Below are positions 1 through 64,000 of a stretch of DNA of 64,000 nucleotides, one piece after another. The DNA is from Octopus sinensis (Eukaryota): assembly GCF_006345805.1 (NCBI RefSeq), contig NC_043008.1:57226001-57290000 (forward strand), in the 5' to 3' direction. The notes under the pieces were generated by a model. It ran no database searches, had not been told where the DNA came from, and saw only the letters and a list, made by a program, of their open reading frames with translations. A program made the translations under genes and the position numbers. Every line of letters starts with the position of its first letter. Position 1 is the stretch's first letter.

Positions 1-110
1 CAACTGAATCTCACAAACCCCAGAAAAATGTTATCTCAACAGAGACTATACAAAGACAAGATTCACTTAACGCTTGCCGAAACTTCAACGTCACTGTCAG
101 TATTCATACT

Positions 111-527
111 TACTCTTTTACTCTCTCTTTACTCTTTTACTTGTTTCAGTCATTTGACTGCGGCCATGCTGGAGCACCGCCTTTAGTCGAGCAAATCGAC
201 CCCGAGACTTATTCTTTGTAAGCCCAGTACTTATTCTATCAGTCCCTTTTGCCGAACCGCTAAGTGACGGGGACGTAAACACACCAGCATCGGTTGTCAA
301 GCAATGCTAGGGGGACAAACACAGACACAAACACACACATACATATACATATATATACATATATACGACAGGCTTCTTTCAGTTTCCGTCTACCAAATCC
401 ACTCACAAGGCATTGGTCGGCCCGGGGCTATAGCAGAAGACACTTGCCCAAGATGCCACGCAGTGGGACTGAACCCGGAACCATGTGGTTGGTTAGCAAG
501 CTACTTACCACACAGCCACTCCTGCGC
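111..527 (-). mobile_element. tRNA-derived SINE, family A (near full length)
   Basis: Reverse complement starts GCGCAGGAGTGGCTGTGTGGTAAG..GGTTCAGTCCC (A/B-box-like head), has CCTTGGGCAAGTGTCTTC (CORE-like), a central (TA/TG)n tract and a (TAAAAGAG)n tail. Many copies in the window. Confidence 0.9.
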
Positions 528-824
528 GATATATATATATGAAACAATTGTACTACTCTACCTCGGATATACTTGTTGCTTATTTTGATTATATATATAT
601 ACCAAAAATTTAGAAATAGCAACCAAAGACCGCCTATTCCTTTTTTCTACAGATATTACTCCACATAACTTGTTGCTTAACCCTAATCATATATATAAAC
701 TTTTTGTGAAAGTTCCAACCGATAATGATTCTCTTTCCATATCGAAACTACTACTTGGTAATAATTATTAATTTTAAAATTAATAATTATTTACCCTTAT
801 ATTAGTAATGATATATATATATAT

Positions 825-870
<46 letters not shown>

Positions 871-3800
871 TGTATGTATGTATGTATGTATGCATGCATT
901 CAGTATGTGTAAGAGAGCATGTGTATGTATGTATGTATATGTGTACATGCATGAGTGTGTATAGCAACATGTACAGAGACTGAACCTCCACAGCAGAATG
1001 ATACTGGAGAGGTCGCGTCCCTTGTTGATTTCAATACCGTTTAATTAATTCCATATTCAACAAAAAATAATCAATTCTTCTTAGAAGTAATTTCTAATTA
1101 ATCCAAATTTTTACCGATGACAAACAAAAGGAATTATGGATTGTTGTTCTTTTTTTTCTCCTCAATATGCGCTTTTACTTCAACTGTTTTTAATCCGCCA
1201 TAAATTGCATTTTTTTTGTTTTCTATCTGTGTCTCTATATTATTTGTGTTCTATATTCTATTGTATTTTATATTTGCCCAAATGTTAGCTACGTTTCTCT
1301 TGTGCTTAATTCCCAGTGGAATAAAATAACTTTTATTTTGACAATTTTATTTTGTTACAATTATTTCTGCTGAGTGGTTCCAGTTGAAGTCTCGCATAAC
1401 TCCCAAAAGATTTGACATCGTTACTGTTAATTCTTTATTTTCCTTCTGTTTTTTTTTCTTCTTTTTTTGCTATAAATTAAAATTAAACAGAGTAGGATGA
1501 AGAGCAAAACAATAATAATAATAATGATGGAAACAATTTCGCTGCTAAATCGGATTCAGTGAAATATAATAATGTCGAGAGCAGCATGAATAAAAAATGC
1601 TTCAATATTTAATACAACAATAATTATATTCGTGTATTCATTTGCCATAGGGGCGATCAATGAGAGGACATTACTTGTCCAAAATAGTAAAACAGTGGGC
1701 GCTGTACCTAGAATCGATTACGAAAAATCAGGCATGGAACACAATTGTTTTTACTTTTTTAAGAATAGCCCCATGGTAAACATTTTGGGAGGAAGGCAAG
1801 AGTTGATTTAATCGAAGTCAGTTTTTGATGCAAACTATTTTGTCCACTCTGGAGATAATGAAAGACAAATTCTACCCCATGTAGCACTTATTATAACATA
1901 TAAGGATGTCACCGATTACCACAAGGTATTGTTTTCCTCGATTCATCGTGATTCTACAATCTACAGGACGTATAATAATTCTTTGTAATTTCGGAGCAAA
2001 GCCAGCAATTTTGAGATCGGTGGCAAGTCCATTAAATCAACCCCAATATTTGACGGGTACTTATTCTATCGACCCTGAGGGATAAACAGTAAAATTGACC
2101 TTGGTGGGATTTGACAAATAATAATAGTAATACTTTTTACTATAAACACAAGTCCTGAAATATTGATGGAGGAAAATAGACGATTACATTAATCCCAGTG
2201 CTTGACTGGTACCTAGTTTACTGAACCCGACAGGATGAATGGCAAAGTCGACCTCGGCGGAATTTGAACTCAGAACACGGATGTTTACCTTTTGACCGGC
2301 AGATTTAGAAAATAATTTTTTGTAACTAAATACATCAAACTTCGTATACTGGTAGAATGTGTCATATAAAATATCTTTTACTCTTAGCGTTTTTGAGAAA
2401 AGTTTATATTTACGAAGTTATTTCGTTTTAAAGTTCTCGTATTTCGGTAATTTCAACCAATCAATGACGTGTATTCAGCTAAATAAAATTACTGCTATTG
2501 TTTGTCAACAACAACTTCCGGCGGTGTATATTCCAATCCAGTATAGCCTTGTGGCGTTCAAGGTCCAGCAAAACTTTTGTCTACATGCATAACTCCCTCG
2601 ACCACATGCTGTTTGCACTCATCCCCACCTTCAAGTCTTGGCTCAATGTTAGTTGTAATTTTCCTGCCCGAGAGTAGCACGGCACCACTGCCTACATTCT
2701 TACCTCATTTTTCGTTTTAAATATCAGGCACGTGCTATTTTATTCTCCACCCAAGTCCAAGAGACACACTCTAGCAATCATAGGCGAAATTTTCTTCTAA
2801 AGGCATATGGAAACTCTCAACGAGGGGGTAATAAAAAGGAGAAAATTTGAACTGGGGTGGAAAGACAGACTAAAGGTTGAGCATGGAGTACTTATGCTAT
2901 ATATAGTGATGTTTTGCGTTAGAGAGGTAAGTACACTTGTAACAAAGTTTACCATAGTCAACTGGACAAAATTGAATACATATAGCAGTGTGGAAAACTT
3001 TTGAGAGAAAGAATGTTAATTCATAAAGGCACTATAAGTCTATACGCGTGTAGAATTTATATATGTGAAATTTGTCTCAATTGGGAAATGCATTTATTTA
3101 CTTACATGATATGCAGGTAAATAAATGAGAAACTTAATGGTATAAAAAATAATTAACTGTTATAGTATGACATAGAATTCCTATTCGGAAAAGGTAAATT
3201 TGTTGTATATGTGTGTTATACATTTTTGAAATCAATATTTTTATCATTAGAACAGTTATGAATGAAGTTCGCGGGAATCTTGAATGCAAAAAGATTTGCA
3301 GAGAAGAGTTAATTTTTACCATTATATTCCAGTATGGAAAAAATGCTTGTAAAACTTCTTGGCGTATAAGTATTAGCTACTATAGCATATATAATTATTT
3401 AATTGGTATGGCGAGAAAATTGCGTTAATTGTTATTTCTTCTGATGGGAACATGAAGTGAACAACTCTAACCTTCAGTTCGATAAATCAAAAGTATATTA
3501 TATTTTTCGGATATACATAGTAGATAATTCATTCTGGCAATACGTGAGAGATCTGAATCATTGACTGTCCAGTTGATATTAATCCTATAAATATTTCATT
3601 ATTATATTCCAAATATAAATAAATATGGCAGTTTTATTTCTTTCTTGTCCATGTCTAAACAATTGGTGTGATGAATATACCTCAATAGAAAGATATTTTC
3701 GCTGAGACCGAGGTCGACTTGGCCTTTTATCCTTTCAGAACCGATAAAATAAAAAACATCATTTAAGCACAGGGATTGATGTAATCAACTTGCTCATCTT

Positions 3801-3880
3801 CCCCTAAAATTTCAGGCCTAGTGCCTATAGTAAAAATGATTGTTATTCCTATTATTATTATTATTATTATTGATTGATTG

Positions 3881-4430
3881 ATTGAGAGAACAGTGCATGC
3901 TATCAAAGTGACACTGGGGTAAAATATACGAAGCCCAGTATACCCATCATGACTACCCATCTGATAAGGGTACACTAGGCACATGCATCACAACCATATG
4001 TGCGCGACATGGTGATCTCATATCAAGGTAAACAGCACATGACAGGTGGGGCCCAGTTAAAGTTTTCTTCTGGTCGAATAACCCATCCCTCTCAAAAGGT
4101 CCTTGAATAAGGGTTGTTTAAGGATGTTGAACGAAGCACCCATGTTTCCAAAGGTGAATTATCCAAACCTCTAAGAATTCCTTTCAACACACGACTATGA
4201 TGCTCCCCCACTACTTCTGCTCGTGATCAGAGATGCACATATCGTCAGCCACTAAGGGACATCATCAACTGTTTAAGGTCAAACAACTGACAAGCAAATC
4301 TGTGGTATTAAGAAGAATATTTGCTGTCGCCCATCTTTAATACCAAGACAAAACAATATATATGATAACACTTGCAATCAGTTAAGATCAGAAGCCACAA
4401 GAGCCACTGCCAGGTACTGCATCAGGGCAT
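3881..4430 (-). mobile_element. SINE-like repeat, family D
   Basis: Same ~540-bp sequence recurs at 29695-30228 and 50445-50772, and degenerate at ~19380-19600; flanked by (TAA)n. Confidence 0.8.
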
Positions 4431-4634
4431 TTATTATTATTATTATTATCATTATTACTATTAGTATTATTATTATTATTACTATTATTATTATTGTTGT
4501 TGTTGTTGTTGTTTTTATGTATTGTCTTTGCACAGCTTCTAGCGCTGGAGATGTAATACGTCACCAGCTGTTCACCACAGGTGAACAAAGGTAACACACC
4601 TAATTAATATTATTATTATTATTATTATTATTAT

Positions 4635-4685
<51 letters not shown>

Positions 4686-4710
4686 CACAACTACTACTAC
4701 TATTATTCAT
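4431..4710. repeat. Compound (TAT)n/(TGT)n/(TAC)n microsatellites
   Basis: Trinucleotide runs seen directly. Confidence 0.9.
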
Positions 4711-5193
4711 CTTGTAAAATAGTTGTCAATTCTATTGCACACCAGCACATTGAGAATCTGATTAAATTTAATTGACCTATTCTTATTAATGAACGTGCTG
4801 GAAACAATATGTATTTGTCACTTTGCTGATTAATTTATATCTTATTCCCGTTGTTACAGCGATGAGAGTAGACATGTGAGTTCTACTATACGATATCTCT
4901 CCCGGCTATAAAACTGAATATAATTTGTGACATTACTTATAACAGTGAAGTATATGAGATGAAATAAGATAATACTTCATTGTAATAGCTATCAACACCA
5001 CACCCACACACGGACACGCACACACGCAGAGGCACGTACACACAGAGGCACACACACACGTACACACACACACGGACACGGACACACAAGCGCACACTCA
5101 CGTAAAGTTAATTGGAGTAGTTATATTTGGAAATTTAAGATATAATTATAGCAACTATGTGTATGTGTGTGTATGTGTGTATGTGTGTGTGTG

Positions 5194-5405
5194 TACGAGG
5201 GTGAGCTGAAAAGTTTGTATGCTGACTGTGGAAGGAGCGATGCTATAGAGCTGTGAAGTCTTGCATACATTAACTTCAACTATTCCTATTGATAATTCCA
5301 TTGTTACTTTCCAAGTAAACTGACATCTGACTATTCAAGAAAGATTTCAAATGTAACTAACTAGAAGCGAAAAATGGACTAATTTTGCCATCGTAGTGTT
5401 AGGAA
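5194..5405 (+). mobile_element. Mariner 5' end fragment (TIR plus leader)
   Basis: TA+CGAGGGTGAGCTGAAAAGTT terminus; leader similar to the mariner at 44177; ends at ATGGAC..TTTTGCCATCGTAGTGTT, like that element's transposase start. Confidence 0.7.
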
Positions 5406-5563
5406 TTTCAACCGTGTTTCGTGGTCTACTACCACAACAGCTCCTTTATAGGATCCAGTTAGCTCAAGACATCATCAGGAGGAACCACGTCCGGTTTGGA
5501 CCCCTACTCCTCTACCGTTTTGACGTGGTTGTTATAATTTTTAAGCTCACCTATATTCTTTTG

Positions 5564-5796
5564 AAGGCGGCGAGCTGGCAGAAACGTTAGCACGCCGGGC
5601 GAAACGCGAAGCCGTATTTCGTCTGCCGTTACATTGTGAGTTCAAATTCCGCCGAGGTCGACTTTGCTTTTCATCCTTTCGGGGTCGATAAATTAAGTAC
5701 CAGTTACGCACTGGGGTCGATGGAATCGACTTAATCCCTTTGTCTGTCCCTGTTTGTCCCCTCTGTGTTTGGCCCCTTGTGGGTAGTAAAGAAATA
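5564..5796 (+). mobile_element. tRNA-derived SINE, family B
   Basis: AAGGCGGCGAGCTGGCAGAAACGTTAGC head, GAGTTCAAATTCC B box, GCTTTTCATCCTTTCGGGGTCGATAAA central block, tail CCCCTTGTGGGTAGTAAAGAAATA. Confidence 0.9.
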
Positions 5797-5804
5797 TATA
5801 TTCT

Positions 5805-6160
5805 TTTGACCAATTGGTCTCAATGTGGTCAACTTCGTTTATAGTCATTTTCTCTTTTGTTGTCCTATTCCAGACCGTTTTGACCACTTCATTATGCTTC
5901 ATGAGAAGCTAATATCTGGAAGCCATTCTTTCACAGTTGGCAATAATGTGGTTGATGTCTTCTCTCTTGGTCCTACACAGCCTACGTTTGTTGTCTGTCA
6001 ATGTTTTCTGTCTTTTATGTTATAGGTAATTAGTGAGGACCTTTTGTTCTCGGATTGCGTGGATGTAGACTTTAAAGTGGGTTGCCATAAACTTGACAGT
6101 TCTTCATACCAAGCTTTTGACATGATCAATCCCTTCTGTGGCTTGCGTATTACCTGTCAA
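5805..6160 (-). pseudogene. R4/Dong/NeSL-type (RLE) non-LTR retrotransposon fragment, zinc-knuckle region
   Basis: Minus strand reads RLCRTKREDINHIIANCERMASRY*LLMKHNEVVKTVWN, matching the C-terminal CxxC..HI...C...RHN.V pattern of RLE retrotransposons; contains stops. Confidence 0.7.
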
Positions 6161-6489
6161 GCACCCATGTACTACGTATGTATGTATTTATATATGTACG
6201 TATGTATGCATGTATGTACGTATATGTGACGTGAGTACATAAGTGCAGTAAAGAATGTTAAGAATGTTATATTATTCGAAATTTCCACGTTTCTGATTAT
6301 TAGATCTCAGCTTAAGATACAAAATACCCATTTTATATCCAATTCGATGATTGGACACGAAAACTGGAAATTACTAAATGTGAGGTACTATTCTTAAGAT
6401 CTGAAGACACTTTTAGTGACCAAACCTCAGAAAATCCTTCCTGCAAATGAAGTTAGCATTTAATAGCTTTTGTGTAATAATATTCTTTT

Positions 6490-6934
6490 CTATTAGGGAC
6501 ACAAGGCCTGAAATTTAGGGGAGAGGTATAGTCGATTATATCGACCCCAGAACTCAACTGGTACTTGTTTCATAAAACCCTAAATGATGAAAGGCAAAGT
6601 CGACCTCGGCAGATTTGAACTCAGAACGTAAAGACAGAGGAGATGCCGCTAAGCAGTTTGTCCGGCGTGCAAACGACATCTGAATAATAATAATAATAAA
6701 ATAATAATAATATAATAATAATAATAATAATAATAATCCTTTCTACTGGAAGCACAAGGCCTCAAATTTGGGGAAAGGTATTAAGTCGATTACATCGACC
6801 GCAGTGCGTAACTGGTACTTATTTAATCGACCCCGAAAGCATGAAAGTCAAATTTGAACTCAGAAGGTAGCGGCAGACGAAATGCTGCTAAGCATCTCAC
6901 CCTGTGTGCTAACGGCTCTACTAGCTCGCCGCCT
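6490..6934 (-). mobile_element. Two adjacent family B SINE copies
   Basis: GTCGACCTCGGC..TTTGAACTCAGAAC-type blocks at ~6600-6630 and ~6850-6865; head ends CTAGCTCGCCGCCT at 6934. Confidence 0.8.
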
Positions 6935-7057
6935 GAAGAAGAAGAAGAAGAAGAAGAAGAAGAAGAAGAAGAAGAAGAAGAAGAAGAAGAAGAAGAAGAA
7001 GAAGAAGAAGAAGAAGAAGAAGAAGAAGAAGAAGAAGAAGAAGAAGAAGAAGAAGAA
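6935..7057. repeat. Perfect (GAA)41 microsatellite
   Basis: 123 bp of uninterrupted GAA; source of the poly-E/K/S/F ORFs. Confidence 0.97.
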
Positions 7058-7995
7058 CGCAAAAGATAGTAACTTTCTTAAATATATGAAACCAGCATTT
7101 GGTCTCACGATAGTTTTATTTTTGCAAATAACGTGAATTGCATTGAAGTCTTCGAAGAAAAAAAATAGTTTCACATATTCCATTTCCACTTCTCGATAAT
7201 CTTAAAAAAAAAACTACGGAGTCGACACAACAAAATTGTTTTCTCTGCTTTATATGTAAAAGAAAAAAACTTCGTGAATTATTTTTCTTCTAGATTTGTG
7301 AATTATTTTTGTGAATTACTTTTGTGAATTATTTTTCTTCGTTGCGAGAATCAATACCAAACGTTTCCTTGAAACGAACCAAAATGCTTGTTTATTCCAA
7401 TTAAATCATTTTCAAATTATTTACGTAAGTTAGCCAAAGCTGAGATGTATCTGCTTCTTCAATGCTTCCGTGATTAACAGAAAACTCTTACAGTATTGAT
7501 ATAATATTATGCCATTCTGAATGGTGATTGCTTGCAATGAAAAACCCATTGTCACGTTAATAACGATATTTTTGTTGCTGTTAATATTGTAGTTGTCACT
7601 CTTGTACTTCGTTCTTCTACTGTTATTACTCTTACTCTCGGCGTTATCTTCCTTGTTCTTGCTGTCGTCGGTGCTGGAGAGGTATTACCTCCCTTGTTTT
7701 TGCTTCTATTGCTAATATTAATTCAACTATTATTGTTGTTACCGTTGGCGATGATAATATTTTCGTTGATGTTATTGCTTCGCCTCCTGTTGTTACTAAT
7801 AGTGTTTTTCTTTTCATTTCTTTTGCATTTACAACAGGCCTGCTTTTTGTTATTAGATTTCGCTGTGTCGTGGGTGATGAATATATTGAAGAACACGATA
7901 AATCATTAAAACCGTGCAATTACAACCGCAGAAGTTACCTATCCGTTTCTGGTCCTAGTGTAATGTGAATTCACTAATGATAGATATATGTATAT

Positions 7996-8144
7996 AGGTG
8001 CAGGCGTGGTTTCGTGGAATGAAGTTTGCTTCACAACCACATCGTACCGGGTTCAGTCCCTCAGCATGGTGCCGTGGGCAAGTGTCTTCTACTATAGCCT
8101 CGGGCCGACCAAAGCCTTGTAGACGGAAACTGAAAGCAGCCAAT

Positions 8145-8150
<6 letters not shown>
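7996..8150 (+). mobile_element. Family A SINE, 5' half
   Basis: GGTGCAGGCGTGG head and GGGCAAGTGTCTTCTACTATAGCCTCGGGCCGACC core. Confidence 0.8.
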
Positions 8151-8177
<27 letters not shown>

Positions 8178-8178
<1 letters not shown>

Positions 8179-8472
8179 ATTCATAAATGAGGGCAAAGGA
8201 AAAAAATTCTAATGCCAAATATGCCGGAAAATTGGACATATTGTCCATTAGCCATAAAATTTTTTCACAATACGCACGCTACTCGAAAAAAGGTCGATAG
8301 AAATTTCTAAAAAATTCCATTATTACCATATCGGACCGATTTCAGAGTTAGCTACTAAGACCTTTTTTCGAGTAGCGTGCGTATTGTGAAAAAATTATAT
8401 GGTTAATGGACAATATGTCCAATTTTTCGGCATATTTGGCATTAGAATTTCCTTTGACCTGATTTATGAATT
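8178..8472. repeat. Foldback (arms 8178-8295 and 8359-8472) at the left end of the tandem array
   Basis: ~115-bp arms are reverse complements with a few mismatches, around a ~63-bp spacer; abuts (TA)n. Confidence 0.92.
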
Positions 8473-9039
8473 GTTTATAAATTTAACCGTTAAAGGTATT
8501 TTTTAATATGCTGGCCATTGATAAAATTTTTTTGGAGAAAATATTTTTTTCGAAAAGAATTTTAAGAATCTGAGGGCCTATGGAAGATTGGCTTGATTTA
8601 ATTTATCAGGTTAGTTTACCATTAAACACGCAGATGAAACGGTGCATCGTACAGAAATTACGGGTAATGTTTTTTAAATTTTCTCCTGTTTACGGAATTA
8701 ATCTTTTTTGCGGTTGAAGCTTTGGCTGTTATTTCTAGTGGGTGAATGGCCTATCATGGCCGTTCCTTGATTGTTGATGTTGAACTTAAAAATGGTCTAT
8801 GACTATTTATTTTTTCCCACTAGGCGCTGGTGGCAAAAAGAATTCTAACAAAATTTTTTCTGCCACCCTATATTGATTAATTATGAATTTTCTGGTTAAT
8901 TCCGTAATGGAATCGACGGCTTATATTTATTTGCTGCCGATAAATTTGGCGCGGAGTGCGACGATTTGAAAATTTTAGGTCAGATATTACCTTGGCAGGG
9001 TTTGAAATGCCTCGTGAAAATATCTGTTCCGACTTGGCT

Positions 9040-9144
9040 ATTTCTTGCTGAAGAATCTGAGGGCCTATGAAGATTGGCTTGATTAATTTAATCAGGTTAG
9101 TTTACCATTAAACAGCAGTATGAAACGTGCATCGTACAAGAAAT
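9040..9144 (+). ncRNA. Type I hammerhead ribozyme, array copy 1 (two indels in stems II/III)
   Basis: ATTTCTTG-CTGAAGA-ATCTG..CAGTAT-GAAAC-GTGCATC-GTA-CAAGAAAT. Confidence 0.65.
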
Positions 9145-9531
9145 TACAGGGTAATGTTTTTTAAATTTTCTCCTGTTTACGGAATTAATCTTTATTTGCG
9201 GTTGAAGCTTTGGCTGTTATTTCTAGTGGTGAATGGCCTATCATGGCCGTTCCTTGATTGTTGATGTTGAACTTAAAAATGGTCTATGACATTTAATTTT
9301 TTCCCATTTTTGAATGGGCAGGCCGCTGGTGGCAAAAAGAATTCTACAAAATTTTTTCTGCCACCCTATATTTATTAATTATGAATTCTGGTTAATTCCG
9401 TATGGAATCGACGGCTTATATTTATTTGCTGCCGATAAATTTGGCGCGAGTGCGACTTTTGAAAATTTTAGGTCAGATATTACCTTGGCAGGTTTGAAAT
9501 GCCTCGTGAAAATACTCGTTCCGACTTGGCT

Positions 9532-9639
9532 ATTTCTTGCTGAAGAATCTGAGGGCCTATGGAAGATTGGCTTGGATTTTAATTTAATCAGGTTAGTTTA
9601 CCATTAAAAGCAGATGAAACGGTGCATCGTACAAGAAAT
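9532..9639 (+). ncRNA. Type I hammerhead ribozyme, array copy 2
   Basis: Intact core CTGAAGA/GAAA/GTA; stems ATTTCTTG:CAAGAAAT, ATCTG:CAGAT, ACGG:TCGT; predicted cleavage after 9631. Confidence 0.85.
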
Positions 9640-10017
9640 TACAGGGTAAATGTTTTTTAAATTCTCCTGTTTACGGAATTAATCTTTATTTGCGGTTGAA
9701 GCTTTGGCTGTTATTTCTAGTGGGTGAATGGCCTATCATGGCCGTTCCTTGATTGTTGATGTTGACTTAAAATGGTCTATGACTATTTAATTTTTTCCCA
9801 CTAGGCCGCTGGTGGCAAAAAGAATTCTACAAAATTTTTTCTGCCACCCTATATGATTAATTATGAATTTTCTGGTTAATTCCGTAATGGAATCGACGGC
9901 TATATTTATTTGCTGCCGATAAATTTGGCGCGAGTGCGACGATTTGAAAATTTTAGGTCAGATATTACCTGGCAGGGTTTGGAAATGCCTCGTGAAAATA
10001 TCTGTTCCGACTTGGCT

Positions 10018-10122
10018 ATTTCTTGCTGAAGATCTGAGGGCCTGGGAAGATTGGCTTGATTTAATTTAATCAGGTTAGTTTACCATTAAACAGCAGATGA
10101 AACGGTGCATCGTACAAGAAAT
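10018..10122 (+). ncRNA. Type I hammerhead ribozyme, array copy 3 (one A missing at the base of stem II)
   Basis: CTGAAGATCTG instead of CTGAAGAATCTG, otherwise intact; predicted cleavage after 10114. Confidence 0.7.
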
Positions 10123-10506
10123 TACAGGGTAAATGATTTTTAAATTTTCTCCTGTTTACGGAATTAATCTTTATTTTGCGGTGAAGCTTTGGCTGTTATT
10201 TCTAGTGGGTGAATGGCCTATCATGGCCGTTCCTTGATTGTTGATGTTGAACTTAAAAATGGTCTATGACTATTTAATTTTTTCCCACTAGGCCGCTGGT
10301 GGCAAAAAGAATTCTACAAAATTTTTTCTGCCACCCTATATTGATTAATTATGAATTTTCTGGTTAATTCCGTAATGGAATCGACGGCTTATATTTATTT
10401 GCTGCCGATAAATTTGGCGCGAGTGCGACGATTTGAAAATTTTAGGTCAGATATTACCTTGGCAGGGTTTGAAATGCCTCGTGAAAATATCTGTTCCGAC
10501 TTGGCT

Positions 10507-10611
10507 ATTTCTTGCTGAAGAATCTGAGGGCCTATGGAAGATTGGCTTGATTTAATTAATCAGTTAGTTTACCATTAAACAGCAGATGAAACGGTGCATC
10601 GTACAAGAAAT
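10507..10611 (+). ncRNA. Type I hammerhead ribozyme, array copy 4
   Basis: Intact core and three stems; predicted cleavage after 10603. Confidence 0.85.
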
Positions 10612-10992
10612 TACAGGGTAAATGTTTTTTAATTTTCTCCTGTTTACGGAATTAATCTTTATTTGCGGTTGAAGCTTTGGCTGTTATTTCTAGTGGGTGA
10701 ATGGCCTATCATGGCCGTTCTTTGATTGTTGATGTTGACTTAAAAATGGTCTATGACTATTTAATTTTTTCCCACTAGGCCGCTGGTGGCAAAAAGAATT
10801 CTACAAAATTTTTTCTGCCACCCTATATTGATTAATTATGAATTTTCTGGTTAATTCCGTAATGGAATCGACGGCTTATATTTATTTGCTGCCGATAATT
10901 TGGCGCGAGTGCGACGATTTGAAAATTTTAGGTCAGATATTACCTTGGCAGGGTTTGAAATGCCTCGTGAAAATATCTGTTCCGACTTGGCT

Positions 10993-11099
10993 ATTTCTTG
11001 CTGAAGAATCTGAGGGCCTATGGAAGATTGGCTTGATTTAATTTAATCAGGTTAGTTTACCATTAAACAGCAGATGAAACGGTGCATCGTACAAGAAAT
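10993..11099 (+). ncRNA. Type I hammerhead ribozyme, array copy 5
   Basis: Intact core and three stems; predicted cleavage after 11091. Confidence 0.85.
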
Positions 11100-11486
11100 T
11101 ACAGGGTAAATGTTTTTTAAATTTTCTCTGTTTTACGGATTAATCTTTATTTGCGGTTGAAGCTTTGGCTGTTATTTCTAGTGGGTGAATGGCCTATCAT
11201 GGCCGTTCCTTGATTGTTGATTATGTTGAACTTAAAAATGGTCTATGACTATTTAATTTTTTCCCACTAGGCCGCTGGTGGCAAAAAGAATTCTACAAAA
11301 TTTTTTTCTGCCACCCTATATTGATTAATTATGAATTTTCTGGTTAATTCCGTAATGGAATCGACGGCTTATATTTATTTGCTGCCGATAAATTTGGCGC
11401 GAGTGCGACGATTTGAAAATTTTAGGTCAGATATTACCTTGGCAGGGTTTGAAATGCCTCGTGAAAATATCTGTTCCGACTTGGCT

Positions 11487-11593
11487 ATTTCTTGCTGAAG
11501 AATCTGAGGGCCTATGGAAGATTGGCTTGATTTAATTTAATCAGGTTAGTTTACCATTAAACAGCAGATGAAACGGTGCATCGTACAAGAAAT
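11487..11593 (+). ncRNA. Type I hammerhead ribozyme, array copy 6
   Basis: Stem I ATTTCTTG(11487-94):CAAGAAAT(11586-93); CTGAAGA 11495-501; stem II ATCTG(11502-06):CAGAT(11565-69); GAAA 11570-73; stem III ACGG:TCGT with TGCA loop; GTA cleavage after 11585. Confidence 0.88.
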
Positions 11594-11714
11594 TACAGGG
11601 TAAATGTTTTTTAAATTTTCTCCTGTTTACGGAATTAATCTTTATTTGCGGTTGAAGCTTTGGCTGTTATTTCTAGTGGGTGAATGGCCTATCATGGCCG
11701 TTCCTTGATTGTTG

Positions 11715-11748
<34 letters not shown>

Positions 11749-11769
11749 GTATGTATATATATAAATATA

Positions 11770-12012
11770 TAATAATAAATATTAGGGAATAAATCCAAAT
11801 TTACAGGGAAAAATCAGATTTAGGAATGAATCCAATTTTATAGTAAAATATTATATTATATTAAATTAGAGACAAAACCACTATTATGCAATCAAACAAA
11901 GAAAGACTTAAGCCAATACATAAAATAATTTATATAAATTATTTTATGTATTGGCTTAAGTCTTTCTTTGTTTGATTTGCATAATAGTGGTTTTGTCTCT
12001 AATTTAATATAT
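11770..12012. repeat. AT-rich repeat with near-perfect ~70-bp-arm palindrome (11862-12006)
   Basis: AAATTAGAGACAAAACCACTA...TAGTGGTTTTGTCTCTAATTT centred at ~11933; same family at 40311-40520. Confidence 0.88.
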
Positions 12013-12130
12013 TATATAAATATATACATATATATATATATATATTGATAAAACTGGTAAGGCAACAAAAGAATGAAAGACCCTCCATATTATGTAAATA
12101 GAGGAATTTATCTGTAAATGTAATATGTGA

Positions 12131-12251
12131 CAATTATTCGGTAGCCATGATAAACCTCCGAGTTTCGGATGCCGGATAACTGAATAGATGGCGGCGTGGA
12201 TTTCCCCCTCGGTATCCGAAACTCGGAGTTATCATGGCTACAGAATAATTG
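12131..12251. repeat. Foldback with ~43-bp arms (12131-12174 / 12210-12251)
   Basis: CAATTATTCGGTAGCCATGATAAAC.. versus ..GTTATCATGGCTACAGAATAATTG. Confidence 0.85.
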
Positions 12252-12289
<38 letters not shown>

Positions 12290-12303
<14 letters not shown>

Positions 12304-12535
12304 GTGTGCGTGTGTCTTTGTGTCCGTGTTTGTTCCACCCCTATCACCGCTTGACAACCGGTGATGGTGTCTTTACGTCTCCGTAACTTAGCGGTTCGGC
12401 AAAATAAACCGATAGAATAACTACCAGGCTTAAACATAATTACTGGGGGCGGTTCATTCAACTAAAAAATCCAAGGTGGTGCTCCGGCATGACCGCAGTC
12501 AAATGACTGAAACAAGTAAGAGAATAAAAGAATCG
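12290..12535 (+). mobile_element. Family A SINE, 3' half
   Basis: CTTAGCGGTTCGGCAAAA..CAGTCAAATGACTGAAACAAGTAAGAG. Confidence 0.85.
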
Positions 12536-12933
12536 ATATTCGCCTTTCCTTTCTATTCCATTGAGTAGACGAAAAAACCTAAAGAGCCTTTTTTACATCC
12601 ATTACATTTTTGTCATGAAATTTTCAAGGGAGAACACTGGTTAATATTTACTAAATACATATTTATCATTCTGTTAATCTTTCTCTTGTTTCTGTCAGTG
12701 AACTGTAGCCATGCTGGAGTCCTGCGTTGCAGGGTTTAGTTGGTCAAACAAATCTGTCCCAGTAGGTATTTTTAATTTTTAAGTCTACGAATAATTTTAT
12801 CTGCTTCTTTCGCCAAAGAGCTAGATTACGGGGAGTTAAACAAACCAACAATGGTTATCAAGTGGTTTGGCGCCAAAGACATAAAAAACGCACACACACA
12901 TATATATATATGTAAATACAAACAGACACACGC

Positions 12934-12965
<32 letters not shown>

Positions 12966-12975
12966 ATATATACTC

Positions 12976-13575
12976 TATAAAATAGTGTACATTTAAACAC
13001 AAGAGAAAACTACCCGTTAACAGGTAATTTTACACGCTAGAAGAAGCAGCCAAAACTGGCCAAAACCACAATTAATAGCAATTTTCGAAAGAAATGAAAA
13101 TAAAAACTTTTGTTATTTTTTGCGGTTATACCTAGATTTCAAATTTCTTTAGCAAATAAGATAATCTGCTGGGCGAATTCTCATCAGTAACCGGCCTTAA
13201 CAACTAACTTATAATTCAGAGACAAATAACACGTGTCTCATCATTATATGTTATAACTCTTCAAAATTCAGCGCGCAAGCGCAGTTTCAGTCGACAGTAA
13301 ATGGATAATGCCGAGCTGATTCTTCGAGAATGCTAAGATCATATTTCTAAGATAGGGTAGCGAATATTCTTAGAAATATCACCACCAGTGGCCTAGCATG
13401 TTTAAATAGTCAATAGACAGCATATTCAATATAAAATAGTGTGCATTTAAACACAAAAGAAAACTACCCTTTAACAGGTAATGTACAATATTTTATATTG
13501 AATATGTTGTCTATTGACTATTTATACATGCTAGGCCACTGGTGGCGATATTTCTAAGAATATTCGCTACCCTAT
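12976..13575 (-). mobile_element. Non-coding hammerhead-bearing element B (partial tandem of ~454-bp unit with inverted 5' end)
   Basis: Direct repeat 12976-13028 / 13430-13482; 87-bp inverted repeat 13352-13438 / 13489-13575; flanked by (TA)n; HHR inside. Confidence 0.85.
13123..13193 (-). ncRNA. Type I hammerhead ribozyme (element B)
   Basis: Minus strand: CGGTTA-CTGATGA-GAATT..(AGCAGAT:ATTTGCT hairpin)..AATTT-GAAA-TCTAGG-TA-TAACCG; 6-bp stem I, quasi-palindromic stem III ATCTAGGT, GTA site. Confidence 0.8.
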
Positions 13576-13600
13576 ATATGTATATATGTGTATGTATATA

Positions 13601-13663
<63 letters not shown>

Positions 13664-14649
13664 ACCGATGCTTATGAGACGTGTGCGTACGTGTATGTAT
13701 ATATTTGCGTGTGTATGTGTGTGTGCATCCGTGTGTGTGTGTATCCAACATCACTGTAGATATAGTGAGACGTAGTACATGCGTGTCCTGTGACAATGAA
13801 CACATTACAAACGATATTTAGACAATTCTTTGTCGATTAAGAAAGAGTCCATTTAGCCGCTACTTAACTTCAGTTCGATTATATTGGATAATTGTCGGTA
13901 AACCTTTTTGGCAAAGTACTCACAATTGTATATCGATTATCTGATATTTACCACCCTAAATAGGTCACCTGACAATGGCTTTGATGAGGGCTTACTGCGT
14001 TAAACAATAACAACATTAAAAGAGCTAATTTATCTTGGTCAGGGAGAAGCAATGTAATTTTCACTTGAAATGCATCATAAAGTCTGCCGTGTTATTGGTT
14101 ATTGACCGGAAGAACTCACAAATCAATAAGAGATCCTATCTTGTAGCTCACTAACTACTGCAAAGCTTGTACGTATTCACTGACAGCTACTCAACCATTA
14201 TTAAACACAAACTCTGCCATCTTAAAACACATTTAGCACATGTTCTGCCATCTTTACAAAATGCATGCTCCTTGGATAATATTGTCCAAAACACATTGTC
14301 TAAGAGAAAAGATTGGATGTTCGCAAATGGAATTGATTGGAGTATGAGTGTCTTCTGGATTAAGGTTAATCGGTGGCTACACATCAATACCAACAACATA
14401 CTCAATACCAAGTTATTCAATCATAATTTTTTTCTTAAATATCTTGCCCAACTACGAGTCAACCTTCTAATGAGATTGAACTCACCTTTCTTGGGATCTG
14501 AAGGCGATACCTTTTCCTTTCAGCTATTTCCAATTTCCGTGTTGAGATATTCCACCTTATTCCACGATACACAACACTATAATTATACGCGATATCCTAT
14601 AAATGATTTTTGATCAAATCAAATCATTTCTACAGTAGGTATCATATAC

Positions 14650-14805
14650 AATGAACTTCTTTCAATTTCCGCCTACCAAATCCAATCGCAAGACTTTGGT
14701 CGGTCCGAGGATATAATAGAAGACACTTGTTCAGTGTCCCAAGTAGTAGGACTGAACCCAGAACCATACGGGTGGAAGACAAGCTTCTTACCACACAGCC
14801 ACGCT
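14650..14805 (-). mobile_element. Family A SINE, 5' half
   Basis: AGAAGACACTTG..GGACTGAACCCAGAACC..CTTACCACACAGCCACGC. Confidence 0.8.
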
Positions 14806-15600
14806 TGTGCATACTGGTTAAGATACCTTCTACAAGAACCATACACTTTTGTTGACTTCGAAATTTATAATGAAGAAATTGAGAAATATGTTCACCTTCA
14901 GACGGACAAATTTTGAACGATCAGTTTGAGTGGATAACAACGCAGATGCATTGTGCTATGATCAAAGCAAACTTAAATTAGAATCAGTCACACTATTCGG
15001 TCTACATACTTCTTTATAGCTCTCTGTTGAGGTACTGTATACTGTTGTAAACCGGCAAAAGACTACTGTTGTTTTTGCTGCTGTTGTTGTGTTGTTGTAT
15101 TGTTAGTGAGCCCCAGATTATCCCTGATCGAGCAAATTTATGGTCGTAGATCAAAGATATTTCAGCTTTGCTCTCCTTGTTTTGCTTCACGTATTGAAGC
15201 GTTTGATATGGCCAAACAGAAATTTCAGTTATACAAAGCTGATTGAGATACGTCATTTATAGGGTTATGTTATATTTTTCTTTATCTCGCAGCTCTTGGG
15301 CTCAGATGTTACCGAGCAGTCTTGATTAAACTTAACAGAGTTTTATCATCTGTTGGGAAATAATTCTAAGAGAAACGTTGCAGTTATTAACTCTATTTAT
15401 CATACTGAACTATTGAATAATATGCTGATAGGTCGATAGATCGATAGCAATTGAGTCAAATAGAGGAAGATATATCAACGACAATAAATATTGTAGGCAT
15501 CGCTTTATAGTTAAAAAACTTTGCTTCTCAACCACGAAGTTTCGGGTTTAGTTTTAGTTTCCTACACTGGATAAGCGTGTGCTATTATAAACTCGAGTGT

Positions 15601-15832
15601 AAGGCGGCGAGCTGGCAGAAACATTAGCCCGCCAGGCGAAGTGCTTAGCGATATTTCGTCTGTCTTTACGTTCTGATTTCAAATTCCTCCAAGATCGACT
15701 TTGCTTTTCATCCTTTCGGGGTCGATAAATTAAGTACGAGTTACGCACTGGGGCCGATGTAATCGACTTGATCCGTCTGTCTGCCCTTGTTTGTCCCCTC
15801 TATGTTTAGCCTCCGGAGAGCAATAAAGAAAC
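15601..15832 (+). mobile_element. Family B SINE
   Basis: AAGGCGGCGAGCTGGCAGAAAC head through CAATAAAGAAA tail. Confidence 0.88.
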
Positions 15833-16011
15833 AGATAACTTGAATGTCATTTTATCGGCTCCAAAACATTGAAAGTTAAAGTTGACCTCATCGGGATTTG
15901 AACTCAGAACGTAAATTTCTGGAGCAATTGCTGCCAAGGTAATGACAACTTTTTACATTCTACCGCCCCTTCAACGCATTACACTGATGGGTGGTTTTTA
16001 TTTTTTAACTA

Positions 16012-16230
16012 CAGCAATCCCACGCCATATTGCGGTTTACCTACCGCGGTTTATTATTTAAGCTTGCGTCGATTTCTTCGATGGATTGTTTTGCATTTAT
16101 AATAAAATAAATACATACAAATTATAAAAATATTTTTTTTTAAATATGCTGTACTGTTTCTACTTCACGGATTTTCACCCATCGCGGATGGTTTTGGAAA
16201 GTAACACCCGCGATAGTCGGGGGATTGCTG
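16012..16230. mobile_element. Tigger/pogo-like MITE
   Basis: TA|CAGCAATCCC ... GGGATTGCTG|TA: 10-bp TIR with TA target duplication, 219 bp, no ORF. Confidence 0.75.
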
Positions 16231-16614
16231 TAATGAGGAAAAAAAACAGCTAGTTTTTATAAAGGATGCGTAGTCAGTCCCGATTCTGTTCTTTTTTATG
16301 TTATTAATCTAAATAGATTACATAGTAATTCATCCCCCAGTAGATTAAGAAGACAGAATGAAATTCCATCTTGTTAGACGGATGATGTTAATACGATATT
16401 CTGTTAGTATAATACTACTTTCCAATCATATGTTCACTGCATATAAAAAGAAGAGAGAAAATACGAGAACATTTGGTATTTGCCCTTATGGGGTTTTTTA
16501 TGGCGGTACTTTTATTACTTTCGTTGGCGACTTCTGATTTATAGCAGAAATATATAACTATAATATATATATTTCTCAAAAAAGCAATGAATTTTTCCCC
16601 GTCTAATAATAATT

Positions 16615-17200
16615 TTTTTCTACTCTGGGCACAAGGCCCAAAATTTTGGGGGAGGAGACAGTCGATTAGATCGACCCCAGTACGCAACTGGTAACTAATT
16701 TATCGACCCCGAAAGGATGAAAGGCAAAGTCGACCTCGGCGGAATTTGAACTCAGAACGTAAAGACAGAAGAAATACCTGTTTCTTTACTACCCACAAGA
16801 GGCTAAACACAGAGAGGACAAACAAGGACAGATAAACGGATTAAGTCGATTATATCGACCCCAGTGCGTAACTGGTACTTATATAATCGACCCCGAAATG
16901 ATGAAAGGCAAAGTGGACCTCGGTGGAATTTGAACTCAGAACGTAGCGACAGACGAATACCGCTAACGTTTCTGCCAGCTCGCCGCCTTAATACCTATTT
17001 CTTTACTACCCACAAGAGGCTAAACACAGAGAGGACAAACAAGGACAGACATACGGACTACATCGACCCCAGTGCTCAACTTGTTGTTATTTTATCGATT
17101 ACGAAAGGAGAAATGGCAAAGTCGACCTCAGCAGAATTTGAACTCAGAACGTACGGTCGAAAGAAATACCGCAAATCATTTCGTCGAGCGTGCTAACGAT
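16615..17200 (-). mobile_element. Tandem cluster of family B SINE segments
   Basis: GGCAAAGTCGACCTC..GAATTTGAACTCAGAACGTA and TTTCTTTACTACCCACAAGAGGCTAAACAC recur 2-3 times. Confidence 0.85.
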
Positions 17201-17719
17201 TATGCCCGATCACCAGCTTCGCTTCAACAAATAATATAGATTTCAAATTTCACTCAACTGGTGATTATTTTATCGAATCTGAAAGCATGAAATACACATT
17301 CGACTTCTGTGGAATTTGAACTCAAAATGTAAAGTTTGGAGAAACATCGTTCAGCAATTTGTTCACTACCTTCGCTTCGCTAACTTTTATTTCTAATTGG
17401 TAAAAATAAAAAACAGAAAAAAGAACAACGACGTACCATGTTTTATGGAGACGATGTACAGTCACTCGTCATTAAATTCTCGTTTGTTATGTTATCGAAT
17501 TTAAATGGATTACATATAAATTTACCCTCGGTGGATTTAAAATAAATCTGATAAGATAGATGGCGGGAATGATTTTTAATGTTCTAACCATTCACTGCAT
17601 ATGAAAAGCAAGAAATGAGAAAATATGTTATATCGTCCTGTAGTTTTGAGGCTGTAATTCTTTTTTATGGCTACATTTCCATCACTCAGTTGATGGCATT
17701 TGATTTATAGCCTTGTCTA

Positions 17720-17913
17720 TATGTATATGCACGTGTGCGTGTATATACATGTATATAGAGATAGGTAGATAGATAGATAGATAGACAGACAGATATAGAT
17801 GTATAGAGATATAGATGTATATAGATACAGATGTATATAGATATAGATGTACAGAGATATAGATATATATAGATATAGATGTATATAGACATAAATGTAT
17901 ATAGATATAAATG

Positions 17914-17947
<34 letters not shown>

Positions 17948-18120
17948 TAGATGTATAGAGATATAGATGTATATAGACATAAATGTATATAGATATAAAT
18001 GTAGATAGATAGATAGATAGATAGATAGATATAGATGTATAGAGATATAGATGTATAGAGATATAGATGTATATAGATATAGATGTATATAGACATAAAT
18101 GTATATAGATGTAAATGTAT

Positions 18121-18151
<31 letters not shown>

Positions 18152-18152
18152 T
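17720..18152. repeat. Compound (GATA)n / GATATAGATGTATA minisatellite
   Basis: Short units seen directly, with a looser ~80-bp higher-order pattern. Confidence 0.88.
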
Positions 18153-18889
18153 AAGCACATAATATATATGTGTGTAATATATATATTTCTAGAATGCAAT
18201 TAATTTTTCTTTCCCGTTTTATAATAACGATAACAATGCACAAGTTTCTTCAAAACTTGTCTTATCTGCGCGCAATTTTTCATTCTTTGGCAATAAACAC
18301 TAATAATAGTAATAATAATAATATCGGAATATTGATGTATCTGTGTGTAATTAGAATCGATAATAACTCCTGCATGCATTTCATTCAACCTCCAAACAAA
18401 TCATTGACGACAAAGAGAAACAAAAGAACTGAAAGTAGAAGATATGTCTCACTAGATGTTAACTATGAAAGAAGATAGGGGCAATGAAACAGCTATAACG
18501 TTTGACAACCTGGTTTCACTGTATTGCTTGCCATTTCGATAGAATCGAAAAATGATAAATTAAGAAATATACGATTATTATATCACAGAAGGGATGAGAG
18601 ATTGTATTTCATCTGATAGATATAGAGAGCGAAAATTATGTGATATATTTATTACATCATAGCAAAGACGTTTGAGTCGAGACAGACGTTGAGTTGTTAG
18701 AGTGTCGGTTTCGATGCATAGCGGCATTCGTTCCAGTCCTCTCTGCTATGAGTTCAATTCCCAGATCAGGCATTGACCAAGTCAATATTCATTTGTATCA
18801 TCAGCGTCATTTTATCTGTCTCTCTCCCACTTTCTTTTCCTCTATGTCTGGAATGTACCTGAAGTTATAGATCTTATAAATATATGCTT

Positions 18890-19100
18890 TTTTATTCTTG
18901 GCACAAGGCCCGAAATTTTTAGGGTGGAGCCAGTCGATTAGATCGACCCAGTACGTACCTGGTACTAAATTTATCGACCCCGAAAGGATGAAAGGCAAAG
19001 TCGACCTCAGCAGAATTTGAACTCAGAGCGTAATGATAGACGAAATACTGCTATGCATTTTTCCCGACGTGCTAACGATTCTGCCAGCTCAACGCCTTTA
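18890..19100 (-). mobile_element. Family B SINE
   Basis: ATCGACCCCGAAAGGATGAAAGGCAAAGTCGACC..CTGCCAGCTCAACGCCTT. Confidence 0.85.
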
Positions 19101-20765
19101 TCTTATTAATATATGGGCGCAGGCGTGGTTGTGTGGTAAGAATACTTTTGTCTTTTGCTTTTTTTCATTTTTGCTGTTCAACGGACATTGCTATTATATT
19201 ACAAATAACAATGACACAATTTTTACATTTTTCTTGTCTTCGGTCAGTAAGTGTTATTTATTTTCTATTTGCTTTTTTTTTTGCAATCTAAGGAAATTAC
19301 TATTATTCCCTTCAAACTCTACTTTCGTGACCTGGACATCTATGTTTTGAAACTGACCTCTTTTTCCATTACATTTCAGACAGATTCAGCACTGAGTTGC
19401 TGAAGCAGAAATATCGTAATAGCAAATATTCTGCTCAATACCACAGATTTGCCTGTCAATTGATTGGCCTTAAGCACCTTAGTGGCTGAAAATATGTGCA
19501 TCTCTGATCATGAGCAGGAGTACTGGGGAAGGGGAGCAAAATAGCCATGTGTTGAGAGGGATTCTTTGGGATTTGAATAAACGTAACGAAAGTAAAGTTT
19601 GAAGAAAATATTAGCCATTTTTTAATAATTTCTAGGGTTAAGCAAATAGGAAGTAACATCTGCTACCCAAGGAGAAAAATCGTGTTACACTGTGTAATGC
19701 GCTTTATTAGTGTTATTGTTGCTGTATTTTATTGTTTATCCCCCAGGTCAACACTCATTCAACATACTTTTGTTACGGTCGTCATCTGTTGGTCAGATAT
19801 AGTTTGCCTTTTAATAAAGTAGGATTTTATTGATATTTCTAGCACACGGAGTGGTTATCCTTAATTCGCAACAATACACTTGTTTCTGATTTCAGCATGA
19901 GGCCATTAATTTAGAAAGGAATGCGGATTAGTCGTTTATATCGATTCCAATACTGGTCTGGTGTTTTATTTCAACGACGCTGAACAAACGAAAAACAAGG
20001 CTGACCTCGATTGCATTCGCAACACCATAATTAGTTATAATAGTTACTTTAACGTGATGGTAATGGCTGTTGCTATGTTATTTACATTTGTTGTTTATTC
20101 TTTTATGTATTTCTTTCCTATGGAACAGAGAAATCATTAGGCTTAACGTAAAAACCTTTTACTTTTTGTACTATAAAGCATTTGTTACATTAGTTTTAAC
20201 TAAACACCTGTAATTTTCATGTAATTACTTCCCCCTTCCCTACTCTTCCAGCATATATCTTCAAAACAATCGGTTTGTCATGTAACCTTGTTCTCAGTAG
20301 TTCTTTCTTGTTCATTATTCACATTTTATATATATATATTTTTTTTTCAGTGATGGAGTTTCCATTTTGTATCTTCTTTCAGCCATTAAACCGCCATTAA
20401 TGGATGACATTAGCATGTTATTATTTTTCACTCTTTGAGATGTTAGGGGAGATAATTTGCTTTTAAATATTTTTGTTACTTGGAAATGTTGCTGGAATAT
20501 TTCATATATATATATATATATATAGTCATCTTTTTTTAATTTTTTATTTTATTTCCCTGTTTTTTGACAGATTTTTTTTCATTTATGCTTCTCGCGTTTT
20601 AGATATCTTCTATTCCTCCATATTGATAATCGACAGAATGTTTCATCTATATTTCTTATACGTAAATGTTAATAACATCGTATCAGAAGTATTTACCTGC
20701 CTCCTTTTTCTTCTTACATGTAAATACGCATATATACACATACATCGATTTATCTCTCTCTCTCT

Positions 20766-20824
<59 letters not shown>

Positions 20825-20878
20825 CTGCCTACATGAATATGTATTCATACATACACTTATGTATATATTCACAGATAT

Positions 20879-20970
<92 letters not shown>

Positions 20971-20997
20971 CAGAGAGAGACCTCTATGTATATGAAC

Positions 20998-21036
<39 letters not shown>

Positions 21037-21690
21037 ACCATATATATATATTCGTGTGTGTATGTGTGTGTGTGTTTCGTCGCTTGATAACCGGTGTTAG
21101 TGTGTTTACGTCCTTGTAACATACCACTTCGTTAATGATAGACCGATAGAATAAGTGCAAGGCTTTAAGAAATGCTCTGGGGTCGATTCTTTCGACTGAA
21201 TTCTTCAGGGGTGGAGCTGCAGTATGGCTGAAATCCAATGACTGAAGCAAGCAAACTAAAAGAGAAAATCCCTATGTATACACCTCATGAATAAGATTGG
21301 CGGAACTGCTAAAGTTTTTGGCTGGTTTACATATGCTATGACGTATACTTGCTATGACATACATCTGCTATGCGTGTTCGGAATAGACGGGGTTTTTTTC
21401 TGATCATCAAAAATGGCTGCCAGTAATTTTCGAGAATTTGTGATAACGCTTAGTATTTAGCAAAATATTTTGATGTGTTGGGGGAGCAATAACTCTTATT
21501 GAGAAATTGTTATGTTAAGTTCCTTGGTCTGTCAAGTGTATCTTTGAAAAATAGTTTGACTATATTTTCTAAAACCTGCAATGAAAAAGTTGGTTCATCG
21601 TCTATAATGTTCTTGTTAGATAACTTATGTAATCCGATATGGCTATATGATGAATTATATATGCACTCCAACACGCACACGCGCACACAC

Positions 21691-22087
21691 ACTGGCTGTG
21701 TAATAAGTAGCTTGCTTACAAACCATATGGTTCCGGGTTCAGTCCCACTGCGTGGTGCCTTGGGCCAGTGTATTCTACTATAGCCTCGGACCGACCAAAG
21801 CCTTGTGAGTGGATTTGGTAGACGGAAACTAAAAGAAGCCCATCGTATATATGTATATATATATGTGTGTGTATATGTTGTGCATCTGTGTTTGTTACCC
21901 CAACATCGCTTGACAACTGATGCCGGTGTGTTTGCGCGCCCGTAACTTAGCGGTTCGGCAAAAGAGACCGATAAAATAAGTACTAGGCTTTCAAAGAATA
22001 AGTCCTGGGGTCGATTTGATTCGACTAAAGGCGGTGCTCCAGCATGGCCACAGTCAAATGACTGAAACAAGTAAAAGAATAAAGAAT
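21691..22087 (+). mobile_element. Family A SINE, near full length
   Basis: TGGCTGTGT..GGTTCCGGGTTCAGTCCCACTGCGTGG through GACTGAAACAAGTAAAAGAATAAAAG. Confidence 0.88.
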
Positions 22088-22509
22088 ACACACACACGCG
22101 CACACACAAACTCGTAAACATATACTTGCATGCGTCTATTTACATATGAAGGTCCACATATGTATATATACTTACACAAAATCTTTTAGTAGATATGTGT
22201 TCTCTCTGTGGTTGTCACTGTCATGCAGACGCATATATCCACATATCCACATATCCATATATACACTCAGATACTTCTGCATATTTGAGTATATAGTGTC
22301 ACATCAGTATTGAATGAACGATTTTATATTCTGGATAGATTTCTGTTATATAATGTGAAACATAAAAGCTAAAATATAAAAGTAAATCATTTTGCAGGCA
22401 TCAGAACCATAAGCGGAATAGGTTTACAACCATATAATTTTCTTTAACAGTTTTGCTTTCCAATATTTAAATCAGTCCTTATTGTTCACGCTATGCTGCG
22501 CATAAACTA

Positions 22510-22650
22510 AGAAGGGGTGCTGAAAAGTTCCTGGCTAAAGGCCCAACTTTCCGAGTTCTCTTACAGGGCTTAGAAAAACTAAGCTACAATAGGTGTGTGA
22601 CTCTGAGAGGGGAATACGTTGAAAAAAGATCATAATTAACTGATCCTCCT
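22510..22650. mobile_element. Mariner-derived MITE fragment
   Basis: AGGGGTGCTGAAAAGTTCCTGGCT resembles a mariner TIR; no coding sequence. Confidence 0.5.
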
Positions 22651-23053
22651 AAATTTATTGCAAATCATCAAAAGTAGCAGCAAGAAAATTACATCGGCCA
22701 CTATGTCTGATCCTTTATTTCATACTGATTTATTTAGCGACTTAATATTCTGTGCTATCGACTGAGGAAGAAAATCGTGCGCGACGTTTCAATCTACACG
22801 TACGGAATGATCCAGGAATTACTCCTACATATTATTTCGCAACTCTAAAGCACAGACGAGATGTGTTTATATACCTATAATTTGCTCTCACAGTTTGTCT
22901 TTCTGATATTCAAATATATTTCAATCCTTCTCAATCGCACAGTTTATACGTGTATATATATGTTTGTGCTTCTGTGTGTATGATCTTTTATAAGTGTGTG
23001 TGTGTATGCGTGTCTATGTGTGTGTGCGTATATATCTGTATGTGTGTTTTTGT

Positions 23054-23368
23054 GTGGAGGCGCAATGACCCAGTGATTAGGGCAGCGGACTAGCGGTCGG
23101 AGGATCGCGGTTTCGATTCCCAGACCGCGAGTTGTGTGTGTTTATTGAGCGGAAACACCTAAAAGCTCCACGAGACTCCAACAGGTGGGTGGCCCCTGTT
23201 GTACTCTTTCACCCCAACTTTCTCTCATTCTCTCTTCTTGCTTCTTGAGTAACGCTGCGATGGACTGGTATCCCGTCCAGCTGGGGAGGGGGGAAACACA
23301 TACGCCAGAGAAACCGGGAAATTGGGCCCATGAGCCTGGCTAGGATTGAAAAGGGCTAAAACAAAAAT
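23054..23368 (+). mobile_element. tRNA-derived SINE, family C
   Basis: GTGGAGGCGCAATGACCCAGTGATTAGGGCAGCGGAC..GGTTTCGATTCCC head; tail GAGCCTGGCTAGG..GAAAAGGGC. Confidence 0.88.
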
Positions 23369-23399
23369 GTGTGTTTGTGTGTACGAACATAGTATATAT

Positions 23400-24900
23400 A
23401 AGCGAGGGTAGTATCAGAAAATTCCTGAATCAGGCCAAAATAAAGTTCTACCTGATATCCACTCATTATGTTTTTTTTTATTTCAATTTCTTATTCATTA
23501 GAAATAGCAGAGTCGATCAACGTTTTCCAAATTTCCGAAACTGATGAGCACGATGGAAGAATGTTCACAGAAGGGATTCCTCAGTAAAAGTTTCCATTCT
23601 GCATTTTGCTTATTATGTTTATTCGGTCATCAGGCCCTCTTGAGAATAAACACAAAGATCCCGGGGTCTCTTCCACGATTAAAATGTACCGCGGTGAGCA
23701 ACTTAATGGAAACCGACCAATATCTCTGGCGATTCCGTTTGAATTTTATCTGCTGCCTCGAAATAGTGCTCCATCAATTGCATTGCATTTGGATGGATGG
23801 GGGCAGGTAAGTCAAAACAAAGAGTGAGGGGGCTAACTTTACAGCAATAGGAACCTTTTGAGGTTTTAGAGGAAAATCATTTGACAGACTTCGCAGTGTT
23901 TTCAATACTGTGTGGGGTCAAACGATTTGTTCACCGACGGTGTGTTTAGATAAGGTCGCCAATGACTTTTTTTCCTCACATTTTCTCAAGATTCTCTAAA
24001 TGATTGGTAGCTTTGAACGATCATTAACTTGAATCGACAAACTCAAGTAGTTCCTTATGATTCTGAGGCATAGTTTTGACTGACTGATGCCTTTATGCCC
24101 TTCCTCTCACTAACCCTTTGCTGATGATTTTTCAAGTAATTTCTTATTCTACTTGTCATTGAAATATAACGCTATCGGGTGAACAGTTTTCAGATGTCAA
24201 CAAACATCATTTCATCAACACAGACACAAATACGTGTGTACACACACATAAGCTTCCATATACTCTTTTACTATTTTTTTACTCTTTTACTTGTTTCATT
24301 CATTTGACTGTGGCCTTGCTGAAGCACCCCCTTTAGTCGAGCAAATCGACCCCAGAACTTATTCTTTGTAAGCCTAGTACTTATCCTATCGATCTCTTTT
24401 GCCGAATCGCTAAGTTACGAGGAAGTAAACACACCAGCATCGGTTGTCAAGCAATGTTGGGGGGGACAAACACAGACACACAAACATATACACGCGCATA
24501 CATATATATTTCAGTTTCCGTCTACCAAATCCTCTCACAAGGTTTTGGTCGGCCCGAGGCTATAGTAGAAGACACTTGCCAACGGTGCCACGCAATGGGA
24601 CTGAACCCGGAACCATATAGTCGTTAAGCAAGCTACTTACCACACAGCCATACATTTACCAAGGAAAATAGTCATCACCATTCACATATTCCACCTGATA
24701 CTGAGAAACCTGTGTTCGAACATTAAACACCTCACTAAAACTTAATGATACATTTCATATATCTAGCTAAATTTGTTGAGCTTCAATGTCAAATTTAATG
24801 CCGACACGTTGTTCGAATTTTATAACATAGCCGTTGTGATAACACATTTGTGATGAAGTATTTCCTGGCTTTGAACAGAAGTTTCTTTCTGTAGGAAGCA
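23400..24900 (-). pseudogene. Heavily decayed mariner transposase, interrupted by a SINE
   Basis: Minus-strand remnants EQRVGIKF (~24800), TAKSVK*F (~23890), a LAPS-like stretch (~23830) and DKIQTESPEIL (~23740); TIR-like CGAGGGTAGTATCAGAAAATTCC at ~23403. Confidence 0.55.
24258..24650 (-). mobile_element. Family A SINE
   Basis: Near-full copy, same blocks as 111-527. Confidence 0.88.
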
Positions 24901-24940
24901 GTTTTTATCTAAGATATAAATTCACAAAGAATTTTTTTTC

Positions 24941-25032
24941 GCCCGCATAACTCAGTCGGTAGATCATTAATCTTTTAAGAGTTATCTTCAAGGGTGATCT
25001 GAGGGTTGCGGGTTCAAGTCCCTCTGTGGGTA
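24941..25032 (+). tRNA. tRNA-Lys(UUU) pseudogene with 19-nt intron at position 37/38
   Basis: GCCCGCATAACTCAGTCGGTAGATCATTAATCTTTTA[AGAGTTATCTTCAAGGGTG]ATCTGAGGGTTGCGGGTTCAAGTCCCTCTGTGGGTA; matches the eukaryotic tRNA-Lys(TTT) consensus; acceptor stem pairs, D/anticodon/T stems have mismatches; no oligo-T terminator. Confidence 0.75.
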
Positions 25033-25045
25033 CATCATACGTCAT

Positions 25046-25420
25046 AAGCGCAGGAGTGGCTATGGAGTAAGTAGCTTACTTACCAACCACATGGTTCCGT
25101 GTTCAGTCCCTCTGTTAGGCAACTTGGGCAAGTGTCTTCTACTATAGCCTCCAGCCGACCAAATTCTTGTGACTGAATTTGGTAGGAGTAAACTGAAAGA
25201 AGCCCATCGTGTATATATGTGTGTCTGTGTGTCTGTCTGTCTGTCTGTCTATGTATGTGCCCCCCCAACATCGCCTGATAACCGATGCTGGTGTGTTTAC
25301 GTCCGCGTAACTTAGTGGTTCGCAAGAGACCGATAGAAAATGTACCAGACTTATAAAGTATATGTCCTGGGGGCGATTGCAGGGCTGCAATCAAATAACT
25401 GAAAAAAATAAATAAAAGAA
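25046..25420 (+). mobile_element. Family A SINE
   Basis: AAGCGCAGGAGTGGCT head through GACTGAAAAAATAAATAAAAG. Confidence 0.85.
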
Positions 25421-26666
25421 TAAAGAGAATTATTCAATGATAGTAGTAAAGCCTTGTATTTTGAGGGGTCACAAAGGTTCTAATTGCGTGCTGCCCTTGT
25501 ATTTATTGCAAATAAATCTATTGCAATTACCACATATGGGTTTTATACGTGATTACAGAATATTCATTTGCATATTTTTAACTTTTGTAAAGATTTTATT
25601 ATTTCCTGAGAAACTAATGCTCCTTTCTATAATCTTGTTTTTGCATAAAATATTTATATATTTCATAGTAAATACAGAAAATATATTTGAAAAACGGAAG
25701 TATATATCAAATAATGTTACTCTCAGCTTCCTTGAAAATGCCAAATAATATGCATATTTCCTCTGAATGAAACGGGCGGCTTTCATCGTTTATATCCTTA
25801 AATATTTAATTATAACACAAGAAATAAAAGAAACGTGGGAGAGAAGATTACGAAGCTATTGTAGAATATGAAGAAAATAAAACGAGAACCAGCCTATATT
25901 CTGGCACTGAATGCATATTGAATCGCTGGAATATAATAGAAATCGTTCCTGACTGAATAAACAGCTTGAATAAATATATTATAAAACGCATTAAGAAATG
26001 TGAAAGCACAATATCAGCAAGCATAATGTAGTGTGATAGCTTTCATACCTTATAGAAATAAAAAAAAATGTATCATTCAGCTGAGCGCTAAAACAGTATC
26101 AACATAGAGCAAAAGAAAGTGTCCATATTTTGGAAGAACCTCACGGAAATAGATTAAGTGTTGTAAAATCTACTGCATTATTAATAATGATAAAGGCCGT
26201 GAACTGGCAGAATCGTTGCCACGCCGGACAAAAATATCCGGTTTTATGTTCTGAGTTCAAACTCCACCGAAATTGACTTTGTCGTTCTTTTTTGTTTTTT
26301 TGAGTGGATAAAATAATTACTAGTTGAATACTAAGTGGATGTAATCGTCCTACCACCTCTTTCAAAGTTGCTGGCTTTGTGCCAAATTTTGAAACCATTC
26401 TTAATGATAATACAGGCGGCGGTCTGGTGGAATCATCACCGCGTCGGATAAAATGCTTAGCTGAATTTCTTCCAGTTTTTTACATTTTGAGTTCAAATTC
26501 CGCCCAGGTCAGCTTTGTCCTTCATCCCTCCGGCATCGATATAATCGACTTCCTCCTCCCCTCAAAATTACTGACGTCTAAATTAGAAACCATTTACTGA
26601 CTGTCCCTGTTATGTTCTACGTGCAAATAACACCTGATAGAGTTGCATGATCCTTTCATTAAGACT

Positions 26667-26983
26667 TTATTTTATTTATGCGCCCTTTTCAAGCCTAGCC
26701 AGGCTCATGGGCCCGGTTTCCCGGTTTCTGTGACATATGTGTTCCCCCCAGCTGGGTGGGACGCCAGTCCATCGCAGCGTTACTCAAGAAACAGGAAGAG
26801 AATGTGAGAGAAAGTTGAGGCGAAAGAATACAAAAGGGGTCGCCACCACCCCCTGCCGGAACCTCGTGGAGCTTTAGGTGTTTTCGCTCAATAAACACAC
26901 ACAACGCCCAGGTCTGGGAGTCGAAACCACGATCCTACGACCGCGAGTCCGCTACTCTAATCATTGAGCCATTGCGCCTCCAC
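26667..26983 (-). mobile_element. Family C SINE with 12-bp target-site duplication
   Basis: TTCATTAAGACT at 26655-26666 and 26984-26995 flanks a full copy. Confidence 0.92.
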
Positions 26984-27359
26984 TTCATTAAGACTGGCAT
27001 AAATCAAGTACCTGCATTGCTGATCAATTTCTCACCTCGTTTGTGCGTTAGAAATCAATAACCCGTATGTCGTGGGACATTGTTGAGTGATAGTAATATA
27101 AGGCCGAATAACATGACTTACTGTCAATGTTACCGGATTTTCTAGTATTCAAGTCGACATAGCATAGTATTTAATATAAACATCTAACCATTCGAACATC
27201 GTCACTATCTTTCTAAATCTTGCTATATGTTATTTGGAATTTTCGATCCTCCAAAGTCGTCTTAGCGAATAAGTCAACCAACCTTAGTGGCTATAAATTT
27301 TGGTTTGAACAATTTGACTGCCATGCCGGAAAATAAGATATCCAAATTTTATTATTATA

Positions 27360-27778
27360 TTTTTCTTTACTACCCACAAGGGGCTAAACATAGAGGGGAC
27401 AAACAAGGACAGACAAACGGATTAAGTCGATTACATCGATCCCAGTGCGAAACTGGTACTTTATTTATCGACCCCGAAAGGATGAAAGGCAAAATCGACT
27501 TTGGCGGAATTTGAACTCAGAATGTAAAGGCAGACGAAATACCTATTTCTTTACTACCCACAAGGGGCTAAACACAGAGAGGACAAATAAGGGCAGACAA
27601 ACGGATTAAGTCGATTACATCGACCCCAGTGCAAAACTGGTACTTTATTTATCGACCCCGAAAGAATGAAAGGCAAAGTCGACCCCGGCGGAATTTGAAC
27701 TCAGAACGTAACGGCAGACGAAATACCGCTAAGCATTTCGCCAGGCGCGCTAACGTTTCTGCCAGCTCGCCGCCTTAA
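27360..27778 (-). mobile_element. Family B SINE, partial dimer
   Basis: ~190-bp 3' portion duplicated (27360-27545 / 27546-27730), then the head ending CTCGCCGCCTT. Confidence 0.9.
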
Positions 27779-28075
27779 ATTTTATTATTATAGCTGTAAA
27801 CACAAAATTATTTGTGTGCAAAGTTTGTTTTATTTTAAAGATTATGTGTACATCCATGCAAATCACAACCCCTCAAATGTCTCCAATTTAAATGTTTTCG
27901 ATTTTATCTTGAAATTAAGGCTTTGTTTGCACACATATATTTTTCTTCCTTTTTTTTTGCCAGAAGAAAAATGTGTGCGCACACAGAAGCGCCAAGCTTA
28001 GAGAGATCGTAGAGAGGAGCTGCTTACGGCGTTTAGTTACAGGATGGGTTCAATTCCACCAATGTAAGTTTAGAT

Positions 28076-28224
28076 ACATTATTTACATTATTTACATTCG
28101 ACGGATATTTGTCCTCATCTTGTCTGTTGTTAACACAACGTTTCGGCTGATATACCCTCCGGCCTTCTTCAGGTGTCTTGGGGAACTTTCGAACCTGGGT
28201 TCTCATTCTTAAGGTATTCTTCGA

Positions 28225-28262
<38 letters not shown>

Positions 28263-28488
28263 TATTATTGTTGTTGTTGTTGTTCAGGTCACTGCTTGGA
28301 ATCGAACTCGGAATCTTAGTGTTAGTAACCCGCGCTCTTAACCACTACACCATAGGAATGAGAACCCAGGTTCGAAATTTCCCCAAGACACCTGAAGAAG
28401 GCCGGAGGGTACATCAGGGGAAATGTTGTGTTAATAACAAACAAGATGAGGACAAATATCCGTCGAATGTAAATAATGTAAATAATGT
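28076..28488 (-). mobile_element. tRNA-headed, hammerhead-bearing non-autonomous element with inverted end (PLE-like)
   Basis: 133-bp inverted arms 28076-28208 / 28356-28488; tRNA-like head on minus strand (A box TGGTGTAGTGG 28352-28342, B box GAGTTCGATTCC 28309-28298) followed by (CAA)(TAA)n. Confidence 0.8.
28132..28177 (-). ncRNA. Minimal Type I hammerhead (PLE-type)
   Basis: GACAC-CTGAAGA-A-GGC..GCC-GAAAC-GT-T-GTGTT: 5-bp stem I, loopless palindromic stem III AACGTT, one extra A before stem II. The plus-strand mirror at 28387-28432 has lost the GCC and GAAAC. Confidence 0.7.
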
Positions 28489-28745
28489 GCATGATTCCTC
28501 ATCTCTTAAATATAGAACTGTAAGTTTAGATGTTAATCAATCCTTGGATGGGTAGGATAAAATAAATACTAGTAGCTATTTATCATTGATTAAAATATCA
28601 TTATTGTAAAGCCGTCTCACACGTGTATGAGTCACACAATACTACTTCTTTCAGGAATAGTGTGACGGAATTCTGTGCCGGTATTTCCAAGGATTCTTAG
28701 AATATTAAGCATATGAAACATTGATGATATTTTATTATCATTTTC

Positions 28746-28960
28746 AAGGCAGCAAGCTGGCAGAATCGTTAGCACGCCGGGGGAAAATGCTTAGCGGCAT
28801 TTCATCCGTCTTTACGTTCTGAGTTCAAGATCTGCCGGAGTCAACATTACCGTTCATCATTTTGGTGTCAATAAAACAAGTACCAGTTGAGTACAGGGGG
28901 TCGATGTAATTGGCTATCTCTCGCCCCCAAAATTTCAGGCCTTGTGCCTATAGTAGAAAG
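28746..28960 (+). mobile_element. Family B-related SINE
   Basis: AAGGCAGCAAGCTGGCAGAATCGTTAGC head; TCAGGCCTTGTGCCTATAGTAGAAAG tail into (TTA)n. Confidence 0.8.
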
Positions 28961-28987
28961 TATTATTATTATTATTATTATTACTAC

Positions 28988-29566
28988 TTTTTTTTCTTCT
29001 TTCAAATTTGCTTCCATTTCTTGCCGAGTGTCTTCCCGACTCCTAGGGCAAAGAAACTCATAGTATACATTGGTAGGCCATTAAACCAAACTCAATCGTT
29101 CGTTCATTTTTTTTTTTTTTTAAGTTAAAATACATGAGCAGCAACAGTTCTCACATCGACAATGCTCTTCTCAATACGTGTGATGTACCAGTTAAGACAA
29201 TCTTTTGCACTTCTTGCAGGGATGGTAAGCCAGGGATCATTCTCATATAATTTTCGGTTCCCTTCTTGATCATTCCTAGTGCTCCTACGATCACTGGTAT
29301 TGTAACCGCCTTGAGATGCCACATTTTCTCATTTCAATGAGTAGGTCTTTATATTTTCTGAGCTTGTCAAACTCTTTCGCTGAGATATTATGATCACAGG
29401 GGATGCTCGTGTCGATCAATAAGCAAACTTTATTGTTTTGGTCTTTCACAACAATATCTGGTTTATTGGCCTTGATGGTTCGGTCTGTATGTACTGGAAA
29501 GTCCCACAGAATGGTTACATTTTCTCCTTCAGTTACAGCCTCAGGGTGGTGATTATACCACTTGTC

Positions 29567-29567
<1 letters not shown>
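28988..29567 (-). mobile_element. 5'-truncated R4/Dong-type retrotransposon 3' end (RLE domain plus 3' UTR)
   Basis: WYNHHPEAVTEGENVTILWDFPVHTDRTIKANKPDIVVKDQNNKVCLLIDTSIPCDHNISAKEFDKLRKYKDL (PD..D..K-type RLE), frameshifted to IPVIVGALGMIKK; (TAA)n on both sides. Confidence 0.88.
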
Positions 29568-29622
<55 letters not shown>

Positions 29623-29694
29623 GGCAGCGAGCTGACACTTTAAAACCATTATTATTATTAATATTAGTAGTAGTAGTATTATTATTAGTAGTAG

Positions 29695-30228
29695 TAGTAA
29701 GTGACACTGGGTTAAAAATATGAAACCCAGTATACCCATCATGACTACCCGTCAAATAATGGTACACCAAGCACATACATAACAACCATATGTGTACGAT
29801 ATGATGATCTCATATCAAGATAAACAGCGCATGACCTTGCAGGTGGGTCCCAGTTAGAATTTTCGCCTGGTCGAGTAGCCCATCTTGTACTAAAAATCCC
29901 TCAATATGGGTTGTTTAAGGATGATGAACGAAACACCCATGTTTTCAAAGGTGAATTATCCAAACCCCAAAGAAGTCCTCTCAACACATGGCTGTGATGC
30001 TCCCCCACTACTTCTGCTCGTGATCAGAGATTCACATATCGTCAGCCACTAAGGGACATGCTCAACTGGTTGTCGTCAAACGACTGACAAGCAAATCTGT
30101 GGCATTGAGCAGAATATTTGCTGTAGCCCATCTTTTATACCAAGACAAAACAATGTACATGATAACACTTCCAGTCAGTTAAGATCAGAAGCCATGAGAG
30201 CCACTACCTGGCACTGCATCAGGGCGTA
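29695..30228 (-). mobile_element. Family D repeat
   Basis: Homologous to 3881-4430. Confidence 0.85.
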
Positions 30229-30774
30229 TTTTATTATCCAAAGAATCTATTGTAACTTCCTCTCCAATACTAAACATATTGTAAATTAAGGCGAGTGCAA
30301 TTTCCCTGTATATTTTCTGTGATATACCTCGTTCCTATAGAAACACAGGATGTAAGGAACAAGAACGGATGAAGAGAAAGCATCCGCTATTGGATTTTGC
30401 CCTTGTAAATAGGGAGAGGAGAATTGCTTTCCATATTTTCCTTTACTATTATCAATGTTTAGTTTAGCTAAATTGACAGTACATTGGGAAAGATAAATAA
30501 ACTGAAATCGTGACTGCAGCCTCCTACATTGATATTATTGTGCTTTTAGCAGATAATACGAATCTTGGAGTTGATTTTATATTCATTTTTCCCTTTTTAT
30601 AATTGAACGTCTTTTAAAATAAAACGTTATCGGTTTCGTTTATCGAAGAGAAGGAGAGAAAAACACGAAATGAAAAACGATGAAGAAAAATATTCAAGTT
30701 GTTTGATATCAGAATCATACTTTAACACACATTCTGTTACGTGAGAAATATACATCAATTACATGTTTTGTATG

Positions 30775-30942
30775 CCATATGTATATATATATATATATAG
30801 ATATATATATATATATGTTTATATATATATATATATATATATTTATATGTATATATGTATATGTATATGTATAATGTATATATATGTATTTGTATATGTA
30901 TATATGTATATATCTGTATATATATATGTATATATATATATT

Positions 30943-30973
<31 letters not shown>

Positions 30974-31330
30974 GTATATATATATATATGTATATATATT
31001 ATATATATATATATATGTATATATATGTATATATATAATATATATATATATATATGTAATATATATATAATATATATATTTATATATATATAATATTTGT
31101 AGTATATATATTATAATATATATAATATATATATAAGTAGGTGAATGAATTATCCTATGTTTATCGTCAGCATGGAACATTCGTTCGACTCCATTCTTTC
31201 ATTTATTCATATATAATAGATAGATATATAATATATATATATATATATAATATATATATATTCTTATATATATACACACATGATATATATATATATATTT
31301 ATATATACACATTATACATATAGATAGATA
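30775..31330. repeat. (TA)n/(TATG)n low-complexity tract
   Basis: Seen directly; source of the IYIY ORFs. Confidence 0.92.
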
Positions 31331-31779
31331 TAAATATTCACATCTGAGTGTACATATTACATGTGGGTCTACATATACATATGTATATACACGCATGTAT
31401 ATATACATGCATATGCATGCATATATATGTATACACAATGAAAAGAGAAATAGATAGACAGAGAGACAGACAAAGCAGACTAGTTGGAATATTGTTTAAT
31501 AATTATAAAGGTTCCCACTGGAAAACACTTCTAGAATTTTTTTTTGAAGCAGCTTTTAACGTAGCTTCTAAGGAATCCAAGCGTGTGACTGAAAACGTGA
31601 AAACAGAAGCTGTGATCATTCACATTCAGAAGGACAGATGCTGCAATTCAAAGGTCGGCTCTGTGCAATTCTTTATGACATTGATAGGCCGTAAGGATCA
31701 CATTAGAAATACAAGCGTTTGTAGAATACTCGGCCGCATACAATGTAGTTTTCATGAATCATAGATATTCAACATATTA

Positions 31780-32076
31780 TCTTTATATATAAAAGTCAAG
31801 TTGTGTGTCTGTCTCCTACGATTCAGATTCCTAACTACTCCCACATTTTGCGGTGCAGTTTAACCAAAACCTGGTATCTTATAGTCGTGATTCATATCGA
31901 GCCCTTCTGGGTATTAGTGCGCGTGGACGATGAGTCTACGATTTAAAAAAAAATTTACCATCATTTTTTTTCCATTTTTAATGCATTTTTTGCCATTTTT
32001 TTGTCTATAACTCTCTAAAAATGCTTATATAGTTATTTCCCTTACAAACCCGAGCAACGCCGGGCGATACTGCTAG
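31780..32076 (+). mobile_element. Non-autonomous Helitron
   Basis: A|TC..CTAG|T insertion geometry; subterminal hairpin CCCG-AGCAACGC-CGGG (32049-32064) ending 8 nt before CTAG. Confidence 0.8.
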
Positions 32077-32269
32077 TGTGTATATAAAACCTTTTATCTT
32101 TTCTTCCAGTCACTGACCTGACCCATGCCTTGCCGGGTTTACATGGACAAATCGATCTCAGTACTTGAGTTTCAAGCTTGGTACTTAGTCTATCGGTCGC
32201 TTCAGCCGAACCGCAAGATTACGGGGACTTAAATTATCACGGTTGTCCAACGATGTTGTGTATATGCAT

Positions 32270-32645
32270 ATATACTCTTTTATTTGTTTCAATCATTTGA
32301 CTGCGACCATGCTGGAGCACCGCCTTTAGTCAAGCAAATCGACCCCAGGACTTATTCTTTGTAAGCCTAGTTCTTATTCTATCGGTCTCTTTTGCCAAAC
32401 CGCTAAGTTACGGGGGCGTTAACACACCAGTATCGGTTGTCAAGTGATGTTGGGGGTGGTGACAAACACATACACACAAACATATACACACACACATACA
32501 TATATATAAATACATATATACGACGAGCTTCTTTCAGTTTCCGTCTACCAGATCCACTCACAAGTCTTTGGTCGGCTCGAGGCTATAGAAAAAGATACTT
32601 GCCCAAGGTGCCACACAGTGAGACTGAACCCGGAACCATGTGATT
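32270..32645 (-). mobile_element. Family A SINE
   Basis: Same blocks as 111-527. Confidence 0.85.
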
Positions 32646-33469
32646 CGTATAATCTGAGAAAAATATTCTAGCACTCTACGCCCGCAATTTTAATTCTAAT
32701 GTATGATATATAATATTATATATTCCAGTGTATAATATATAATGAAACGTTATATATTGAAACATTATAGACTTCTTCCATTTTCCCGAGCGTTAAACAC
32801 TCTTGTTTCTTCTTTCTCCCCATGTTTGTGTTTCTTTATCTGGTACATGTATATACATGGTGGGGGCGGAATTTCAAAGGAAAATAATCAATTCTACTCA
32901 ATTTTTGGTTTGACAGCGAGAAAATAGTCGTATCAGATTTCTAAATGGTTTTGGTACATTATTTTAGGCATGTAGAAAACAAAAGTTATTAAGATTTAGA
33001 AATTTCAAATTTTACTAATAATAAATAATCGCTCAGCGTAAACATCTACACATATATAAACTTACACACACACACACACACACACACACGCAGACGCATA
33101 ACGCACACATATACAGACACAAGAATATATGTATATAAGCTTGTATAAGTACATAAATGTAACAGATATATACGTATGTACATATGCATATACAGGTATA
33201 CAAGTCAACATTTATCGACATAAACACCTATATATATATAGGTATATATAGGTATATATTCATATGTATGCGCACTTACATGTTTACATGTGCATATATA
33301 TGTGTGCGAGTGTATGCGTATATGTATAGATATATATATGTATACATACACATATATATATATATAGGTGTATATATATATATATATATACATACACATG
33401 CACATTTATACACATTTATATATAGGTATATTTATATGTATATATGTGAGTGTAAAGATATATATTTAC

Positions 33470-33524
<55 letters not shown>

Positions 33525-33585
33525 CAAACAGACAGATAGATAGACAAACAGATAGATAGACAAACAGACAGATAGATAGACAAAC

Positions 33586-33661
<76 letters not shown>
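33470..33661. repeat. (GATA)n/(GACA)n tetranucleotide repeat
   Basis: Seen directly. Confidence 0.93.
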
Positions 33662-33662
<1 letters not shown>

Positions 33663-33963
33663 CAATGCTATGATTTTTATGGCTTCAACCTGTTACTGAA
33701 CGTAGGCCTACTTAGATCGTTAACAAATTGTTATTTCTTGTCCGCCATACATTCATCTCAATCTTGTCTCACATTTTCTCGTGTTTCTTAATGGATATTA
33801 TATGTTAATGGTGCACACAAGACATGGCATCCTTAGCATAGTGACATATTTCGGAATCGACCAAATGTTGACAAACATACTTTCAAACATATATATATAG
33901 GTGTGTGGGTATGTATGTATATTTGTGTGTGTGTGTGAGTATGTATACATATATGTGTATGTA

Positions 33964-34026
<63 letters not shown>

Positions 34027-34029
34027 AAG

Positions 34030-35330
34030 TAAGACTGTCACAGAAGGAATGGAAAAGAAAATTAGAAAATACTTCAAAAGATTTAACCTAAAGTTCACTT
34101 TCGAATACGGCAAGAAGATAGTTAACGTCTTAGATACGAGGCTAAATATTAACTCTGGTTTGTAGTGGGTTGTCTAGAAAGTTCGTGCCGAATTTTCAAG
34201 GAAAGAAAATGGTCAATAAATACTTGCCATTACATTTTAATCAACCAAATATGAACCATTTTGTTGCACAATGCGTCTCCATCTTTCCTTTAACTTGAAA
34301 ATACCCTCTTCCCAGAATTGAGGTGGTTTCATGACAAAGAATTAATCAAGGTATCTTTTTACGTCATCCAAGGAATTGAAATTTTTACCATTAAGTCTAT
34401 TCTGCAGAGACCTGAATAAGTGGAAATCCGAAGGAGCAATATCTGGTGAATATGGAGGGTGGAATAACACATCCCAGCCGAGCTGCAGCAATTTTTGTCT
34501 GGTTCCCAAAGCATCAAGTGCCGAAAATGAACTTTCTCATCTTCCATTTTAAAGGGTTACAGAATTAACACAGGTTATAGGGATATAAACCTTCTTCCAC
34601 GAAAAGATAGCTTAAACTGGGCTCTAAATGGAGGTGAAGGCAAATCCTATTTTATGGACTCAACCATGTTCTAAAATAAGTCGAAAGCTAAGCTACTATA
34701 AATTGGCACGAACTTTCCGGACAACCCAATATTATCCCTATAGAAAACCAGATGAGCTTACTAAGTATGTGAACAGATTCTTTGATCACCACCACCCCTC
34801 AAATGTACTAAAATCATTAGTAAAAGCTAAATTTAACTAAGGGTGTGAAAAAGACCTACATTGCTAGAAATAGGAGCTAAATGTTCCAATGCCCGTACAA
34901 AGCACATAACATATATTCTGATAGGGGTTGCAATCGCCCGAACACCGAACCAAGTATTCCTTAGGCCGACCGTCCAGTTCTGGCTATTTCTGTTGCCACC
35001 TTCAGCAAGGCCATCGCGTTCGGTCGATTCCGGGCTAGCTGGCTTATCAGAGTCTATATATTCAGTATAAAAATCTATGGACGATTTAGTAGATCGCTAA
35101 TGTGTATACAAGAAAAAAAAACACCTGTTTGCAACGTTATACCATAAGGGAAAATTCTGAAGCTGACTGGTCAGTCTAAGGACGTCTCGGTTCGGCGTTC
35201 GGGGCGATTGCAGCCCTTTCAGAGTATATGTCATGTACTTTATAACAGGCAATGTAGGTGTTAAACAAGTTTAGTTGACGGCTATAATTTTCCTTTGTGG
35301 TACAACGTTGGAAACAGCTGTTTTTATTAA
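34030..35330 (+). pseudogene. Penelope-like element remnant (RT C-terminal/thumb region and rearranged 3' part)
   Basis: KKIRKYFKRFNLKFTFEYGKKIVNVLDTRLNINSGL + YYPYRKPDELTKYVNRFFDHHHPSNVLK resembles the PLE RT motif VNFLDV.LNL..G.YKPYRKP...YV...SNHP; internal inverted segments ~34870-34965/35175-35270 and ~35110-35156/35287-35330. Confidence 0.7.
34165..34729 (-). mobile_element. Internally deleted mariner with ~30-bp TIRs and TA duplication
   Basis: TIRs GTGGGTTGTCTAGAAAGTTCGTGCCG / GGCACGAACTTTCCGGACAACCCAA; TA at 34163-64 and 34730-31; minus strand MEDEKVHFRHLML and HPPYSPDIAPSDFHLFRSL..RWRRIV. Confidence 0.92.
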
Positions 35331-35698
35331 TTCTACATACATACATACATACATACATACATACATACATACGTGTGGGGCGGGGGCGTGAAGGAATGTA
35401 AGATAAGCGTAAGAGAGAGTTCTGTTTTTTTCTAGCAAATCTGAAATGATAGGCCGCTCTACGAAAATTAAACATATTGCTTAAAGTACAGACGCCATTT
35501 CTCTTTGTTATTAAGAAATGTTTTGACATTTATTGACGCCTGATTGTTTGTTCTTACCTTTCCACAGATCTGGCGTTCAATAGGTTTTAACTAGAAACAC
35601 ACATATGTAAGCTTGACCTTTATTTCTGCTATCCTGTTTCTCTGCTCGAGTTTCATTGTTCTGTGAAAAGAGGATAAGAAAGCAAGTATACGTGTGTA

Positions 35699-35730
<32 letters not shown>

Positions 35731-35957
35731 CATACGTCTGTTTATGTGTACGTGCGTGTGCATGCGTGTATCTATGTATATATAAATAAGCTATATGTAT
35801 ATACTTAAATATATATATATCACGTGATCACGTGACCGACCAGACCATCAGATGTTGTTACACATCGCTGGTCACAATGCGTTCGCATTGTTTTAACCTT
35901 CGAATGACGCCATCCCGCTGGCTAAGAGAGCAGGCCAATATATATATATATATATAT

Positions 35958-36837
35958 AATTCAACAATTGAGGGTAAAATTAATTAATTATTAATCAATT
36001 TCACCAAGTATTCAGTATGTAAAGGGACCATTTAAGGCGAATTCAAAATATTACATTTTATAAAGGGCTTAGTAAAATAAATTTTTAATGTTTTTACCCC
36101 CATACCTTCGTGGGCTATTTTGAGTAAGCACTATCTGAGAGAAATTTTCTTTAAGTATTAGAATTTGGCTAAAAAAAAAAAAAAAAAAAAAATTTTTTGG
36201 CTGCTATTTCTAATGAGTTCAGTATTTGGCAAAGTAATTTCTTTTACTAAGCCCTTTATAAAATGTAATATTTTGAATTCGCCTTAAATGGTCCCTTACA
36301 TACTGAATACTTGGTGAAATTGATTAATAATTAATTAATTTTACCCTCAATTGTTGAAATTATAATCATTTCTCTCTGTTTAATGCTTCGGTTTTCACCG
36401 ATAAAATTATGGTGTTGCTAGTTAGGTTAGCCCACGTGGGGGTGGAAAGGGGAGGGCAGAAATTCTTCGCTTGCATATTTTGAATTTGTTGGCACTGTTA
36501 GTCTGAACGGATCTTCGGAGGTGAAAAGTCGCCAAAAGGGTATGCTCCTACTTTCAGTGTTTACAAATCCGAATTAAGGAATTTTGGGCTGACGAAAGAA
36601 ATGTCGAATTGTATTTGGCTGATCTAGAAACGTACGTTCTCAAATAACCTTTGCACTTGTGATTTTTTAATGTTTTTACCCCCATACCTTCGTGGGCTAT
36701 TTTGAGTAAGCACTATCTGAGAGAAATTTTTTAAGTATTAGAATTTGGCTAAAAATTTTTTTGGCTGCTATTTTAATGAGTTCAGTATGTGGCAAGTAAA
36801 GTAATTTATTTACTAAGCCCTTTATAAAATGTAATAT
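35958..36837 (+). mobile_element. Non-coding hammerhead-bearing element C (~1.3 copies of a ~570-580-bp unit with inverted 5' end)
   Basis: 120-bp inverted arms 35958-36077 / 36242-36361; direct repeat 36082-36271 / 36664-36837; (TA)n on both sides. Confidence 0.85.
36583..36644 (+). ncRNA. Type I hammerhead-like motif (element C)
   Basis: TTTGGG-CTGACGA-A-AGA..(GTCGAAT:ATTTGGC)..TCT-A-GAAA-CGTACG-TT-CTCAAA; 6-bp stem I, palindromic stem III AACGTACGTT; A:A mismatch at the base of stem II. Confidence 0.68.
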
Positions 36838-36866
36838 ATATATATATTATATATATATATAATAAC

Positions 36867-36976
36867 AATAATCCTTAGATAGAATTTTTAAACATTTAAT
36901 GCATCGCTACGCGAGTTTCCATATTGGAAACTCGCGTAGCGATACATTAAATGTTTATAAATTCAATCCAAGGATG

Positions 36977-36980
<4 letters not shown>
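36867..36980. repeat. Foldback with ~54-bp arms and 5-nt loop
   Basis: ..GCATCGCTACGCGAGTTTCC-ATATT-GGAAACTCGCGTAGCGATAC.. Confidence 0.9.
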
Positions 36981-37039
<59 letters not shown>

Positions 37040-37191
37040 TATATATTTAACCTACATTTTATCCGTACAGCTCGATGCAACCCCAAATAACTGGTTCACG
37101 AGTCATTGGTGAACCAACATCATTGAACTGTGGCCAATATAATTGAATAGGAGCTTTATTTGCATATTCAAAACGTTTCCCAAGAACAAAT

Positions 37192-37229
<38 letters not shown>

Positions 37230-37346
37230 GTGTGTACTATGTTTGTGTGTTTGTGTGAGTGTGTGCAAATATATATACAGGGTGCGATGAATAAACTGTT
37301 GTCTAAAATACGCAAAAATGAAAATAGCATTTATATATGATATATA

Positions 37347-37384
<38 letters not shown>

Positions 37385-37387
<3 letters not shown>

Positions 37388-37720
37388 CATGTCTATTCCC
37401 CATTTTTTTGGCCACAACAGGACACACACCAAGTATTCCATTCATTTCCCTCCTCAAAGAGGCGAGCCCCATCCTATGCTTGGGTCAAGACATAGAACGC
37501 AACCTCCAATATCAGCAGCTGTTCCCGACAGTATATGCTGGTTTACCCCCGCCGCAAAATGCTGGTTCCGTACTCCTTTGAGCAACATTAAACTCACTCA
37601 TCCATCCATAAACACTCTCCAAGCTTTTCTATCAGTTATAAACTCTCTTGCCTCTCTCACTCTCACACCTCTAACCATCAAAGCTTTCCTCACTCCGTCA
37701 ATCCAAACAACAGGACGTTA
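37385..37720 (-). mobile_element. RTE-like LINE extreme 3' end
   Basis: Minus strand RPVVWIDGVRKALMVRGVRVREAREFITDRKAWR resembles the RTE C-terminal RP..W.D.V......R..WR motif, followed by a 3' UTR. Confidence 0.6.
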
Positions 37721-38185
37721 ACAACAGGTGTCTTTCGACTAAGGATGAATTAAATTAAGCTGGCGTGTATGGAAGTGAAACCTTAGGGCAGGGGCATAAG
37801 AGGTGAAAGTCATGGGAAGGAATATAAGAGATGCTACACGGATGGTAGCTGAACCAAGAAAGAAAGGTCAGGCTTGGCGGAACACCGGTCACATGGAAGG
37901 AGAGGGGAGAGGTGGGAGCAGAAGGATTGCAGAATTAGGGAGGGACGAGAAAGAGAGAAAAAGGAAAGGGAGAGGGTGAGGTAAAAGGGGAGGGAAAGTG
38001 ATGAGAATGAAGGGAAGGCCAAGAAATGTGAGAGAGGGGGGAGCGAGAAAATGAACAGGTTGTAAATCATCAATAATACTCGATTCGCTTTTTTTTCTAC
38101 GAATTAATTATTGTAGAAATATATTATGTCTTCTTTCGCTCGTTCTTAAGAAAACCAAAATTCATGTAGCAATTATAATCTATCA

Positions 38186-38358
38186 TAGGCGCAGGAGTGG
38201 CTGTGTGGTAAGTAGCTTGTTTACCAACCACATGGTTCCGGGTTCAGTCCCACTGCGTGGCACCTTGGGCAAGTGTCTTCTACTATAGCCTCGGGCCGAC
38301 CAAAGCCTTGTGAGTGGATTTGGTAGACGGAAACTGTAAGAAGCCCGTTGTATATATG

Positions 38359-38403
<45 letters not shown>

Positions 38404-38612
38404 TTGTGTGTCTGCGTTTGTCCCCCTAGCGCTGCTTGACAACCGATGCTGGTGTGTTTATGTCCCCGTTACTTAGCGGTTAGAATAAGTACTGGGCTTA
38501 CAAAAAGAATAAGTCCCGGGGTCGTGTTGCTCGATTAAAGGCGGTGCTCCAGCATGGCTGCAGTCAAATGACTGAAACAAGTAAAAAGAGTAAAAGAAAG
38601 AAAAAGAGTATC
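38186..38612 (+). mobile_element. Family A SINE, full length
   Basis: TAGGCGCAGGAGTGGCTGTGTGGTAAG head to (AAAAGAGT)n tail. Confidence 0.92.
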
Positions 38613-38873
38613 TTATTTACTCCGCACTTCGTTATTTTATTTTCCCCAAAACTTGTTAACAAAGAAGGGATGTGTTTTGTCATGTTCAATGGTAATCAAC
38701 TAACAATAAGTGATGATATTATTTTCCGACAAAATAATTAACAATTCTCAGTAACACTTTAAGAAAACAACTATATATTTTCTTAAATTAAAGTCAAGTT
38801 TCAGTGTTTATTACTTCTGACATAAAACGGGGGAGGAAACAGTAAAATAAATATCATTCTTATCTCTTCTGTC

Positions 38874-39257
38874 ATGGAAGCACTCCGTCGGTTACGACGA
38901 CCAGAGTTCTGGTTGATCCGAATCAACGGAACAGCCTGCTCGTGAAATTAACGTGTAAGTGGCTGAGCACTCCACAGACACGTGTACCCTTAACGTAGTT
39001 CTCGGGGATATTCAGCGTGACACAGAGAGTGACAAGGCCGGCCCTTTGAAGTGCAGGTACAACAGAAACAGGAAGTAAGTGTGAGAAAGTTGTGGTGAAA
39101 GAGTACAGCAGGGATCACCACCATCCCTGCCGGAGACTCGTGGAGCTTTTAGGTGTTTTCGCTCAATAAACACTCACAACGCCCGGTCTGGGAATCGAAA
39201 CCGCGATCCTATGACCGCGAGTCCGCTGCCCTAACCACTGGGCCATTGCGTCTCCAC
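38874..39257 (-). mobile_element. Family C SINE, alternative-tail subfamily
   Basis: Head CCCTAACCACTGGGCCATTGCGTCTCCAC; tail CACTCCGTCGGTTACGACG. Confidence 0.85.
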
Positions 39258-39682
39258 TTCTCTTCTGTCATATGATATATTCAATGGAGAAAAGCTTTTA
39301 CGTTGCTTTCTCATGCGACTGCCACATGAGCTTAACCGATGAATCTATATGTTTCCGGATCGCGCCCTCAGCCACGTTCTTTCTTTAAAAACAAACAACA
39401 CAAGAACAGTCCAAAACAGATGCAATTTGCAACACAGCTTCAAATGCTAAACACTTTTGAAAACCTAACGTGAAACTGGTCAAGTGTATACTTATATTTT
39501 TACATCCAAATAAATTCTAATATATCTCTGTATATTTTCAGTTCCATTTCTTCTACAGAAGCGGCTATACGATATAGAAACTCAACTCCAGAGTGGCAGG
39601 GAATTGCAACGGTCTAATTAAAATATTGCATAAACTATATTTGTATTGAATACCTCGGCACCTGATCGTAACTTATCAACAG

Positions 39683-39723
<41 letters not shown>

Positions 39724-39754
39724 CGGAACTTCCGCAATTGATATATATATTATA

Positions 39755-40025
39755 TACATCGTGTTGTGTTCTCGAGCAAGACACTTTATTTCACGTTGCG
39801 CCAGTTCACTCAGCTGTAGAAATGAGTTGCGACGTCACTGGTGCCAAGCTGTATCGACCTTTGTCTTTTCCTTGGATAACATTGGTGGCGTGGAGAGGGG
39901 AGGCTGGTATGCATGGGCGACTGCTGGTCTTCCATAAACAACCTTGCCGGACTTGTGTCTAGGAGGGTAACTTTCTAGGTGCAATCCCATGGTCATTCAT
40001 GACCGAAGGGGGTCTTTACCCTTTT
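39755..40025 (+). mobile_element. Headless SINE with CORE-like block
   Basis: TGTGTTCTCGAGCAAGACACTTTATTTCAC..CACTCAGCTG..AAATGAGT; similar to 55080-55146. Confidence 0.65.
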
Positions 40026-40050
40026 ACATATACATATAATAATAAAGGCT

Positions 40051-40277
40051 AAAATTAATTAATTAATTAGTAATTGATAATTCCACCAAGTAGTGTTCAG
40101 CATGTTAAAAGGACCATTTACGATAAACTTAAACATTACTTTTTATAATTATGAGTATAATTATAATTAGGTTTCAGCAAAAAAAAAGTAATGTTTAAGT
40201 TTACCGTAAATGGTCTTTTTAACATGCTGAACACTACTTGGTGGAATTATTAATTACTAATTAATTAATTAATTTTA
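40051..40277. repeat. Foldback with ~93-bp arms, related to the arms of element C
   Basis: CACCAAGTAGTGTTCAGCATGTTAAAAGGACCATTTA versus CACCAAGTATTCAGTATGTAAAGGGACCATTTA in element C. Confidence 0.88.
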
Positions 40278-40310
40278 CCCTTCATTACTATATATATATA
40301 TATATATATA

Positions 40311-40520
40311 TAATAAATATTAGGGAATAAATCCAAACTTACAGGGAAAAATCAGATTTAGGATTGAATCCAATTTTATAGTAAAATATTATATTATATT
40401 ATAGTGATATATTAATTATATTTTTTAATAATTTTGTTATATATTTAAATAATATAAATTAAATAATCTTATGTATTGGCTTGAGTTTTTCATTGTATGA
40501 TTTGCCTAATAGTGGTTTTG
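40311..40520. repeat. Second copy of the 11770-12012 family
   Basis: TTAGGGAATAAATCCAAA..CAGGGAAAAATCAGATTTAGG and the inverted TAGTGGTTTTGTCTCTAATTT are shared. Confidence 0.85.
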
Positions 40521-40531
40521 TCTCTAATTTA

Positions 40532-40629
<98 letters not shown>

Positions 40630-41490
40630 GAGAGAGAGAGAATTTGAGGTACACGGTGTAAAGATATGAGTTATTAATGGTGTATCGCATTGGAGATAAC
40701 AGTCTCGGCATGTTTCATAACGCACCTTGTGTCTCCAATCTTGCAGATTGCTTGGAGACACACGACGTCTTATGAAAACCTCTCAAGACCTTCGTCTCCA
40801 ATAAAAGAAATTATTTGTTGCTCGTATCTTTATATATACATTAAATGATATTCACCTCTCACTTGATAGTGTATTTCTTTGTTGTTTTTATATTAATGGA
40901 ACAGTATACGCTTATGTAGTTATTAGTTACATATGTGTAGTTATGTATTCCTACATTGTACATATATATATATATATATATTTATCGAGATGTTATTCTT
41001 TCGTAGACAGTAGAACAACTACAGTCCCTGTGGAAGAGACCAGCTGCAATTTCTCAATAACTCCTACGATGACGTTCAATGGAATTTGCCGAACATTTCT
41101 CACTAACGTTACAGAACAACTAAGAGCTTCGTTTTTTTCCCCAATTGAATTATATAACACAGTATAATTCTGTAAATATCCCACTGTTAAGCATCCATAT
41201 TAAACCCGAATCATTTCATTAATTTGTGATTCTCTGGTAATATAATTATCGTTTTGCCGTCGCAGAGGTTATAATGTGAAATGTTATCCACGATAACTAT
41301 ATTACATTGTTAGGACTTTGCTTTGCTTTATACATTTGATATGAAAATTTCAGTGTCTGGTTCTCCTATATATTTAACATTGTTTACGAAACAAGACAAG
41401 GTTTCTTTCAGTTACATACTGAGATCGTAAAATTTATATGGCACCAGTTTCTGTAAGAGGACGGTTAAAAGTTACGTTGTGGCATCTTAC

Positions 41491-41536
41491 CGCCCGTTGA
41501 TAAGAGGCAATAACCTCGAAACCGCGGTCCGGTGCG
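41491..41536 (+). ncRNA. Type I hammerhead with compensatory U3-A8 core
   Basis: CGCCCG-TTGATAA-GAGG-CAATAA-CCTC-GAAA-CCGCGG-TC-CGGTGCG; 4-bp stem II, palindromic stem III ACCGCGGT, GTC site after 41529. Confidence 0.75.
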
Positions 41537-41989
41537 TATCACTTAGGCTTACGAGAAAGGGATGGCCTCCCTTTGCAAATATCATAAGGGCACAGATAGT
41601 GTGCCTAAAGCCAGCTGGAGACGATGATCTCCTGGGGCTAAAAAGCTACAGTAACACCCACCTTTGTGGTTAGCCATATTGAGATGGCTATTATACTTTA
41701 CAGTGCAAAGATGCATTGTGGTATTCCGTCGTTTCCAGAGAGCAAACAGCTACAAAATCTGAACGATTTGGTCTCAGCTGGAAAGCAAGTCATAACTTGC
41801 CTGAAGACTTTGCAGGCACTGGCGAGACTCTGAGTAACCAGAGACTGACTCGACCAAAATAAAACGCATTATTATATACATTGTTTATACATTATTATAT
41901 ATTATTACTCTCTAATATGATACTATGTACCCTTTTCTACGACAGTCAACACCAAACGATGAGTGTGTGTGTGTGTGTGTGTGGTGTGT

Positions 41990-42205
41990 GTGTGTGTGTG
42001 TGTGTGTCTATGTACATCTTTTTCAACCGCATTCTACTTGACAACCGATGTTAGTAGTTTATTTACGTCACCACAACTTAGCAGTTCGGCGAAATATACT
42101 ATTAAAATAAGTCCCAGATTTTAAAAACAGAAAGCTGGGATCGATTTGCTCGACTAAAGCCCTTCTTAGCGGTGGCCACAGTCGTATGACTGAAACACAT
42201 AAAGA
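41990..42205 (+). mobile_element. Family A SINE, 3' half (degenerate)
   Basis: CTTGACAACCGATG..GATTTGCTCGACTAAAG..GACTGAAAC. Confidence 0.75.
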
Positions 42206-44176
42206 TTTTTTTTAATGATAAAAGAAAGCAACGTATTCTTTCTTCTATGGCATGCCTTGATCACTTTAAACCTGGGTGAAGCCACATTCTCTCCAGATCT
42301 GAAATTGGCCGATTTCTTCTGTGGAAAGAGTAAAATGAGAGGTTAGAAAAATCAGCTCCCATCCTTGCTTGACTTGTACATTATTCATTGAAATCTGAAA
42401 TGACGTTCAATGGAATTTGCCGAACATTTCTCACTAACGTTACAGAACAACTAAAAGCTTCGTTTTTTTCCCCAATTGAATTATATAACACAGTATAATT
42501 CTGTAAATATCCCACTGTTAAGCATCCATTTTCATATCAAATGTATAAAGCAAAGCAAAGTCCTAACAATGTAATATAGTTATCGTGGATAACATTTCAC
42601 ATTATAACCTCTGCGACGGCAAAACAACAATTATATTACCAGAGAATTACAAAGTCCACTTTGACCTCGGCCGAATTTGAACTCAGGACGGAGAAAGTTA
42701 AAAGAGTACTGCAAGGCTTTTACGACTCCGCCATATTAACTGCTTATATTAGCCACATGTCTTCAGGAAAGCAAGAGGAGGAGGAGGAAGAGGAGGATTT
42801 CAATACTGACCATCATTACAGCCGATCTGGTAAAATTTCTCTTCACTCTTTCATATTAAATTTGTGTGTGACGCGAAGAAATCACCTTACAGAGTAGAAA
42901 ATTTCCGTTTTCATTAAAATGTAGAGCTAAACAGAAAAAGAAGTTGGTTTATCAAAAATGAAAGACATGGTGATAATTAATGATATCAGAGAATCTCTTT
43001 AGACGGCAATACTTGATGAATTTCTGTGATAATAAATGATATCACGCGTTGTGTTGTGGCAGCAACACTTAAATTTGTGAGTGATAAATCATATCATATG
43101 TTGTATTGAAAACTTCTTATATGTCAAGACTATTGTTCACAGTAGAATCACTTATGCAGAATACAAGGGATTTTTGCGTGGTCATTCGAAATACTAGACA
43201 TAACAACTAAATCTCACAGTGTCATTGTAAATAAAGAAGACTATATTAAACATTGTACTCGCTGTTATTCAAGACAAGATCGAGATCAGAGCTATTGCGT
43301 CTTTGATCAGAGGTCAGCTGGATTTGACATGGCTAAAGTAGGATTAAACAAAATTAACTAAATCTAGACAAGATAAAGAGATATAGATATTTGGCGGTGA
43401 TCTATATTTGCAGTTCCGATCTATCAACTGCTTAATAGGTTTACACTGTTGTAGGTCTACATGTTGATTCGAACCCCAGAACTTGTGTATTTCAATCAGA
43501 AAAGACTGTTTAACAATTTAGCCTTCAGAGTTCTCTGTCAAACTTACTGCTTGTTTAATCAGATTGTTTTGAATTAATCATGCATTATCTTATAGCTTTG
43601 AGACGCCAATAATATGCTTGTTTATTTCTAGGGTAGGTGGGAGAGGCTGGATCTGGATCGTTTGAACAATAGAATATTTCGACCAAATATGGTCGGTTTA
43701 AATGCTAAAAGGTTAAAGAACTGAGTTTTAGGCAGATTTAATAATGACATCAGCAAAACTCTGGCAGGTATTAACCGTGTTTTTAATGATAATACCGTCA
43801 TTATCGTCGTGTGAATGGTTTACTAGTATTCCATTAAGCTATTTGTTGCGATCTCGGAAAATTTAGCTACTATTGCAAGTAAGTCGAGCAACGACGTAGA
43901 GGCTCCTTCTTTAAAAATATGAGACACTGAAGAACAACGGCATTATTTGAGCCGACAACAAATATTTGCCAAACTAAATATGGCAAACTCTTTAGGAAAC
44001 AATGACAACCTACACTTGGTTGTTACTGCTTGACAAGGCACCCCTAGATTCATGTATTTTAGAAAAATAATAATAACAATTTGGTGACACTTTAGAATTT
44101 TCAAATTAACATTCGGATACCTCTAACCGGATATTAAAAGCACCTGGTGATCACAGTTTCACTAAACATTACACCT

Positions 44177-45370
44177 ATGAGGATGGAATGAAAAGTTCGT
44201 AGGTTGGCTAGGAAGGAGTGATGCTACAGCTGTGAAATCTTATATGCATTAATTTCAACTCTTGTTATTGTTAATAACAGCGTTGATTCTTTTGTCAGTT
44301 AAACTGAAACCTGACTCTTCGAAGAAGACTTCAAAAGTACCTAATAGCGACGTCTCTTGAAAATGGACGCATTTTACCATCGTAGTGTTATCAAGTACTT
44401 GCAGAAAAACAGTTTAGCCCCCCCCCCCGAGTATAATCTCTTATTCTCTTTACTCTTTTACCTGTTTCAGTCATTTGACTGCGGCCATGCTGGAGCACCG
44501 CCTTTAGTCGAGCAAATCGATCCCAGTATTTATTCTTTGTAAGCCTAGTACTTATTCTATCGGTCTCTTTTGCCGAACCGCTAAGGTACGGGGTCGTAAA
44601 CGCACCACCGTCGGTTGTCAAGCGATGTTAGGGGGACAAACACAGACACACAAACATATACACACACACACACATATATATATATATACATATATACGAC
44701 GGGCTTCGTTCAGTTTCAGTCTACCAAATCCACTCACAAGGCTTTGGTTGGCCCAAGGCTATAGTAGAAGACACTTACCCAATGTGCCACGCAGTGGAAC
44801 TGAACCCAGAACCATGTGGCTGGTAAGCAAGCTACTTACCACACAGCCACTCCTGCGCGTATATATTCATGTTGGCGTCGTTGCTGCATTAGGGGACGAC
44901 GGCCAAGCTTTATCAACAGTGAAAAAGTGGGCAACTGAATTTAGGAGAAGAAGGGATGGTCTTGAAGATCACCGAAAGTCTGGACGTCCTACAGCTGCCA
45001 CCGCCGAGGAAAATAACGATCGTGTTCAACTCATGCAGATGGATGACAGGCGATTGAATATAAATCAAATAGCCAAGGTTATTAGCATACTCTGTGAGAA
45101 AGTTGAGAATATTCTGTGCAATGAACTTGAGGGGTGCCACGTCTTCTGACACCTGATCTAAAGCGTACCAGGCTCATCGCATCACAGGAAAATCTGACAT
45201 TACTTGAGGCAGATCCAGCTGGTTTCCTTGAACGTTTCCTAAGCCAGGATGAGCGTTGGATTCATAACTTTGAGCAACAGACAAAGAGACAATCCATGCT
45301 GTGAAAAGCCTCTCCTCACTGCTCCTAAAAGGCTAAAGTCGTTTGATCTAAGGTAATGGCCTCACATTTT
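44177..45370 (+). pseudogene. Mariner transposase pseudogene (N-terminal HTH to first catalytic Asp), split by a SINE
   Basis: MDAFYHRSVIKYLQK..LSTVKKWATEFRRRRDGLEDHRKSGRP..DDRRL..PRLLTPDLKRTR..QDERWIHNFEQQTKRQSM; frameshifts present. Confidence 0.88.
44432..44860 (-). mobile_element. Family A SINE nested in the mariner
   Basis: Full copy interrupting the transposase after ..NSLAP. Confidence 0.9.
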
Positions 45371-45384
45371 GCTATTTTTTATGT

Positions 45385-46048
45385 GAGACGCATGCCTTCT
45401 TCACTATGTCCCTGGGAAAATCTTCAACCATTTGATCTTGGCTACCAGCTCGGCCTCTGTTGCAGGCAGATCGATCGGTGTCTTTCTTAACTGCACCCAC
45501 ATAAATTAATCCATGTGATTACAATCGGGAGAATTAGGAGGCCAGAAATAGAGTATTGGCGTCGTAGAATTCCTCCAACAACCACTTCTGACTCTTTCCG
45601 GATGTATGGCAAAGCGCCAAATCCTGCTGCCACACATACCGCCTTCAAGCAGCAACCCTCCCTCTCCACTCAGAGATTGATAGTAGTCTTTGGCAGTTCA
45701 TATAGCCATCATCTGAACTGAGCCTATGGCTCTATTCAAAGACGTGGGAATGAATTCCGACGCGCGGAGGCAATCAGGACGCCTGTCGCATCCCTTCCTG
45801 CTGGACACATTTTTTAGTCTCTGTTGCAGTATGATCTCCGATGCGAATCAACATGATAAAGGCAACTCTTTTCTGATATCAGATAGTTTCCAGTCCTCCA
45901 TGTCAGCTAACTTTTTTCTCAAATACTATTTTAATCTTCATGCTCTCCAACGCCGCTGATTATTCACCAATACATCAAGCTGTTCCTGTAAAAAAAAAAA
46001 GAGACAAAAATCCTGAAATTTAGTCCGAACACCCTGCATATAGAAAGA
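45385..46048 (-). mobile_element. Internally deleted Tc1/mariner-superfamily element
   Basis: Minus strand FWPPNSPDCNHMD..AELVAKIK..PRDIVKKAC (catalytic C-terminus); terminus TATGCAGGGTGTTCGGACTAAATTTCAGG. Confidence 0.7.
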
Positions 46049-46456
46049 AGTAATCTCTTCATTCAGAGACTGAACCTGAATCATTGCCACAGATTACAAA
46101 GGAATTAACCTCTAAACTAATAAGGCATAGCGCTGCCTTTATGGATATATCGAAATTACAGTATCCTAGACGTTATGTCTCGGGAAACATTCATTTTAAG
46201 AATTGCAAATATTAGTCTCTTAATACCCATTAAGGTTGATAAATATAAATAGTCAGGCTTTTCTGTAGACAAACATAGCCAATAAGTCGTGAATCAAATA
46301 CAAATAGAATCTCCAAAATGGCATCAGTTAACTTTAGAAATGGAGAATGGTGCACAATTTGCCTGATAATTTAACACTGAGTAATTTTTATGATTTTTAT
46401 CGTTTCATATATTTATCAATATGCAGTCTTAAAACGGAAGCATGTGTGTGTGTATA

Positions 46457-47300
46457 TATACCCGGTCTGGTCAATAAGTATCCGGACTGTTGCTATAGTA
46501 ACGAAGCTAAAAGATGGAGAGGGAAGCTGCTTGGTGCAGATTGACCTTGAATTCTGTTCTGCATGCACACTAAGTTTTAACGTTCTAGCTCACTTTAGCT
46601 CTTTACAGCAGTGCTTGGAAATAACGTGCGTAACGTGTGATTGTCGCATTGACCATGACAGAGAAAGTTGAGCTGAGAATCTGCATCAAGTTTTGGCAAA
46701 AGCTTGGTGAAACCTGCTCAGAGGCCTACGCAAACTTTTCAAAACGTTTTCATCGTTCTCGACACAATCAAGGAGATATTATACAACTGAAACCCGAGTC
46801 TCATTTTGATCACCTGAAAAGCAGTTTTTGAAAAAACTTAGCACACACGCGTCTCATACCCAAATCTTCAGTGATAACGGACTGAACTGAACCGTAACTA
46901 ATCTGCACATCCTCTGATAACTCAGGGATGGTGATTCGACGATTTCACCTCAAAGATGCATGCTCATCTGCGATGTTTTTCTCAGTTCTGCTGGTTGCGG
47001 GTTTCCCAGAATGTTCGTCAATATCAACATTTTTTTGGCCATATTGGAAACGTCTGAACTGCTTGTACACTTGTGTGCGGTTCATACACTCCTCTCCATA
47101 CACTGTCTGCAACTGCGTAAGCATCTGAGCAGGTATCAACATGACAACTTTCTCTGTCATGGTCAATGCGACGATCACACGCTACACATATTCCTTCAAA
47201 GCACTGCTGTAAATAGTGGAAGTGAGCTATAACGTAAAACTCTAGTGCGCATGCAAAGCAGAGTTCAAGTCTAAAATATACCCTCCATTTTCTACAATGC
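46457..47300. mobile_element. Two convergent partial copies of one mariner family
   Basis: Plus: TIR-like TACCCGGTCTGGTCAATAAGTATCCGGAC and MTEKVELRICIKFWQKLGETCSEAY. Minus: MTEKV..QTVYGEECMNRTQVYKQFRRFQYGQKNVDIDEHSGKPATSRT. Leaders are homologous. Confidence 0.82.
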
Positions 47301-47304
47301 TTTG

Positions 47305-48264
47305 CCATCTATCTGGTAGACCTGCAAGGCCTTTCTTCCAAAATTCACTTATCCGTGACGAAATATACTCCTCCAGTACTGTTCTGACCTCATCTATAGA
47401 ATTAATATTGTTTCTGTCCAAATGATTTTGAAGACTGCGGAATAAATGCTAATCAGACGGGGCAATGTCCGGTGAATATGGTGGGTGGGACATCGTTTTC
47501 CATTCAAACTACTCCAGCCTTTGGAATGTCATCCTCGCTTATTGTGGCCGAGTATTTTCCTGATGGAAGAACACCTTTCGTCTTGAAACCAAAGATGGAC
47601 CTTTTTTTCCAGCACTGGCTTAAGCCGTTGAAGCGGCTTGCAGTAGGTCCCCTTTATTATCCTTTGGTTGGGGCTTAAGCGTTCAAAGTGGACTAATCCG
47701 TTCATATCCCACCAAAGAAATATCAACACCTTACGTGGGTAAAGACCTTCTTTAGCCTAGGGTGCCGGTGTTTCTCCTTTCTCTATCCACTGTCTTCGGC
47801 ACTTGACATTTTTATAAGGAACCCATTTCTCGTCACCAGTTACGATTCGGTCCAAAACAGGTTCATTCGTGAGACATGACAGTACAGAAGAGCACATATT
47901 CACTCTCTGTGCGCGATTAGACACGAAAAATTTGTGAGGCACCCATTGACCCAATTTGCTGACTTTTCCAATGGCACGCAGGTGTCGATGAATTGCTGAA
48001 TGACCGAATCCAAGTTTCTCTGCCAGTTCCTCAACAGTTACGATGGTATTCTTCGTCGAGCTCTTCAGATCTTCCAGAACGTGGCTCGTCTTCTGGGCTG
48101 TAGTTTCCGGCTCAGAATTTCTGGAACCACCGTTGACACTGGCTTACGCTTACTGTCTGATCCTCATGAACTACATTAATATTCCTCGCACTTTCCGTTG
48201 CGTCGTTGCCTTTATTGAATTCATAAATCAAAATATACCGAATATTCTCCTTTGTCACTTCCAT
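47305..48264 (-). pseudogene. Near full-length mariner transposase pseudogene
   Basis: MEVTKENIRYILIYEFNKG..QCQRWFQKF..EDEPRSGR..WVPH..RIVTGDEKWV..WWDMNG..HPPYSPDIAPSD*HLFRSLQNHL; stops and frameshifts. Confidence 0.9.
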
Positions 48265-49655
48265 GATGGCTTTGAAAAAATAACTGTTAAAATCGAACTG
48301 TACTCTTCAAATTCCAATGTCCTTCTCAGAAAATCAGAAAACTTAAACGGACACATTGGTTAATGCAATCAACGGTATAGGAAAGGAGAGATTGCCGAGA
48401 GCGGAACGCCTTTCGATATAAGTTTGCTCGAACGGTGTTGCCTTGGAGCTAAACAATTTCTTTATTAGCTTAAAACTTGAAATAGTGTAAATAAAAATTT
48501 GAGAAGCATATATAGTGTGTAATACAAATAAATATTATATATTTTCTTAGGTAAAACCGTCACAGACAGTTCCAACTGTGATGCATAATACGACTTCCGT
48601 TCGATATAATTATTAACCCCCATCCATGTAGAGCAATTCGTGGAAATGTATGACAATGTGATAAAATATTTAAGATTGCAAAAACATTTGCAGACATCAC
48701 CATTTTCACACTTCAGTATTAATTAATTTATTTGTGTCTAAATAAAATTTTGGAAAAAATAATCAATTTTGATTTCTGTCACGAATTCACACAACGTTTT
48801 AATTGATCATTTCTAATTTATTCAATTATTGGCATAACAATTTTCGTACAAATACCTTTTCATTTCTTTGATATTTTAATTTGTTTAATGAGAAATACTG
48901 ATTTGTTAGCATTTATAATTGAATGTCTTTTAAAGAATTGCTTTTTGTTCATTTTCGTAAGTGTTTTCTTTTAGTTCCAGCATTAATTGAATGTTTGTTT
49001 TAACAATTCTTTTGATAATTGCTGTTAAATATGAATTGTGTAAACTGAATATAGTACATTCGTGCAGTAGAGGCAAATGTGATTTAACATTAAAATCTAA
49101 GTTTACCGTTGCAAACGACTTTGCTCTGATTGCTCAGAGGAAATGCTTCTAGAAAAAAATAAGTAGTAGTAACAGAAAGAAACGGCGAATATAAAATGGA
49201 ACTACGTAGTCTTTTCTTATATATTTAGACACGACATTTCTCGGCAAATTATGTCCGACAATAGAAGCATTGTGTTCGTTTAATGTTGATATTTCTTTTT
49301 AAATGTTTCTGGCATATTCTTTGACCTATATGAAGTCGCGTGGCCAAGTGGTCTGAGTTTTCGTTGCAAGAGCATAATTCTGCACTCTCAATTTAATGAT
49401 CAGGTGACAGGGTTTGTTCCGCTTCTAGGTAATTTACATTCTTCATTCATTCCGGTAAACTCAGATGGTAATGAATATCAGCTGGTTGACGTATTCTGCT
49501 CTTGTGTAAAGTACTTCATTTCACCTTACACTAATCATTACTCAGCCAAGTTGTAGTGCAGCGTGCTCTCTGGCTATTTGTCAGATCCTAGAAGTTTCGT
49601 CAGATCAAGGGTGGAAAGTTTGAAGAGACTGCTTGTGTCTACTCGCGAATATATA

Positions 49656-49887
49656 TATTTCTTTACTACCCACAAGGGGCTAAACATAGAGGGGACAAAC
49701 ACGGACAGACAAAGGGATTAATTCGATTACATCGACCCCCGTGCGAAACTGGTACTTTACTTATCGACCCCGAAAGGATGAAAGCAAAGTCGACCTCGGC
49801 GGAATTTGAACTCAGAAGGTAACGACAGACGAAATACCGCTAAGTATTTCGCTCCGCGCGCTAACGTTTCTGCCAGCTCGCCGCCTC
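49656..49887 (-). mobile_element. Family B SINE with 17-bp target-site duplication
   Basis: CTACTCGCGAATATATA at 49639-49655 and 49888-49904. Confidence 0.93.
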
Positions 49888-50444
49888 CTACTCGCGAATA
49901 TATATTCACCTCAAACAATTAGTACATGCTACCAAGCTTTAGTCGATACCGAGTGATGGGTGGCTGTATTTTAAAAAAATGCTTTAACGGACCATAAAAA
50001 TTCCACAATCGTAAGGTAATAACTACTTAGGCCTAATCCATTTTTAATGTGAGCAGAGTTTGCTAAAATAACGTGGTTCGTTTCTCTAACGCAGCGAGCT
50101 TGAAGAATCGCGAGAGCGCCGGAAAAAATACCTTACGATATTTGTTCCGGCTCTTTACATTCTGGGTTCAAATATCACCGAGGTAAATTTTGCTTTTCAT
50201 CACTTCGGGAACAATAAAAGGAAGTACAAGTCACATACTTTTTCGATTTAATATACAAACACAAACACCTCTTCCATGCTGGCATGGATTGGGCAGTTTG
50301 ACAGTAGCTAGCCAGGTGGAAGGCTGCGTCATGTCTCTGAGTCTGTTTTGACAAGGTTTTTACGCCTGGGTACCCTTCCGAACACTAACCGCTCTGGTTG
50401 GGTTGGGTGCTTTTTGCATGGCACGCGATCGTTATTATTATTGC

Positions 50445-50772
50445 GTGAGAATAAGGATTGTTTAAGGATGTTGAACAAAACACCCATGTTTCCAGAGGTG
50501 AATTATCCAAACCCCAACGAATTCCTCTCAACACATGGCTATGATACTCCCCCACTACTTCTGCTCGTGATCAGAGATGCACATATCGTCAGCCACCAAG
50601 TGACATGCTCAGCTGGTTATGGTCAAGAAACTGACAAGCAAATCTGTGGTATTGAGGAGAATATTTGCTGTAGCCCATCTTTTATACCAAGACAAAACAA
50701 TGTACATGATAACACTTCCAATCAGTTCAGATCAGAAGCCATGAGAGCCACTGCCTGGTACTGCATCAGGGC
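50445..50772 (-). mobile_element. Family D repeat, partial
   Basis: Homologous to 3881-4430; followed by (TTA)n. Confidence 0.85.
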
Positions 50773-50773
50773 A

Positions 50774-50824
<51 letters not shown>

Positions 50825-51540
50825 GACCACAGAAGTAGACTTTGCATTTCATTCGTTCGGGGTCGATGTAATCGACAAGCCCCACCCCCTTCCCTCGAAA
50901 ACAGCAGGCCCGCACCAAAATTAGAAAGAAATATTATCATTATAATGTTCACTCATTGTCAGATATATTTTCAGTAATGTTTCGACAATAAGTATACACA
51001 ATACTCTACCAACTAATATAAACCCCAATTGCTAATAACATTAATTGCTTCCGCTATAACAACATTCCCACCACCACCACCACTACGACTAATAATAATA
51101 ATAATAATAATATAATAATAATAATAATAATAACAATAATAATAATAATAATAATATTAATAATAATATTAGTAATAATAATAATAATGATGATGATGAT
51201 GATGATGATGATAAAAACTACAACTACTACTACTGTTACTACTGTTACAACTGCGTCGGTCGCTCTTGTCGTTTTGTCGTTTTTTTTTGCTGTTGTTTTT
51301 TTTTCTACCTCTAACCATTAACGTTGGCTTGCCCGTCATTCATCTAGCCATTATTGTTGTTATTATTATTACTTGTAATACAGCCATTATGTGCACTTAT
51401 GAATCATATATCTAATCAAAAGCCATCGTTTCGTTTCTGAACCGATTCTAAACAAATTATCGCATTTGACGCCATACTGACAGTTCGATATGAATTAACA
51501 CCATTAGTTACAGGCGCACTTCATGTATTTTCTGAATACG

Positions 51541-51580
<40 letters not shown>

Positions 51581-51662
51581 TATATATATATAATATATAA
51601 TATATATATAATATATATATATATAAATAATATATATATATATATAAATATATATATATATA

Positions 51663-51733
<71 letters not shown>

Positions 51734-51800
51734 TATATATATAATATATATAATATATATATAATAAATATATATATATATAATATATATATATATATAT

Positions 51801-51831
<31 letters not shown>

Positions 51832-52150
51832 GCATACATATATATGCATACATACATATGTCTATATGTACATACATATATATATATATACTTACATGCA
51901 TATATATATATATATATATGTATGTATATATATGCATGTATATATATCTACATATGTATATATATATATGTATGTATGTATGTATATGTATATATATATA
52001 TATGTGAGTGTATATATATCTACATATGTATATATATATATGTATGTATGTATATGTATATATATACATACGTGAGTGTATATATATATCTACATATGTA
52101 TATATATATATGTATGTATGTATATGTATATATATATATGTATATACGTT
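51541..52150. repeat. Long (TA)n / (TATG)n low-complexity tract
   Basis: Seen directly. Confidence 0.93.
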
Positions 52151-52200
52151 TAAATATTTGTTGTGCAAGATTTTTTATGTGAAGTCGTGTGTTGAAACAG

Positions 52201-53142
52201 ATATTGTTATATTTCGGAATGGTCATATTGCCAGTTTAGCCAATAAAAACACACGCACTATATATTTGGTGTTATTTTGCTTCAGTGATATTTATTTTTT
52301 ACATTAATCTTAATCTTATTTCGGCTAAAGTTCTTTCGTCACACTCCTGTGACCGCATCAGTGGTCCTTTGTTTTTTTTGTCACTTACTTGTGTCTCTCC
52401 TTACTAACCGTCAGCCATTTTGTATTTCTATTGTATGTCTTCATTTGCGCATGCTTATATTTCTATGTGCGTCTATGTTTATTTAGTGTGCGTGTGGGGG
52501 GGATGCCTGTAATATTTGTATCTTCTGGTTATATACATTCTTGTAATTTGTATTTTGTTTTTGTTGTTGTTGCTTTTGTTCTAATTTTGTTCATGTGTTT
52601 ACATCCACCCATTATTATCATTACATATGCTTGTATGTATGTATAACAACAATATTAGTAATAATAATAATAAATCTAATCGAAAAAAAAAAAAAAAGAA
52701 TATACATATACATATATATATACATACATATACATATACATATATATATATATACATATATACACACATATATACACATATACATATATATACACATATA
52801 CATATATATAGATATTCATTTCTATTTCTTTCATTACCTGTGTATTTATTATGTTTGCAGGATCCACTATTGTCATATGTTGTGGTGTGCGCTATTGCTC
52901 CATTCTAGTTTTCTATTCAGGCTAGGTTTATTTTCTATTATATGTGTAGCTTCTGTAATTTGTCTAATTGTTGCATCTGTTCTATGTGTGGACAATATCT
53001 TAATCTCTATGTTATTGATTGATCCCCCGTGTTCTTGTTCGGCGTGTTGGTACAGAATCGATGAGCTTTTATAACACCAAATATATAGTGCGTGTGTTTT
53101 TATTGGCTAAACTGGCAATATGACCATTCCGAAATATAACAA

Positions 53143-53145
<3 letters not shown>
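52201..53145 (-). mobile_element. 5'-truncated Penelope-like element 3' end with inverted terminal segment
   Basis: ~75-bp inverted repeats 52201-52275 / 53071-53145; GIY-YIG C-terminal coding remnant; HHR-like motif at 52323-52367. Confidence 0.85.
52873..53070 (-). pseudogene. C-terminus of PLE GIY-YIG endonuclease
   Basis: KSSSILYQHAEQEHGGSINNIEIKILSTHRTDATIRQITEATHIIENKPSLNRKLEWSNSAHHNI*, matching the H...H..IL..R.I.EA..I...P.LN..EW pattern of PLE endonucleases. Confidence 0.8.
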
Positions 53146-53185
<40 letters not shown>

Positions 53186-53649
53186 GTGAGTGTATATATA
53201 TGCATATATACACACACATATATATATATACGCATATATACACACACATATATATAAATACATACACACACATATATACATATTAAAACACACACAAATA
53301 TGTATGTGTGTGTGTGTATTTTTAAATTTTTTTTTTTTTTACTAATGAATACCGTTTCAGTTTTTTCTAGACGTGACGTGAAACATATTTGGCGACAACG
53401 AATATGGTTGAATTCTCTTCTGCTCACTCAACGATTTATGAAAGAAGATGCATCGTCTTTAAATAATGATGGCATTTGGTGCTGTAGAGACTTTGTCACA
53501 TTTGCTACCAATCAACGAGCAACAACTTCTACGAGAGTGAATCTTCGATATAATGATTTACATCATTTTCCCATTTCACCTCATTCTCCCCCTCTCTCTC
53601 CGCCTCCACCACATCTTTCTCTCTCACTCTCACTCTCTCTCTCTTTCTC

Positions 53650-53731
53650 TCTCTCTCTCTATATATATACATATATGTATATATATTTACATATATATAT
53701 ATTTATATATATATATGTGTATATATATATG

Positions 53732-53764
<33 letters not shown>

Positions 53765-53923
53765 GTATATATGTATATATATATGTATATATATATATGT
53801 TTATATATGTATATATATATATGTTTATATATGTATATATATATATATATATATGTTTATATATGTATATATATGTATATATATATGTATATATGTGTAT
53901 ATATATATATATATATGTATGTA

Positions 53924-53971
<48 letters not shown>

Positions 53972-54036
53972 GTATATATGTGTATATATATATATATGTA
54001 TATATGTGTATATATATATATATATATATGTATATA

Positions 54037-54068
<32 letters not shown>

Positions 54069-54404
54069 CTTTCTCTCTCTCTACATCCCTGGTGTCTCGT
54101 TTATTTGCTTTTTTCTGTTTTCATTATTTCTGTTCTGCATCTCTCAGGATCTCCTGCACTTCTGTGTGTTATCCACATACATACACACACACATACACAC
54201 ACACATACACACACATACACTCACACCCGCGCACACACACAAACACAATTAATATACACATATATGAACACACTCACACACACGCATCGACATACACTCA
54301 TATACTCAAGTGCATACGAGTGGGGTGCATATTTACGTGAATATATACACGTGTGTGTGCGTGTGTGTATGTGTTGTGTGTGTATGTGTGCGTGTGTGGT
54401 GTGT

Positions 54405-54446
<42 letters not shown>

Positions 54447-54596
54447 CTGTGTCTGTGTCTGTGTCTGTGTGCGTGTGTGTGTGTGTTGTGTGTGTATGTG
54501 TCTGTGTGTGTGTGTGTGTTGTGTGTGTATGTGTCTGTGTGTGTGTGTGTGTGGTGTGTGTGTATGTGTTGTGTGTGTATGTGTCTGTGTCTGTGT

Positions 54597-54637
<41 letters not shown>
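53650..54637. repeat. (TA)n, (CA)n and (GT)n compound microsatellite region
   Basis: Seen directly; the 346- and 384-aa ORFs here are low-complexity artefacts. Confidence 0.92.
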
Positions 54638-54639
<2 letters not shown>

Positions 54640-54999
54640 GATGGACGCACATAAGGGAAATCGGAATGCAGTGCATCAGACAAAAATTAATTGCAGGCAG
54701 AATTTAACGTTATTAATATAATTGGTTTTAAAAATTACAACAATTCCCTTGTCTGTGCAATATTCTACATAAGGATAACAATGCGATATTTCTCTAATTT
54801 AACAACAGCAGTCAGACACTCGTTTTTACTTTGGTTTTCTTTCCCAATTATTTTCTAAAGAGGTGTACCGCAGCTTCAGTACACATTGAAACGTCGCTGC
54901 CCTGGGAACTGTGAGCTGACGTAAGATTGATGGACTCAAAAAAAAATCCCGGTGTGAAACTAGTATATGGCTGTTATATTGTTGTTAAATCGTAGACTG

Positions 55000-55410
55000 C
55001 AGAGGCGCGTGGCTTAGTGGTTAGGGAGTCAGCACCGTGATCGTAAGATTGTGGTTTCGATTCCTGGACCGGGTGACGCGTTGTGTTCTTGAGCAAAACA
55101 CTTCATTTCACATTGCCCAAGTCCACTCAGCTGGCAAAAATGAGTAACGCTACGATGGATTGGTGTCCCATCAAGCCCAGTGGTTAGGGCAGCGGACTCG
55201 CGGTCAGAGGATCACGGTTTCGATTCCCGACCGGGCGTTGTGTGTGTTTATTGAGCGAAAACACCTAAAAGCTCCACGACTTTCTCTCAATCTTTTTTCC
55301 TGTTTCTTGAGTAACGCTGCGATGGACTGGCGTCCCGTCCAGCTGCGGGGAACACATACGTCACAGAAACCAGGAAACCGGGCCCATGAGCCTGGCTAGG
55401 CTTGAAAAGG
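55000..55410 (+). mobile_element. Composite of two family C-type SINEs
   Basis: Two tRNA-like heads: GAGGCGCGTGGCTTAGTGGTTAGG (~55002) and CCCAGTGGTTAGGGCAGCGGACTCGCGG (~55176). Confidence 0.8.
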
Positions 55411-55444
55411 GCGAAAAAAAGAAAAAAGAAAATCGTAGACTAGT

Positions 55445-56085
55445 TCCAAAAGTGTGGCTGTGTGGTTGGGAAGCTTGTTTGCAGCCATGTAGTTTCGGTT
55501 TCGGTCCCACCCATTGTGCAGTACGTCGAGCAAGTGACATCTACTACAGCTGCCCGACCAATCAATGCCTGATGAGTGAATTTGGTGGCAAGAAACAGTG
55601 AAATAGTACGTCGTGTGTGTGTGTGTGTATGTGTTTGTGTAGTACACTTCTACTGCTTGATAACCGTTGTTGGTTTGTTTATGTCACCATAAGCGCAGGC
55701 ATGGCTGTGTGGAAAGAAGCTTGCTTCACAACCTCATAGCTCTAGGTTCAGTTTCACTGCTAGGCATTGCGCTTCTATAGCTTCTTAGACGATAAGTGGA
55801 GGAAAACTCTCGTATATACACGTGTGTGTGCGTGTGCATATGTGTGTGTGTGTGTTTGCGTGCGTTAGCCCCCATCACGGCCTGACAACCGTTACTATTG
55901 TGTTTATGTCCCCGTAGTGTTTACGTCACCGTAATTTAGCGTTCGGCAAAAGAGACCGATAGAATAAGCACCAAACTTAAAATCGTATGTACTGGGTGCG
56001 CTTTGTTCGACTAAAACCCTTCAAGACGATGCCTCGGCATTACTGCAGTCTGATGACTGAAAGAAGTAAAGGATAGAGGTAAAGG
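55445..56085 (+). mobile_element. Two degenerate family A SINEs
   Basis: GTGGCTGTGTGG heads at ~55453 and ~55703; 3' blocks to GACTGAAAGAAGTAAAGG. Confidence 0.7.
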
Positions 56086-56114
56086 AAGATTACGTTAAAG
56101 TATTATTAAATCGT

Positions 56115-56650
56115 CCCCTCTGTGTTTGGCCCCTTGTGGGTAGTAAAGAAATAGGTATTTCATCTTTCTTTACGTTCTGAGTTCAAATTCCAGCTGCGTA
56201 CTGAGGTATAGATGAATTAGTTGTTGGCTCCTTCCCCAAAAATTTAAGGCCTTATGCCTATAATAGAAAGGAATATTCTTTTCTACTCTAGGCACAAGGC
56301 CCGATATTTAGGGATAGGAGGCCAGTCGATTAGATCGACCCCAGTACGCAATTGGTACTTAAGCATTTCATCCGGCGTGCTAACGCTTCTGTCAGCTAGC
56401 AGTCTTCTAAAAATTATATATTTCTTTACTACCCACAAGGGGCTAAACACAGAGAGGACAAACAAGGACAGACATAGGTATTAAGTCGATTACATCGACC
56501 CCAGTGCGTAACTGGTACTTAATTTATCGACCCCGAAAGGATGAAAGGCAAAGTCGACCTCGGCGGAATTTGAACTCACAACGTAACGCAGACGAAATAC
56601 CGCTAAGCATTTCGCCCGGCGTGCTAACGTTTCTGCCAGCTCGCCGCCTT
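56115..56650 (-). mobile_element. Cluster of family B SINE copies
   Basis: Full copy 56418-56650 on the minus strand plus adjacent fragments in both orientations. Confidence 0.85.
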
Positions 56651-58544
56651 CTAAAAATTGTATATTAAAAGAAATGTGATTTAGTTGTAAAATTTCGTGG
56701 CCGTTATAGTAGCGTTCTTTAGTTTTCTTTGCTGTAAATTTAAACACAACAAAATCTATTTGTTTTTGGTTGTGTGTCGTTAAGAAGCTCGCTTTACAAC
56801 CACGTAGTTTCAGGTTCTGTACCACTGCACAGCGCACTGGGAAAGCTTTTCTTCTACTGTAGCCCCGTGAATATCAATGCATTGTAAATGTCATGTGTAT
56901 CAAAATGTTTTGTTGTCAGAATTTTATCTAAATTTGTGAAAATTGAGGATGCGGGAATTTTGTTGAAGCTTCAAACTCGTCACAAACTCGAACATCCAGT
57001 CGCTCTTTTTATGGTCAGTGGCGTGATAAGTAGGATTTGATTGAACTTTCTGGAATTCCTTGTAGACTCAGTAAGAAAACCCTCCTGATTAGGTGTAACC
57101 CAGTCTGCGAGTGGGGCCAGACTAAGATCATTAATAAACCCTGTTCGTTTCTCATAACTAAAACGATTACAATATATAAATAAACATTTTTGGTACCATG
57201 TAAACTATTTGTATCGTAGAAACGGGATTTTTTTTATCCAACTTCAAGAATCATTGCTGGCCAAGTCGATAAAGCTACAAGACAAAAAGCTCGAGATTCG
57301 ATGGTTCGTATTCTGGTTTTCCATTTCTTTTAGAGCCAACAACTAATACAGATTAAAGTTTTCAATGAGTTAAAGTATTCGATATCACCACAACCACCAT
57401 CACCACCTATACCACCACAACCGACATATCAATCCAAACGCCTGTTCGACCCCGCCCACGACTAATGTTTTTTCACAGTTGAATTCATTGAAAATCGTAA
57501 ATAAACTAACTTAAAATCTAATCGATTAAACTTTGAAATGACATAAAACATTTTCCAGTTATATTTCTCTATGTTATTCATAAATCAGCAAGACATCAGG
57601 GAGTTAGAATTTTTCAGTTCATCTCTTTAATGGTCGTAATTATATTAATGTAATTATATGAAGAAAGATAAAATGAGAAGAAAAAAGAAACAATTAAAAG
57701 AAGTTTCATTACGACTAGTGAACGAAAGAAGTTTTATCTGAAACATAATATATCTTTTGAAAATCTGTAAGCAATTAATGCAGAAGAATTGTAAATTTGA
57801 AGAAATTATGAAGAATCTTTTCTAATAAAATTCCTATAAAATACAATCCGTACAATTTATAGTTTATAGAAAAATTGGATAAATAACTATTTCTTCTATT
57901 TTGGTGTCCTAATAAAACATTTTGTGGAGAGATAAAAAAAAATATTCGTAAAATATCTCCAGACACATAAAATCGGCAGAGAATAAATAACTATGAAAGA
58001 TTCCATGCATAAACCTTTCTAAACCACTGGGCCCAGTTCAAGACAAATTGATTATATTCTAAAAATTCTTGTATCGTAATATATCAGATGGTATGTCTAG
58101 CTTTATACAGTATTGCTACATCATACCAGTTGTTTATAATGCCGGTTTATTTATTAGTTCTCCTTTATAGATCACCCAATTAAGTTGTCCAATTCGAAAG
58201 TGATGTCGCAATGTAATGTAACAAAATTTGTCTCAATATCGGATTTAATATTAGGATAGTTTTCTTAACTATCCAGCTGGTCTTATAATTGGGGAATTGG
58301 TGAATTAAACTTCTTGTTTACTCAGACGAAGAATTAATAACCTTTTCGTTTTTTTTACCTATCTATAAAAACTGAAATATTTTATTCTATACAAATTATT
58401 TACACAGTCTTATATTCATAGATGTTTCGTTTCTTTGTGATGAAACTAGACCTACAAGGAATCTTTCTGCAAATTTGGATGAGGAATGAACTAACGATCA
58501 TAACTATCATATGATCTAAGCAAGTACATGTCTATGTTGTTTGT

Positions 58545-59260
58545 TCCTTCTCGAGCCACGCCTGACTCATAAGGGCCGGTTTCCCGGTTTCCTTGGCGTA
58601 TAGGTTCCCCATCTAGACGGTGGGGCCGGTCCGTCGCAGGTGAGCTGCAAGATGCTGGAGGAAAGAGTGAGAGAAAGTGGTGGCGAAAGAGTCAGTAGAA
58701 GTTCGTCATTACCTTCTACCGGAGCCACGTGGGGATTAGGTGTTTCGCTCATAAACACACACATCGCCCGGTCTGAGATTCGAACTCGCGATCCCTCGAC
58801 CGCGAGTCCGCTGCTCTAACCACTAGGCCATGTGACTCCACACATGTCTGTCCTTGTTTGTCCACTCTATGTTTAGCCCCTTGTGGGTAGTAAAGAAATA
58901 TTTCGTCTGTCTTTATGTTCTGAGTCGAAATTCCGCCGAGGTCGACTTTGCCTTTCATCCTTTCAGGGTCGATTAAATATGTACCAGTAACGCATTGGGG
59001 TCGATATAATCGATTTAATCCGTTTGTTTGTCCTTGTTTGTCTCCTCTGTGTATAGCCCCTTGTGGGTAGTAAAGAAATAAGAATTGTTAGCACGCCGGA
59101 CAAAATGCTTAGAGGCATTTTGTCTGTCTTTACCTTCTGAGTTCAAAATCTGTAGACGTCGACTTTGCCGCTCATACTTTCGAGGTCAATAAATTAATCA
59201 CCAGTTGAGCACCCCTCTTCTCTGAACTTGCTGGCCTTGTGCCAAAATTCGAAACCAATA
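58545..59260. mobile_element. Family C SINE (minus, 58545-58842) followed by family B segments (plus)
   Basis: GCTGCTCTAACCACTAGGCCATGTGACTCCAC head; repeated GCCCCTTGTGGGTAGTAAAGAAATA tails. Confidence 0.82.
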
Positions 59261-60867
59261 TGATCCACTCCGTTCTTTAAAATTATTACTCCAGCTTGAC
59301 CACAATCTAATGACTGATGCCAGTAATGGGATAAAAGATCAAATGAATATATGTATGAGAGATATTTAATCAAAACCGAAGTATTATATCTCATGTTGTA
59401 ACATAATATTATTAGGATTATGGTCGGCAAATAACTAGCAGTGCATTGTGAAACATGAATGTACAAACACGTATTCATGCGTAGTTACTGCTACAGGGAA
59501 ACTGGCCCTAAGAAGGGATTATGGGAAGCCTAGAATAAGAACTGAAGCGATCAATTTAATATTTAATTAACAATTTTTGGCCATTTTCCGTTTATAATTA
59601 ATTCCTTTAGCAAACGTTATTGATAGTTTCGAGACCAAAAGGGAACAAGCCCTAATGAACTTTTCGATGGAAACGTGATTGATTGATTCGTTGGTTCGAT
59701 CCCCTTCCTAGTCTCTCATAATACACACACACACACACACACACCACACACACAGTACATACACACACACGTACACATACTCAGCACGTTCGCACACGCA
59801 CACACGAACGTACATACATACATACATTGTGATTGCTCCAGCTTCGCAAACAATTGCCGTCTTCTTGTGCTTCCTCGACAAAAGCATTTCAGAGTGACCC
59901 TGACCTCTCAGCTAACTATTTAGTCCTACTGTAGACTTTCACGGTTCGAAACATAGGTATCCGACGAATGTTGTAACACACTGAATGCTTGCAACAAATG
60001 ACGGATATGTGACTGGATTGTAATGACAAGCGCTTGCACACCACGAGTACCACTGTCTGAAGCTCTGTGGTTAGTACCTAATGACAGACAGAATATTTGC
60101 TATAACGATATTTGCTTCAGCAACTCAGCGCTGAATCCGTTTGAAATGTGATGGAAAGTCAGTTTCAAAACATTGATTTCCGGGTCACAAAAGCAAAGTT
60201 TAAAGAGAATTGTAGTAACTTCCTTTGATAGAGACAAATAGGAAGTAACACTACTGATCAAAGACAAACAAAAATAACAATTTTTTATACTGTGTTATCA
60301 TTATGGTAGCGAACTGAGAGAATCGTTACCACATCGGACAAAGTGTTTAACCGCATTTCTTCCGGCTTTGTATGTTCTCAGTTCAATTCAAATTCAACTG
60401 AAGTCGACCTTTCTCCGGTCTCATAAAAATTACTGGCCTTGTGCTAAAATTAGGAATTCTGAAAGTCTTGAATAGGATTGAACCAATGAACCAATCTATT
60501 TCATTTCCATCAAATATTTCATTAGGATATGCTCATCTTTTGTTGCTGTTTGTTCCTTCTCCGAGGCATGCCTGGTTCATAAGGGCCGGTTTCCCGGTTT
60601 CATTGGCGTCTAGGTTCCCCACCTGGACGTGACGCCGGTCCGTCACAGATTTGTTCACCTTTACTGGGATTAATTACTTTACAGAAAATTGTTAAATTAA
60701 TATAAAAATTAATCGGTTCGCTTCTCATCTTACACTGTCCGAATAAAGGCCCGAATAAACAAACAAATCAATTTATAAACCCCCTGGATCTCTGTGGGTA
60801 CTATATTTCATGTGTATATTAACGGATTGACTATATGGTTTCCTATGATTGCTCAAGTGATGTAAGC

Positions 60868-60910
60868 GCCTCTGACGAGACATCAATAAGGGTCGAGAAT
60901 CGATTAAGGC
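60868..60910 (+). ncRNA. Degenerate Type I hammerhead-like motif (A14G)
   Basis: GCCT-CTGACGA-GAC..GTC-GAGA-ATCGAT-TA-AGGC; palindromic stem III AATCGATT; one core substitution. Confidence 0.45.
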
Positions 60911-61328
60911 ATCCGTCTCCTGGTTTCACAAAAACACCTGACGTACCAAGTGACTTTAGAAGACGTCAGTCTGCTTGCATATTCGAGTATTGAAACTCTT
61001 TATCTGTTACAGAATAACTCTAATGGGGTTGTGGTTTTTACCAGAGTTTCCCCACCATCATCCGTCTCAGAGACCCTGTGTAAGGGTCATGATGCTTAAT
61101 TTAGTCCTTTTATTATCTGTTACTTTCACAGTCATTGCGTTGCGGCCACACTGGAGCTCTGCTTTGAAGGGATTAGTGGAGCAAATAGAAACCAGATTTG
61201 AGTTCTTTTTCTTTGTCTGGTACTTATATTATCGTTCACTTTGCCAAACTGCTAAGTTGCGGGAAGAAACCAACGCCGGTTGTCAAGCGGTGGCGAAGAC
61301 AAAAACTAACTACATATATATGCACACA

Positions 61329-61406
<78 letters not shown>

Positions 61407-61609
61407 TTTTCTTTTATGAGGTTTTCACGCTAACTACCCGATAATTTCTTGTTAAGATTCCTTATTAAGAGGTTATCCTTAATTGTTAACTTATTCCGAA
61501 ATACTTTTTTTACCACGACATGCAGTTCGTAAAAAGCCCGCCATTTACCGGATATATGATTTATAAACATTCCATGTGCTTGGCCGGAGTGATCAGTTGT
61601 CTGTTCGTC

Positions 61610-63299
61610 AGTTTGAGTTCGGTCGTGTTTTTTTACGCTCGTAAAATTCGGTAAAAAAGATCAAAAAGAATTGTTGTTGTTGTGGAAATTTTGAACGGCG
61701 TTGAAGCGGTTTCGCGTTCCGCTGGTTCTGCGCGTTACACTTTTTCTGTTTTGGCGGCCGTTTTCGGCCTGTCAGACAGGAGGAAATGGATGACCACTCC
61801 CTAGTGGAGGAGTGGAGGAGGAATGGATATTTGAGAGCTTGTCGGAGACATCGAACTCTGAAGACGAGCAAATCGGTGATGTAAATAATGTGGAGATAAA
61901 AAACAGGAAAACGTACGCAGGAGTTGCAAAAAAGAAGACGGCACAGGAAAAGGAAATAAACCTAGAAAAATTGCCAGGTTTCCAGAGGTATATGAGGAAG
62001 GACAGCGGCGAGGTGGAACTGGAACCACCACCAAAGAGAAAGGAATGGTACAATAAAAGGACCATTATTTACAGGGTGTTCGCGAACGAAAGAAAGAAAA
62101 TAGAGGTTGTAAACATGGAGTGGATAGAGGAGGCCCTGAGAAGATCGGAGGAGGAAATCATTTTTCTGACTCGAGGATCGAAGTACGGTACTGTAGTGGT
62201 ACATTTTAAAAGTGAGACTGCAGCGAGGAAGATGGCGGTGAAGGCGGTGAAGTCAGAAAAGGTAACACTTTTACCTATGTATTTGAATAGAAGGATTACA
62301 CGAGTGAGGGTGGAGGGAGTGCCACGAAACGTTGAGGCTAAGTGGATTGTGGCGGCTGTGATCAGCGGCCACGAGGAGAAAGTGGATATTCTCCATGCCT
62401 CGGTCAAGACCGAGGGCTGGAGAGGCGTAACAGTGGAGCTGAACGTGCAGGCAGAAAACGAGGTACTGGTGGACCTGGCGGAAAGCATTAAATTGGAGAC
62501 GTGATTATGAGAGTGTGGGTGGAGGGCAGAGCTCCACGTTGTTACAAGTGTGGCCTGAGGGGCCACATAAGAGCCTTCTGCCCTCCCCCACCAAGAGAAA
62601 AGGAAATCGTTGAGGAAGCTCCAAAAGAGGAGGCCCCCAAAAGAGGAAGAAATTAAAGAGAAGCAGACGGAAGGGAAACGACAGAGGAGGAGGAGATGCA
62701 AAAAGAGTGTGAGGAGGGCAGAAAGAAGAGAAAAGGAAAGAAAAGGAAAAACTGTGCGAAGCCCCAACCCACCCCAACACCACCCACACCCTGGAGACCC
62801 ATCCTGCCCCTGCAAACAGCAATCCCCCACTCCCCGCCTACAAGAAAAACGAAAACAGACACGCAGAACATACAAAGGCCCCAGTCCTACTTTTTATGTG
62901 TTGTGAGGAAGGGGGATACCGAGAACGCAAGAAGGCTTTTTGAGGACGATGTATGGCAAGAGTATGAAACGGTAGCTACGCGGTGTTCGATTTTGAACTT
63001 ATGGGCTCTTTGATGAGCAAGTGTAATGAACTACGTATAAATTGTTTTTCAGCGTATATGAAGGATGATATGATAGAGAGGTATGAAAGAGAAATGAAGG
63101 GTGAGGTGAAAGACTTTGGAATCGTGATAGGAAACGGAAAGGTAAGTGATGCTGGCGGAGGGGGCCGTTAACATCGCTTTCATATTATCATTTTTTCATT
63201 TTAACATTCATTTACTCATAATTTTAATCACATTGTTTTATGTCCCCCATGTTTTGTAATGTTCCCTCTTCGTGGCTCCTAGTGGGTAATAAAGAAATA
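61610..63299 (+). mobile_element. ORF1-only LINE-like element (~1.7 kb) bounded by 19-bp direct repeats
   Basis: GATCAGTTGTCTGTTCGTC at 61591-61609 and 63300-63318; 5' UTR, frameshifted ORF1, T-rich 3' UTR ending GTGGGTAATAAAGAAATA; no APE or RT sequence. Confidence 0.75.
61786..63171 (+). pseudogene. LINE ORF1/gag-like protein with CCHC zinc knuckle, frameshifted
   Basis: 230-aa open segment 61812-62504 (..YGTVVVHFKSE..RITRVRVEGVP..), continuing after a frameshift as VIMRVWVEGRAPRCYKCGLRGHIRAFC (CX2CX4HX4C), then K/E/P-rich segments. Confidence 0.8.
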
Positions 63300-64000
63300 G
63301 ATCAGTTGTCTGTTCGTCTTCGCTACGTAAGGTTGGTAGTTTATTTATGATGTGTTCAGAATCAGTTCTGCTGAGGATCATAAGATGCAGTTGAATGTGA
63401 AATCACGGTGATACAGAACTAAATTCATTTTTTAAATGTCTTGCTTTGAAAAACTGCATTTGGGTATGATTAGTATAATTTTGGTAGTAATGACTTAGTC
63501 CCTCTTAGTGTGAGGCATTTATGTGTAATAATGCCCTCTATACAATATATATATATATATTGAGGTTATAAGAGGTAATGGTGTCATTGAGACCCAACGG
63601 TACCAGGTAATACTGAATAAGTACTATAGACAGACCATAGTTAAGTTCCAGGTTCGGTAATTTGGCGAATAAAGGGTTCAACGTTGGTCATATGTCAGCG
63701 TGTGCATATAAGTATAGTTTGCGCAATGAGATAAAAAAAAAACCAAGGCTGTGTACATATTAGAACATTTATAGATAGAAGGTCTTATAGCTGTTTCTAG
63801 GATATTTATTAATTATATCCCTTCATCAGAGATGGTGTGAGAGGATGGTTAAGTAATAGTTAATTTAGATAGGTTTTTTTTATATCATTACGCAAAAAAT
63901 TCTTTTATATATATATAAGGCTTCCACACACTTTCCATTTAACAAATTCACTTACAATGCATTGCTCGAAGACACCTGCCTCAGCTGCCTTGCAGTGAGA

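What the first reader, a model, noticed from the sequence alone, without database searches (positions are those of the whole stretch)
8564..11715. ~490-bp tandem array in which every unit carries a Type I hammerhead: candidate cephalopod retrozyme locus
Seen: ~6.4 head-to-tail non-coding units. Each folds by hand into a full hammerhead with 8-bp stem I (extendable past a bulge by TCTGT:ACAGG), CUGAAGA, 5-bp stem II, GAAA, 4-bp stem III with a self-complementary UGCA loop, and a GUA site. Predicted sites at 9136, 9631, 10114, 10603, 11091 and 11585 would release ~490-nt monomers. The unit has several other hairpins (GGTGGCA..TGCCACC, GGCC-TATCAT-GGCC, TTCC-GTAAT-GGAA). Established: tandem HHR repeats (newt satellite 2, Schistosoma SM-alpha, metazoan retrozymes) are processed to monomers that can circularise, and the ones I recall are mostly shorter than ~400 nt. 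Inference: this is a larger retrozyme family that I do not recognise as described from cephalopods.
Basis: partly seen in the sequence, partly recalled or inferred. Interest (0 to 1): 0.93.

Follow-up and report, generated by a model that had tools for sequence, protein, structure and literature searches.

The report
Hammerhead retrozyme array, Penelope-type insertion
A 491-bp non-coding repeat carrying a self-cleaving hammerhead ribozyme motif sits here as a 6.4-unit array; across the genome it behaves as a young mobile element inserted into (TA)n microsatellites the way Penelope-like retrotransposons insert, so it is a new family of an already known class (animal "retrozymes").

Summary
The array is real: 8564-11716, period 487, 6.4 copies. 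Its units carry a complete type I hammerhead (HHR) consensus. No comparable motif arose in 20,000 shuffles of the unit. Four of the six window copies are intact; two are damaged by 1-nt indels. Rfam does not detect the motif, probably because stem II holds a 58-nt hairpin and closes with A-U rather than G-C.

The family is young (0.6% substitutions) and dispersed. The genome holds 430 exact HHR cores and about 1,216 insertion ends, each abutting (AT)n.

Arrays have variable 5' truncation and one of two fixed 3' ends, each a hairpin plus 17 nt containing TTGATT. About half form head-to-head inverted pairs, never tail-to-tail. In 27/27 pairs one arm carries a 107-nt "tail" and the other does not. 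These are published hallmarks of Penelope-like element insertion. RT + GIY-YIG elements that also end on (TA)n are abundant in this genome.

Transmitted variants avoid the HHR segment (0/20, p=0.007).

The retrozyme reading is therefore supported at the genomic level. Cleavage, circular RNA and stem covariation could not be tested. The class and this size range are already published, so this is a new member of a known kind.

The parts
8564..11716 (+). Tandem array of the 491-bp retrozyme unit. It holds a 5'-truncated first unit (consensus 404-491), six full units, and a last partial unit (consensus 1-131).
   Evidence: TRF; BLAST of the unit against the window.
9532..9639 (+). Intact type I hammerhead; predicted cleavage after A9631.
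   Evidence: Descriptor stems 8/5/4; sequence.
10507..10611 (+). Intact type I hammerhead; predicted cleavage after A10603.
   Evidence: Descriptor stems 8/5/4.
10993..11099 (+). Intact type I hammerhead identical to the family consensus; predicted cleavage after A11091.
   Evidence: Descriptor; the commonest genomic sequence.
11487..11593 (+). Intact consensus hammerhead. Stem I 11487-11494/11586-11593. CUGAAGA 11495-11501. Stem II 11502-11506/11565-11569 with a hairpin extension at 11514-11557. GAAA 11570-11573. Stem III 11573-11584. Predicted cleavage after A11585.
9040..9144 (+). Damaged hammerhead copy: an insertion in the 3' strand of stem II and a deletion in stem III.
   Evidence: Descriptor stems 8/2/3 only; sequence.
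10018..10122 (+). Damaged hammerhead copy: CTGAAGA-TCTG has lost one A at the A9/10.1 boundary.
   Evidence: Fails the descriptor; sequence.
11686..11716 (+). 3' terminal module A, which forms the end of this insertion: hairpin GGCCTATCATGGCC plus 17 nt, GTTCCTTGATTGTTGAT.
   Evidence: The same end recurs in many arrays. There are 466 exact end/(AT)n junctions genome-wide against 0 for the control. Geometry.
11277..11332 (+). Internal copy of module B: hairpin GGTGGCA..TGCCACC plus 17 nt, CTATATTGATTAATTAT. It is the alternative 3' end at other loci. The stretch between modules A and B is the 107-nt 'tail'.
   Evidence: There are 750 exact junctions genome-wide against 3 for the control.
11717..11782 (.). 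(AT)n/(ATGT)n microsatellite, the target-site flank at the 3' end of the insertion.
8153..8178 (.). (TA)13, the upstream remnant of the same microsatellite region. An unrelated 385-bp repeat (8179-8563) separates it from the array.

Best explanation
This is one insertion of a young, non-autonomous retroelement of the animal 'non-LTR retrozyme' class.

Shown here:
- The 491-bp unit carries a complete type I hammerhead consensus on the + strand.
- The family is dispersed in short arrays.
- Every copy examined abuts a (TA)n microsatellite.
- The 5' ends are variable. The 3' end is one of two fixed positions, each a hairpin followed by 17 nt that contain TTGATT and end in AT.
- About half of the loci are head-to-head twin arms. 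Exactly one arm of each pair carries the 107-nt tail.
- All units of an array, on both arms, share the same subfamily variants.
- RT + GIY-YIG Penelope-like elements that also end on (TA)n, with or without a ~40-nt tail, are abundant in the genome.

Inferred:
1. The + strand is transcribed.
2. The hammerhead cuts after GUA to give 491-nt monomers. Stem III is weak as a hairpin but is a 12-nt palindrome, so cleavage probably happens as a double hammerhead.
3. Stem I holds the two ends of the monomer together for ligation into a circle.
4. A Penelope-like RT/endonuclease nicks (TA)n and primes on the RNA at module A or module B.
5. It copies round the template for a variable distance, giving tandem units with 5' truncation.
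6. The second nick primes a second cDNA, giving the inverted arm.
For: HHR motif: all invariant positions are present and three helices form. None of 20,000 shuffles gave a motif as good. The HHR-constrained fold is -36.2 kcal/mol against an MFE of -36.6. Stem III scores -0.2 as a hairpin and -17.5 as a self-duplex. The circular monomer folds to -144.2 kcal/mol, z = -5.8, with 22 G-U pairs among 148.

Mobility:
- At least 234 BLAST matches on many chromosomes.
- 430 exact 21-mers of the HHR core, control 0.
- 466 + 750 exact terminus/(AT)n junctions, controls 0 and 3.
- 35 of 35 inspected ends abut AT-rich microsatellite sequence, mostly pure (AT)n.
- 19 of 36 clusters are '-+' and none is '+-'.
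- 13/13 fetched pairs and 14/14 pairs on contig C1 combine one A end with one B end.

These features match the PLE hallmarks in PMC8557442: partial tandems, an inverted 5'-truncated copy, a one-sided tail and (TA)n bias.

PLE presence: 4,846 GIY-YIG first-look candidates, many with open frames near 781 aa. Pfam finds RVT_1 + GIY-YIG. A CX4CX2C linker is visible in the translation. The elements end ..TTTTTTACAA|(AT)n or at a ~40-nt tail.

Selection and template:
- Variants seen in two or more units: 0 of 20 fall in the 107-nt HHR segment, where 4.4 are expected (p = 0.007).
- Singletons are not depleted there: 11 of 66, with 14.7 expected.
- Subfamily variants are fixed across all units and both arms in 28 of 30 array-by-variant cases.

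The class is documented in PMC7229834 and preprint 10.64898/2026.07.22.740005.
Against: - Rfam finds no hammerhead here, at gathering or at E<=10. It does find canonical type I HHRs elsewhere in this genome.
- The 10.1-11.1 pair is A-U, not the usual G-C. Stem II carries a 58-nt extension. Loop-loop tertiary contacts cannot be assessed.
- There is no covariation: 0 pairs change on both sides.
- No RNA data were available.
- No PLE with sequence similarity to the unit was found among 30 GIY-YIG loci and 12 HHR loci, so the partner is unidentified.
- Two arrays show mirrored, unit-specific variants and identical inner breakpoints. That fits a linear multimer or snap-back copying better than a monomer circle.
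- Most insertion arms are shorter than a unit and lack the HHR: 1,216 ends against 430 HHR cores.
Confidence: 0.75

Rival explanations
1. The family is a non-autonomous element mobilised by Penelope-like elements, but the hammerhead-like motif is a vestige inherited from a PLE terminal repeat. It no longer cleaves and plays no part in the life cycle. The templates are ordinary linear multi-unit transcripts.
For: Rfam misses the motif. The 10.1-11.1 pair is A-U and stem II is unusually long. Naiad PLEs spread without an HHR (PMC8557442). Arrays span the predicted cleavage site, so the templates were uncut or re-ligated there. Mirrored unit-specific variants and shared inner breakpoints in two arrays fit a linear multimer copied twice.
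Against: All invariant core positions and three helices are kept in a family whose transmitted variants avoid exactly this segment (0/20, p = 0.007). None of 20,000 shuffles gives such a motif. The HHR fold is isoenergetic with the MFE. Private variants fixed across all units of an array or arm are hard to obtain from a heterogeneous linear multimer: 217G is in 5/5 units on both arms, and 139A is in 2/2 units of one arm only.
Confidence: 0.17
2. It is an ordinary satellite DNA that spreads and expands by DNA-level processes such as unequal crossing-over or re-integration of extrachromosomal circles. The hammerhead-like motif is there by chance.
For: The repeat has a tandem head-to-tail structure and low GC (36.5%). 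AT microsatellites are fragile and recombinogenic.
Against: More than 1,200 ends sit at two exact positions joined to (AT)n. The 5' truncation is variable. Twin arms are strictly head-to-head with a one-sided tail: 27/27 pairs are heterotypic and none of 36 clusters is tail-to-tail. The motif is not expected by chance.
Confidence: 0.03
3. The tandem repeats are carried by a Helitron/Helentron-type or other DNA transposon that targets AT dinucleotides.
For: Insertion is into A/T-rich targets. A hairpin lies about 17 nt before the 3' end.
Against: The ends are ..TTGAT and ..TTAT, not CTRR. There is no fixed 5' end. There are two alternative 3' ends, and the twin arms are inverted with 3' ends facing outwards. 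None of this is Helitron-like.
Confidence: 0.02

Closest known systems
Metazoan non-LTR retrozymes (Cervera & de la Pena 2020, PMC7229834; Li, Clavereau & Pollet 2026 preprint 10.64898/2026.07.22.740005)
   Same: Short, dispersed tandem arrays of a non-coding, low-GC, highly self-paired unit, each unit with a type I HHR. No LTR, PBS or PPT. The host genome is rich in Penelope-like elements.
   Different: The HHR has an A-U 10.1-11.1 pair and a 58-nt stem II extension, and it is invisible to Rfam. Expression and circles are untested here. The insertion signatures are unusually explicit: a (TA)n target, two hairpin+17-nt 3' ends and a one-sided 107-nt tail. No sequence link to a PLE terminal repeat was found in the sample searched.
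Minimal type I hammerheads in terminal repeats of Penelope-like elements (Cervera & de la Pena 2014; dimeric cleavage, Lunse et al. 2017; both from memory, cited in PMC7229834 and PMC8557442)
   Same: Type I topology. Stem III is weak with a palindromic loop, which suggests double-hammerhead action. The insertion architecture is PLE-style. CUGAAGA is also the core of this genome's canonical HHRs.
   Different: This genome's canonical HHRs are 42-46 nt with a GC-rich stem II and a 2-bp stem III, and Rfam detects them. The HHR here spans 107 nt, has a 4-bp stem III, and sits in an ORF-less 491-bp unit.
Classical HHR satellites: newt satellite 2, Schistosoma SM-alpha, Dolichopoda cave-cricket pDo500 (listed in PMC7229834; the ~500-bp unit of pDo500 is from memory)
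   Same: Tandem repeats transcribed and cut into monomers by a type I HHR. pDo500 has a similar unit length.
   Different: There is no sequence relationship. Those are mostly long satellite blocks, whereas here there are hundreds of short, (TA)n-targeted insertions.
Plant LTR retrozymes (PMC4918200)
   Same: Non-autonomous, HHR-bearing elements thought to propagate through circular RNA.
   Different: Plant elements have type III HHRs inside LTRs, a PBS and PPT, high GC, and Ty3-type mobilisation. None of that is present here.

Membership tests
Hammerhead ribozyme, type I | Invariant core: C3 U4 G5 A6 N7 G8 A9, G12 A13 A14, A15.1-U16.1, and H17 not G. | tested here: met
   CUGAAGA ... GAAA ... 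GUA|C is present in the consensus and in 4 of 6 window copies.
Hammerhead ribozyme, type I | Three helices around the core, with stems II and III closed and stem I open. | tested here: met
   Stems of 8, 5 and 4 bp. None of 20,000 shuffles is as good. The constrained fold lies within 0.4 kcal/mol of the MFE.
Hammerhead ribozyme, type I | Score over the Rfam RF00163 (or clan) gathering threshold. | tested here: not met
   No HHR family matched at gathering or at E<=10. The same model finds other HHRs in this genome. The likely reason is the 58-nt stem II insertion together with the A-U closing pair.
Hammerhead ribozyme, type I | The usual G10.1-C11.1 pair, and loop/bulge tertiary contacts between helices I and II. 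| tested here: not met
   The 10.1-11.1 pair is A-U. Tertiary contacts cannot be judged from sequence.
Hammerhead ribozyme, type I | Covariation that supports the helices. | tested here: inconclusive
   0 of 40 pairs change on both sides, because the copies are about 99% alike. No copies from other species could be reached.
Hammerhead ribozyme, type I | Site-specific self-cleavage. | not testable with these tools
   Needs in vitro transcription.
Metazoan non-LTR retrozyme | Non-coding, low-GC unit in tandem, with one type I HHR per unit. | tested here: met
   Period 487-491 bp. GC is 36.5%. The longest ORF is 69 codons. There is one HHR per unit.
Metazoan non-LTR retrozyme | Dispersed in the genome as short arrays, from monomers to multimers. 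| tested here: met
   Clusters hold 1 to 11 HHR-bearing units on many chromosomes.
Metazoan non-LTR retrozyme | Expressed as monomeric linear and circular RNA. | not testable with these tools
Metazoan non-LTR retrozyme | Co-occurrence with Penelope-like elements, and sequence relation to a PLE terminal repeat. | tested here: inconclusive
   Co-occurrence is met. The unit shows no similarity to 30 PLE loci or 12 HHR loci. That is only a small sample of about 4,800 candidates.
Elements inserted by Penelope-like RT/GIY-YIG machinery | Variable 5' truncation, partial tandems, an adjacent inverted 5'-truncated copy, a tail at one end only, and a microsatellite target (PMC8557442). | tested here: met
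   Another small family in (TA)n shows the same one-sided tail, and the genome's own PLEs have tailed and untailed 3' ends.

The most novel reading that the evidence does not exclude
The family may be a genomic footprint of how Penelope-like enzymes use retrozyme RNA. Two near-duplicate internal entry modules lie 107 nt apart on one RNA, each a hairpin plus 17 nt with TTGATT. They could be engaged by the two priming events of one insertion, one per DNA strand. Copying then runs round a circular monomer, giving homogeneous tandem arms and the one-sided 'tail'. If so, the unexplained PLE tail and inverted-repeat architecture would have a concrete RNA-level cause. In addition, a hammerhead with an expanded stem II that standard models miss would point to an uncounted pool of animal retrozymes.
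Probability: 0.25. Interest if true: 0.65.

Novelty: new member of a known kind. Interest (0 to 1): 0.45.

Why it matters
Animal retrozymes and their suspected dependence on Penelope-like elements are known, but the insertion mechanism is not. This family is young and has more than 1,200 ends that can be scored at base resolution. It therefore offers an unusually clean natural dataset:
- strict (TA)n targeting;
- two defined priming sites that share one motif;
- obligatory pairing of one tailed with one untailed arm;
- homogeneity of variants within each array.

It also shows that a complete hammerhead can escape Rfam when stem II is expanded, which bears on ribozyme censuses. For the window itself the practical conclusion is modest: this is an intergenic or intronic mobile-element insertion, not a gene.

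Tried and rejected
- Rfam at gathering and at E<=10 gave no ribozyme of any class on either strand of the array.
- A covariance model (R1) built from the HHR segment found nothing in 42 PLE/HHR loci.
- BLAST of the unit against the same loci gave only chance AT-rich matches.
Array statistics therefore rest on 21 fetched arrays plus whole-genome pattern counts.
- The search for copies outside this genome found nothing. I tried viral and metagenome pattern scans, an exact look-up of the unit's 55-codon ORF and a homologue search with that ORF.
- Covariation counting was uninformative.
- The minus strand has no HHR. Its fold is weaker in energy but has a similar z-score, so strand asymmetry is only mild support.
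- The Helitron and plain-satellite readings were rejected on end structure.
- The 385-bp sequence just upstream (8179-8563) looked as if it might belong to the element. It proved to be an independent, older repeat family with complete copies elsewhere.
Full report
**The observation**

Tandem Repeats Finder reports one array at 8564-11716 with period 487, 6.4 copies, 95% matches and 4% indels. BLAST of one unit against the window splits it into:
- a 5'-truncated first unit, 8564-8651;
- six full units ending at 9136, 9631, 10114, 10603, 11091 and 11585;
- a last partial unit, 11586-11716.

The sequence reads as described:
- Stem I: ATTTCTTG pairs with CAAGAAAT.
- Core: CUGAAGA.
- Stem II: AUCUG pairs with CAGAU and encloses a 58-nt insert.
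- GAAA follows.
- Stem III: ACGG-UGCA-UCGU.
- Cleavage site: GUA|C.

**Is the motif more than chance?**

I wrote a type I hammerhead descriptor covering the core, the A15.1-U16.1 pair, H17 and three contiguous stems. I ran it on 20,000 dinucleotide-preserving shuffles of the 491-nt consensus, treated as a circle and read on both strands. None gave stems of at least 8/5/4 bp. A loose motif (>=4/3/2 bp) appeared in 24 of the 20,000 shuffles. The real minus strand has no motif.

In the window, four of the six copies pass in full. The copy ending at 9136 is weakened by indels. The copy ending at 10114 lost one A between A9 and 10.1 and fails. Copies differ mostly by 1-nt indels (0.7% of aligned columns), which looks like long-read assembly noise. 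The two defects may therefore not be real.

**Why databases miss it**

Rfam gives no hammerhead here, at gathering or at E<=10. The same RF00163 model finds canonical 42-46-nt type I hammerheads elsewhere in this genome. Those also use CUGAAGA. The motif here differs in two ways:
- The 10.1-11.1 pair is A-U.
- Stem II continues, past an internal loop, into an 18-bp hairpin with five G-U pairs.

**Folding**

| Quantity | Value |
|---|---|
| HHR-constrained fold of the 141-nt segment | -36.2 kcal/mol |
| Unconstrained MFE of the same segment | -36.6 kcal/mol |
| Stem III as a hairpin | -0.2 kcal/mol |
| Stem III as a 12-nt self-duplex | -17.5 kcal/mol |
| Whole monomer as a circle, + strand | -144.2 kcal/mol, z = -5.8, 60% paired |
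| Whole monomer as a circle, - strand | -103.4 kcal/mol, z = -4.8 |

The stem III values are the signature of hammerheads that act as dimers, so I infer a double-hammerhead mode. Stem I pairs the first and last eight nucleotides of the cleaved monomer. That arrangement suits ligation of the ends.

**What the family does in the genome**

The window lies in a 2.72-Gb assembly of 13,516 contigs. The unit has at least 234 BLAST matches at 88-100% identity on many chromosome-scale contigs. The 21-mer TTGCTGAAGAATCTGAGGGCC occurs 430 times, against 0 for the reversed control. Substitution divergence from the consensus is 0.63%, so the family is very young.

Mapping 21 arrays gave the following picture:
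- 5' ends fall anywhere in the unit.
- 3' ends fall at only two places, consensus 131 (..CCTTGATTGTTGAT) and 238 (..TATTGATTAATTAT).
- Every end abuts AT-rich microsatellite sequence, mostly pure (AT)n.
- Both ends have the same design: a hairpin followed by exactly 17 nt, with TTGATT at the same offset and a final AT.

Genome-wide there are 466 exact junctions of the first end with (AT)4 and 750 of the second. The controls gave 0 and 3. Ends therefore outnumber HHR cores about threefold, so most insertions are 5'-truncated fragments without a ribozyme.

**Twin arms**

Of 36 clusters on the three largest contigs, 19 are a minus-strand array followed by a plus-strand array. This is head-to-head, with the 3' ends facing outwards. 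None is the reverse arrangement.

In all 13 fetched pairs, and in all 14 pairs on contig C1, one arm ends at 131 and the other at 238. The 107 nt between the two ends therefore behave as a tail present on one side only.

Craig et al. (PMC8557442) list exactly these traits for Penelope-like elements: strong 5' truncation, partial tandems, an adjacent inverted 5'-truncated copy, a tail at one end only, and a (TA)n bias. They state that the mechanism is unknown.

Two further observations tie the traits to this genome:
- A different small family here shows the same one-sided tail in (TA)n.
- The genome's own abundant Penelope-like elements end on (AT)n either at ..TTTTTTACAA or about 40 nt further on. 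They number 4,846 first-look GIY-YIG candidates, many with open frames near 781 aa. They carry RVT_1 plus a C-terminal GIY-YIG domain and a CX4CX2C linker.

**Template and selection**

Subfamily variants are fixed in all units and both arms of an array in 28 of 30 array-by-variant cases. Some near-private variants fill a whole array or a whole arm:
- 217G is in 5/5 units across both arms.
- 139A is in 2/2 full units of one arm and 0/2 of the other.

This is what copying round a single monomer would give.

Two arrays argue the other way. They show a unit-specific variant mirrored in both arms and identical inner breakpoints (323/323 and 97/97). That fits a linear multimer copied twice, or snap-back synthesis. 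The form of the template is therefore not settled.

Variants seen in two or more units were transmitted through the replicating lineage. None of the 20 falls in the 107-nt hammerhead segment, where 4.4 are expected (binomial p = 0.007). Singletons are mostly post-insertion changes or errors, and they are not depleted there: 11 of 66, with 14.7 expected. This is moderate evidence that the hammerhead segment is under selection in the active lineage. Classical covariation is unavailable, because no pair changes on both sides.

**Comparison with what is known**

Short tandem repeats with type I hammerheads in animals were defined as non-LTR retrozymes and shown to give circular RNAs in a coral, a mussel and the axolotl (PMC7229834). 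A 2026 preprint links them to the terminal repeats of Penelope-like elements in Xenopus and reports consensus lengths of 51-972 bp. A 491-nt unit is therefore not unusual.

I found no paper in the searchable library that reports hammerheads or retrozymes in cephalopods. A recent octopus repeat annotation lists Penelope-like elements but mentions neither hammerheads nor retrozymes. Dfam and Repbase could not be searched.

I could not find a Penelope-like element that shares sequence with the unit, but only 30 of about 4,800 candidates were sampled.

**Verdict**

The retrozyme interpretation is supported at the level of genome architecture and motif statistics. Ribozyme activity and circular RNA remain inferences. 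This is a new family of a known kind. It has an atypical hammerhead and very clean Penelope-type insertion signatures that could help explain how such elements integrate.

Noticed in passing
window 8179-8563: A complete copy of an unrelated, older 385-bp foldback-like repeat with inverted arms of about 115 nt. It has at least 123 matches and 2,716 first-look candidates in the genome at 77-97% identity. It lies exactly between (TA)13 (8153-8178) and the start of the array. On contig C434, relatives alternate in orientation with a period of about 480-500 bp.
   Followed up: partly
L072 2685-2913; L061 2192-2386: A small family inserted in (TA)n as a head-to-head pair, with a ~90-nt tail on one arm only. 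Its perfect hairpin scores above the Rfam gathering threshold for plant MIR395 on both strands, which is a spurious call.
   Followed up: partly
L036 1337-2219: A 431-bp unit repeated twice. Each copy holds a canonical Rfam RF00163 type I hammerhead (34.3 bits) and an internal (AT)n run. This could be a second HHR-bearing element, or a pLTR, also tied to (TA)n.
   Followed up: partly
L050 2360-2400 (3' UTR of an RT+GIY-YIG element): TTGATAA-GGTTC..GAACC-GAAAC-ATGT resembles a hammerhead with C3 and G8 changed. Rfam does not detect it. It may be a decayed HHR in the genome's dominant Penelope-like family.
   Followed up: no
L043-L072 (PLE loci): The dominant Penelope-like family has two alternative 3' ends on (AT)n. 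One is ..TTTTTTACAA. The other lies about 40 nt further on, after a CTCGTATACGAG hairpin (..CTAATCTTATTATAA). This parallels the two ends of the retrozyme.
   Followed up: partly
G000 C8:42723359-42726025 and C3:105081372-105082511: Twin arms break at the same unit position (323/323 and 97/97). A unit-specific variant is mirrored in both arms of the C8 array. A simple rolling-circle model does not explain this.
   Followed up: partly
window 13129-13187 (- strand): A single-copy, AU-rich hammerhead-like descriptor hit with stems of 6/5/2 bp. There is no Rfam support, so it is probably chance.
   Followed up: partly
window 27362-27727: A 184-bp unit present twice in tandem (92% identity), resembling a SINE-like interspersed repeat.
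   Followed up: no
window 11331-11498: The unit's longest ATG ORF (55 codons) ends at the TGA inside the hammerhead's CUGAAGA. Neither the exact product nor any homologue is on record in the protein collections. It is most likely non-coding.
   Followed up: yes
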